64,000 bases of DNA from positions 90,658,923-90,722,922 of the forward strand of contig NC_057720.1 of assembly GCF_004010195.1 (NCBI RefSeq), given 5' to 3'. The position numbers and the translations under genes are program-made. Source of the stretch: Chiloscyllium plagiosum (lineage: Eukaryota). Positions 1 to 64,000 of the stretch are shown piece after piece. Each line of letters starts with the position of its first letter. Positions within the stretch are counted from its first letter, which is position 1. The notes under the pieces were generated by a model, which was not told the DNA's origin, searched no databases, and was given only the letters and a program-made list of their open reading frames with translations.

Positions 1-2384
1 GCCTGTTCTGTGCTGTACTTTTCTATGTTCTATGTTAAAGCATCTCATAAATGTGAGTATTTATATCCACTTTGGCAGATTTAATTGATTCTAATTGGAA
101 TGTATCTGCCAAAGCTTTAGAAAAACTGAATCAGCAAACAGCTTCAAACTGCACACATCCATCACATAACATTGCTGTTCCTCATTAACTTTCAAATGCA
201 CTGCTCCATTCCAAATAGCGGACCATCCATTCCCATTCATAGAAATTTGTTTCTGATGGATGGAAGTGGTTGTTTCTGTACTTCTGCCATTTTTATTGAA
301 CTCAGCTCAAGTTATACTTTAGAATTTGACAGTCAGGCCTAGACTGTTTGTGTTAAGCTTAATCAATTTTGACCAGTTTGCAAGCTCTTCATTTTCTTGA
401 ATATTGGAATGGGACTGGGTTCTATCAGCCCTCTAGGGACAGGCTACAAGGTCAATAGGTGGATAATAGAGTGGAAGATGATAAGGGAAGGAAAGAGTTT
501 CAGTGACTCTCATATTTCCACCTCCGTAGTATTTTATTGATCCCAAATTAGGGAAAGGATGGCCATTCAGGTGGTCAATGTAGAGTCTGTTTATTAGCAG
601 TAGGTGGGTCCTCCATGATGTGGGAGACCTCCTCCTGCATCCTAGAGACACCTGGAGGATGTCCATCCTAAAGAAGTACCTTATGGCTCACAACAGGGTA
701 TCCCATCTGCATACTGGAACAGTATCCTGTCCATGGCGGCGATAATTAAAGGAACTGGAAATCAAAGTAAGTGAGTGAAAGAAGCCATGAGGGCTAGAGT
801 GTTCACAACATTCCCAGGACCAGGTTGGCAGGTCCTACTGAGGCCATTAATAAGTCATGAAGGTCCCCCATTGGTGCATGGACAATGGGTTACTCCTACT
901 CCTAGTAAGAGTACTGTGATTACTGCTTTTTCAGTGCTATCAGGCAAATAGTGAAGTGTGGCCATGTGATAAAATCATTTACGTTCACTGCTAAATACTT
1001 GAGACTTTTTTGTGAGAAACTTTATAATTCTTCAAGATGTTCATAATACACTTATTGTTTCATACAATGGTGATTTTGTAAATAGGATTACAGAGGAAAT
1101 TAAGACCATTTGGTATAATTAGACCATGCCAGTGCTTATGTTCCACTCAAGGTGTTTCGCATCTTTCCTCATCTAAATCGCCCATTGTAATTCGCTATTC
1201 CCATCCCTTCCAAGTGCTCACCTAGTTTCCTTGAAATACATTGAAACTATTGATTTCAACTATTCCGTCTGGTCACATATTCCCTGTTCTCATCATTCTT
1301 TCAGTGAAGAGGTTTCTTCTGATTCCCTTTTGGATTTCTTGAGATACCGTCTTATATTGACAGCCTCTAGTTATGTTCTACCCCATAGAGAAATGTTTTC
1401 TCTGTGCCTTCTCTTTTCAAAACCTTTCATAATTTTAGAACTGTCAGCCTTTTTTTCAAGAGAGAAGTGAACAGCATAACAATTCTTCGTTGATATACAC
1501 AGCCAGAAACTTGTGTATCATTCTTATAAACCTTCTCTTCACTCTCTCTCATACATTCTATAATATGTCAACTCGAACTGCAATACTCTTAATGATAGTC
1601 AACCAAATTTTTATAGGGACCCTACTTTCAAATCTATCCCTTTAGAGATAAAGCTTAGAGCTTTGTTTGCATTTTTGTGGCCTTTGGAACCTGCGATGAG
1701 ATTGTTAGTGACTGATGCAATTGTCTGAAATCACTGTTTGTCTCCCTCACTTAGACTTGCATCTTTGTATAAATGACCTCCACATTATTCCTACCAAGAT
1801 GTAACACCTTACGTTTATCTGTGTGGATCTGCATTTGCTAATTACTTGAACATAACGTAAATTAATTAATGATCTCTTGCAACTTCTTGAAGTTCTCAGA
1901 ATTGGCTACATTTCAAAATTCCTTTCCAATTTGGTGTCATTGAATTGCTCAGTGTTTGTAGTAAGTAGATACAATATTTAATTTGCAGTCTTACTTTATT
2001 TTGTTTTGAATTTTTAGAGAGGTGCAGTAATCCACACAGTAACTATAACACCTAAATGTAGAAAGACCGATAGATGAAAATTATTACAAACACAGGACTA
2101 ATTAATAGACTCTATTAACTGCAAGGTCAAAACAGGGAATTATTTTTTGCACGAATGATATGGTAAGATTATCCGTAGTGCAATAACTTATTGTCCATTT
2201 TTTGGTTGCAGTTTATTTCCCCAGAACTTTCTGTGCTAGTGGTATGAAATTGAAAAGGCACCCATCCTCCATTTTAAACTAAATGATAATTTAAAAAAAA
2301 CAGCATTTATATAAAATGCAACATGATTTGTGAAGCCATCCCTCTCGGATTATACATATTCACAGCCACATAGGGTAATATAGG

Positions 2385-2830
2385 GTGACGCTGAATAGGC
2401 TGGGGCTGATTTCCCTGGAACGTTGGAGGCTGAGAGGTGACTTTATAAAGGTTTATGAAATCTTAGAGGCATGGATACAATGAATAGACAAGGTATTTTC
2501 TCTGGGGTGGGTAGAGTCTCAGTCTAAACCTATACTCGTGAGTATAGGTTTAGAGTGTGTGGGGAAAATGTAGAAAGTACCTAAGGAGTAACATTTTCAT
2601 GCCTGGGGATGATGTGTGTATGGAATGAACTGCCAGAGGAAGTGGTAGAGGCTGGTGCAATTTCAATATTTAAAAGGCATCTGAGTGTGTATATGAATAG
2701 GAAGGGTTGAGAGGGATATGGACCAAGTACTGGCAAATGGGACTAGATTAGATATGGATATCTGCTCAGCATGGGCGAGTGAGACCGAAAGGTATGATTC
2801 CATGTTGTATATCTCTATGACTCTATGACT
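2385..2830 (+). mobile_element. CR1-type LINE 3' fragment
   Basis: Contains tggaatgaactgccagaggaagtggtagaggctgg... and ends in a (ctctatga)n tail shared with other copies in the window. Confidence 0.75.
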
Positions 2831-2839
2831 CTACTCTTT

Positions 2840-3720
2840 TGTTCTTAATGTACGAGTAGAATCTCATCGATTATCTTTAACATTATCTCCCAAGGCTATC
2901 TCGATTTCTTTTCTTGCCCTCCTCATTTCCCGATTTAGAATGTCCCTGCACCTCTTGTACTCTTCGAGATTCACTTGCTCTCATTTATCAATGACCAATA
3001 TATGATACATTCTAATTCTTAACCAGAGCCTGAATATCTTCATTCCTCCAGTGTTCCCTCCTCTTACCAGCCTTACCTTCACTCTAACAGGAACATCATG
3101 CCTCTGAACTCTCGTTATCTCGCTTCTGAAAGCCTTACTCTTGCCGGCCGTCCCTTTTGCTGCAAACAGTCTACTCCAACGAACCCTTGAAAGTTTTTGT
3201 CTCATCCTAACAAAATTTGCCCTAGTCCAATTAAAACTTTAACTTATCTATAGTGCCAATCCTTTCCATAGATATTTTACAACTAGTCGAATTATGAACC
3301 CTGGCCCCAAAATGCTCCCCTACTAACCATTCAGTCACTTGCCCTGCCTTCATCCACAAGAGTAGGTCAGCTTTGCTCCTTCTGTTGTGGTTACATCTGG
3401 ATATTAATGAAGATAATTTTCTTTATCACTTAACAAATTCCTCACCATCCAAGCTCTTAAGACCATGGCTGCCCCACTTTATGTTTGGACGGTTAAAATT
3501 TGCTATTATTACAATCCTATTATTCTTTCATATAAATGAGAACTCTCAACATAGTTGTTACTCAATTTCACTCTGACTGCTGGGTGGACTATTACAATCA
3601 CATCAATGTAATCATGCTCTTCTTATTTTTGAGTTCCATCCACACAGCTTCACTAGACCATCCCTCAGAAATATCTTCTGTTAGAACAGCACTAATATTT
3701 CACCACAAGAAAAATTGACT
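2840..3720 (-). mobile_element. CR1-type LINE ORF2 5' fragment (degenerate)
   Basis: Shares motifs with 13500-13560 and resembles CR1 endonuclease-region sequence; ORF is broken. Confidence 0.5.
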
Positions 3721-5962
3721 CCAATCTCTTTCTAACTCTTCCTGGTTCTGCCGTACCTTTGATAGTGTGAGTTGTCCATGAGGGGCTTTGAACGTAAATT
3801 ATTCAATTTACTGGTGATGGTTAGTAGCTGAAAATAAAGATACTATGGGTGACTTGGTGATGGGAAATAAAAAGCACATTGTTTGGAAGGAAAATTCTGG
3901 ATATTAACAATAATTTTTTAAAAAACGAACTCCATTCTGTCTGCTCAGGTCTTGCCTACAACGCTATACCTTTAGAGTATTTTCCTTATATTTTGATGAG
4001 TTCAAGTTAATCTCACCCGCTGTTTTGTACTTGTCAACCATTTTTTATCGGGTGTTTACCGTTTCAGAATGTAGGTTGCCTTATTGTGTCGTTCTCAGAG
4101 TTCAGTGTTTGGAGTCCTTGTTGTTTCAACCTTTGCTTTGATCTATAATGCAAAATTATAGAAAAATATTAATAGCAATTTAAGGTAAAATGTTACGATA
4201 TTGGAAGAACAGCTAAGAGTTTCAAAGTTTGACAGAGGGGTTGTGGGAAAAGACATGGAGAGCAGCAGGGTTTGCAGAACGTCTGATCTCTGCCTTCCCC
4301 GATCGAAATTATAATTTTTGATGATTGTTATTCATTAATATCGGTGTGTCAAATAGATCTGCGTATCAGGGAGGTGTGACGTGCTTCTTTGTGTTGTGAT
4401 GAACACAGGGGAACATACAATAGTAAGGGTCTAAACCCAAAGGGGTGAAGAAACAGATGATCCTCCGTGTATATGTGCACAAATCAGGAAAGTACCATGG
4501 CACATGGACAGAAGAGCAAATAAACCCTACTTCATCAATAACGCTGTAGAGAACTAACGTAAATCAATTATGTTAAACTAGAATAAAACAGTGGCTTGTC
4601 TCACCTGGAATATTGCATCCAGTTTCAGGAGCCACATTTTTGAAAAAATGCAAAGTTATCAGATTAGTATGTGACTGATTCACAACACTATTCCCAGGAT
4701 GATGTACCTCACTGACTCTCCTCTGTTGGTATGTTCTCCTCGGCTGATATTTTCCAGACTCTGTGAACAGTTGCTATGATTGGTTCTCAATTCCATCTTG
4801 CGTTATATAGATCCCAATAGCTGAATATTTCACGGACTTATGAGCTCTGCCTTGCCTGATCAACATCGACCTCTGATTTATAATTTTTGAGGGTTGCTGT
4901 TCAGTAATATCCCTGTATCAGATAGATCTCAATCTCATTTCCTGGGATTTGACAGGTGTGGTGTGTCAAATAGATCCCAGGAATTGTGCTCCATGACATT
5001 TATGTGTTAAAAAAAAATCCAGGTCTGATAATCCACCCTTGGATTGTGCACTTGTGTCTGAATACCTGACTGAACATTGACATTTTTGGCTGATGAATGT
5101 TTCGTTGGGCACTTTAGGTGGCGATTTCTGCATTACGAACCCAGGCTGTCCCGACATTGGGAGTACTTTTAGTTTAGACAATGTAGAGTAAACTTTCAAA
5201 CTCCGTTGCCTGCCTTTCATAGGCTTCTGGTGGAGCAAAGCTCTTCATTTGTATCATTAGGTGTCCCGAGGCTGTGACCCTTTGTGCATAAGAAGAAATG
5301 TTCTCTAATCATTCTGCCTCTGGAGTGTTCCATCAGGTATATCGTGTGAAAGATGCATTTACATTAGTGGGCTGCACGGTAGCGCAGCATTAAACTAAAT
5401 GACTGGATGAAACTCAACCAAACAGAACAAGTGAAAGTATTTCTCTAGGAAAGTAGTGGGACGTGGGAAAATGTATTATTACTGACTGCCCTTGAAGAAA
5501 GAATGAAGCAAACTCAAGGTTAGTACATATTCATCCGAGATTTATGAATCATTTCAGAAAGCATTTTTTATCCAAAAGGTTGATGTAAAAGTTAACAGAA
5601 GTGAATACAATGACTGAATGCCACATTGAGACGAGAACACATGCGCTGTGAGGTGGGAATTTTCTGTCACAAGAAAGGGAATACAAAGGCTCAACATAAA
5701 GGCTACGCAATCATTCTGAATAAGGAAAAACTAAAAACAAAACAAATGGGTTTTAAACAACTGGGAAGCTACAAATTCTTCCAACCACAACCATCTCAAC
5801 GATATCAAAGTAAAAAGGAAAATCCACCAATAATTGTCTCAGTTACACGCTGATAAACTGAAGTGATCTCACTGTTAGAGTCAGCAACAGGACAGATTGT
5901 AGATTGGGAATTCAGAGGCCTTCATAAGCAGATCAGGAAAATCAAAGAGGTCAACAATTCAT

Positions 5963-5971
5963 TCATTTAAC
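5963..5971 (-). CDS. Ig heavy chain TM2 exon (VK-stop)
   Basis: cttttccag|GTT AAA TGA completes the KVK cytoplasmic tail typical of membrane Ig. Confidence 0.8.
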   Translation of the reverse strand, partial: VK

Positions 5972-6109
5972 CTGGAAAAGAGTGATAAAGTAATGACGCA
6001 TTTGTTTATAACCAGGGACTTTCAGATTTTTTTTCATTCAATGGCACACTTAGAGATTTCACAAAACATATTGGGCTGCTTGGCATGTGAAAGATGTGAT
6101 CATTCTCAC

Positions 6110-6237
6110 CTTCACCCGAGTGACGGCAGCGCTGTAGAAAATACTCAGGAAGAACAAGGTGATGAACGTGGAAGCAGTTGTCCAGATGTTGCTGTTATCA
6201 TCCTCATTGTCTTCAATCCAAGTGTGCTCAATTGAAT
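6110..6237 (-). CDS. Ig heavy chain (IgNAR-type) transmembrane exon TM1; canonical acceptor apparently mutated
   Basis: Reads (D)SIEHTWIEDNEDDNSNIWTTASTFITLFFLSIFYSAAVTRVK, an acidic spacer plus the CART-type TM motif. Donor is AAG|GTGAGA. The preceding dinucleotide at 6239-6238 is TG, not AG. Confidence 0.85.
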
Positions 6238-6689
6238 CAATGAATATAAAGCCGAGATTTAGATTGTTTATTGATCCAGATCCATCTATCTGCATCCAAG
6301 TCATGTAATTAGAGACATTACATCTTCATAAAGCAGTCAGGTATTTCTCAAGTGTGACTCTTATCTGTATCTATTAGTGCATTATTGACTCTCAGCAAGA
6401 AATTACAAATACTACCTGTACATGTTCTTTCTTCATTGTCCATGTCAGAACATTTAAAATCATTCTTTCTTTTAATCTGTTATTGAAAGATGTTATTATT
6501 TGAGGAATGTTCATTACGAATGATTATTTTAATTTTATCATTATATTTTAAATATAGGCTGTGACAGCAGTTTAGTTGAAAATTGTGACCATCACTGAGT
6601 AAAAGTTCAAATGTGATTCCCATTTTTATGTATTGGTGACCAATTGCTTGACAAATCATGAACATAAGTGACATCACAGTCAAGACATT

Positions 6690-7860
6690 GCTTCATATTT
6701 TTGTTTGCAGGATCTGTATATTTAGGAATTTTTTTGTACGTGTCCCTTTATTTATTTGATCTACTGTTTGGTGTGTTTGGTTTTCCTTTAATGTTTGTGC
6801 ATGTGGTTATGAGAATCTCTTCCATCACTCTTGCCCATGTTGGAGTCTGTGCGTGAATAAACATATTTCTGTTCCTTTGCTGCTGGTGTGCTCATGTTTT
6901 TGTGTACGTAAAGTTTGGTCTTTTCACATTGTGAAAGTATCATCATGCTAATATGCTACTTCCTTTCTTCCTATGCTTATCTTGTAATGTCTTCGTGAGT
7001 ACATGTTTTCATTAGTGCGATCTAAAATGTGTGCTTATGTGTCTGTTTCAGATCCTAGGTTATTTTCATGTATATGCTTAATAAATGTTAGCATGCAACG
7101 TCATGTTTTGATGGATGTTTATATTTATATGATGATGTCTGCTTGTGTGGCAATCTTTCCCAAACTATCTCCTGTTAAGCTTGTTTGTGTTATTGTTTGT
7201 GGATGCTTACTGATGCTTGTGCCCATTATCGTTATTTAATAAACGCCCCTCTATTTGTTGATCTATGCATTTGTATGTCTGCATGTGAGACTCTGAATTT
7301 GCATGTACATGTGACATTGTATACATGCTGATAAATATGGTTTAAAAATAACTAATTATGCTCCCTCTGTCATCGTATGTTGGTGATTCTGAAAATGGGA
7401 AAATAATGATATTAATGTTTATCTCTGTGCACTTGTGAGTCGACATGTGGGAGGACATTTTTCGGAATTTGTATCTGTGTGTTCATGCGTGTAGGTCTGT
7501 ATGCGTTGTGCTGTATGAATGTATATGTATTCATGTCCATTTTTGTGTTAGCGTGTGTCTATGTTTCCCATGGTTATGTGCCACCTGTTCATTTGGGCAA
7601 ATGCTTTTTTTTCGATGTATGTGAGTTTTTGGAATAGCTTAGGTGAGTGTTCAATTACCACTTGCATGTGTGGCTCTGTGCGAGCATGCGTGTGCGATGT
7701 GTTATCTATATGCACATTTGAGTGTGCACATAAATATGTGTCTTGAGGTGAGAGCCTATATATGTGTCTTCGCGTGTGTATTTGTGATCATCTCTCTGTA
7801 TCTGTGTGTGTTTCTGCTCTTTTACCAGATTGCAATTTTTATTATTCTAATTTTATTGTT
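6690..7860. repeat. Degenerate TG/TATG-rich low-complexity tract in the C5-TM1 intron
   Basis: Strong T/G strand bias with many gtgtgt/tatgtg runs; it produces spurious C/V-rich ORFs. Confidence 0.6.
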
Positions 7861-8964
7861 CTAATTTTTATGGATTACCTCCAATTAGATCTGACCTTGG
7901 TGTTGTAGGAAACATTTCCCATCGTTGTGGAGAGATAAGCGTTTTATGAGCAACTCTTCTGTTGCAATGATTGAATTTCTGTCTCTGAGACAAAAGGACT
8001 GAGTTCAAATCCTCACTGCCCCAGAGATAACATTTCTGAATATGTTTATCAGAAACTGTCTACTTGTGTTCTGTATGTGAAACAAAATGATTTCAGGAGC
8101 TCAAATATCAGAATTGATCGCATGTGCTTCAGAAAACTGAGACAAAACTATGGAATTCAAACTGAGACGATGCAAACACTAGTTTTAGATTATGGGGGTC
8201 AATGTTAATCATTTGTTAACAGGGCCAAGCTTGTCCAACATGTTTCAAAGGTATTATTTTGCATGGCAATGTTAAATCTTTGGACAGTAAGCAAGAAGCT
8301 GACTGTTCCTGTTAGTACCTGGGTTACATTACAGAGGACATCTACCATGAAAACTCTGCACAGGAAGCAAGAGGACAGACCATTCATCGTTCCCCACCCC
8401 TCTGCTCCATAACAACTTATCCGTCAATTCTCTTTGGTGTGAAAGTGAAGACATATTCTGACAACTCATGCGCTGGTGCAAGATACCTGGCAGTTCCCCA
8501 GAAACAAAGGTTACATTCAAACTGCTCTGCACTCTTTACGATTGGTATGTTCCAATCAAATTTAATTTTAAAGTGTCTTAAATTTATATTTCCAATTGGT
8601 GCAATGTGGCAGTTTAAAGCTGACATGAATTTTGTAAGAATGTTCAATCAGGGGAATCAAGAACACCAAGTTCTAAACTCGTGTTCTACCCTTGACATGA
8701 AATGGAACTGTCAGATTTTGTCACAGAGGGTTTTAGGATGGATAAGGTACTTGGCAAAATCCTGCAATGAGTGAGCTTTACTCTGTCTCTGACCTAGGGT
8801 GTATCTGAGCACAGAACATTAACTGCACAAGACACTCGTCCTCGACCTGTTAATAATCCACTTTAAGTCAGAGTGGGAAACAATTAATTCAGTACTTAAC
8901 TCACAGCTGGAGGAAAAAAGAACATTATTATTTCTGTTGAATTATTAAATGCAACTTTTAGATT

Positions 8965-8970
8965 TTTATT
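8965..8970 (-). promoter_or_regulatory. Secretory-form polyadenylation signal AATAAA overlapping the stop codon
   Basis: The minus strand reads TGT CAA TAA AAA. Confidence 0.6.
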
Positions 8971-9357
8971 GACATGAATTAACAGTGTCCATCAGTGCAA
9001 GTGAAATGTTTACAAAACTCGGTTTACCGCTGGATTTATCGACTGTTCTGTTGATGATCTTCAATGGAATCGCTTCATGTCCCACCAGACAGGAGTAAGA
9101 AGCACCGCTGGCCCACTCCTCCGCTGTAATGGATAACAGGTTGTAGATGAAGAAAGAGATGTTGTCACTCACCGACATCACCTCGGTGTTCTTGTCGTTA
9201 CTGGGATTCACCGGCTTGTCATTGTTTGTCCACATGACGAAGATCTCTCGGGGGGAGAAACCTCTCACTAAACAGGTGAGGGAGAGAAACCCCTGAGCGG
9301 AGATTTCTTCTGTTAGTGACAGGAGAACCGACACTGATGGCTCCAGCGGATTAATCA
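8966..9357 (-). CDS. Ig heavy chain, IgNAR-type, last constant domain (C5) plus secretory tail exon
   Basis: Acceptor ttccgcag precedes 9357. The frame is open: [77 protein letters not shown]. It has the C1-set Cys/Trp/Cys pattern, a tailpiece N-I-S sequon and a penultimate Cys. It closely matches shark IgNAR C5/secretory tail as recalled; IgW is the related alternative. Confidence 0.9.
9022..9028 (-). promoter_or_regulatory. Internal 5' splice donor for the membrane isoform (AGC G|GTAAAC)
   Basis: Phase-1 GT donor at the C domain/tailpiece boundary (KSS|GKP), the standard Ig secreted/membrane switch position. Confidence 0.8.
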
Positions 9358-9571
9358 CTGCGGAATATTTGAGACAAATATAAATCAACCAAAAACATCC
9401 TGAACTAATATCACAATTTCACTAAATATTAAAATACGCCATTTTTAATTTGGGATTTATTCATTTTCATTTCCTAAAGGAGCAGTATGGTACACATTAT
9501 GTTTCGTAAAAAAAGTAAAGTTTAATGTGAAAGTTGCCTCCATGTTTCCAGCCCACAACGAGAACATTCTG

Positions 9572-10071
9572 NNNNNNNNNNNNNNNNNNNNNNNNNNNNN
9601 NNNNNNNNNNNNNNNNNNNNNNNNNNNNNNNNNNNNNNNNNNNNNNNNNNNNNNNNNNNNNNNNNNNNNNNNNNNNNNNNNNNNNNNNNNNNNNNNNNNN
9701 NNNNNNNNNNNNNNNNNNNNNNNNNNNNNNNNNNNNNNNNNNNNNNNNNNNNNNNNNNNNNNNNNNNNNNNNNNNNNNNNNNNNNNNNNNNNNNNNNNNN
9801 NNNNNNNNNNNNNNNNNNNNNNNNNNNNNNNNNNNNNNNNNNNNNNNNNNNNNNNNNNNNNNNNNNNNNNNNNNNNNNNNNNNNNNNNNNNNNNNNNNNN
9901 NNNNNNNNNNNNNNNNNNNNNNNNNNNNNNNNNNNNNNNNNNNNNNNNNNNNNNNNNNNNNNNNNNNNNNNNNNNNNNNNNNNNNNNNNNNNNNNNNNNN
10001 NNNNNNNNNNNNNNNNNNNNNNNNNNNNNNNNNNNNNNNNNNNNNNNNNNNNNNNNNNNNNNNNNNNNNNN
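9572..10071. other. Assembly gap, exactly 500 N (likely a placeholder of unknown true size)
   Basis: Run of N. Confidence 0.99.
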
Positions 10072-11280
10072 TGGAAATGAACCCGTGTTCCCTGGTGCTA
10101 TGAGGCAGCAGTGCTGACCACTGAGCTACCGTCCACCCCAATTGCAGCAGCTCGCCAAGGTCTGGTATAATGGCAGCTGCAAGGACACTCTCAGTGCTAG
10201 GGATTCCCATTATCCCAAGTGGCAAAGTTCGGATGACGTCCAAATTAACAAAATTGTATAAAAATGTATTTGGATGGCTTATCATATCTTCCTCCCATAT
10301 ACTGTGGAGATAGAGGGGACATTGACAGGGATTACTCTTAAGTAAATGTGAAGGAACAGGCCATACCATCACCTGCCCATAGCCTGTCATCCATGAATTC
10401 GGCTCGTCTCACATCAAGCTGTGGTCCTAACTGCACTCACCTTGATATATCCTGGGATACCGGTTGTTATGATTGTAGTTTGGAAAAGGCACATATCCCA
10501 ACACATGGGTATGATCCTGATGAATACAGACCAGGGGCTATAAGGTAGATGGAACTCCTAATGTTATCACTTTATTCTTATCCATTGATGGGATGTGGGC
10601 ATCACTGGCTGGGCCAGCGATAATTACTCTTCCCTCGTTGCCCCTTTGGGAAGGATGGAGAATGACAATAAGAGTGACATCAGTGATACCTCCATTATTG
10701 GAACACCATTTGTTCACTCAGTCCCCTTCCTCCAGGAAAGCCCTTCATGTGCCTCCGGAACTTGGGCCATTAGGGATGGGGAATATTTGCTGACCTCGGC
10801 AGTAATGCACACATTCAGTGTGTAAGAAGAATCACATTTCAATTAGTGAGTGAAATGCTCTTGTTTAAAGAGGGCAGCTCCTACTCTAGAGAACAGAAGA
10901 ACAACTCTGAGATATATTTTCACACATGGAATAAACTGGCTCGATGCAGCATTGGTTGAAATCATTTGTGATCTTGTGGTGGGGCTCATGGTATTTGAGT
11001 GGGCAGCATCATTGCTGAGAGATTCCAGATTCTGTTTTTTGTTATTTCATTATGATGTACTGAACAGCAACGCTCCTTCATAATTGGGATTAAACTTGTT
11101 ATTGCAATTAGTTTGTTCATTGTCAGAGTTTTGTCACAAAGCTGAGCAATGCTTTTTTGTCAATCTCCCAAAGGAGCTTTCAGACAGTATAAGGCAGCAT
11201 CTCTGGGAATGCATCAGCCCAGAGTTTCAAACAAGGAGCTTGTCGGCTGCCTGAAGGGACAGATCACCTCACGTGGAAAA

Positions 11281-11347
11281 ATGCATCGACCAACTCAGCA
11301 GGTGGGGAAGGTGTTCTACACCATCCTTGCTTTTATTGGTGTTCCTG
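11281..11347 (+). pseudogene. Orphan first exon of a GPR139/GPR142-like GPCR
   Basis: ATG...MHRPTQQVGKVFYTILAFIGVP G|GT. This has the FY-x-ILAxIGVP TM1 start and the same phase-1 donor position as the copy at 17502. No matching exon 2 is visible downstream. Confidence 0.6.
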
Positions 11348-12244
11348 GTGTGGCATAAAGACATTTGGTCTTAGTTTAATCTGCTGCTGATCTGCTCTCT
11401 GGTTTTACCTTTTGAACAACAACGTCGCCATCTCATTGACTGGTCAGCCATATCCAGACCTCAGAACAGTGATAAAAACCCAGTGAGCAGAATTTATGGT
11501 ACAATTTTCCATTGACAGAGACTCCCAAAGTCACTGCTGCTGCAGAATGTCCTGACTTTAGTATTCTGTCATCTGTTCTGGTTTCATATGGTCTGAAGGT
11601 ATGAAGAGAGATCATGCAATTTAGTTCTGAAGAATGGTCTCCGGACTTGAAACATTTACTCGACTTTCTCACAGATGCTTGCCAGACCTGCTGAACAATT
11701 TCTGTTCCTTTTTTATATACAAATGAAGCCTTTGTTCACAAGAATCTTGAAAGTTAAGGGATAATCTGAGTGAAGTCCTCCAAGACATTAACAGAAAAAA
11801 TAAATGATTTCCATTAGCTGGCAATTCTCGAATGAGGGAGCACAGTCTGAGAGTGAGAGCCAGAACGTTCTTGAGAAACGTTAGGGTGCACATCTACACA
11901 CAAAGGATGCGAGAGGTTTGGAACTCTCTTCCACAAACGAGAGTGGGTACTGGAACTGTTAGTCAGTTTAAATGAGAACTTTTTTTTTAAACAAAGGAAC
12001 TGAAGGATACACGTGTTTTGATTTGTAAAGCTACATTCATCTACCATGCCTCCCAGAAATGTTCTCGTTCTCACAGTCTCTCGTTAGAGAATTCAAGTCT
12101 TGACAGATTGCCCTCCTAGCCTCTATACGTTGAGGTGTTTGTCATGTACAGATGTGTAGATTTACCGTGCAAGTGTCACCACAGTGCAAACACTCACTTG
12201 TTGTCACTAAGGGAGCCCTGAATGCTCTGTTATACTGCACTTAA

Positions 12245-13480
12245 TCATAGAGATGTACAGCATGAAAACAAACCCTTCGGTCCAACTCACTCATGCCAAC
12301 CAAATATCCTAACCTAATCTAGTCTCATTTGCCAGCACTTGGCCCGTATCCCTCTAAACCTTACTATTCACATACCCATCCAGATGCCTTATAAATGCTG
12401 TAAGTATACCAATCTCCACCACATCCTCTGGTAGCTCATTCCATGCACACACCATCCTCTATGTGAAAAAGTTGTCTCCTTAGGTCCATTTTGTATCTTT
12501 CCCTCTCACTCTATGCCTATGCCCTCCAATTTGGTACTCTCTCACACCAGGGAAAATATTTTGTCCGATCCATGCCCCTCATGATTTTATGAAACTTGAG
12601 AAGCCTCAGACGCTCCAGGGAAATCAACACGAGCCTATTTTAGCCTCTCCCTATAGCTCAAATCCTCCATGCTGGCAATATCTTTGTAAATCTTTTCTGA
12701 ACTCTATCAAGATTCACAACATTCTTCGATAGGAAGGAGACCAGAATTGCACGTGGCCTAACCAATGTCCTGTACAGCCAAAACATGACCTCCCAATTCC
12801 GATACTCAATCCTCTGACCAATAAAGGAAAGCATACCAAATGCCTTCTTCACTATTCTATCTGCCTGCAACTCTACTTACAAAGAACTATGAACCTGCAC
12901 TCCAATGTTTTTTTGTTTAGCAATACACCCTTAACATTAAGTGGATGTGACATGCTCTGATTTGCTTTTCCAAAATGCAGCACCTTGTATTTATATAAAT
13001 AAAACTCCAACTGCCACTCCTCAGCCCATTGACCCATCTGATCAAGATCCCATTGTACTCTGAGGTAACCTTCTTCACTGTCCACTGCACCTCCAATTTT
13101 GTTGCCATCTGCAAACTTACTAACTGTACCTCCTCCGTTTGCATCCAAATCATTTATATAAATGATGAAAAGCAGTGGACTCAACTCTGATCCTTGTAGC
13201 ACATCGCTGGGCATAGGCCTCCATTCTGAAACGCAACCTTACACCATCACTCCTTGCCTTTAGCTAATTCAAATGGCTAATTCTCCCTGTATTCCATATG
13301 ATCTAAGCTTGCTAACCAGTATCCCATGGGGAACCTTGTCAAACACCAGTATCCCATGGGGAATCTTGTCAAACACAAAGTCCACACAGATCCCGTTCAC
13401 TGCTCTGCCCTCATCAATTCATTTTGTTACTTCTTCAAAAAAATCAGTCAAGTTCGTTTGACATGATTTTCCACACACAA
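12245..13480 (-). mobile_element. CR1-type LINE ORF2 (RT) 3' half, degenerate
   Basis: ORFs with LQGSELSPLLFIIYINDLD..VSKFADG (RT) and LYRTLVRP; typical 3' UTR. Confidence 0.9.
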
Positions 13481-13627
13481 AACCATTGCTACTTTAAAAT
13501 TAATCAAACTTTGGTCACTGGCCCCAAAGTGCTCTCCACTGACACCTCAGTCACTTGTCCTCAGTCTATTATCATTGTGATAGGCTGCTTCATTGCTGTG
13601 AATTTGAATTAAAATGAGAAAAACCTG

Positions 13628-13830
13628 AACTGACTGGACGCTGCTCCTCCATCAGGTAGCTAGTGGGGCAGGATCACAGGACACTGAATTTATAGTAAAT
13701 TCTGTGTTCCATGATCTTGCCCCACTAACTACCCAATGAAGCTCTCGAAAGCTAGTGTGCATCCAAATAAACCCTTTGGACTTTAACCAGGTGTTGTGTG
13801 ATTTTTAACCTTGGCCAGTCCAACACTGAC
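13628..13830. mobile_element. Penelope/MER6-like non-autonomous fragment with internal hairpin
   Basis: gaaagctagtgtgcatccaaataaacc..tggact..gtgttgtgtgatttttaac motif; ~43-bp inverted arms at 13650-13738. Confidence 0.5.
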
Positions 13831-13913
13831 ACATCTATATCCTCATAGAATCCCTACAGTGTGGAAACAGGCCGTTCGGCCCAATAAGTACACACCAAGT
13901 GAATTTGATTGAT

Positions 13914-14719
13914 TCATTCATGGATTTCAGTGAAGGGACATTTTAGCACCTTTTTCAGTTGCTGCCTCCACTTTGTCAGGGTTATGGCAAAAATGCCATG
14001 CAGCAACTGAGAAACTGAATCATGAATCCCAATTCCAGCACAATTCATGTAGATACGTAGACCAAGAGCCTATCACAAGGATTTGGCTCCATATTGAATA
14101 CATTGTTAACACTAACAGTAACAAGATGGATTTACTTCAGCTTTGCATTTCGGTGTCCCTGTGAGACTCTCCACTGGTCTCTTGCAGGCTCTGCTATTCA
14201 TTAACGTGTTTCTGATGATGAAAACATTGAGCAGCAGAATCAGGGAAAATTGGAAAGTCGGGGTTAGACTGTGGTGGAAGAACTCAATTATGATCCAAAC
14301 TCGAGTAATAAACACCGATTGTTGCATCACAAAGCCAGAGGGCGTTATCCAGCCAATACCGAGCTGGGAACATAAAATACCAGAAGATGTTCTTTCAACA
14401 GCGCAGCACAGTTTTCTAACTGCAATATTTAATTTTCAGCTTCTGGCAACAAATGGCCACAAATCAATCGAAGGTGAAAGTGATGGCAATCCAGAAAGAA
14501 CCGTCCGACTGATATAAAGCAGTACGGCATAGATATTACACATGGGGATGCCCCACAGGAGACTGTCGTGTTCTCAATAAATAATCAGAATGTGTCTCAA
14601 TATCAGGTTGAGGATAACGACCAGTAGACGTGCCACTACCATGGCCACCAGGTAAAGGGTATCACATGGAGACAATCCACAATCTTTAACAAGCAGCATG
14701 AAGATCATTACTACATTTA
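13914..14719 (-). pseudogene. GPR139/GPR142-like class A GPCR pseudogene, exon 2
   Basis: Acceptor cctcacag. Translation across frameshifts: NVVMIFMLLVKDCGLSPCDTLYLVAM..FTFD*FVAICCQKLKIKYCS*K..WIIIEFFHHSLTPTFQFSLILLLNV..ELGFMIQFLSCC..KWRQQLKKVLKCPFTEI. Multiple stops, frameshifts and deletions. Confidence 0.85.
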
Positions 14720-14769
14720 CTGTGAGGAAGGCAAACAAACAAATTATGCATTAATTTGGAGTAAGGTTG

Positions 14770-15085
14770 CAGTACCTTAATGGTTAGTACTGCTGCCTCA
14801 CAGTGCCAGGGACGTGGGTTTGATTCCAGTCTGGGTCAACAGTTTGTGTGGAGTTTGCACATTCTCCCTGTGTCTGCATGGGTTTCGACTCTGTACTCCA
14901 GTACAAAATGTGCAGGTTAGATGATTGACCATGGTACATTTGTACCAGAGTGACCAGGATTGTGCAGGTTCATTGGATTAGCTTTGGGAAATGCAGGGAT
15001 AGGGTGGGGGTGCTGGGCCTGAGGTCAGTGCAGACTTGCGGGGCAACATGGCATCTTGTGCATTGTAAGGATTCTATTCTGTAAT
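14770..15085 (+). mobile_element. tRNA-derived SINE (HE1-like)
   Basis: A/B-box-like head (tggttag..ctgcctcacagtgccagg..gggtttgattcc) followed by the gtgtggagtttgcacattctccc core. Confidence 0.75.
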
Positions 15086-16209
15086 TCTATGCCTCACAGC
15101 ACTCTGAGAAAAGGAGAAAAATCTCTTCATTTCTGTAACCAATCAAAATTGCCTTATTTCAGGTAAAAAAAAGTGCCCTCCAGCTCTAGTCTCAATTTTA
15201 ATGTTTCTTGCAAGGAGTCAACCATGAAGGAAGCATTGCTGCAGCTGTTCCCAGTTTTACTGAGATCACAGCTGGAGGACTGTATGAGGCTTTATTTTAT
15301 CTCCTTCCCTCAGAAAGAAGTTAATTACATGAAAAGGTGTATGAACACAGCTCACTCTCGTTGATTTTTGGGATGACGAGTTCATCCTATGTGGGAATGT
15401 TGCGCAGTTTGGATGTATAACCTTTGAAGTTCTGCAGAAATAGACATGATCATACTGAGACATAACTGCCCCTGAGAAGAATTGACAGGGTGGATGCTGA
15501 GAGGATGGCTCCCCCCGTGCAGGTGTGTAGAACTAGGGCAACTGTAGAATGTTTGAAAATGTGGCCTCTTCCATTTCAGACTGAGATAAGGATATATCTG
15601 ATAATGTGTTGCCCAGAGAGCAGTGAAGGCTGAATTTGATAGATATTTGATCAACTAGACAGCCAGTGCTTATGTGGGTCAGGTTTGAGGGGGTTGAATG
15701 GTCTACTTCTGTTCTTATTTGTTATGCATCATGTCACAAATAGGAGGTGATGTGGTGCAAGGACAATCACTTTAAATGGAAGGGTGCTCCTATTTTAGAT
15801 TGAGATGAGGATGCTCCTTTGTCCTGAGGGATGTGCTAACTGTGGCATTCTCATCTGCAGGGAGCAGTGAAGATATTCAAGGCTGAGCTCAGTAGCTCCT
15901 TGATGTTCAAGCAATCCCATGTTTTTTGGGAACAGAGATGGATAGGGAGTTCAGTCACAGTCAGATCAGCTCTGATCTGTCTGAATGGTGTAGCAGGGAC
16001 CGAATGGCCAACTGGTACTCCTACCTCCCGTGTAATGTCACACAACACGTCTCTCAGTGAATTCCTCAAGGCTATTACTGACGCACAGGAATGCACCATT
16101 CAGCCCTTCTAAAGAGTTGCATGGGAACTTGCATTCAGCACTTACAGCTTACTGCACAGTGAACCAAGGAGGTGATGCAACTCTTTTAAACAGCTACAGA
16201 GGAAAGAGA

Positions 16210-16730
16210 GAAGAAAGAACAAAGAACAGCACAGCACAGAAACAGGCCCTTCGTCCCACTAAGACTGTGCTCACACTTGATGCCTTTCCAAATGAAAAAC
16301 CTTTTATCTTTTCATGGTCCATATCCCTTGTTTCACTACCTATTCAAGAAGTTGCTATTGTATGCACCTCCACCATTACCTTGGGAAGCACATTCCAGGC
16401 ATTTATCAGCATCTGTGTAAAAAAGCTGTCTCACATCTCCTTTAAACTTTCCCTGTTTGCCTTAAGACTATGTCCTCTTGTAATTGAGATTAATATCCTG
16501 GAAAAAAAGGCTCTGACTATCCATTCTGTCCATGCATCTCAGAATTTTTTCAACTTCTTTCAAGTCACCCCCTCATCAGTGTTCAAGTGAAAACACAGGT
16601 TTTTCCAATCTCTCCTCATTGCCAATACCTTCCAAACCAGCCATCATCCTGGTAAACCAAAGCCTCCACATCTTTCTGGTAGTGTGGTGATCAGAACTAC
16701 ACACAACATTCACACAAAGTACAAAAGTCT
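16210..16730 (-). mobile_element. CR1-type LINE 3' fragment
   Basis: FTRMMAGLEG..EERLEK motif and typical 3' UTR. Confidence 0.65.
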
Positions 16731-17501
16731 CCACAGGCCTCTTCGTATTGTTGATTCCATAATTCTCAGCCCTGAATTGAATGGTCTGCTTGGTGATTCT
16801 AGTGGACAAGAAAGAGACAGAGACATTTGTCAGTGTCTGGAATCATGATGTCAGATTTGGAAAGGATGGTAGATATCCTTCCCCAACAGGGCATGGATGA
16901 ACCTGAATTTCTACAACAATGGGTTGTTGCTATTACTGACTGTAATTGAATTCAAAAACCACCAGCTCTTCTGGCGGGGGTGGGGGGAGTGGTGGAGGGA
17001 GGAGGTGGTGAAGTGGGGGCATTTGAACCCACAGTAAAAGCCCTGGGCTCTGATTGCAAGTGTAGTGATATTATCACAATCCCACTGACTCTCCTGAAGT
17101 CAGCACCTTTCAGAGACAACACATCACATTTCTGGTCAAATTATTTGTGGCTGGAAGAAAATAGGAACAGTTGAATCTGGATGAAACAAAGGTGCAGATG
17201 ATGGTTTATTCAGCAGCTAGTCTGAGACAAAATGGGAGGTTTGAGATATTGTGGACTTGGTCGTGAACAGGATTGGTGCTGGAGAGAATAGGGACATAGA
17301 TATCAGCTTAGATCCGAAGTGCTTGTTGGAGTTATAAGCAGTTTGATTCCACTTCAGATATTGGTATTAAAATTGTTTAGTAAGGAATTGAGTTTGTGGA
17401 CAGAATTTATGGCAATGGCTTCCTTTTTTTCATTATTTAAATTATGAGGACAGTAAGTTAGTTCAACAAAGTTTATTGAATTCATAGTTTGAAAGACTTA
17501 C

Positions 17502-17676
17502 CAGGAATAATAGTGATGAAAGGATAGAAACCAGCTTGAATCAGCAAAGCAGAGTTAAGATCCACTCAATCTTGAGGAAGATTGTAATGACCCAAATATA
17601 AACCCCTGGTCAGTATTGGAACATTCCAGTCTATTGTTCTCATATTCTGGTCCATTGTTGGAACACTCTAGTGCAT
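17502..17676 (-). pseudogene. GPR139/GPR142-like GPCR pseudogene, exon 1
   Basis: MH*SVPTMDQNMRTIDWNVP..LIQAGFYPFITIIP G|GTAAG. The phase-1 donor joins exon 2 in frame (G+TA=V, then NVV). Contains in-frame stops. Confidence 0.75.
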
Positions 17677-18774
17677 TGTTCTCAGACTCTGATCTCTTCT
17701 CTCCCTCACTCTTGAACTGTTGATCCTGATTAGAGTTGAAGGTGAAGTTCCTACTGATACTATGTAACATTGTAAGAGCCCCTTATTAATAGGAAGTAAA
17801 CCTGTTAGTGAAATAATTTGGTGCATGGAGACTGACATTAACTACAATCTGAACGAGCAGGTTCACTTAACCCCTTTCAAACCAATTTTATACCGTGGTA
17901 AATGAATACATTTGCTCAGTCTGGATGGGATGTCTGATTGTTTCTGAGGAATGGACACAACAGTAAAGTGATTATTCTTAATTATTTAATGCTCCATAGA
18001 TATGGTGGTGTGGTCAGAGGACTGAAGAATTTTCAATTACCATGTCTTTCCGTAAAAGAAGAGACAAACCTTGTCATAAAGAACAGCCAATATAACATAA
18101 TTAACATATTGAGGATACTTCCATAATCTACCATTTGGGGAGAATAATTTGTTCCTCAGAAACGTTGGATTCACAAGAAGCTACTAGAATAGAGATGCAA
18201 ATGGAAAACACATGTATAGACAAGAAAGGTCAGTTCATTAAGCTCGTATCAGAGCAGGTCAATGAAGATTTTTCTGTAGATTTTCTCAACTACAATACAA
18301 TCAAGAGTCATTTAATAGACAATTTCAGAAAGCTGAGTTAGAAGAAGACGAGTGTAAATATCCCACAACAATGGCTGACAAAGATCAGATTTAAAGAAAA
18401 AAATATGCTTTCTCTTGAGCTCAGTTAAAATTATAGCCTCATTCACTAAACAGCTCCACGTCCCCAGCTGCATATCCTCTTTAAGATGGTCCTCAAAATC
18501 TATTTGTTTAACATTTTTAACCTGACAGTTCCTTCCAAGTCTGAGTATTAACAATGTTTAATTTGCTATCATAAGGTTGTTGGTGTGTATCTTGCTGCCT
18601 GGAGCCACTGTGATTCTATGGCACTGAGAGATTGTAGTATTGTGGGTGAGAGCAATTATTCCAGGCATAGTGCTGTGTCAGGATAATTTGTTGCAGCAGC
18701 ATGATGTCAAATGGCCAGTGCATCTGCAACTTATTCCTAATGTTTATATTGGTGCAATAATGAGGCATACTTAC

Positions 18775-19176
18775 TGTTGTGGAAATTAAACCGACTCATC
18801 TCAAATGTTAGCAAGAGCAAAGAAAAAGCTTTATTGTAACCTTTACAGGGGTAAATACACTTGGCAAAATGCTGCATGGAAGGGGCTGAACAACTTTTAC
18901 ATATGCCTTTTATACATTTCACTTATTCTTATCATACGCTCAAGGACAAGAACTGGGAACATTTGGCTATTGATATGAGGTTTATGTTTTCCCTGACTCT
19001 TGCTAAATTTGACTGTTTTGCAACCCCTGCAAGGCCAAGTTGTCTGCTTGCAGAATCCAACAAAGTCAGATTGTCTACTTAAAATTTTTGTAACGTGTTA
19101 GTTTTAGCAGAGTGTTAGATTTAGCAAATCTTTCACATTTCATAGTAAATGTTAATTTTGTTAATTTTCCATTACA
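18775..19176 (-). repeat. ERV 3' LTR (diverged from the 5' LTR)
   Basis: TGTAAT...CCACAACA ends; immediately preceded by the PPT. Confidence 0.8.
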
Positions 19177-19190
19177 TTTCCCCCCTTTTT
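19177..19190 (-). promoter_or_regulatory. Polypurine tract AAAAAGGGGGGAAA
   Basis: Directly abuts the TG start of the 3' LTR. Confidence 0.85.
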
Positions 19191-19249
19191 GTCATTTTAT
19201 GACAACAAGGACAAAAAAAAGCCAGATTAAAAAAAATAGAGCCAGGAAG

Positions 19250-22200
19250 CTCTACATCGGCGATCTTAACAGCTGTCTGTGTTGTAAGGAGCATTTGAAA
19301 CGGTACCAGCCACCTCTCCACCTTCCAGCTTTTCCTCCTGAAATATTTCATCACTATCCAGTCTCCAGGTTCTAGATCGTGCAGTTTCCCTTCTGTTAGT
19401 TGGGGTAGAGCTGCTTTCACTTGATTCAGTATTTGAGACAAAAGTGCAGAGAGTTTTATGCAGTAACACAATATCACATCATCACAGCGGCCTGTTATCT
19501 GTCTTACTTTAGGACTTGAGTCAATTCCTGTGTTGGGCGGCCCATCGAACAAAATCTCAAACGGGTTAAGATTAGCTCTTCCTCTCCTCCAAGATCTCAT
19601 ATACACTAGCACAATCGGAAGTGCCTTTGTCCATGTCACCCCCAGTTCCTCACAACATTTTGTCAATTTATTTATTCGGGTAGCATTTTCTCTTTCCACT
19701 GTCCCACCGCTCACTGGGTGATAGGCACAGTGTTGTCTCATGTTTATTCCCAATAATCACTGATCTGCTGTAAGACATTATTGACAAATGGTGTCCCATT
19801 GTCACTACTGATCCTTTCAGGGATGCCCCATCTTGGAATTATCTCAGTTATAGCAGAGCCTTGGCTAATGCACTGGCATCCTGTTTAGACATGGGGAATG
19901 TTTCCAGCCATTTGGTAAACATATCAACTATTACCAGACAATACTTTTCCCTTCGCTGGGCATTAATTCAATGAAATCCATCTGTAAATGTTCAAAGGGT
20001 TTTGGGGGTTAGGAGTGTGCTGCCTGACTCATTTGTATTCCCCTCCCCACATTATTAGTAGCACAGATAACACAACGCTCACAATAGTTCTGGGAGAAAT
20101 GAGTAAATCCCTTGGTGTCCCAGTGTGCCAAAATACTGTTGTATGTCCTCCCTTTTGACACATGGTCCTTACCGTGTATCAGTTTGGCATAGAATGGAAA
20201 TAATGATAGTGGTAGACAGGGTTTACCATTGGGACCACACCATACTTCTTCCCTCACAGTGCATCCTGCTTTCGTCCACTCACGCTTTTATTCCGATGTG
20301 GCCTGTGACGGTAACTCCTGCTGTTGGGGTACAAATTTTTTGCCATATACATGTCAAACTGCTCATATAGCAGCTGCTGGGCTACCGTTCGTGCTGCTGA
20401 GTCTGCCCTTGCATTGCCTTGAGAAATAAAATCATTATTTTTTGTGTGGGCTTCACACTTACACACAGCGGTTGATTTAGGCAACAGGAACGCTTCCAGG
20501 AGGTTGGAAATCAGGTCGCGATGTGTGATGGGCTTTCTGGTGGAGGTCAAGAAGCCCCTGAGTTTCCACAAGGTTCCAAAATCATGTACAACCCCAAAGG
20601 CAAATCTGCTTTCGGTGCAAATATTCACTGTCCTTCCCTCAGCCAATTTGCAGGCCTCATTCAAGGCAATCAGCTTCACTGCTGGCGCTGACAGATGAGA
20701 AGGTAGTGACCCCACTTTGACTACCTCGTAGATAGTCACTGCAGCATACCCAACACAATTCTGGCCTGTCTCCTTCCTCATGAATGCTGACCCATCCACA
20801 AAAAAAACTCCATACCTGGATTCTGAAATGGTGAATCCTGTAAATCTGGTCTGGGGCTTCAATTTTCATTAGTTACAGCAACACAGTCGTGTGGGTCTCC
20901 ATCTCCTTCTGTGGGGAGAAGGCTAGCAGAGTTAAGGACATTACATCGCTTTATTGTCATGTTAGGCATATCCAATAACACAGTATTGTATCAGTGGCAA
21001 CGTGCTGCTGACATGTGTGCGGTCCTTTGCTCGGAAAGCAGGAAGGATACTGCATGTGGAACCAGAAGAATTAATTCACCATAGCCGACTATATCGTTGG
21101 GTGCTACAACAGCCTTTTCAGCTGCAGCCACAGCTCACAGGCATTTAGGCAATCCTGCTGCTACGTGGTCTAGTTTAGCTGAAAAATATGCTACCGGTCT
21201 CAATCTTCCCCCATGATCCTGCAACAGCGCAGGTGTCATGCAGCCACGCTTCTCATCTACAGTTTGTACAAAACCCAGTGTAGGTTTAGTTTGGAGCGCC
21301 CTTTTTAATTCAACAAAGTCACTCTCGGCCTCTGGGGTCCACTGCAACCGACTCTGGTTCTGCAACCCTGTTCCATGGGCTATGTCACTTAGGGGAGCCT
21401 CAAGGGTTGCGTAATATGGGACGAACGTGCTACAGTAGGAGCATATGCCAAAAAAGAATAGCAATTGTCTCTTCGTGTGAGGCTTTGGAAATTGCTGGAT
21501 TGCTTGAACTCTGTCTTGACCAATGGCCTTCCCTTGTTCAGATATTAGGTGACCTAAGAATTTCACCTGTTGTTGCACAAATTGTAGCTTTGTGAGACTG
21601 GCTTTGTGCCCTTCCCGCGCTAGATGGCAGAGCAACACAAGGGTCTCCTTCCACATTGTTCCTTTATTGGTGCCGCTATCAAGCAATCATCTACATACTG
21701 CAGAAGCACTGACCCCGCGGTTTGAACAAGAGCCTCCAGACTCCTGCGCAGAGCCACATTATATATAGTGGGGGACTCACAGTAACCTCGCGTGAAGGTA
21801 TATGATTTCACTTTGATTGAAAAAGTGAACCAGAATTGACTATCTGGGTGCACCGGTACACTAAAGAAGGCATTTGATAAATACACACAGAGAACCATTT
21901 CCTGTCCGGTGGAATTTGAGCCAATATAATAAAGGGATTGGGAGCATTTGGGGCACGTGGAACAACAGCGTTATTGACTGCCTGCAGGTCTTCAACAAAC
22001 CTCCATTCCTCCGGTTCACCGGGTATGTTTGTCTTTTTGACTGGATAAATGGGGATTCTCACCAATGCGTTTTCACAGGGGATTATCACTCCAGCCTTTA
22101 GGAGGGATTCAAAGACTGCAGTAATTCCTTCTATGGCTTGGGATTTTAACAGATATTGTGCTCTGCAAGGACGATACTCTGACTTCAGGGTTATCCTTAT

Positions 22201-23425
22201 GGGCTCACAGCCCCATATGAGCCCCACATCATGTTTGCTCTTTGTCCACAACTCAGTAGGGACCATTTCTAATCTTGGGTTTGAGACTTCTATCTTAGGG
22301 AAACCCCAGGCTACCCCCCTAGGCTTCTCAGGGCTAGCGGGCGTTACCTGGACTGTCCTATCTGCCTGAGTTAGCCAATTTAGTTTCTTCTTATATGTCC
22401 GCATATCTGCATTGAACCAGATACCCACATCATCCCTGAAGACCAACCTTTCGTTCTTTGTGCCTTTAGCACCCATGTTCCCAAATCCTGCCACCTGTCA
22501 CTGGACGCCTTCATCAGTGACACGTGAGAGCAGAGCCTTCCACATAAAAAAAAGGTCTGCTTGCTGTTACAGATACTTTTGATAAGTTCACACTGACTGC
22601 ACATCAGTGATCACTCCAATAAAATTCGCACAATAACAACTGATCTGGCCTAACCAATCTCCTGAACCAATCCTTCTCATATGATTCATCAGGGCCATCA
22701 CGATGTATATGTGCTGTGCAGTGCAGCATGTCTCCAGCAAGAAAATCGATGTTAATAGGATTAACATAGTTACTTGCTTCCAGGGCGAGTGAATTGCTCA
22801 CTGAACTTATCGCTCTCTGGATTAATCGCCACTCATAGACATACATCAGAGGTCGTGGGTCATATTGTACAGCCTGCACTGGTAAATCGTTCCTTTGAAT
22901 TACCTGCAAGCCCGTCGGAGTACTGACCAAATCCAACCCCAGTCTCCCTATGAGATCCCGACCCATCAAATTTAAAGGACAAAATTCCGATAACAAGATG
23001 GAGAATTGGAATGTTTCCCTTTTACTAGTTTTGCTTAGTAGAGGTGCAGAAAATCTCTCCCGCATCATGACTCCTGATGCACCTATTCTGTTCAGGAACG
23101 TTTCACTCATCTTTATTTGTGTCGATTGTCTAAACTGGCTTAATTTAAGGACTGAGTATGTTGCCCCTGTGTCTATCAAAAATGTAACTGATGTACCTTC
23201 CACATACAACATAGAGGTGGGCATCGACTGATACGCACCATTGTGATATTGGACATACCGTTCACACTTCGCAATCTCAGTGCTGAACATTGAGGTGAGA
23301 TATGTCTCAGTGCGTGAAAGGTTAGTAGAAGAGATTAGCATAAGCGAGTCTTCATTGCAAAGTATAAAGGAAAGAGGCTTACCTATACCTTGTGGGCTGC
23401 CCACCTCCACCTCAGCCTTCCCCTG
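19250..23425 (-). pseudogene. pol: ERV pro-pol (PR, 2H-like domain, RT, RNase H, IN)
   Basis: FLIDTGATYS (protease); WRFVEDLQAVN and LLQYVDD (RT); FFVDGSA..AVCKCEAH..GNARAD (RNase H); H..DHVS..CERCVIC and YHPVSGGTVEREN (integrase). Confidence 0.92.
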
Positions 23426-24955
23426 TCAGTCACCCTGCTGTCCTGCCTCCAGGTCGAGTGAGGCTGTCTGAGTGAGCACTATCTCACCCAGTGGTCCAGA
23501 TCTACCTCTACCAGCGCCTCTTTCATGACCTCTTCCTCTTCCATGACCTCCCCCTCTGCCTCTCTGTCTTCCTGCAGCACCTCCTTCCAATGGTTGGGTG
23601 ACCATTTGCATCATAGTAATCTGAGCTTTATGTGCTTGTTATTCCATCCTTAGTTTCCACTTAACTTTCTCTTAGGTAAGCAATATTTCAGCAGAAATCG
23701 CATGCTGTTCTATCAAATTCAGCTTTCCCGTGTCCTAGGTAATACATGTGTTTTTTACCTTTTCACTATTTCATCCTTCATTCTATTGATGAAGCTGTTC
23801 CTCCGGTGTGCCTCATACAGTGTGATTTCTGCCGCCATCATGTCCTCGCGTGGTCTCAGTCCACTATGGGTGTTATGGACTTCAGTGAGGTGTGTAAGGT
23901 ACTGGGAGACTGACTCACCTTCCCGTTGTTTTCACATTGCTGTTTTGGTCATGTCCATTCGCAATGGGAATATCTCCCTACAGGCGGTTGCCAGCGCTGC
24001 AACAAAAGCATTAAAGTCTCCCTTCTCTTCCACTTGCAGGTTGGCTGCTCTGGCGTTTGCAGCTGGCCAGGTATACTTGATTTTGGCGACATTGGCACCT
24101 AGTTTTCATCCCAGGAGACGTCTCATCTCATGTGATATGGGACGGAACTCAGTAAAGAACTTTGTCACTTCTTATTAGCTCCAACCTTGCGTGGGTCAGG
24201 CAACTGCCCAGAGGCACTTTGCAGATCCTTCATGGTCCATGGCTGGTGGGCCAACACTGGGCACCCTTCTGGACCTGCAACTTCAACCATTGGGGCTTGC
24301 AGAACGACCTGGTTAGATGATCATACGCCAATAGCCCCACCGTCTGACTCATCATCAGTCGGGGGGTGATCACAGACAGGCCTTGGATGCCTTTCCATCT
24401 TGGAGTTGTCGTCTTTCTTTTGGCCTTCTTGCTTCGATCTGTTGCGAGTATGGTGTGCTATCGGTGATCCAGCAGGTCCTGAGGCGGTGGCCGCTGACGT
24501 GGAACTTTCACCAGGCGGATCTCGTAGGGGGACTGCAGGTCTCGGAGGGCAGTCATCAAGGTCAGGATCTGAAACAGATTTAAGACACTGTACAGCTTCG
24601 TTAGGTTGTTTTCCACATGTGCACTGGTGGTTGTACGTGTATTTGATCCATCCGTTACTTGAGATTTCCTTTCTCTGATATCAGCCTCAGCCTTCCACAT
24701 ACTATAATCACTCCCATTCACAGATTCTATTTTTGCCTTCCTTTTCTCCTTCTCTCTCTCCTCCAAGCTCAACCTTAATATTTCCAGCTGTCTTTTACTA
24801 AAACTTCCTCCCTCCGGAAAACCATATTCCTTAATCAACGATTCTAACTACTTTACATATTCTAGGCCGTAATTATTTATCATGTGTTGTATTTTTGGTT
24901 GGCCATTCCAAATTCTGTGTGGACTCTCCCTTTGTTTGCTCTTGCCGGAGCCCAT
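23426..24955 (-). pseudogene. gag: ERV gag
   Basis: MGSGKSK myristoylation-type start; YGFPEGGSFS; Gly/Arg-rich NC region; remnant HWVRxC zinc-knuckle half in a shifted frame. Confidence 0.75.
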
Positions 24956-25494
24956 TTTTAGTGTCACTGGAAAAGTGTTCAGCTCTCTCTCTCTCTCTCT
25001 CTCGTGGTACCATTATCTATTCTCTTTTGACTTGCTTTTACCTCCGGTGGTCCCCTCTCGCATTGGGCGCATCCGCCTCTAGGCCTTGGTTTTTCATAAA
25101 CCAAGAAACCACGTACCCGGTACATCATAGGCGAGTCCAACTCAGCCAGTGGTGGTTCCAAGTCTAAAACCACCCTTAACCTTGCTGTCTCCTAAACACT
25201 CTTCAGACAGCAATCCCCTTCCCTTGGGATTTCACTCTAATACTATGCGAGAGTTCACTGAACCCTTTTCCTGCTGTATTTATTCTCTCAGAATGAATCT
25301 CTATGTAGGATTACGTAAACCATGACTCTTACCCGACTTTATTTGATTTGAAACTCTGGTGCGAGGGCAATCCACAGATTCCCAGTCCTCTCATGCAAAA
25401 GGTCCAATTCAGCGCTCGAGATGAAGTGAAAGACCTTCAAGGCGCTGGTGCCTGCGCCTCCTTGGAATCTTCAGAATCTCACCCAGTCACGAGG

Positions 25495-25512
25495 TCTCGA
25501 GACGAGCCCTTA
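25495..25512 (-). promoter_or_regulatory. Degenerate primer-binding site, tRNA-Pro-like
   Basis: GGGCTCGTCTCGAGA here and GGGCTCGTCCCGGGA in the duplicate at ~27946-27960, versus the canonical PBS-Pro TGGGGGCTCGTCCGGGAT. Confidence 0.55.
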
Positions 25513-25519
25513 AGTTTAC

Positions 25520-25974
25520 TGTTGTGGAAATTAAATCGACTTGACTCAATAATTAGCAAGAGGAAAGCAAGGATTTTTATTAAAAATTTTGCAAGATTGA
25601 CCCATTACACTAAGTCAGCTCCCTCAATGCAATGAGTACTGAAACATTTACACAGACGCCTACCTTACAGCGTTCCTTATCACACTCTCAAGGGCAGAGA
25701 CTGGAGAAACTCAAGTTGTTATCCTCTCATCGCCTGGTCCTCGACATAACAGTTATTCAGCTTTCGCTGAGTTCGACTATCACAAGGTCGAGTTGAATGC
25801 TTACAGAATTCAGAGATACACTAACTGCAGACCTTCATCAAAGCATCGTTTTGAAAGCTCAGCGCAGCATTGATTTAAACCAAGCATTCTCTTTAAACTT
25901 CACATTAAATGGATAATTAATTTCACAGTATATTGATAACTAATTTCACAGTAAATTGATAATTTTCTATTACA
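25520..25974 (-). repeat. ERV 5' LTR
   Basis: TGTAAT...CCACAACA ends; AATAAA near the 3' end; followed by a PBS-like site and gag. Confidence 0.8.
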
Positions 25975-27560
25975 GTCACAGTGTGTTCAGAGAGAGTCAG
26001 AGAGTGTCACAATGTGTCTCAGAGAGAGACACAGTGAGTCAGAGTGTCATAGCGTGTCTCAGAGTGTCAGAGAGTGTCAAGGTGTTTCACGGTGTGTCTT
26101 AGAGACAGTCTCAGTGTGTCTCAGAGAGTGTCTCAGTGTGTCTCAGAGAGTTTCACAGCGTCTCAGAGAGAGGCAGGAAATGTCACAGTGTGTCAGAGAG
26201 TGTTGCAGTGTGTTAGAGAATGTCACAGTGTGTCTCAGAGACAGTCAGAGGGTGTCAAAGTGTGTCGGAGAGTGTCACAGTGTGTCTCAGAGGGTGACAG
26301 AGAGTGACAGAGAGAGTCACAGTATGTTAGAGAGTGGCACAGAATGTCTCAAAGAGTGTCAGAGAGTGTCACAGTGGGTCTCAGAGAGTGTCAGAGAGAG
26401 TCATAGAGTGTCACAGTGTTTTTCAGAGAGTGTCAGAGAGAGTCACAGTCTGTCTCAGAGAGTGTCAAAGAGGGTCAGAGTGTGTCAGAGTGTGTCTCAG
26501 GGAGTGTCAGAGAGAGTCAAGGAGTGCCATAGGGTGTCAACGTCTGCCAGAGAGTGTCACATTATGTCTCAGAGAGCGTAAGAGATTATCACAGTGTCTT
26601 AGAGAGGGACACAGTAGTCTCAGAGAGTGTCAGAAAGTGTCACAGTGTCTTAGAGAGTGTTACTGTGTGTCAGAGATTGTCACAGTGTGTCAGAGAGAGA
26701 GTCAGAGAGTGTCACAGTGTGTCTCAGAGAGTGTCAGAAAGTGTCACAGTGTCTCAGAGAGTGTCACTGTGTGTCAGAGATTGTCACAGTGTGTCAGAGA
26801 GAGAGAGTCAGAAAGTGTTACAGTGTGTCTCAGAGAGAGTTAGAGAGTGTCATGGAGTGTTTCAGACAGAGTCAAAAAGTGTCACAGTCTGTCACTGTCT
26901 GTCAGAGAGTGTCACCGTGTCACCGTGTGTAAGAGAATGGCACAGTATGTCTCAGAGAGAGTCAGACAGTGTCACAGTGGGTCTCAGAGAGTGTCAGAGA
27001 GAGTCAAAAAGTGTTACAGTGTGTCACAGTCTGTCAGAGAGTGTCACAGTGTGTTTCAGAGAGTGTCACAGTGTGTCTCAGAGATTGTCACAGTGTATCA
27101 GAGAATGTCAGAGAGTGTCACAGTGTCTCACAGCCGGTCAGAGAGTGTCAGAGAGAGTCAGAGAGTGTCACAGTGTGTCTTAGACAATGTCAGTGAGAGT
27201 CAGAAAGTGTCACAGTGTGTCACAGTCTGTCAGAGATTGTCACAGTGTGTGTCAGAAGGTGTCAGAGAGAGTCAGAGAGTGTCATAGTGTGTCTTTGAGA
27301 GTGTCAGAAAGAGTCACAGATTGTCACAGTGTGTCACAGTCTGTCAGAGAGTGTCACAGCGTGCCTCAGAGAGTGTCAGAGAGTGTCAGAGAGAGTCAGA
27401 GTGTCACAGTCTGTCAGAGAGAGTCACAGTGTGTCACAGACTGTCAGAGAGAGTCGCAGTGTGTCAGAGTGTCACGGTGTGTCTCAGACTGTCAGAGAGT
27501 GTCAAAGTGTCTCACGGTGTGTCTCAGAGAGTATCACAGTGTGTTTCAGAAGACAGAGAG
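25975..27560. repeat. Simple-sequence satellite of gtgtcacagt / gtcagagagt units
   Basis: ~1.6 kb of degenerate 8-12-mer tandem units; gives SQRV/ECHS pseudo-ORFs in all three + frames. Confidence 0.95.
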
Positions 27561-28152
27561 TAAACCACGACTCTTACCCACCTTATTTGATTTGAAACCC
27601 CGGCGCTAGGGCAATCCACAGATTTCCAGTCCTCTCACGCAAAAGGTCCAATTCAGTGCTTGAGATGAAGTGAAAGACTGTGTGTGAGAGAGAGAAAGAA
27701 AGAGAGAGAGACAGACAAACAAACAAAGACCATGTCTGTGCAAGACATTCTTAAAACAGTTTAACAATGGAAAAGGAGTGGCCAGTTCTCCAGTTCAGGT
27801 TCTTATAGTTTTTGGTTAGCTGCAGCAATCCCAAGATGTTTTGATTATCAGAAGGTTGCAATTTTCAGTAAATGATTCCTATCTGAACACTCGGACATTT
27901 ATCTGCGCCTTCTGGGAATCTTCAGAATCTCACCCAGTCGTGGGGTCCCGGGACGAGCCCGAAGTTTACTGTCTAGAAATTAAATCGATTTGACTCAATA
28001 ATTAACAAGATCAAAGCAAGAGATTTTATTAAAACTTTTGCAAGATTGACCCATTACACTAATTCAGATGCCTGAATGCAATGAGTACCGAAACATTTAC
28101 ACAGACGCCTGCCTTATAGCATTCCTTATCACACTCTGAAGGGCAGAGACTG
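27560..28152 (-). mobile_element. Partial duplicate of ERV leader and 5' LTR, interrupted
   Basis: 27560-27678 matches 25315-25433, and 27902-28152 matches 25451-25702, both with high identity by eye. Confidence 0.85.
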
Positions 28153-29040
28153 CCACTGTTTAAAGAGGGTGGTAAGAACAAGCCAGGGAACTATAGCCCA
28201 GTGAGCCTGACATGATTGGTGGGCATATTGCAGTTGGAGGGAATCCTGAGGGGCAGGATTTATATGTATTTTGAAAGGCAAAGACTGATTAGGGAGAGTC
28301 ATCATGTCTCACAAACTTGATTGAGTTTCTTTAATAAGTAACAAAGAGAATTAGTGAGGCAGAGCGATGGACGTGATTTATATGAACCTAAGTAAGGCAT
28401 TCGGCAAAGTTCCTCATGGGAGACTGTTTAGCAAGGTTAGATCTCATGGAATACGGGGAGAACTAGCCACTTGGATGCAGAACTGGCTTGAAGGTAGAAG
28501 ACAGAGGGTTTTGCTGGATGTTTGATTTTCAGATTGGAGGCCTGTGTCAAGTGATGTGCCACAAGGATCAGTGCTGGATCCACTGCTTATCATCATTTAC
28601 ATATAAGATTTGGATGTGAACATAGAAGGTATATGTAGTAAGTTTGCAGATGACACCAACATTGTAGGTGTAATGCACAGCGAAGAGGGTTGCCTCAGGG
28701 TATAACGAGATCTTGATCAGATGGGCCAATGGGCCAAAAGTTGGTAGATAGACTTTAATTTAGATAAATGCAAGGTGCTGCATTTTGGAAAGGCAAATCA
28801 GGGCTGGGCTTACACACTTCATGGTAAGCTCTTTGGGAGTATTGTTGATCAAAGAAACCTTGGAGTTCATAGTTCCTTGAATGTAATGTCCCAGGAAGAC
28901 ATTAGTGAAGAAGGCATTGAGTATGCTTCCATTTGTTGGTCAGAGCATTGAGAATAGGAGTTGGGAGGTCATGTTGCGGCTATACAGGGCACTGGTTAGG
29001 CCACTTTTGTAATATTGCGTGCAATTCTGGTTTCCCTCCA
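28152..29040 (+). mobile_element. CR1-type LINE ORF2 (RT) fragment
   Basis: gggaactatagcccagtgagcctgaca..tgtgccacaaggatcagtgctgg..aagtttgcagatgacacc (PQGSVL, FADDT motifs). Confidence 0.85.
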
Positions 29041-29044
29041 AAAC

Positions 29045-29341
29045 GAAGGAAGCATTCTTACAGGCAGAGGGAACAACACCCAGAGAAATATCCGAGTGCT
29101 CAGTTAGGAATCATTTACTGAAGCTTGCAACCTTCTGATACTCAAAACATCATAGGATTGCTGCAACTAACCCAAAACTAGAAGAACCTGAACTGGAGAA
29201 CTGGCCACTCCTTTTCCATTGTTAAACTGTTTTAAGAAAAACCTACAGACACTCTAAACTCTTTGGCACCTCTGCCTTTACAACCTCTCTTCAAAAAAAC
29301 ACAGGCCAAAGTAACCTTTTTAAAGTGACACCATCCTCACA
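29045..29341 (-). repeat. Probable truncated 3' LTR of the Gypsy element
   Basis: On the - strand a G-rich tract is followed by TGTGAGGATGG. It lies downstream of the Gypsy pol relic once the intervening LINE is removed. Confidence 0.4.
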
Positions 29342-29369
29342 CCACCACACCCCACTCCCCCTGCCCGCC

Positions 29370-29715
29370 TGACACACACATACACACACACACGCGCGCA
29401 CACACACACACCCACACACACACACACAGAGGGACACCCACGCACACACAGCGAGGGAGACACACACACACAGTCTCTCTCTCTCTCTCTCTCACACACA
29501 TACACACACACACTGTCTTTCTCTCTGTCATGCATAGATATGGTCTTTGTTTGTTTGTCTGTCTGTCTGTCTCTCTTTCTTTCTCTCTCACACACGCAGG
29601 CATGATTTCTCTCTCTCACACACACACACACGCGCGCTCTTTCTCTCTCATACACACAAACACAGGCATGATGGTCTTTCTCTTTCTCTCTTTCTCACAC
29701 ACACACACACACTCT
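29370..29715. repeat. (CA)n/(CT)n compound microsatellite
   Basis: Direct reading. Confidence 0.95.
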
Positions 29716-29844
29716 NNNNNNNNNNNNNNNNNNNNNNNNNNNNNNNNNNNNNNNNNNNNNNNNNNNNNNNNNNNNNNNNNNNNNNNNNNNNNNNNNNNNN
29801 NNNNNNNNNNNNNNNNNNNNNNNNNNNNNNNNNNNNNNNNNNNN
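29716..29844. other. Assembly gap (129 N)
   Basis: Run of N. Confidence 0.99.
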
Positions 29845-29847
29845 TAA

Positions 29848-31235
29848 TGGGTGTGGGTGTCGCTGGCTGGCCAGCATTTTATGGCTGTCCCTAGTTGCCC
29901 TTGAGAGGGCAGGGGTGAGCTGCCGCCTTGAACTTTTGTGGTCCACCTGCTGTGGGTTAAGCCCCAATGCCATTAGAGAGAGAATTCCTGGACTTTGACC
30001 CAGGAACAGTGATGGAACAGTGTCATATTTCCAAGTCAGGATCGTGCATGACTTGGAGGGGAACTTGAAGGTAGTGGAGTTCCCACACATCCGCTGCCCT
30101 TGTTCTTTTAGATGGAAGTGGTTGTGGGTTTGGAAGGTGCTATCTGAGGATCTCGATGAATTTCTGCAGTGCATCATGTAGATAGTATCAGCAATGTGTA
30201 CTGAGCAGGTGTGGTGGAGGGAGTAGACACTTGTGGATGTGGGCTGCTTTTCCTGGATGGTGTCAAACTTCTTGAGTGTTGATGGGGCTGCGCCCATCCA
30301 GGTAAGTTGGGAGTATTCCATCACACTTCCAACTTGTACATTGTAAATGGTGGACAGGCTGCAGTATTCCTAGCTTCTGACCTGCTGTTGTAGCTACTGT
30401 GTTTGTGGTAAGTGCAGTTGAGTTTCTGGTCAATGATAACCCGCAGGATGTTGATATTATGGGATTCAGTGATGGTAATACCATTGAAAGCCAAGGGGCA
30501 GAGGTTGGAGTGTCTTCTATTTTTGATGGAAATGTTACTTGCCACTTGTCAGCTCACGCCTTGATATTGTCCAGATCTTGTAGCATTTGAACATGGGCAT
30601 CAGAATCTGAGGAGTCGTGAATGGTGCTGAACATAGTGCAATCATCAGCGAACATCCCCACTTCTGACCTTGTTATGGAGGGGAAGGTCATTGATGAAGC
30701 AGCTGAAGATGGTCTGGCCGAGGACACTACTCTGAGGGACTCTTGCAGAGACGTCCTGACCCTGAGGTGACTGACCTCCAACAACCACGACCATCTTCCT
30801 ATGTGTCAGGTATGACTCCAACTATCAGAGAGTCTGCACCCAAAGTGTATTGATTCCAGTTTTCCCTGGGCTCCTTGATATTATGGAATTCAATCGAGTG
30901 CAGCCTTGATGTCAAGGACTGTCACTCTCACCTTACCTCAAGCATCCAGCTGTTTTGTCCATATTTGGGTCAAGGCTGTAATGAGGTCAGGAGCTGACTG
31001 GCCCTGGGAGAACCAAAACTGGGCATCACTGAGCAGCTTATTGCTGAGCAAGCACTGCTTTATAACACTGGGGATGTTACTTGCTCATGATACTTGCCAT
31101 CACTTTACTGATGGTCGAGAATAGACTGATGGGGCGTTAATTGGCTGGGTGGAAATTGTCCATTTTTTTTGTGTACAGGCCATCCCTGGGCAAGTTTCCA
31201 CATTGTTGGATAGATACCAGTTTTGTAATTGTACT
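29848..31235 (-). mobile_element. LINE (CR1/L2 group, second family), RT and 3' end
   Basis: SEVGMFADDCTMFSTI and MEYSQLTWMGAA; same family as 42060-43740 and 10590-10680. Confidence 0.8.
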
Positions 31236-31389
31236 GCAGCATTAATAAGAGACAAAGATTATTTCATTTTAAAACCCTTAGTCTAAATCTATTATTAGGC
31301 GACAATACACACACATTGCATCAACTGTAATCATGCATTACTGCATTCTGTTTCAGTCCATTTACTCCTGCAACCAAATCCCTCCATCA

Positions 31390-33800
31390 TACATCACCCA
31401 AGTTGTGACAACACATCAGCAATCACATTTTCTTATCCTGGCACGTGTATAATTTTCAAATTGAATGGCTGCAGTAATAAGCTCCATGTAAACCATCTGG
31501 AAGTGCAGCCCTTACATTTCTCCAAAAGCTTTAATGGGTCATGATCAGGACACACAATTGTACAAGACCTATTACTGGCAATATAAATGTTGGACCACCA
31601 AGCCCATGGTCTCCTTCTCAATCGTGGAATATTTCTGATGAATATTCAATTTCCTGAAGAAATAACCAATGGGGCTTCCTATTTTCTCATCGTCGTCTTG
31701 TAAAAATACAGCACCAACACCCACATTACTCACATCAATACCCATCTTGAGTTGCTTTGTGTAATTAGGCGTAGCTAACACAGGGGCAGTGGGTAACACA
31801 GCTATCAGGCTGGCAAATACCTTCTGACATTCTACTGTCCACTAAAATATCAGCATTTCTTCAGTTAGTCAGTCAGTGGAGCAACCACACTACTACAATT
31901 TTGTACAAACTTCTGGTAAACTTGTTCACTGCCAAGAAGCATAATCCTGCTGTCTTTGTCAATGGCATGGCCGGGGCCATCTGCCCATGCCTGACAACTT
32001 GGCCCAGGGACATGACTCAGACTTTGGCGAATTCACACTTAGCCAGGTTTATCACCAGCCTGCCTTCCAGAGTCAATTAAATAGTTCCAATAAATGCTGC
32101 AAATGTTCCTTCTGTGTGTGACTAAAAGATCACAAGGTTGTCGATGTACACCATACAATTGGATAACCCAGAAATGACTTTATTGGTTGGCCTTTCAAAT
32201 GTGGCTGGCGCATTTTCCACACCAACTGGCATGACTTTAAGTTGGTAAAGTCCGTTCAGTGTTACAAAAGTCGAAATAGTCTTCACTCCTTCGGATAAAG
32301 GTACCTGCCAGTATCCTCTGAGCAAGTCCAAATTACAGTTCTAAGTTGCTTGTTCTACCTTTTCAATACAGTGTTCCCAATGTGGAATCAGATATGATAC
32401 AGACTCTGCAACCGCATTAACTTTGCGACCATCTGCACACAATTATGGGTGCCATCTAGCATTGGCACCATTACTATGGCTGAGCTCCAGTTGCTGCAAC
32501 TCACTTTGATGCTATTGTTTTTGGAACATGCGTTCAGTCTGTCTTTGAACATACGCCAACTGTCTTTGGCATAAGTGTGTAAGGATATTGCTTATTTGGA
32601 GTAAACTCCCCTGCTCAAATTAATCATTCCCTAAAATTTGACACACAGTTCAAATATGTGGTAGATGAACTCTGACACTTTAATTTCTCCTTATTTATTT
32701 TCAGTGGTCCTCTCAGCTCATGCCCCAACACTAATTCAAATGGACTGAATGTGTTGGTTCATTTAGTGCATCCCGACTGGTAAGATGTACAAATGGAATT
32801 CCTTTATCCAGTTGTTTGGATTGTCTTGACGATTAGCCCTCAATATGGTCTTCTCTAAGCTCAATAATGGGTCTTTAAAATTTAACGCCATCTTTCTAAC
32901 ATTCCCTTTCCATCCTTGTTGGTAAGCAGTGGATAAGCTACCCATAACTTCCATGCATAAATTTGATGTAAAGTTTGACCCTTGATCTGATTGTATCTCT
33001 GTGGGTGGTCTTTAGTGAGTTAAACGCTGGGGTAACTCTTCTACAATCCTTCTAGCAGTGGCATTGCACAAAATAGAATGGCCTGTAGATACCAAATTGA
33101 CTCATCTATTATTGTTAACAAATGCTGATTCCCACTTTTAGTTTTGTGTAGGGGTCCTACTCAATCAAGTAAGACCCTTGTAAAAGGCTCCTCAAATGTA
33201 GGGATGGGCATTAAAGTTGCCGGTTTTAATATTGCCTGAATTTTTCTGGTTAAATGACATGTATGATATTTCTGGCAATTTTCATCTCCACCTAAATGAA
33301 ATCCAGGCCAGTAAAAATGTTTTTGTATTTTGGCTGGAGTTCTTCTCAATCCCACAATGACCCACAGGTAGCTCATGTGCTACCTGCCACACTTCCTTTC
33401 TATAAGTCCCTGGTAATGAATCTCTCCCACTTTCCCATCTGCCTGAATGTCTCATCAAGACATCATGTTTAAGTTAGTAACATTTGGGAATGCACTCAGA
33501 TTCTGTTTCTGTGTTCGCTTTTCAATGCAATTGCTTCAATATTTCATCTTTCTCTTGTAGCTGAGTAAATTTCTCTGAACTAAAAATATCCATTTGTTCT
33601 CCATCTGTTCTTGTTTTGTCTGAGCCATTCAATCAAATATGGTCTCTGATAATTCTGCTTTAACTTGCTTATCTGTACTCTTTGATTTCCTCTCCTGTTT
33701 CAACTGGTGACCTTATGACCTTGTTATCTCTCCGTTAACGTTTTCCAATTCTTTCATGATTTACATAGCAATGATGTTCATTGTATTTTATTTAGAACAT
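31390..33800 (-). mobile_element. Ty3/Gypsy LTR-retrotransposon pol relic, Gmr1-type order (IN-RT-RH)
   Basis: On the - strand: KIQKHFYWPG..PIPTFEEPFTRVLLD (IN N-terminus, ~33160-33380), then DLLRGYWQVPL..NAPATF..YIDNL (RT, 32122-32331), then APVLATP..DVSNVGVGAV..YSTIEKE (RH, 31572-31799). Confidence 0.85.
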
Positions 33801-34825
33801 GAGATAATTCATCCACAAGTAAGTTGAATTATTGGGCTCTATTAGAATAATGACAAAGTTATTGATTTTTACTGCCCAATTCCAACAGCAAACCTTGTCC
33901 TAACAATAGTCTTCACTTCTGACTGAGAAGTCGGTGTTTTGGGCAGGACACTCCATGGAAGGCTTATGCACAAAACGTTGACTCTCCTATTCCTTGGATA
34001 TACTGCCTGACCTGCTGTGCTTTTCCAGCACCACACTTTTTGACTCTGATCTGCAGTCCTCACTTTCTCCTTTTCCCTCGGTTGTCTTGTCTGATCTGAA
34101 GTCAGCTGAGAGGTACAGATGCATGTGCAAGGAGTTTTGTGGTCCTGGAACATCCAGAGGGAGGAGTGAAAGGGCTGTTGTATGGAGATTTGCAGGGGTT
34201 GTTGGGTTTAATTGAGGTGTGGGCGAGGGTATCCCATTTGGAATGCTAATATTTGGAGGTGACGTGACAAACTCTTGAATTCTGTGTCCTCTCAAATGGA
34301 GAATCCTTAAATCATCCATCAAGTGTGTCTTGGTCATGTCAACGGAATGGAAGCATGTGACTTGTGAATTTACTTCCTGCATGGTGAGATTCCTACAGCC
34401 AGTCAGCTACTGATGGACTAAAGGGTCCGCTTCAGAAATGCTGAAGAGTGGTATGACAGCCCTGAACATCGACTATACATGGAGAGACTCCCTATTTGCT
34501 GAGAGAAATGAATGGGAAGATTTCCATTGGTTAGACATGAGCTATCAGGGTGACCAGACATCACCTTAGACGCTAAAACTAAAGGCATAAAATGACTCTC
34601 TGTAAGTGTTAATGAGAAATCGGTGGTAAAAGCTGTCTATTATGAATTGTCTCTTCATCAAGCAGGAAAATTATGTTGCATGGACGCACGCAATCTGAAA
34701 TACATTAGAGCACCTTCCAGCAACTGGAGCATGTTGGTTGCCTCTGACAAAGAAAGTAGATTCAAGGAAATATGATGTGCTTCACATGGCCACAGACACA
34801 GAAATGTACATCCGCTCATGCACGA

Positions 34826-35000
34826 CATACACACACACACACAAACACACACTCATACTCACACACACACACCTATACAGAGACAGACACATAGCCATGG
34901 ATATGCACAGACACACACACACACAGACACACACACACACACAGACTCACTCACAAATACACATGCACGCACACACACACAGAAATGCAGACACACACAA
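34826..35000. repeat. (CA)n-rich microsatellite
   Basis: Direct reading. Confidence 0.9.
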
Positions 35001-35219
35001 GCAATCACAGAACAAAATGACATCTTGTGTTAAGAATGAACAAAGCTGCACCTCAACCATCACATCTTGACTCTTGGGAGGAGCTGTGTCATTGAAATTT
35101 GAGAGGTTACGTCTTCACATTATTTTTCGGGTGGGGTGATGAGTGATATTTTGAGGTAAATGGGAAAGCACTAATAATGTCCATGGTTTTCTCAGGGCAA
35201 TATCCTCTTACACATTGAA

Positions 35220-38200
35220 GATAGGAGCAGGCGAAGGCCACTCAGCCCTTTGAGTCTGCACTGCCATTCATCATGATCATGGCTCATCATCCAGCTCAAT
35301 AGCTTCGTCCTGTTTACTCCCCATTACCTTTAATCCCATTTGCTCTAAATGCTAAATGTAGCCGCGTCTTCAATACATTCAATGCTTTGGCATTAACAAG
35401 TTCCTGTGGTAATGAATTCCATAGGCTCATCACTCTTTGGGTGAAGAAATGTCTCCTCATCTCCATCCTACATGATCCACCCCGAATCCTCAGTCTGTGT
35501 CCCCAGATTCTGTACACACCCACCATCAGGAGCATGCTCCTTGTATCTACCCTGTCTCGTCCTTTTAGAATGAGATCCCTTCCCATTCGTTTAAACTCCA
35601 GCGAAAACAATCCTAAGCTAGACAACCTGTCCTCATACATTAGTTCCACCATCCTCGGAATCAGTAAGGTAAACCTGCACTGTACTCCCTCCAGAGCAAG
35701 AGCATCCTTCCTCAGAAAAGGAGACCAAACTTGCACAGAGTGCTTGAGGTGTGGCCTCACCAAGGTCCTGTATAACTGTAACAACGCATCCCTGCTGCTG
35801 TACTCAAAACATCTCTCAATGAAGGTCAATATAGCATTTGCCTTCTCTACTGCCTGCTACACCTGCATGCTTACCTTCAGCGACTGGTGCACAAGGACAT
35901 GTGGGCCCTGCAGCACACACCCCTCTCCCAAATTACAGGCAGTCAGGTAGTAATCCACCACCTTCCTTTTGTTTCCAAAGTGAATAACCTGACATTGAAC
36001 CAAAATAAACTGCATCTGCCATTGATTGGCCCGCTCACCCAATCTGTCCAGATCATGCAGTAAGATCTCTGCAGCCTCGTCACAGTTCACCCTCCCACCT
36101 AACTTGGTATCATCTGCAAACCTTGAGATGTTACATTTTATTCCTTCATCCAAATCATTAATATATATTGCTAATAGCTGGAGTCCCTATGGCACCCCAC
36201 TAGTTATTGTCTGCCTATTTGACATGGGTCCCTTCAGCCCTGCTCTGTTTCCTCTCTGCCAATCAGTTTTCTCTTTATCTAAGTACACTTACCCCAATCC
36301 CATGTACTTTAATCCTATACAGTGACCTCTTGAATGGGGCATTGTCAAACGCTTTCTGCAAGTACAAATATACCATATTGACCAGTTCCCCTTTGTCAAC
36401 TCTGATAGTTACACCTTCACAGAATTCTAATAGATTTGTCAAGCATGATTTCCCCTCCATAAATCCATGCTGACTCTGTTTGATTTTGCCACGGCTTTCT
36501 CAATCCTCTGCCATAAAATACTTGATAAAGGATTTGAGAATTTTCTCCACTACTGATCTGAAGCTTACTCGTCTATAATTCCCTGGTTTCTCTGTATCTC
36601 CCTTTCTGAGTTTTGGAGTGGCAGTAGCTGCCCTTCAATCTGCAGGAACTGTACCAAAATCTAAAGAATCCTGACAATCAAAGCATCCGCTATTTATAGA
36701 ATCATTTCCTTAAGTGCTCGGGGATGCAGATTTATCAGGCCCTGAGAATTTATCTGGTTGAATCCCCTCAATTTCCCAGCACCATTTCTCTACTAATATT
36801 GACCTCCCTCAGTTCTTCCCTCTCATCAAATCTTGCATTCTCCAGGATTTCTGGTAGTTGATTTGTATCTTCGAGTCAGAGAGTCCTACAGCACAGAGAC
36901 AGGTCGTTTGGCCCAAACTGGTCCATACTGACCAAAATGTCCACCCATGCTAACCCCATTTCCCTGCATTTGGTCCACATCCTTCTAACCCTTTCCTATC
37001 CATGTATTTGTCAAAATGCCTTTAAATGTTGTTAACGTACCCACCTCAACCACTTCCGCTGGCAGCTCATTGCATACAGCAGCCTCTGTGCAAACAAATT
37101 GCCCCTCAGTTTCCCTTTTATAATTTTCCCCTCTAACCTGAAACTAATGCCATCTAATCCTTGATTCCCCAACCCTGGCAAAAAAGACTGAGTTCATGCC
37201 TCTCATAAATTTGTACAGTTCTGTAAGATCCCCTCTCAGTCTCCTCGACTGCCTAGAAAAGAAGTTCCAGCTTGCTCAGCCTCTCCTTATAACTCAGACC
37301 ACTGAGTGCGAGCAACATCCTTATAAATTTCTTCTGCACTATTTCCAGTTTAATAACATCCTTCCTCGAGCAAGGTGACCAAAACAGAACACATGCTCCA
37401 ACTGCAGCCTCACCAACCTCTTGTACAACTGTCCTTTTTTCAGAAGACAGAACTAAAGTATGTATACAGTTGCTCAGCTGTTCCTTTGTCCTTTGTTATA
37501 CATTTCCCAATTTCTATCTGCAGGGACCTACAATTGTCTTCACCAATCTCTTTCTCTTCAAGTACTGTAGAACCTTGTAGCGTCAGTCTTCGTGTTCCCT
37601 GCAAGCTTACTTTCGTTTTTACTGTGTTTTCCACATATTAATCAATCCCTTGGTCCTTCATTGCTGAATTCGAAAATGCTCTCAAACATCAGACCTATTA
37701 TTTTTCTTGTCCAATCTCTATGCTTCTTCCTTCAAATGTATACTATCTAATTTCCTTTATTAGCCATGGATTGGCCTTGTTACCCATTTTGCTTTTGTAC
37801 CAGACAGGAATAAATAGTTGTTGCAGCTCCCCCATGATTTCCTTGAACATTTGCCAATGCCTTACTACTGTCACACCTTGAAGCAACTTACACTAATCTA
37901 TCAACGCCAACTCATGCCTTCTATATCTTCATAGTTTCCTTTATTAAAATTCAGCACCCTAGTCTCCAAATCAGCTGGCTCACTCTCCATCTTGATAAAA
38001 AAGTTGTATCATGTCATGGTCACTCATCCCCAAGAGTCTCACGCAGCTAGATTGGCAATGATTCCCTTCTCATTACACAGTACCCAGTCTAAGATGGCCT
38101 GCTCTCTTGCTGGTTCATCCACATGTTGGTTCAGAAAACCATCCCGTATGTACTCCAGGAATCCCCCTTCTTAGACATTGTGGCTAATTTTATTTGTCCA

Positions 38201-38400
38201 ATCTAGATGCATTTAAAAATCAACCATGATCACCTCTGTCTCCATATCACATGCTTGGCTAATTTCCTGTTTACTGCTATTCCAACATGACCACTGCCAT
38301 CTGGGGGTCTGTGTATGACACCCACTACTGTTTTTTGTCCCTTGGTAATTCACAGCTCCACCCACACAGTCTCAACATTGTCGAAGCTAATGTCCTAAAA
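35220..38400 (-). mobile_element. CR1-type LINE ORF2, long degenerate copy, with a nested CR1 3' fragment at ~36875-37430
   Basis: GKSCLTNLLEF, ISRFADDTKLGG and LYRTLVRPHL. A second CR1 3' UTR interrupts the copy at 36875. Confidence 0.85.
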
Positions 38401-38749
38401 AGAGATGAACAAAAATACGTGACCAGAAATTGAGACATTTTTGCTCAAATATCGATCTGGGTTTGCTGCTAATTAGCCGGTTCGACTTTCAATGAGTTGC
38501 GTCGTAGAATCTGGGACCACCAGCAGCAGGTGATGAGCTAGAACATTTGTGGAATTGCTTTCTCAGTAGATGAACATTAGATACATTTTGTTGAGATTTT
38601 CACAGTAGAAGCGTTGACAGTGCTTCTCCAGCAGGTGGAAGTGAGGATTAATAGTAGATCCTTCAACCAAAACCTTCACTCAAAAAAGTCAAGGCACAAA
38701 AAGATGGACTGAGGCCATTTAGTTTAACATCATTTATTGAAAAAATGGT

Positions 38750-39560
38750 GGAGTCTTTAAAAAAGGATGTTACAGCAGAACATTGAGAATGGCTTTACAA
38801 AATGGAAATCTTGCCTGATAAAAGTATTGGAATTCTTTGAGAATATGGAGGAAACCGTGATTGTAATATGTTTTGATTTTCTGAAGGTGTTTGATAGCAC
38901 CCATGCATAAGATTACTGAATAAGATGGGAGCCCATGGCTCTGGAGGTACTGTATTAACATGCACAAAGGATCTTTGAAATCTCAATCAGAAAAGTTTGA
39001 TCAAGAGTTTTATTTTACAGGATGTGAATCTGAGGAATACCACATAAAACAGTTCTGGAACATAAAAAAAAATCCAAAATATTTTGACGACTTAGATGAG
39101 GAAAGTGACCATATTGTAGGCAAGTTTGCGAATGACACAAAAATTGGGGTGGAGGCAAGTGGTGAGTATGACACAAAAAGAAGTTTGCGGAGAGATACAG
39201 ATAGGACAAGAGAGTGAACAAAGAGCTTTGCATTATAATGTAACGTGGATGAAATAATTGAGAACAGACATAAACAGTGAAGTTATGCATTTTAACAGGC
39301 AAGATAGAGATTGAATTCAGAAATCTCCAGGGAGTCCGCATCTCCGAACCACAAAAGGTTAGCTTTTAATTTCAACTGTCAATAAGGATAGCAAACGTCA
39401 TGTTGGGGTTTGTTTAAAAACTGATGGAATATTGAGATTAGGAACAGACAGATAGAGCAGCTAATGTATGGCTGAGGAGCTGCTGCAGGTGTTCGGAATC
39501 CCATTTTTCAATCATTGGCATTTCTTCAGGGATAGAAATGATCTGTATAAGAGGGACCTG
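38750..39560 (+). mobile_element. Old CR1-type LINE fragments
   Basis: GKFANDTKIG motif; highly decayed. Confidence 0.6.
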
Positions 39561-42059
39561 AATCAGAAAGACAGTGGGTAGGAGTTCAAGCCCCTTTACA
39601 CGGCTACATCAAATGTTTTCCGTGATTGTACAGCTCGTGTAATGTGCTGGGTAAATCTCCCTCTATATTGTGCTGTCTAATGCAATCATATCAAACACAT
39701 TTTGGTTTAGACAAAGAGGAGTGGCATCCAGGATTCCCTAAAAAAAACCTCCCAGAGTAGGTACATCACAGAGTCGATACAGAATAAATCGACCTCTACA
39801 ATATTAAACATTCCATAAGATGTGCAGTAAAGGTTAATTATAGATTAAATATGCATTACACTGAACCCATTAAACATTCCTCAGCCTAGAATAATACTGC
39901 TGAGATACAATGAAAACACTATCACAGTAAAGTCTTGCAGCCTCATTCCTATAAAGTATTTACAGATCACTCAATACTCAGACAGGTTTTTGAGAAAATC
40001 TTGCTGTACTGACTCAAATCTCTCTAAAGAAATGGATGAATTTGGCTGAGAGGATATGTTGGTGAGGTGTTGGCTTCATGTTATTGACGAAAACATTGTC
40101 CGATCGTGGAGAGGCAAAAAAGGCATCCGATATAAAGAAAAAAGGGGGGAAGGCAGGAGGGAAGAGAGAAAAAGAGAGAAAGAAATATTAGCTGTGCCAA
40201 TGTATCTCTTAATTAAAGTTTTTTTGACCAAACATGACAATTGATAACTTTGTCATTCAACAATCATACAACTTATGTAATAAAAAAGTCCTAACATCAA
40301 TTAGTATTGGAATCCATTGAGTTATTTGCATTTTTTTTCCACAATTCGTGTGCTGTGCTTGTGGGGAAATATAAATTGGGGTTTTGTTGTTCTGTAATCT
40401 ATTCTATTTTTGTTTTAATTTACATAAATGCTTAATTGGTTTCAATGAAGTGATGATGACAGCAAAGCCAGATGAACGAAGTGATTTATTGGTAAGTTTC
40501 AAATCGAAACAAGTTTATTTTAAGAATGTTGACCATTTGCAGAAGTGAATACAAATTTATGAAGATGAATTGCAACAGATTTTATTTATTTATGGACGAT
40601 AAACACAATGTAAAACTTTTATTTAGGTTAACAATTCAGTGCTGAAAATTCTGCAATTAAAGTTCATGTTGAACTGGATCTACTCTGAATGTCCCACTGA
40701 TCTACATTGTAGTCCGTTTAGACGGTGCAACATCACTCCAAGTATGTTTTAGAATATTCACGTGAAATACGTGAACTGACATCCGGAACTGCCGCAACAA
40801 TTACATTTAATTGATATAGTTGTTGTGAGGTTTCGTTACGTGTATTACTTTCTGGAAAGGGTCAGCAATGAGTCCCTATCCCCAAATACCCATTGTATTG
40901 CTTGCTAAAGCCACTTCAGAACACAGTCAATTACTTCCCAGTGGGTCTGGAATCTCATGTCGGCCAGACCATATAAAGATGACAGATGCCTTGTCATTCG
41001 TGAACCAGCTGTTTTTGTATTTTCCCATTGACTCGGGTTACATGGTCACCATTTGGCTTTCTTTCCGATTCCAGGATTTCTTTAAATTCAGATTTCACTC
41101 TGGGCAAACGATGGTATTCCAAACCCCGTCCATTCAGCATTAAACTGGAGGTCGGGAATACTGGTCTCATGATATCACCACTGTGATCGTAATGTTGGGA
41201 ATGCACAGAAAGCGGTCACAAACAGAAATGCAATAAATCTGACACTTTACATCATGAACAAATATTGGAGTGCAATACTGGAAAGAATTCTCTTGCTGTT
41301 CACAGCAACATCACAGGAGACTTTGCATCCAATCATCAATCTAAAATCTGTATCGGACCCTGTCTGAAGAGCCTGACTCACCATAATTTGCATTTTTTGA
41401 ATTCTTCACTGAATTATGATAAATTTAGTCACATATCCCAAGAAGGTGGCCATCAGCTACCTTTTTGAAGGCTGCCACCTTGCTAGGCTAATTATGGTTG
41501 ATCTTTCTTAAGAAGCTTTATGACAACTAATTGGCTTCTCAGTAGAGACTGTAGTGCTGGAAACGTACAGCAGGAGAATCAACGTTTCGGGCATAAGGCC
41601 TTCATTAGGATACCTGATGAAGGGGTTATGCCTGGAACGTTGATTCTACTGCTCCTCGCATGCTGCCTGACCTGCTGTGCCTTTCCAGCACTACACTCTC
41701 AACTTTGACCTCCAGCACCTGCACTCCTTACTTTCTCCTGACTGGTTTCTTACTCAGATTCGGCACAGGAAAGGGCCATCGCCTTATTGTTGAACGGGTA
41801 GGGCAGGCCAGGTAGGAAGGTCAGGCGTCTTCCTCTGAAAGACAATATTAAACCATGTAACATGCTTCAAAACTTTGGTAGGTCTGTCTTTATCGTTCAT
41901 TACTCCAGCATTTTCATTTCATACTCTTTCATTAATTGAAGCTACCATGGTAGAGATTAATTCTCGAACTTTACTCCAAACTTTTCGATTGCTTATTACA
42001 TACTCATAATGCCTCCACAACCACTTTATCAAACTGTCATGTTAGCTTCAATGATTTTT

Positions 42060-43740
42060 TTTTATTGACTTCATGGAACACGGTGGCTGCTTTTAGTTGT
42101 CTATAGCGTCCTTCAGAAGATGGCAGAAAGCTGCCTTTCTGAAATAGCATGTTCCAAAATGCCCTAAGAGAGGGAATTCCAGATTTTGACCCAGTTACAG
42201 TAAAGGTTCGATGATATATTTCCATGTCAGGATGCCGAGCGGTTTAGAGAGGAGCTGTTCCCATGTATCTGCTTCTCTTGTCCTTCGAGATGCAAGTGGG
42301 AAGGTATTGTCTAAGCAAGTGGCTATGTTACTGCAGTATAGTATTTTAGATAGTGCATACGGCAGGTACTAAGCATCAGATTTGGAGGCAATGGACACTT
42401 GTGGATGTGCTGCTGATCAAGTGCGATGCTGGCCAATGCCGAGCTTCTTGAGTGCAATTGAAGCTGCTCCTATCCAATCTAGGGGAGAGCTGTGCTATTA
42501 CCCTCCCGACTTCTGTCTCTTTGACAGTCAATTTGCAAGTCAGGAGAGAGAGTTACTTGCTGCAGTATTCATAGCCTCTGGCCTGCTCTTACAACCATTG
42601 TATTTATATGGTGTGTCCAGCTCAATTTCAAATAGATAATAAAACCCAGGATGTCGATGGTGAGGTATTCAGTGATGGTAACACTACTGAATGTCAAGGG
42701 AATTTGATTGGATTGTCTCTTATTGTCAATGGTCATTGTCTCGCAGTTTTGTGGTGTAAATGCTATTTGCCACTTGTCAGCTCAAGTCTGGATATTGTCC
42801 AGATTTTGTTTCATTTGAATGTGGACTGAGCAGTCACAAAAAAGTGCTCGATTAATGCAGATTTCACTTCTGACCTTCTGATAGAGGGAAGGTCATTGCT
42901 GAAGCAGCTGAAGATGATTGGGCCAAGGACATTTTCTTTAAGGAACTCCAACAGAGATTTGTTTTGGCTGAGACGACTGACCTCTAACAAGCAGAACCAT
43001 CTTCCAATATGTGAGGTATGATGCAGGCAGCATGGAGTTTGTCACCTGATGCCCATTGAATCCAGTTTTGCTAGGACTCTATAATATCACACTCTGTCGA
43101 ATGTGATCTTAATGTCAAGTGCTGTCACTCTCCCTTCATTTCTGGAATTTAGTTCTTTATCCATGTTTAAATCAAGTCTGTAATTCAATCATAGGCTGAG
43201 TCGGCCTTGCATAACCCACATTTTATGTCACTGAGCAGGTTATTGCTGAGCTAGTGCTGTTTGATAGCACCTTCCTACACCTAACTCATGATTGAGCATG
43301 GACTGAAGGGGCAGTAATTCGCCAGGGTGGTTTGACCTATTTTCTGTGCACAGGACATGCCTGGACTATTTTCCACATTGTCCATGCCAGTGTTGTAGCT
43401 CTACCGGGAGTGCTTGGCTAGCACAAGTCATCAGTATTATTACCAGAATTTTGTCAGGCTCCATAGCATTTGTAGTAACCAGTACCCCCGCCCAACATGG
43501 AGAGAAGCGAATTCCCTGATGACAGATATCTGTAATAATCGTGATCACTGGAAGATGCCGAGATGAATCATACAATTGTCACTTCTGGCTGAAGATTGCT
43601 GTGAATGCTTCAGCCTTAACTTTTGCGCTGATGTGTTGTGCTCTCCAAAGCAGAGAAAGGGAATATCTGTGGAGCTTATTCCTCCAATGGGTTGTTTATT
43701 TATCAACCATAATTCATGACTTGACGTGGCAGCACTGCGG
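42060..43740 (-). mobile_element. LINE (same family as 29848-31235), decayed
   Basis: Shared segments, e.g. gagggaaggtcattg..gaagcagctgaagatg. Confidence 0.75.
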
Positions 43741-45559
43741 GCTCAGACACCAGTTTCCTGAATTAATGGTCTAGCCACAATATCTCCAAATATAACCCCA
43801 ACGCCCACTCCATGATGTGGATATGCACAACAAGAGATAGCTTAGCCTTTGTATTGTGTAGATTCCAACAATGCATCGTATATTCGCTTAAATTGTTAGT
43901 CTCGAAAATGCTTTACTTCACAGACTTTAGGATACAATGTTTTGTTTTCAATTCTTCTCTCCGACAGGCAAGGTCATCGATGTCACACTGGCTTTCCTCA
44001 TCACTAATTGCAAAATCAAACGTTTTTCACCTCATCTTTGAACTTACTGATCAAAATTGCTACATTCTTGACGAGATCGTTCAAATACCCTGCAAACAGC
44101 AAAAGGATCCAGCATCAAGTCTTATAATAAACCACTGGACACAAGATGGCTTCACAATGACTACCTTCGACCATTACCTTCTGCCACCGAATAAACCAAA
44201 CTGCACCAGATCCCATGAACCCTTACCATATTGAAGATGCAATATCTTGGCAAAAACCTGATTGAAGTCAATAAGCATTACATCCATTTTTTACACTCGA
44301 TGACACATCTCATTGCCTCTTCGGAAAACAGTATATCAGCCATATCCGATATGATATCACTTCCACCAAAGCCATGCTGAATTTTATTGCTTAGACCTTA
44401 CAATTCCAACTTTTAATCAATGTTGTTCCTTAGATTTATTTATTAATTTCCCTCAAGCTTTCTACTTTTAAACATAGGTTTATGAGCGAAACTATGTTTT
44501 GTCATTTCGCTCCTTTCACCCGGTGATAACTTTTCTTATCTCTCTGACAGATAATTTACTATCACTGAAATAATCTTGTGTCTCTTCTGTTTCGTTCTGG
44601 AAAATGGGAATGGAATTGAGTACAATGTTGAGACCAACAGCAATCTGTCCATTTGTCCTTGATGCTGTCAGTGTGTGTTCACCCTCATAGGCAGGAAATG
44701 CGGAAAGTAGCGCTTGGTGTATCATTCTCAGCTGGCGCACAACTTCCTGTTTCTATGTGCCAGCAGCAGCTCACTTCTGATCAGAAAATAAACCCAGGGA
44801 ATGTAATCTGGCGGAGACATCTGCCGATGTGGCCTATATCAGGACACAGAGTGTGAAGCGATCGCATTGAATTGCCATTTGCAAATCGACCTTTTGATCT
44901 CTGTTTCACGGTCTGATTCGAGGATGCCATTGGACGAGTCTCTCTGCCATGTAACAAGCTCATTCGATTCACTAAAGTCTGGAATATATCAACTGCACCT
45001 TTTCATGTCTTTGAACTTGTATTTCATGTTTCTCTTTCATCAGATTTAATGTTCCCAGTTTTAGATTCTGTCTTCTGTATTCATCACCTCACCAGCTAAA
45101 TGCATTCTGTTTGATCTATTTCCTAGATTTTGATCAACTAAACAAATAATACAGTTTTGTACAGACAGGTATGTCGGTGTGTCAGATTAACAGAATCAAT
45201 ACATGGAGAGATCACCTTGGCTGTATCTAACTCTGACTGACATTGAATTCAAATAAAGCACAGCACTGTATGGTTTCAAACTTTGCAAATCCTCTCTCTT
45301 TGAAAGAGCTTGTTCTAACGGTTAATTATTTTCTTGATTCTATCAGAAACTGTGACTAAAAGCCCCTATTTCTAACAAAGTTTCAAATATCATTAAAATT
45401 TGTGGCACTGGCATTTCCCACAGTGAGCTTTGTGGTGTTTCAACGCTCTGGTCATAATGTGTTTCAAGCAGAAGACTAAAACATAGGGTTCTCCAAGTTC
45501 CCAGCCATTGCCCTTGCACTTCCATAATAATTGCAAGCTATTGATAAGCCCCAGAATGA

Positions 45560-46700
45560 ACAGAATGTCCAAGTCCTGTACACATCCAAACGCCATGATG
45601 TAGGTCTCAAAGTCCTCCATTTCTTCCTGTCACGACAACCCAAGCAGTACCCTTCCTCTCACACTCTCATTCGCTTGGTTGAACTGCTCAATCCTCAACT
45701 ACATTTCCTCCAAACCAAAGAGGTAGCCATGTACACCTGTATGGGCCCCAGTTATGCCTGCCTCTTCGTCAGATATGTGGAACAGTCAATCCTCCACAGC
45801 TACACCGGTATCATTGCCCACCTTTACCTTTGCTACATTGCTGACTGTATCAGCGCCACTTCATGCTACCACTAGGAGGTTGAACTTCACTAAAACCTTC
45901 CACCCTGACCTCAACTTCACAGGGACCATCTCGGACACCTCCCTCCCTCCCTTTCCTAGACCTCTCCAGCTCTATCTCCAGTGACCGACTAAACATTTAC
46001 TACAGGCCCACTGACTCCCACAGCTACCTGGACTGCACCTCTTCCCACCCTACCTCCGGTAAAAACACCATCCCTTATTCTCAATTCTTCTGCCTCCACT
46101 GCATCTGCTCCAGGAGGACCAGTTCCACCATAGAACATCCCAGATAATCTCCTTTGTCCAAGACTGAATTTCCCCTCCCATGTGGACGACGATGCCATTG
46201 AACCCCATCCCTCCGATCGCAACAAGGATCCCTCCTGGTCCTCACCTTCCACCGCACCAACCGCCACATACATCACATCATTCTCCGCCACTTCACCACC
46301 TGAAAACAGACCCCATCACTCCCTATCTGCATTCTGCAGACACCATTCCTCTCTGCGACTCCCTCGTCAGGTCCATGCCCCTGACACCAGCCACTCCCCA
46401 CCCGTCACTTTCCCCTGCCACCATAGAAAGTGCAAAACCTGAGCCCACACCTCCCCCCTCAACTCTGACAAGGCCCCAAATGATCCTTCCACATCCCACA
46501 GAAACTTAGCTTTACTTCCACAAATGTCATCCACTGTGTCTGTTCCACCTGATGTGGTCAGCTTTACACCAGGGAGAAAGGTCACTAACTTGCGGATTAT
46601 TTCAGAGAACATCTCTCGGATACCCGCACCAACCAACCCCACGGCCCCATGGCTGAACACTTTAACTCCCTCTCCCACTCCACCAAGAACAAGCTGGTCA
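45560..46700 (+). mobile_element. Penelope-like retroelement RT/GIY-YIG relic
   Basis: VAMYTCMGPSYACLFVRYVEQS (consensus GVAMGTRMGPSYA); YRPTDSHSYLD; C..CKT region. Confidence 0.8.
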
Positions 46701-47227
46701 TTCTCCTGTTCATTTCCAATGAATAAATACAAAATAACTGAGTCTGAATTTGGGATGATATTAACAGGGTTTATTTCGATCTAAGCAGGAACAGAGTATT
46801 TTGACATAACAGGTGGAGAGATTCACTTCCGGAAAAAGCAGCTCGAGTGATATAAGCTCTCACAAAACCGAGTTTGGTCAATACAGCATAAAACAGATAT
46901 AGTCTTGAGTGAAATAAATAAAGAAACTATCTTAGCCCCAGAACAAGATAGGGTGTATTAAATATGAACAAAGACACAAGTATTTTAGAATATAATAGAA
47001 AAGTAATTTATTGTATATTGAAACGCAAACAGGCGCGAATTTGTGTCTCTACACTCTTCCTAGCTAAATTAAGAATTTTAGAAATGGCTTTGTTAAATTT
47101 CATGTATCACTCGTCGGTCCATTCCACGAATCTTGCTAGGTCCTTGTTAAGTTCTGAACCATCGTCTTCCTGATTCATAGTCATTGCTCGTTTCATGGTA
47201 CAGCAAATTGTGAAGGTGTGTACTGTA

Positions 47228-49343
47228 CGCCAATGTCTTAGACAAAAATTTAAAGCAATCACAGTTCCAAACATTTACAAAATATCACTATGGATCTTCC
47301 TTGAGTCCAAAAAAGCAATGATTTCTCAAATTTGCTCAAATATCTGTTGTGAACGACATTGTCAAATAACTTGAGGTGCAAATGGCTCACATCAATCCGA
47401 ATACAGTAACATTTCATGTGTTACCCCCCACAAAAAAATCAAGTAAAGTTTGTTGTCAAGAGTTGCTCTAAGCAAGTCTATGATGGATTCTTTTATCAAA
47501 CAAAATCATTTCCAATGTTGCGAGGGCTCGTCTATCTTCTGTGCAATGATCTGAATTTTGTGTCTGACTGCAGATGAAACTGACTGATCTGGGTAAAAAT
47601 ACAGTTTGTGCCTTTCACATTGTTAATGTATATTGCTGACTTTAGTTGAATCAAGTGATGTTGTCCCAGGCATCGTCTGGCACCATTAATTGGGCCATTA
47701 ATTTCCACTAGCCGGAGAGTCAGGTGGAGTTTATTGGTATCATTGAAACGAAGGCTTGGAATATTTCCGGTATGAATCATGTGAATTAGAGCCTCTAAGC
47801 GAGACAAAGTAGGAAAGATTAATTTCGAGTAGTGGAAGTTTTCACGACAGAGAGAGATCACTTCGCCCATCGCACCTGTGTCACGTGAAGACAGAGCCTT
47901 CCAGACAACACCCAATTTATAGCATGTTGTCCATAACCCTGCAGGTGATAGCACTGTAAACATTCGGGAACATTGTGTAGGGTTTAATCAATTATCAACG
48001 TAACTATGATCTCCAATGCTGTAAATCCTGGCTTATGGGGAAAAAGCAGGGGCAGAACTGTATCAACATTCAAACAGTTGGTACAGCCCGGAGGAACTAA
48101 TAGGCCCATTTCTAAACGTTGTTTCTCAGGACATTTTGACTATTCTTGACTTATCATCATTGTAAACTGATATGTTGAAAACACAGACATGTTCCCCAGA
48201 AATGCTGACAGCAACACACCTTTATTCAGCCAAAATCAGCAACACGAATTAAGAAAGTTTTTTTTTAAAAAAAACGTTCTTTTAACTGATTATTGACAAC
48301 ACGGATTTCACAAAGTGCAAAGTGCAGAGGGGAAGGGTGGAGGGGTGGGGCTGGGCGACGTTCACTGTTCCCTGATGTCTGGTTGCTTTTGTGAGCAACA
48401 GGTGAATCTGCGAACCAGATTCAGGATGGTACTGCAGGTATTTCAGGAGATACTGTGTACACGGCATTCTCCCATAAATCAGCAATGACATGAACATTTA
48501 TTTTTTATGGTGTTTGAAGCCAACTAAAATCGAACAATATAGTGGCACAACTTGCTTTCATTTCTTTGAACTCGTATCAAGGGACGCTCTCTGTGGACCT
48601 GGGGTGGAAGGAGGATCTTTAACAACAGATGTGAGGGAACAGAATCACCGTTGGAAATCCAGATAGACTGGAACGTTTTTCACTGGAGGGTGAGAATTCG
48701 GGGGGTGACCTCATATAAGTTTATAAAGCCATAAGTGGAAAGATGAATGGCTTTAATTGGCATTATTCATACCAGAAATGTTCAAAGCTTTCGTTTCAAA
48801 AATATCACATATCAATAAACTCCACCTGATAGTCTGGCTGGCGATGTGGAAATTAATGGTCTAATTAATGGTGCCAGATGATGCATGGGACAACATCACT
48901 TTATCAACTAAAGTCAGAAATATAAATTAACAATGTGAAAGGCAGAGACTGTGCTTTTACACAGATGAGCCAGTTTCATCTGCAGACAGACACAACTTAA
49001 AATTCAAACCATTGCACAGAAGATAGACGAGCCCTCACAACATAGGAAAATATTTTGTTTGATAAAAGAATCCATCGTAGACTTCCTCATAGCAATTCGT
49101 GTCAACAAACTTGCTTGTTTTTTTTTTGTGTGGAGTAACACACGAAATGTCACTTTAATCCGATTGATGTGAACCATTTGCACTTCAAAAGTTATTTGAA
49201 AACGTCCTTCACAACAGATACACGAGTAAATTTTAGAAATCATTGATCAAAGGGGGCAATCTTTTCTGGATTCAAGGAAGATCCATATTTTGTGAATGTT
49301 TGGAGCTGGGATTGTTTTCAATTTTTGACTAAGACATTGGCGT
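47228..49343. repeat. Long inverted repeat: arms ~47228-47781 and ~48761-49343, spacer ~1 kb
   Basis: The arms align in reverse complement along their length. One 80-bp stretch (47478-47557 vs 49001-49080) has 7 mismatches by eye. Confidence 0.9.
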
Positions 49344-49354
49344 TTTTCAACAAT

Positions 49355-49630
49355 AGGGAACATGTTTTTACATTGAGAGGAGAAAAACTTTAAAAAAACA
49401 TATCAGAGACAACGTTTTACACAGAGAATGGTTTGTGTGTGGGATGATTTTATGGTGGATACTTAAACCTTTAGAAGACATTTGGATAAGTAAATGAATA
49501 TCAAATGTTTGGAAGGATATGGGCCAAGTACACACAGGTTGGATTAGTTTAGTTTGGGACAATGACTGGCATGGACTGGTTGGACCGAAGTGTCTGTAAC
49601 CATGCTGTATCACTCCATGACTCTATGACT
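49355..49630 (+). mobile_element. CR1-type LINE 3' end
   Basis: Typical 3' UTR and (ctctatga)n tail. Confidence 0.75.
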
Positions 49631-50334
49631 ATTTATCAATTTTTCTCAATATTAAACAATCTGTAGTGATCCTCCAATGAACTGTTGATGTTTAGGTTGT
49701 GTCTAAGACTCTGCGAACATTTCCTTCAATGAGAAGAAGGACTAGTTCCCCTAGTTGCACAACTGAAAAATAAACATTCCTCCAGCATTGTTGCTGAGTA
49801 GAGTTGTTTCTGCTGAGGCAGTAGTTATGGTTTGCAGTTGGCTTTCCACCAACTGGTCAACAGTGAGACAAAATATCTTTGATCCACTGCAGAATCTCCA
49901 CCTGCTTCCAGTAAGTGAAACTGGGAACTCAAGGACCTTTTCTGCAGTCAGCTTAATTGCTGCCAACTGTTGTATCTGGCCGATTAAAGGGAAAATGAAT
50001 CGTCTAAGGTAAAGTCCTACCAAACAAACTATGTTTTCCCATTTAATCACCATGGACACATTTCACTTGACATTTCTTCTTTAAAAAGGAAAGTCACTGA
50101 ATACAGTATTCACTGTATGACTATCAGAAAACAGGACATTGACGTTCTGGCTCGTTCAGCCTGTTTATTGAGTATCTTTAAAGCTCCGGAACATGAAGTT
50201 AATGGATCCAAATTCCCACATTGCAGTAACATTTGTTATCATCTCAAAGTAAATTAACAAACTTGAATTGGTTCAAAGTCACATCACTTTGTTTAGAAAG
50301 ATCTTGACAGAACCGTTTCCCACAAGTTATCAGA

Positions 50335-50383
50335 ATGATTGTGTCGACAATTTTTCTAAATTTGTTACTGACTTTCTTATCAT
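50335..50383 (+). pseudogene. IgM-type VH leader exon
   Basis: ATG..MIVSTIFLNLLLTFLS T|GTGAG. A 126-bp intron leads to the V exon, and the spliced signal peptide ends CVQS. Confidence 0.9.
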
Positions 50384-50509
50384 GTGAGCGTTTTTGTTCA
50401 AGTCTCTCTTTGTTACTGTCTCAACGTTAGTCTCCCGCAGGAACGTAAAAGACACAGCCATCATTTCGTCAACAGAAATGCTCAAGCTTTATTTGTTTTC
50501 TTTGTAAAG

Positions 50510-50804
50510 GTGTCCAGTCGGATGTTGTTTTGACTCAGCCAGAGGCAGAGTCCGGCCGTCCCGCAAGCAGCCTGAAACTGACCCGTAAAACCAGCGGGTT
50601 CAATCTTGGCAGCGACTGGATGCACTGGGTCCGACAGGTTCCCGGGCAGGGTCTGGAGTGGCTTGTTAGCTACTATAGCTCATCCAACAGTTACTATGCA
50701 CCAGCGATTAAGGATCGATTTACTTCAAACAACATTTTAGCGTTGGACATGGGGAGCCTGAAGATCGAAGACACCGCCATCGCTTACTGTGCAAGAAAGT
50801 GTGT
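50510..50804 (+). pseudogene. IgM-type VH segment (probably V already joined to D1), defective
   Basis: [78 protein letters not shown]. The first canonical Cys is replaced by Arg (CGT), there is an in-frame FR3 deletion after RFT, and YYC has become AYC. Confidence 0.92.
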
Positions 50805-50842
50805 CACAGTGTTGTGCATAGCGGCATCCTCATACAAAAACC
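50805..50842 (+). promoter_or_regulatory. Recombination signal sequence, 22-bp spacer
   Basis: CACAGTG-22 bp-ACAAAAACC; perfect heptamer and nonamer. Confidence 0.95.
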
Positions 50843-51143
50843 ACTGACAAGGATTTATATCAAGTTGGTGATTTCTACCGTGGCAGGAGCGAGAAATAAT
50901 GTGAGATGCAACTTAACTGCAATCCAGTCGTGCTAGTTTTTACAAATGTATAATTTTTTCTACCTTCTTAGTGTTGATTGTCAAGTTAAATGCAGACCAA
51001 ACCTGTAAAAGTATTCCAAGCTTTCAAAATACAATGAATAGTAAAAGCTGAAATAATGTCCTGAATAAGTTTTAGAGGAGTCTGAATCACTGCTTACCAG
51101 GAAGTGATGAAATTATCTGCATTTTCCAGTTACAGTCTGTCAT

Positions 51144-51171
51144 AGTATTTGACACAATGTGTCTCACAGTG
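51144..51171 (-). promoter_or_regulatory. Recombination signal sequence, 12-bp spacer
   Basis: The top strand reads AGTATTTGA-12 bp-CACAGTG immediately 5' of the (D)J coding end; from the coding end it reads CACTGTG...TCAAATACT. Confidence 0.75.
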
Positions 51172-51222
51172 ATATAGCTCTTGATTACTGGGGCCAAGGG
51201 ACCATGGTGACAGTGACTTCAG
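51172..51222 (+). pseudogene. JH segment (probably D2 already joined to J); donor defective
   Basis: AT ATA GCT CTT GAT TAC TGG GGC CAA GGG ACC ATG GTG ACA GTG ACT TCA G = IALDYWGQGTMVTVTS. It is followed by TTAAG instead of GTAAG. Confidence 0.9.
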
Positions 51223-51754
51223 TTAAGAACGTTGAACTTTCTTCGTGACTTTTTAAAAACTTTATATTCATGTGACTAATTTCTGAATGAAATGAAACTC
51301 AGATTCTGTGCTGAGTTTGGTTTGGTTCGGATTGATTTTTGTTCAGACTGATTATAGACTTCAGTTAAGGCTCAGCAGGTAGTTAAAATGGTGATGATGG
51401 AGTCGTTTGCGCAGTGTATCTCTTGTTTTTTGATCAGATGGGCATTTTGTGTGGCTGGGTTACTTGAAACACCTAATGTCTCTTAATCAGTCAGCTATAA
51501 ATAATGTTTAATGTCAGTGACACCCTGACTATGAGTTTTATTATCAACAACAAACGCTAAGAATTGAAAGATGTTCAAGATATTACCAAACATGATTAAA
51601 ATATGCTAAAATATCATTATTCATTTCTTGAATATATGTTTTTACCATGATTATACTTTCTCATTTATTCTGTTTATTTTGTTAATGACAAGCAGGTTAG
51701 AAACTGTCATAAAATTTTCTTGCGGTGCTATATTTAATTCTGATGATGAGATTC

Positions 51755-52080
51755 TGAGTTTGTTTTACTTGATTCTGTTGAATTGAGTTGACTGGATTTT
51801 GGCTTTGTTTTAGCTGATTTGGTTGAACTGAGTTGATTGGATTTTGGCTTTGTTTTAGCTGATTTGGTTGAACTGAGTTGATTGGATTTTGGCTTTGATT
51901 TTACTTGGTTTTGTTGAATTGTGTTTATTGGTTTTTGAAATTGTTTTATTTGATTCTGTTGAATTGAATTGGTTGGATTCTGATTATGTTTCATTTAAAT
52001 CTGTTGTTTTGTGTTGATGGGATTCTGATTTTATTTTCCTTGATTCTGTTGAATTGAGTTGATTGGATTCTTATTCAGTT
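51755..52080. repeat. 45-bp tandem repeat (~7 degenerate units) in the J-CH1 intron
   Basis: Unit gttttagctgatttggttgaactgagttgattggattttggcttt; two identical copies plus diverged flanking units. Confidence 0.85.
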
Positions 52081-53693
52081 TGTGAAATTGATCTGCGTTT
52101 TCATGCTTTCTGTAATTGGTGTTTTCTTTCTGGTGAGGAGATTTTCTCTCTGGATTACTTTTCATTACCAATATTTATCAAGTTCTTTTGTTTTTTATGA
52201 ATCATTTCTGCATTTGTTAAACTCATATGACATTTTTCTCTGCTTGATTGAAAACATTACATCCGTTTGTAACGTTCTGAAAACCAACTTAATATAGAAA
52301 CCCGGAATTGTGAGAAATGAAAAAAAACGAGTTTTTAATGTATTGCCTTTTAAAAACAAATCTCAGTTCTAATTGTAAACTAACTGAATTTTATTTTGAG
52401 TAGCCTCATTCAAAATAAAATTTTGGATTAAAATCTGAAACTGCAGTATTGATCAGATTACGTAACTGAAACTAACTTAAAATTTTAATGTGGTAATATT
52501 CGTCCATTCAGTAATTTTGTTTTGACCATGAAGTGATTAATCAATATAAGCCTTCAACCACTCTACTGTGCGCTGCACAAGATTGTCATGATCAAGAAGA
52601 GTGTGCAGGTTGGAAATAAATTGAACTGTTGCCGGAAACGTTGCAGCATTAAGTGTTAGGTCCCCTCACAAACAAGGCTGCTGTTATGACTTGTTATTTC
52701 TATTCAATTTAATCATTAGTTTGCTTGATTCTGAGCAACAGTGTTAGACTTCAATTTGTTTTTTTTGTGAGGTTACATCATGTTCTTGGTTCTGTTGAAA
52801 ATGATTGCAAAGCTAGTTCTGCTGCAATCACACCATGCTGTAATTTGCTGATCGTTGATCTGTTGAGGAGGGACTGTGCTTGGGTAACATTAAATGTGTT
52901 ATATTTGGGAAACCGTTTCTGGTTTCTACATTGTTTTTGCAATGTTAACATGCTTGGTGACAATGAACCACTCCAGGTTCCTCATTCAATGCAATCAGCA
53001 TGCGAGTTGAAATTTCATAAAGCCTATTATTTAGTGAAAGGCAAATCGCAAAGGTTTTAGTAATGAATGGAAAACAGATGCCTTCACGGGCAATTTTTCC
53101 TTAAAAGAAATAATTAAGGATTAATCTAATCCATGCTTTACAATCCAAATTCAGAACTCAACTATCTAGTTCAATCACAAGGTCTGTCTTTAAACAGTTT
53201 ACAAAGTCATAGAGAAATATAAATAGAATTTCAAAAGTATTATGTTCTAATAGTTCTTCCGCTTGAGCAAAAATGGCATGACAGTGTATTAATTGATCAC
53301 GAAACACCTGTTAATTCCGCTGTACTCTACATACATAATTTTTCTGGCTGGAAAAGATAATTGGCAAAGACCATTTGGAAATTCTGCTCAATTCTATGAA
53401 GAACAGATCGGTTTCACTGCTTTGATCAGTTTCACAAGTAACTTGAGTTAATTCATTGTTATGTCCCTGATTAAACTGGATTTGCAGGATAAAAATAAAA
53501 CATTAACTGAATTATTTAATCTGCACAGTGCTTTAGGTGTTCCCAATCTGTGCATTTTAAATAAATAGTTACATTTTACTGACGAGTAAAATATCAACTG
53601 ACGAGTCATTTTTTCGCAAACAACTGCTATCGTGAATTATGTGACCAAGGCCAAATTGTGAATTAATTAAAATAATTCACTCATAAACTCGCA

Positions 53694-54040
53694 GGGCATC
53701 ATGGTGGTTCAATGGTTGGCATTGTAGCCTCACAGCGCCAGGGTCCAAAATTCGACTCCACCCTTGGGTGACTGCCTGTGTGGAGTTTGCACATTCTCCC
53801 TGTGTCTGCGTGGGTTTCCTTTCGGCGCTCTGGTTTCCTACCACAGTCCAAAAGATGTGCAGGTCAGGTGATTGTGCAATTTAGCACAGCCATAGTGTTC
53901 AGGGATGTGTCGGTTAGGTTGCATTAGTCAGGGGTAAATATAAGTTAGGAGCAATGGGTCTGGGAAGACAACTTACTGTTAAGAGGGTCAGTGTGGAATT
54001 GTTGGGCCAAATGACCTGTTTCCATACTGTAGGAACTCTA
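53694..54040 (+). mobile_element. tRNA-derived SINE (HE1-like)
   Basis: Head gggca..tggtggttcaatggttggc..ctcacagcgccagg; core gtgtggagtttgcacattctccc. Confidence 0.85.
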
Positions 54041-54275
54041 ATCTTAAAACCATGGGAGTACTTGCTGCAAACACAGAAAATTCATTTTACATCGATGTGT
54101 TCAGACGTATGCAGAGTTCACAAATTTGTAGAAGACATGAACTAGAGGATAACAGAGCACTTGTTTATTCAAACACTGAAAATAGAGTTAAATTTATTTT
54201 AATTAATATACTTGACCGATTTATTGCAGTGTAGCGATCAGAAAGAATCTGCTCACATTAGTTAAATGTGACAAT

Positions 54276-54590
54276 CATTTAGATTAGATTTCCTGCGGTA
54301 TGTATCGGGCCATTTGGCCCAAAAGGTCCACACAGGCCCTCTGAAGAGTTACCCACCCAGACCCATTCCCCTTCCCAATATTTACTCTTGACTAAAGCAC
54401 CTAACACTATGGACAATATAGCATGACCAGTTCACCTGAATCACACATCTTTGGTTTGTGGGAGGAAACACACACAGACATAGGGGAGAATGTATGAACT
54501 CCACGCAGACAGTCGCCCATGGCTGGAACCGAGCCTGGGTACACGGATCTGTGACGCAGCTGTGCTCTCCACGAAGCCACCGCGCTGCCC
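54276..54590 (-). mobile_element. tRNA-derived SINE (HE1-like), inverted relative to its neighbour
   Basis: Reverse complement of the same consensus. Confidence 0.8.
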
Positions 54591-57500
54591 ACATTTACTT
54601 AAACATCCGTTAAAGCGAGCAACTCCAGACAGAAACATGTTTTCAATTCATACATTTTTAAAACATTTTCATACATTAAAAGCAGCTAACAAGAAAATGA
54701 ACTTGCACTAATTTCTTCAACAAAAATGCATTTCCACACTGGAATGCAGTATTAACTTTATGTAGTGCATGCAAAATCTCCACAGTTCAAGAAATGTTTT
54801 AAGAATATGTAAAAATAATTTGTAGAATAATCCATTTCCTCTGAGACTGTGCTTTAATTGGCGATAGGTCCCACCTCAATTTTGTTAATTACAATGACTT
54901 ATGAAGTTTAAACACAGTGGTTATCTACGTTCATTGTGAACACATTCGTGTTCACATTAATCCTCTGGTTATCTCCTCTGATGAATGTTCAATTACAGTG
55001 AATATATTTGACGTGAGGAATTGAGCAATGTATCCTCTAGGATCAAGATTGTTGTACAGTTTGTTTCAGTGCTATCTCCGACTAACTTGTCAACAGTCCT
55101 GACCATTTGTAAATTGTCCAGTTCGGATACCTGAATCTCAGACAGTTTAATTTCATCTCGCGCTTCAAAACCACTTTTGCCAGAAATGCAATATTCGATT
55201 AGGTGCCACAGAATTGAGAGCCCTGACTAAGTTGTACCAATCAGAATGAAAGTTTCAGGAACAAAAGCCAGATAGCAAGAGATTTGAAATTGGTTGTTGG
55301 CAACAAGAGGTATTTGATTGAGCGAGGCAGAGGGAAATATGCTGCATATTTTCTTTGTGCCTCAGTTGTGCAGGACATGTTTAGTGGCACAATGTAGAAT
55401 CAGAAATTATTTGGCATCTTATTATTTGAAAACCTATAATCAGCTTTTAATGTCACTGGCAACAGTCATAATACATTTCAAAACATTTTAATCTATTTCA
55501 AACCAAGTAGACCATCTGGTGAAGCAACATTCAGAAGGGAAAGAGGAAGGGAGTTCTAGAGTGAAATCCAGTGACAGTGAATTGATGGCAATGCAATTCC
55601 TCGATTTCTTCCTCTGTAGTTCCCATAGAGTTTGAACAATTCGGAGCTGCTGTCAAAATATTCGTGGAAAAATGTTGAAATGTTACTTTTATTGTACAAA
55701 CGTTCTGGAACAATTCTTGGTTGTTGGAAGGTGTTAATGAATAACATTGTTTATGTACTGTCAAACAGGTGGCTGTGTACTTCGTAGTAGTGTCGAGCAC
55801 ATTGTGTTCAGGCCTCTTGTGATATTGTAGTAGGGAGCCTGACTCTGCCAGGTGGCCTGTGTTCACTTCCAACCCGTTAGAGAGGTATGTAACACCATCT
55901 CTTATCAGGTTACTTCAATGCAAGAAAGCAGATTGAGATGTTTGGGTGTTTGTTGAAATTCCACTCACAGAGGCCAGTGAAATCTATTCAATCGCTGTCC
56001 TGACTTGCGTCTCTTGATATTAAACAGAATTTTGGTGGTTAGCAGCTTTTTCCAGATAAATATTTGTCCACAAGCTTTGGGGCATCGCTAGCTGGGGTTA
56101 ATGGAGTAAGTGCTCAAAGAAATCCCAACTTTTGACTTGCTGTTCTAACAGTATCATTTATAACTAATCCAGAATGAATAATTTTCGAAACATATTTAAT
56201 GAGATTATGCTTAGGCTGTTTTACTTTATATTAAACCAGTGCCGTGGCTAAATTTGATTGTTGAATACGGTGGGGGTTCCGCTGAATCCAACACTTGTAG
56301 CAGATGGTGATAGCTTTTCAGTTGGTCTTCAATTGCTATCTCAGAACATCCAGTACCTCTGCTAAGAATCATTTTCCAACCGGAGTCAAGCCAACGTAAT
56401 CACTATTTATCTCAACAGGCACGAGATCTTGTACCAAAAACATGAAAACAATTTGCTGAAGAGAGAGTCTCTGGATGCGAAAGGGTAACCTGCTTTCTCT
56501 CCACAGGAGCTGCTAGATCTGCTGAGGTTCTTCAGAAATTTCTGTCTTTATTTTGGTTTTCTAGCATTTAAAGTTTGTTGTTTCATTGAAAAATGTTCTG
56601 TTCCATGAAATACGTTCTTCAGACAAACGATGTATTTGAACAAATTGTGAATGTCCAGAGATATTAAATATCAGAGAATCATTGAATTTGAGCGCCCTGA
56701 TCTCGAGTTGTAGTTTCACAAGAAACTATTATTCACAAGGAACAACACACTCCAGAGAGCAGTGGCTGCGGTAATTGGGTGTAAGTTATTTTGATCACTC
56801 AAATAAAGAATGGAAATGATCCCGTTCCAAATAGTGAACAGAAGTTTTTATTTAAAGCATGTGTGAAACAATTAATTTGTTAAAATATGTTAACTAATAG
56901 CGTTCACCGCCAGTGCTAGCTTAATGGATGACACAATGATAGGAAGGGAGGAGCAAGAAGAGGGCACCCAGCCCCTCGAGCTGTTCCACCATTTACTTAG
57001 ATCACGATGCATCTGTGAGCTAAATTCACAGCTCTCCCTTTGGCTAAAACTCTTTAACACCTTTGATTAACAAGCAAAAACTATCCCAGATTTACTGATT
57101 CGACTGCCCATAACAAAGGATAAAAATAAATGACTGCAGATGCTGAAAACCAGATTTTGGATTAGTGGTGCTGGAAGAGCACAGCAGTTCAGGCAGCATC
57201 CGAGGAGCAGCAACAAAGGGAGACACCATTTCTGAAAGACATTTCTGTGAGTATTTTAAGTGACACAATGAGCCTGGAATTAATTGCTCATGAAAGACAA
57301 TTTCCGATTGAAACATCCGAATGATCATATTCCATTAATTTAACACTATACTTCCCTGGAATAAAGAAATATAATATGTGATTGCCTTGCTAAAAATGAG
57401 GGAAGCTTCATTCCTATTATATGATTAAGAAATAGCTCTGTTCATTCAGTGAAGACACAGTCAATGACACAGAAGGAAACCATGGCATCTTGTGGAGACA

Positions 57501-58149
57501 CACAAGTGCCTCAAATAATTTTCAATTCTTCTAGTGTTTATTTGAATCTCTAGACAGGTGTGGAAGTGTCAGACTTTTTATATCGCCTTGGGAAACCAGT
57601 TGTCATCAGCCTATTTGAATTGCTGAAGTTTGTGTGGTATTAGCACATTCACAGCTCTGTTAGGAAATGAGTCCCATGGCTGTGATCGATGAAGAGTAAA
57701 GGAGCAGGGATATAGTTGAGAGTCAAGTTGAAGTCTGATTTGGATGAAAGCTTTCATTTGAAGCATTTACATACATGTGCGCCCTTATCCTCAAAGATCA
57801 CAGTTTTGGAACATGCTGCCGAAGGGACATGTCAGCATGCGAAATGGAAGCTGAAGAGGGCACCTCAGCCTCTCTAGAATACTATTCCATTCTTGGGATC
57901 ATCATAAATCTTGTTGCTCATCAATTTTCCCAACACACCGATAACATTGAACCTGATTGTTTATTGTTAAACAAAAGAATGATGAACCTTTGAAATTCAC
58001 TGCCACAGAGATTGATTGATTGAGGTCAAAACATTAAATGATTTCAAGAAGGAGATAGGTTCCTTCAATCCTTAAAAAAAATGCTACGGATATGTGGGAG
58101 AAAGTCAGGGTACAATATTGGTTGAAAGCCATGAAATCATTGAATGGAG

Positions 58150-58705
58150 CATCATTTGTACATTGGCGCATAACGCCGAAATGGGTGGTATAATTGGCAG
58201 TGAAAGTTATCTAAATGTACAATGAGATCTTGATCAGCTGGGCCAATGGGTTGAAGAGTGGCAGATGGAAATTAACTTAAGTGAATACGAGAAGATAAAT
58301 CAGGTCACAACTTACAGAGGTAATGGTAGGGCACTGGATAGTGATGTTAAACACAGGGCCCTGTGGGTTCAGACTCATAGATTCTTGAAAGCGTTGTCTC
58401 AAGTAGCTAGTATGTTGAAGGTGTTTGGCACATGTACCTTCATTGGTCAGAGAACTGAGTGCAAGAGTTAGGGCTTCATGTTGGAACTGTCCAAAACATT
58501 GGAATGAACTGCCAGAGGAAGTGGTAAATGCAGAGATAGGTACAACATTTAGAAGACATTTAAACAGCTACAGGAACTGGATAGGTCTGGATGGATATGG
58601 GCCAACGGCAGGCAAGTGAAATTAGTTTAATTTGGGAACTCTGGTCAGCATGGATGAGCTGGATTAAAGGAACTGTTTCTGTGCTATATGACTTTATGAC
58701 TCACT
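58150..58705 (+). mobile_element. CR1-type LINE fragments
   Basis: gatcttgatcagctgggccaatggg..; 3' UTR with (ctttatga)n tail. Confidence 0.7.
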
Positions 58706-59339
58706 GACTTTATGGTGGAGTAGGCCAACGTTCAAGGTGGTGAGCAAGTGCGGGGCTAAATTGGGAATGTGGGAGAGTTTGGGCTGGTAGGCTGTGTGGT
58801 GTTGGCTGGCTACTGGGTAAGCTTGCATGAACCCTGTCTGGCAAGGTGGCATCAAGGTAAATGGTAATGGTCACAGGATAATTTGGTCGATTGTGCTTGG
58901 TAGATCAGGGGTAGTTTGAGCTGAAATGCAGGAGGTCTGTCTTTGCCAGGCTGGTTTGTGGAGAGATCAGCAGGGTGCCAGGCTTGTTAGTGTAGAGGTG
59001 GGCAGAGTCCCACAATGGTTCAGGGGTGGAAGGTCACTGTAATGAAGTGACAGGTGGACGTGATGTCAAAATGCAAAGCTCGGAGTCTGGCAAAATGGTA
59101 GGTGGTAAAGCACAGATGTGAAAGGAGCTAGGATGCAATGTGCACAGGTTGACTTGGGTAAGATGAGAGGTCTGTGACCAAGGGCTGAGGTCATGTCTCG
59201 GGTAGTGGGCTTCTGTCAGACGTTGTGAATATTACGGTGCCAGGTCCAGTCAGGTCCAGATTCACCATGGACCAGGTGCAGGGTGGCAGGAGGGGAATGA
59301 GTGAAAGGAATTGAGATCATATGTCCATCTTGAATATAG

Positions 59340-59900
59340 AAGATAGAACATTGCACTGCAGTGCAGGCCCTTCAGCCGTCCTGGTGGAACCAATCTGAAG
59401 CCTACCTATTCTACACTATTCCATTTTTATTCATATGTTTATGCAATGACATTTTAAATGCCCTTAAAGTTGGCGAGTGTACTATTGTTGCAAGCAGTGC
59501 GTTCTATGCCCCTACTACCCTCTGAGTAACGAAACAACCTCTAACTATCAGCCCTTTCCTGAAACAGAAATCTCAAACATAAACAGCCTCAAGACCCTTA
59601 TCCTTTCCTCATAAAAACTTATGACCATACCAAGCAACATCCTGGTAAACCTCCTCTGAACTCTTCCAAAGCTTCCACATTCTCCCTATAAGGTGATGAC
59701 CAGAACAATACACGATACTCCAAGTGCGGCCACACCAGAGTTTGTACAGCTGTAGACTAACCTCGTGGTTCTGAAACTCAGTCCCTTTTTCGATGAAAGC
59801 CAACACAAAGTGTGCCTTCTTAACAACCCTATCAACCTGACTCGCAACTTTTAGGGATCTATGTACATGGACACTGAGATCTCTCTACTCATCCATTCTA
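59340..59900 (-). mobile_element. CR1-type LINE 3' fragment
   Basis: Matches the C-terminal ORF2/3' UTR of other copies. Confidence 0.7.
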
Positions 59901-60473
59901 CCAAAATGGATTGCCTTGGATGTGTTTCTTGTGATAGGGATTGTGTGTTCCGGGCATGAATGGGTGCGTAGCAGGGTAGGATTTGTCAATGTGAGTGGAA
60001 ATTTAGGTCTAAACAGAGAGTAAGTGCAGTGGTTAGTCCGAGAGATGAGGTTAGGTGGTGAACTGCGTGTTAGTTTGATAGTTATTAATGTTAAAGATTA
60101 CTTGTTCATTTCTCAAATCATATTTACGTAAATACTCAGCTGTAACAGTCCAAAGTCTCTGAACTTTAATGGTCCTCTATCTTTCAGAGGCCTTGAAATT
60201 CAGTTACTTGTGAATAAGAAGTTTCAATTTCCCGATAATTGGCATGAGGTCAGCTGCGACAGCAATCCTCCCAGTCACCCAGTGCTCAGTTCCTGTCTGT
60301 GCTGCTGCTGTAGTGACCTTCCTCCCAGACAGAACATTCTGCCTTGCATTGATAAGTGAGGAAGGCTCACTGGACCTGATTCACTCTGATTTGTCTCTGG
60401 AGGTACTGACAGCTGTTGGGTATTTCCAACAATTTCTGTTTTGTTTCTGATTCCCAGCAGCACGGTACCTATT

Positions 60474-60778
60474 GGGGCGGCACGCTGGTTCCATGGTTAG
60501 CATTGCTGCCTCACAGTATTAGGGACTCCGGTTCGATTCCAGCCTCGGGTGATGGTCTGTGTGGAGTTTTCACTTTCTCCCCATGTCTGTGTGGGTTTCC
60601 TCCCAGAGTCCAAAGATGGGCAAGCTGGAGTGAATTGGTTATGTTGAGTTCAGGGATTGGGAGGTTAATTGCATGAGTCAGGGTTAAATGTAGTGTAATA
60701 GGGTAGGGGAATAGGTTAATTTTCAGAGGGTGGGTGTGGACTTGTTGGGCCAAATGGCCTGTTTGCACACACTCTAGA
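60474..60778 (+). mobile_element. tRNA-derived SINE (HE1-like)
   Basis: ggggcggcacg..tggttagcattgctgcctcacag..ggttcgattcc (A/B boxes). Confidence 0.85.
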
Positions 60779-61127
60779 ATTTCGATGAATCTGCATTTCC
60801 TTGGTTTGTATTTTGTGAAATGTCTCTGCTCTTCACTTGCAATCCAGTGAAATTGTCAGTTGGTGAGATCTTCAAATAGTTACCGGGGTGGGATCAGGAT
60901 GTTCTTCTTCCTAAACTATATGGTAATGGTCAACGCAGAAGGCATGTTTCTGAAGAGGGAACAAATGATCATGATCAGCAACTGGTATAAAACAAAACAA
61001 ATTCCAATTATGCTGTAGACCTCAGCGGGAGCATACTGGCAAACGTTTACAGCTGAGGATACATTTGAGTAACTGATAATGTCAAATTAACAGAAACTAA
61101 CATGCTCAATTGGTCATTCTATTGTAG

Positions 61128-61433
61128 AGACACCGTCACCCCCCACGCTTTATGGCCTGGTCTCCTCCTGTCAGGACCACAAAATCAGTTCTGTGATCTT
61201 TGGTTGTTTCGCGATGGACTGTTCCCCTGACGTCACCAAGGTAACCTGGAAAAAAGGTGGGGAACTATTCACGACTGGACTGAAGACTTACCCATCAGTG
61301 AGAAACAAGAAGGGAACCTACACCCTGAGCAGCCAGTTAACCCAGCCCGAGTCAGTGGTAGATTGCCCCAGCAAAACCTAATGTGAGGTTCAACACAGCG
61401 GGTCACACAAGAGCAAATAAATGCCATGTCCAG
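61128..61433 (+). pseudogene. IgM constant CH1 exon with two premature stops
   Basis: attgtag|AG ACA CCG..: [75 protein letters not shown]|GTAAG. TAA at 61379-61381 and 61418-61420. Matches shark mu CH1 as recalled. Confidence 0.92.
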
Positions 61434-61509
61434 GTAAGTGTTGTGGGAACTGAGATAAACAGAGCATCTGTGATTAACACGAATAAGGCATTACTTATAA
61501 CCGTTTTCA

Positions 61510-64000
61510 CAGAATCACCTTATACAGCATAGGAATAAGGCCCTTTGGTCCATCCTTTCCACGCCACCTAACTATTCCAGTCTCATGTGCCAGCACTTGA
61601 TTCATTGCCTTCTCTGACTTGCCTTGGCAAGGATGCATCTAAATTCTTCATACTTATTATGAGGGGCTCAGTCTGTACACGAATTATAGGCACTGAGCTC
61701 CAGACTCACACCACTCTTTGTTTGATTTTGTTTTCTCCTGAGATCCACCCTAAACCTCCTGGCCTTACCTTCACCCTGTGCTCCTGAGGCATTGATCTCT
61801 CCATCAAGGGGAAAGGTTTCATACAGTTTAACCTGTCTATGCCTAAAATAATTCCAGACATCATGATAATCTTCTCCCTAATTCTCCTCTGCTCCAAGGA
61901 AAACCCCCGTCTTTGTAATCTAGTTTCATAACTAAAACTCTCCAAACCAGGCAAGATCCTGGCACATCTCATCAATGCTGCCTTCAATATAATCACATTC
62001 ATAGAGTCATAGAGATGTACAGCATGGAAATAGATCCTTCGGTCCAACCTGTCCATGCCGACCAGATCTCCAACCCAATCTAGTCCCACCTGCCAGCACC
62101 CAGCCCATATCCCTCCAAACCCTTCCTATTCATATACCCATCCAAATGCCTCTTAAAAGTTGCAATTGTACCAGCCTCCACCACTTCCTCTAGCAGATCA
62201 TTCCATACATGTACTGCCCTCTGTGTGAAAAAGTTGCCCGTTAGGTCTCTTTTATATCTTTCCCCTCTCACCCTATCCCTATGCCCTCTAGTTCTGGACT
62301 CCCCGACCCCAGGCAAAATACTTTGCCTATTTACCCTATCCAGGCCCCTCATAATTTTATAAACCTCTATAAGGTTACCCCTCAGCCTCCGACGCGCCAG
62401 GGCAAACAACACCAGCCTGTTCAGACTCTCCCTATAGCTCAAATCCTCCAACCCTGGCAACACTGTGTAAATCTTTTCTGAATCCTTTCAAGTTTCACCA
62501 CATCTTTCCGATAGGAAGAAGACCAGAATTGCACGCAATATTCCAACAGTGGCCCAACCAATGTCCTGTACAGCTGCAACATGACCTCCCAACTCCTGTA
62601 CTCAATACTCTGACTAAAAAAGGAAAGCATACCAAAACGCCGTCTTCACTATCCTATCTATCTGCAACTCCATTTTCAAGGAGCTGTGAACCTGCACTCC
62701 AAGTTCTCTTTGTTCAGCAATACTCCCTAGGACCTGAACATTAAGTGTATAAGTCCTGCTAAGATTTGCTTTCCCAAAATGCAGCACCTCGCATTTGTCT
62801 GAATTAATCTCCATCTGCCATTATTCAGCCCATTAGCCCATCTGGTCCAGATCCTGTTGTAATCTGAGGTAACCCTCTTCGCTGTCCACTACTCCTCCAA
62901 TTTTGGTGTCATCTGCAAAGTTACTTACTGTATCTCTTATGCTCGCATCCAAATCATTTATGTAAATGCCAAAAAGTAGAGGACCCAGCACTGTACTTGT
63001 TCGCTACCTTAGATTTTCTTGTAAACATTGTCACTGAAACAGCACAATTCACCAGAACAGCAAACAGCACCCAATGTATAACACTGTAAGCCCTTCGGTA
63101 ACATGCACACAACGCTTCAGTATGGCCTAACCTGTGTTTTATGAAGTTCCAGTATCATCTCCCTACTCTTCATTGTCAATGTCTCGGCTAATAAAAGCAA
63201 ATACCTTCTTCACCTTCTTAGCCTCTTTGTCCAGACGACACAGTACTACAGGGTATCGGTGGGTATGTATACCAAAGATTCTTAGTCCTTTCCAGGCTTC
63301 TACCATTCAAAACGTAATATCTCGCAGTTTCTTCTGCCGAATTACATCACATTACACTTATCCAGAATGATTTCCATTTGCAGCTTCTCTTCACATATAA
63401 CCAATCCTTGTCTATCCTTCTGCAATCTAAAGCTGTTATGCTCATGACTTACCAACATGGCAATTTTCCTTCCAATTGTGAGTTTACTGGTTAACCCTCC
63501 TACATTCGAGGCTCAATCATTGGTATATAAGAGAACCAGCAAGAAAATCAACACCAGTCCCTTCAGAACACCACGAGGCATTGATTTCCAGTCATGCATA
63601 CACCCAATGACCATTATCCCCTGCTCCCACCACTCAGACAGTTCTGGATCCAATCTGTCAAATTAACTCGGATCCCATTGACTATGATTATTGCTATCAT
63701 CCGGACATCGAATTATCTCTCTGAAAATTACCATCAAATTGTTAAGACATGCTTTCCTGTCAATAAAACTATGCTGAAAATTGTTGATTGATCTTCCAAA
63801 GGAAGACCACTTCCGCTTCTCAAGAGTTCTAATAATTTCCCTACCGGAGACTAGCTTGACGGATGTGTGATAGCATTGTTTATCCCTTCCTTCATCCTGC
63901 ATAACAGTGCAACGTTGGCTGATCTACACTCACTTGGCACAACTGCTGTGGCCAGACAGGAATTCTAAATTATTGCCAGCGACCCAACTATATTATCCTT
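61510..64000 (-). mobile_element. Stacked CR1-type LINE fragments; a well-preserved copy at ~62000-62990 sits within or between older ones
   Basis: LYRTLVGPLLEYCVQFWSS, RTRGH..FFTQR..WN and CEVLHFG motifs. Confidence 0.85.

Follow-up and report, generated by a model that had tools for sequence, protein, structure and literature searches.

We identified on the + strand of the window, i.e. the whole 64-kb stretch of DNA (64,000 nt) analysed here, an immunoglobulin heavy chain cluster (locus L001) in which leader and V are followed by a remnant of D1, a recombination signal with a 22-nt spacer, an interval, a second signal with a 12-nt spacer and a D2/J fusion ending at 51222. Its CH1 exon, located by tblastn with the CH1 of the neighbouring cluster, sits 9.9 kb downstream. 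The features are the following:

50287..50293, no strand: upstream deletion junction, about 1.2 kb missing compared to the intact neighbouring cluster L019, short microhomology at the join
50335..50383, + strand: leader exon, open frame, intact GT donor
50510..50796, + strand: VH exon, open but degenerate frame, ending Cys-Ala-Arg
50797..50804, + strand: V-D1 coding joint, 8 nt past V
50805..50842, + strand: recombination signal at the 3' end of D1 with a 22-nt spacer, heptamer and nonamer both matching the consensus
50843..51143, no strand: D1-D2 intersegment DNA, from the paralogue alignment
51144..51171, - strand: recombination signal at the 5' end of D2 with a 12-nt spacer, heptamer and nonamer off consensus but typical of the family
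51172..51179, + strand: D2 remnant, first 8 nt of the 15-nt D2, the last base also fitting J
51180..51222, + strand: JH, 5' end trimmed by 4-5 nt, WGQG motif intact
51223..51224, + strand: J splice donor changed from GT to TT, from comparison with paralogues
61128..61433, + strand: CH1 exon of L001, two in-frame TAA stops, intact splice sites

No free D segment lies between V and J, and the only two signals there enclose a single interval of 367 nt from heptamer to heptamer, confirming the first-pass annotation, which had described two signals, an interval of ~370 bp and no free D. The 22-signal matches the consensus; an exact consensus signal with a spacer of 21-24 nt occurs once in the 64-kb window and in none of 100 shuffles. 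A generic signal scan of the L001 region, allowing at most three mismatches in total and two per element, picked up the 22-signal only and missed the 12-signal. The latter, already noted in the first pass, is present but departs from the consensus by one mismatch in the heptamer and three in the nonamer; both elements recur unchanged in the D2 5' signal of most paralogues and therefore represent the wild type for the family.

The CH1 of L001, which we take to be shark mu and not IgW, is of the C1-set and 85% identical to the CH1 of the neighbouring cluster. No later C exon of L001 was found up to the assembly gap just past the window end, beyond which the next cluster follows. The last C exon with tail of another cluster in the window has C-mu as best PDB matches, and L001 is probably of mu type as well, a label taken from this neighbouring exon and not from L001's own exons. 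A PDB search with the V exon returned only mammalian-type VH among the 60 matches listed, its Pfam V-set match is below the cut-off, and the Atlas search named only generic C1-set clusters. The C-mu-like last exon, with its secretory tail, lies together with a transmembrane-like exon at 6062-9418 on the - strand of the window, where an N run (9572-10071) separates them from the upstream exons of their cluster.

Searching the animal's own genome (3.56 Gb) gave 88 candidates, 40 of which were scored, and at least 85 matches, the latter being a lower bound. Typical paralogues match the L001 query in three blocks (1-317, 319-700 and 700-761). Unjoined clusters show the order V-23 / 12-D1-22 / 12-D2-12 / 23-J, with spacers counted by eye and a weak D1 5' nonamer, a D1 of 14 nt having one sequence in 14 of 18 loci and a D2 of 15 nt. 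Compared to the unjoined L012, L001 is missing the 437-bp V-D1 interval and the 407-bp D2-J interval together with their signals. The first-pass annotation had predicted that the remaining interval should correspond to the D1-D2 interval of unjoined clusters, and the alignment bears this out, with 50843-51143 being about 90-91% identical to the middle interval and the heptamer-to-heptamer distance of 367 nt comparing with 362-371 nt in 17 of the 18 comparison loci. It aligned to neither the V-D1 nor the D2-J interval, so that the first-pass reading was kept; the reading as a simple deletion, in which one of these outer intervals would remain, is ruled out by the alignment to D1-D2. Judged by sequence comparison, the configuration of L001 is thereby confirmed as VD1-D2J with RAG-type coding joints.

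All four breakpoints of L001 lie within 7 nt of the signal ends, V being trimmed by 2-3 nt, D1 and D2 by 7 nt each and J by 4-5 nt, with no signal remnant left behind. The V-D1 joint consists of one unassigned base and the last 7 nt of D1 with one substitution, in agreement with the earlier proposal that the bases following YCAR are a trimmed 3' end of D1. At the D2-J joint the first 8 nt of D2 meet the trimmed J, one T being common to both (1-nt microhomology), and no base is left unassigned. Here the first pass had seen the 5' end of D2 with N-like nucleotides fused to a trimmed J. The D2 remnant and the trimming of J hold, but the supposedly N-like GCTC is templated by D2 and J: D2 starts ATATAGCT in 6 of 18 comparison loci and J gives the C of GCTC, so that no N bases are needed. 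Had the ancestral D2 been the other common variant, present in L002, either a single subsequent substitution or the addition of two bases would be required to explain the joint.

Four ends located within 7 nt of four heptamers constitute the pattern of V(D)J coding joints. From these breakpoint positions, the established mechanism and PMC2193156 we infer that RAG made the joints of L001. Two ordinary deletions would be a different route to the same arrangement, and L001 carries unrelated deletions upstream and in FR3, both with microhomology; however, chance deletions would not bring all four ends to within 7 nt of a heptamer and at the same time leave the D remnants flush with their inner signals, and plain deletion is thus contradicted by the breakpoints. 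Alternatively, a VD1-D2-J and a V-D1-D2J cluster might have crossed over within the D1-D2 interval to give the VD-DJ form, in which case both joints would still be RAG-made, in different clusters. The V, interval and J-intron trees disagree on the nearest kin of L001, and its subgroup contains clusters of both donor types (L002, L004, L029), but its D2-J joint occurs in no other cluster examined and no crossover donor was thus found. We regard an origin by ordinary deletions or by crossing-over as very improbable.

Germline RAG joining at two signal pairs, followed by inheritance and decay into a pseudogene, is in our view highly probable. According to this model, RAG acting in the germ cells or the early embryo of an ancestral animal would have cut an ordinary V-D1-D2-J-C(mu) minilocus at two of the three signal pairs, i.e. 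V23/12-D1 and D2-12/23-J, the ends would have been trimmed and joined with little or no addition by TdT, and the VD1-D2J allele would have been inherited and spread, with neutral decay of the cluster into a pseudogene afterwards. The timing in germ cells and the germline fixation of D2-J are what we infer in this model.

Sequences of 4 of the 24 listed runs were compared, and 24 of 318 contig pieces were listed. The V-D1 joint is spanned with no difference by a contig of X1 (50743-50910, 168 nt) and a contig of X2 (50743-50902, 160 nt), the nearest paralogue having 6 differences from L001 within 50805-50910, and additional contigs of these two runs extend over the Cys codon and the deletion in FR3 with 0-2 differences from L001. 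X1 and X2 are two samples of one study that may derive from one animal, their tissue and kind not being on record; they hold somatic VDJ joints and can therefore not be taken as non-lymphoid. Both have no depth at 51080-51123, and the D2-J joint of L001 is spanned by none of the contig pieces listed (24 of 318) in the four runs. No second near-identical copy and no unjoined haplotig of L001 was present among 39 matches in the assembly, the tissue source of which is not on record.

VD-DJ as well as all other partial configurations arise somatically in nurse shark B cells and thymocytes, and the somatic 2R intermediate VD-DJ of nurse shark IgM has a segment layout identical to that of L001 (PMC2435157). 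One or both joints of L001 could on these grounds be somatic, with lymphocyte DNA having entered the assembly, and several joined copies in this genome are indeed found on small unplaced contigs. L001, in contrast, lies on a 94.7-Mb scaffold, its upstream region with the TATA-like box is deleted, and while the somatic nurse shark clones are each unique, carry N/P additions and come from functional loci (PMC2435157), the V-D1 joint of L001 recurs letter for letter in two samples and its locus is decayed from end to end. A somatic origin is very unlikely. At most one unassigned base is found in 14 of 16 assembly joints versus 5 of 12 joints of four somatic-looking VDJ contigs of X1/X2, as counted by eye (one-sided Fisher p 0.015 with an ambiguous fifth VDJ excluded; 0.044 if it is counted as N-free). 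The assembly joints follow the same trend as nurse shark light-chain germline joints, which show little TdT activity (PMC2193156).

Another cluster, L002, located on a different scaffold, is arranged as VD1-D2-J, its V-D1 joint being as long as that of L001 and agreeing with it in the first five bases. L001 and L002 belong to the same starred subgroup (5 of 26 rows of the interval tree, 3 of 15 rows of the joined tree). As sisters they obtain 85/67 support in the best (joined) tree, where the pair is not starred; the single-region trees leave the relation open or do not pair them, the J-intron tree being one that does not. The V and joined trees do not include L011, whose V block aligned poorly. 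With a sister support of only 85/67, the succession of V-D1 joining, duplication and D2-J joining is a lead only, and the trees hint at best weakly that V-D1 may have been joined before D2-J. The first-pass annotation had proposed two separate RAG-type joints fixed in the germline. Both look like trimmed coding joints of likely RAG origin, and for V-D1, seen in two samples, the germline state is well supported; for D2-J, germline fixation is only indirectly supported.

A contig of X5 (depth 5.8) bears on this second joint. It is identical to L001 in 148 of 148 positions at 51029-51176, a stretch in which the best assembly paralogue reaches 95% and L001 has a gap and five bases private to it. 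Past 51176 the contig proceeds into a D2 that is unjoined and followed by its 3' signal. Together with the joined form being spanned by no contig among the pieces listed, this raises the possibility that V-D1 is fixed in the germline while D2-J is a much younger germline joint which still segregates, some animals carrying VD1-D2-J. However, the 30 letters shown after the X5 break equal L002, and L001 and L002 share an identical run of 47 nt ending exactly at 51176. The contigs of these runs were built and simplified on 31-mers (PMC12424806), so that the longer shared run makes a chimeric path from L001 into L002 available. For a true unjoined allele, the chance of 30/30 identity to L002 is 0.05-0.14 at the divergence between L001 and L002, and such an allele would in addition need a different D2 base at 51177. 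The assembler probably prunes short branches of low depth. For nurse shark light-chain loci, a joined/unjoined polymorphism is reported to be absent among seven animals (PMC2193156, PMC2193153). The X5 contig is more likely an assembly-graph chimera than a segregating allele, and segregation of D2-J is unlikely. The more specific scenario, according to which V-D1 was joined before the duplication giving L002 and D2-J recently enough for the unjoined allele to persist in some living animals, is quite unlikely. If true, segregation of D2-J would constitute a joined/unjoined polymorphism at one Ig locus and direct evidence that RAG has recently been active in a vertebrate germline, and this at a locus already decayed and devoid of its TATA-like box, and germline RAG activity would be dated to the present population with its rate becoming measurable.

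The cluster is damaged along its whole length. The first conserved Cys codon of V is changed to Arg (50584-50586), FR3 has a 15-nt deletion near 50724, the YYC motif reads AYC, and the two in-frame TAA stops in CH1 are located at 61379 and 61418. The upstream deletion takes away a TATA-like box; the motif lies 40-70 nt upstream of the deletion point in all 7 paralogues inspected, base-changed in one and shortened in another, and its position suggests that it represents the promoter. Compared to the intact neighbour, L001 shows an even identity of 85-90% from the upstream DNA to CH1 10 kb away. This even divergence and the CH1 stops support a slow decay and rule out a hypermutation focused on V as origin of the V lesions. 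On these features L001 reads as a pseudogene. With V, the J donor, the upstream region and CH1 all broken, the remaining 22/12 pair cannot yield a working chain.

This bears on the suggestion of the first-pass annotation that the joining events turned the cluster into a one-step, light-chain-like substrate. Shark IgH segments join in no strict order, VD-DJ being a normal somatic intermediate (PMC2435157), and one more cut could thus close L001; the wild-type D1-22/12-D2 pair could in principle join in one step in a lymphocyte, the product remaining without a working mu chain. The description fits the geometry of the locus only. That L001 acts as a functional one-step substrate under selection would be compatible with both remaining signals being wild type for the family, with the open leader and V frames and with locus-specific contigs over intron, V and interval start in the RNA-like X1 and X2. 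Against it stand the Cys to Arg change, the FR3 deletion, the TT at the J donor, the two CH1 stops and the upstream deletion, and the contigs are unspliced, from runs whose kind is not on record. We consider such a function extremely unlikely. The unspliced L001-specific contigs of X1/X2 cover 50400-50910 of the window (leader intron, V, V-D1 joint and interval start) at a depth of 24-105, and could stem from sterile transcription, the upstream deletion notwithstanding, or from DNA contained in the library. One RNA run gave four partial L001 reads from about 2% of the run, too few to interpret.

Partly joined IgM clusters are a known class in cartilaginous fish, comprising the forms VD-J, VD-DJ, V DD-J, V D1-D2J and VDJ, and L001 is of the same kind. 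Among the forms that shark IgM clusters take in the germline, one review includes VD-J and VD-DJ (PMC5192425). Horn shark and little skate have further joined forms according to a commentary (PMC2193153), and a second review mentions clusters that are pre-joined in part or completely (PMC4279169). A germline VD-DJ arrangement has thus already been described in sharks, L001 being a further example. The accessible parts of PMC12227049 and PMC7677710 contain nothing on the VD-DJ configuration, and no genome-wide catalogue of such IgM clusters was found in the literature searched, subscription papers lying outside it. Compared to the heavy chains of horn shark, in which reading the joints is hard (PMC2193156), joined and unjoined copies are about 90% alike here and the joints can be read base by base. 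The germline-joined light chains of nurse shark NS4 (kappa) resemble L001 in their trimmed joints with little sign of TdT, and several independent joining events occurred within that one family, as in this genome. NS4 differs in being a light chain with one joint, in frame in 4 of 6 and with two expressed in pups, whereas L001 is a heavy chain pseudogene with two joints (PMC2193156). IgM1gj of nurse shark is a germline-joined heavy chain of IgM type like L001, but it is fully joined, functional and expressed in neonates (PMC5192425, PMC4279169), whereas L001 is partly joined and broken, lacking the intact V fold residues, splice sites and C exons of a functional IgM1gj-like gene. As the most likely reading stands, L001 itself is one more partly joined, dead shark IgH cluster and of little significance.

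At least one germline-type joint is present in 13 of 40 cluster pieces examined, many of these being fragments, and all three intervals are open in 7. The VD-DJ configuration occurs twice, in L001 and L003, with different joints. On three unplaced contigs, L047, L048 and L049 are diverged copies having the same V-D1D2J joints and forming a clade with 99% support in the J-intron tree; one V-D1D2J joint common to three diverged copies means that the assembly holds inherited joints, and by this pattern the duplication of the three apparently came after germline joining. The genome thus holds at least 16 readable, inherited-looking joints over most partial configurations and, with joined copies close to unjoined ones, allows studying trimming, P/N use and order of heavy-chain germline V(D)J joining.

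Further clusters show individual peculiarities. Just past the window and about 21 kb downstream of L001, L031:8186-8590 is a fully joined V-D1-D2-J without obvious N bases, its V having a 1-nt deletion compared to the majority and its CH1 frame being open. In L002 (G000:C8:40.83 Mb) the D1 3' heptamer is damaged and CH2 carries a frameshift and stops, CH1 being open. L043 (G000:C8 near 27.735 Mb) has V-D1-D2 joined with five untemplated and two palindromic bases, and in front of its unjoined J the heptamer is followed by two additional bases that form a palindrome with the start of J, which looks like an open-and-shut joint with P nucleotides. At L044:5300-5600 (G000:C8 near 41.677 Mb) an inverted block begins 1-2 nt beyond the coding end of V and comprises, in reverse complement relative to V, the J-intron, J, joined D2J, the D1-D2 interval and D1; with one end at the V coding end, the inversion may reflect RAG cutting with resolution at a site other than a signal. 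L028 (G000:C70258), flagged by the script, was not counted as joined: D2 and the D2-J interval are deleted between the spacers of the D2 5' and J signals, leaving a hybrid signal before an intact J, and a second partial match to the D1-D2 interval suggests a local duplication. L018, L020 and L023 have deletions within the V-D1 interval, D1 itself missing before its 3' signal in L020 and L023.
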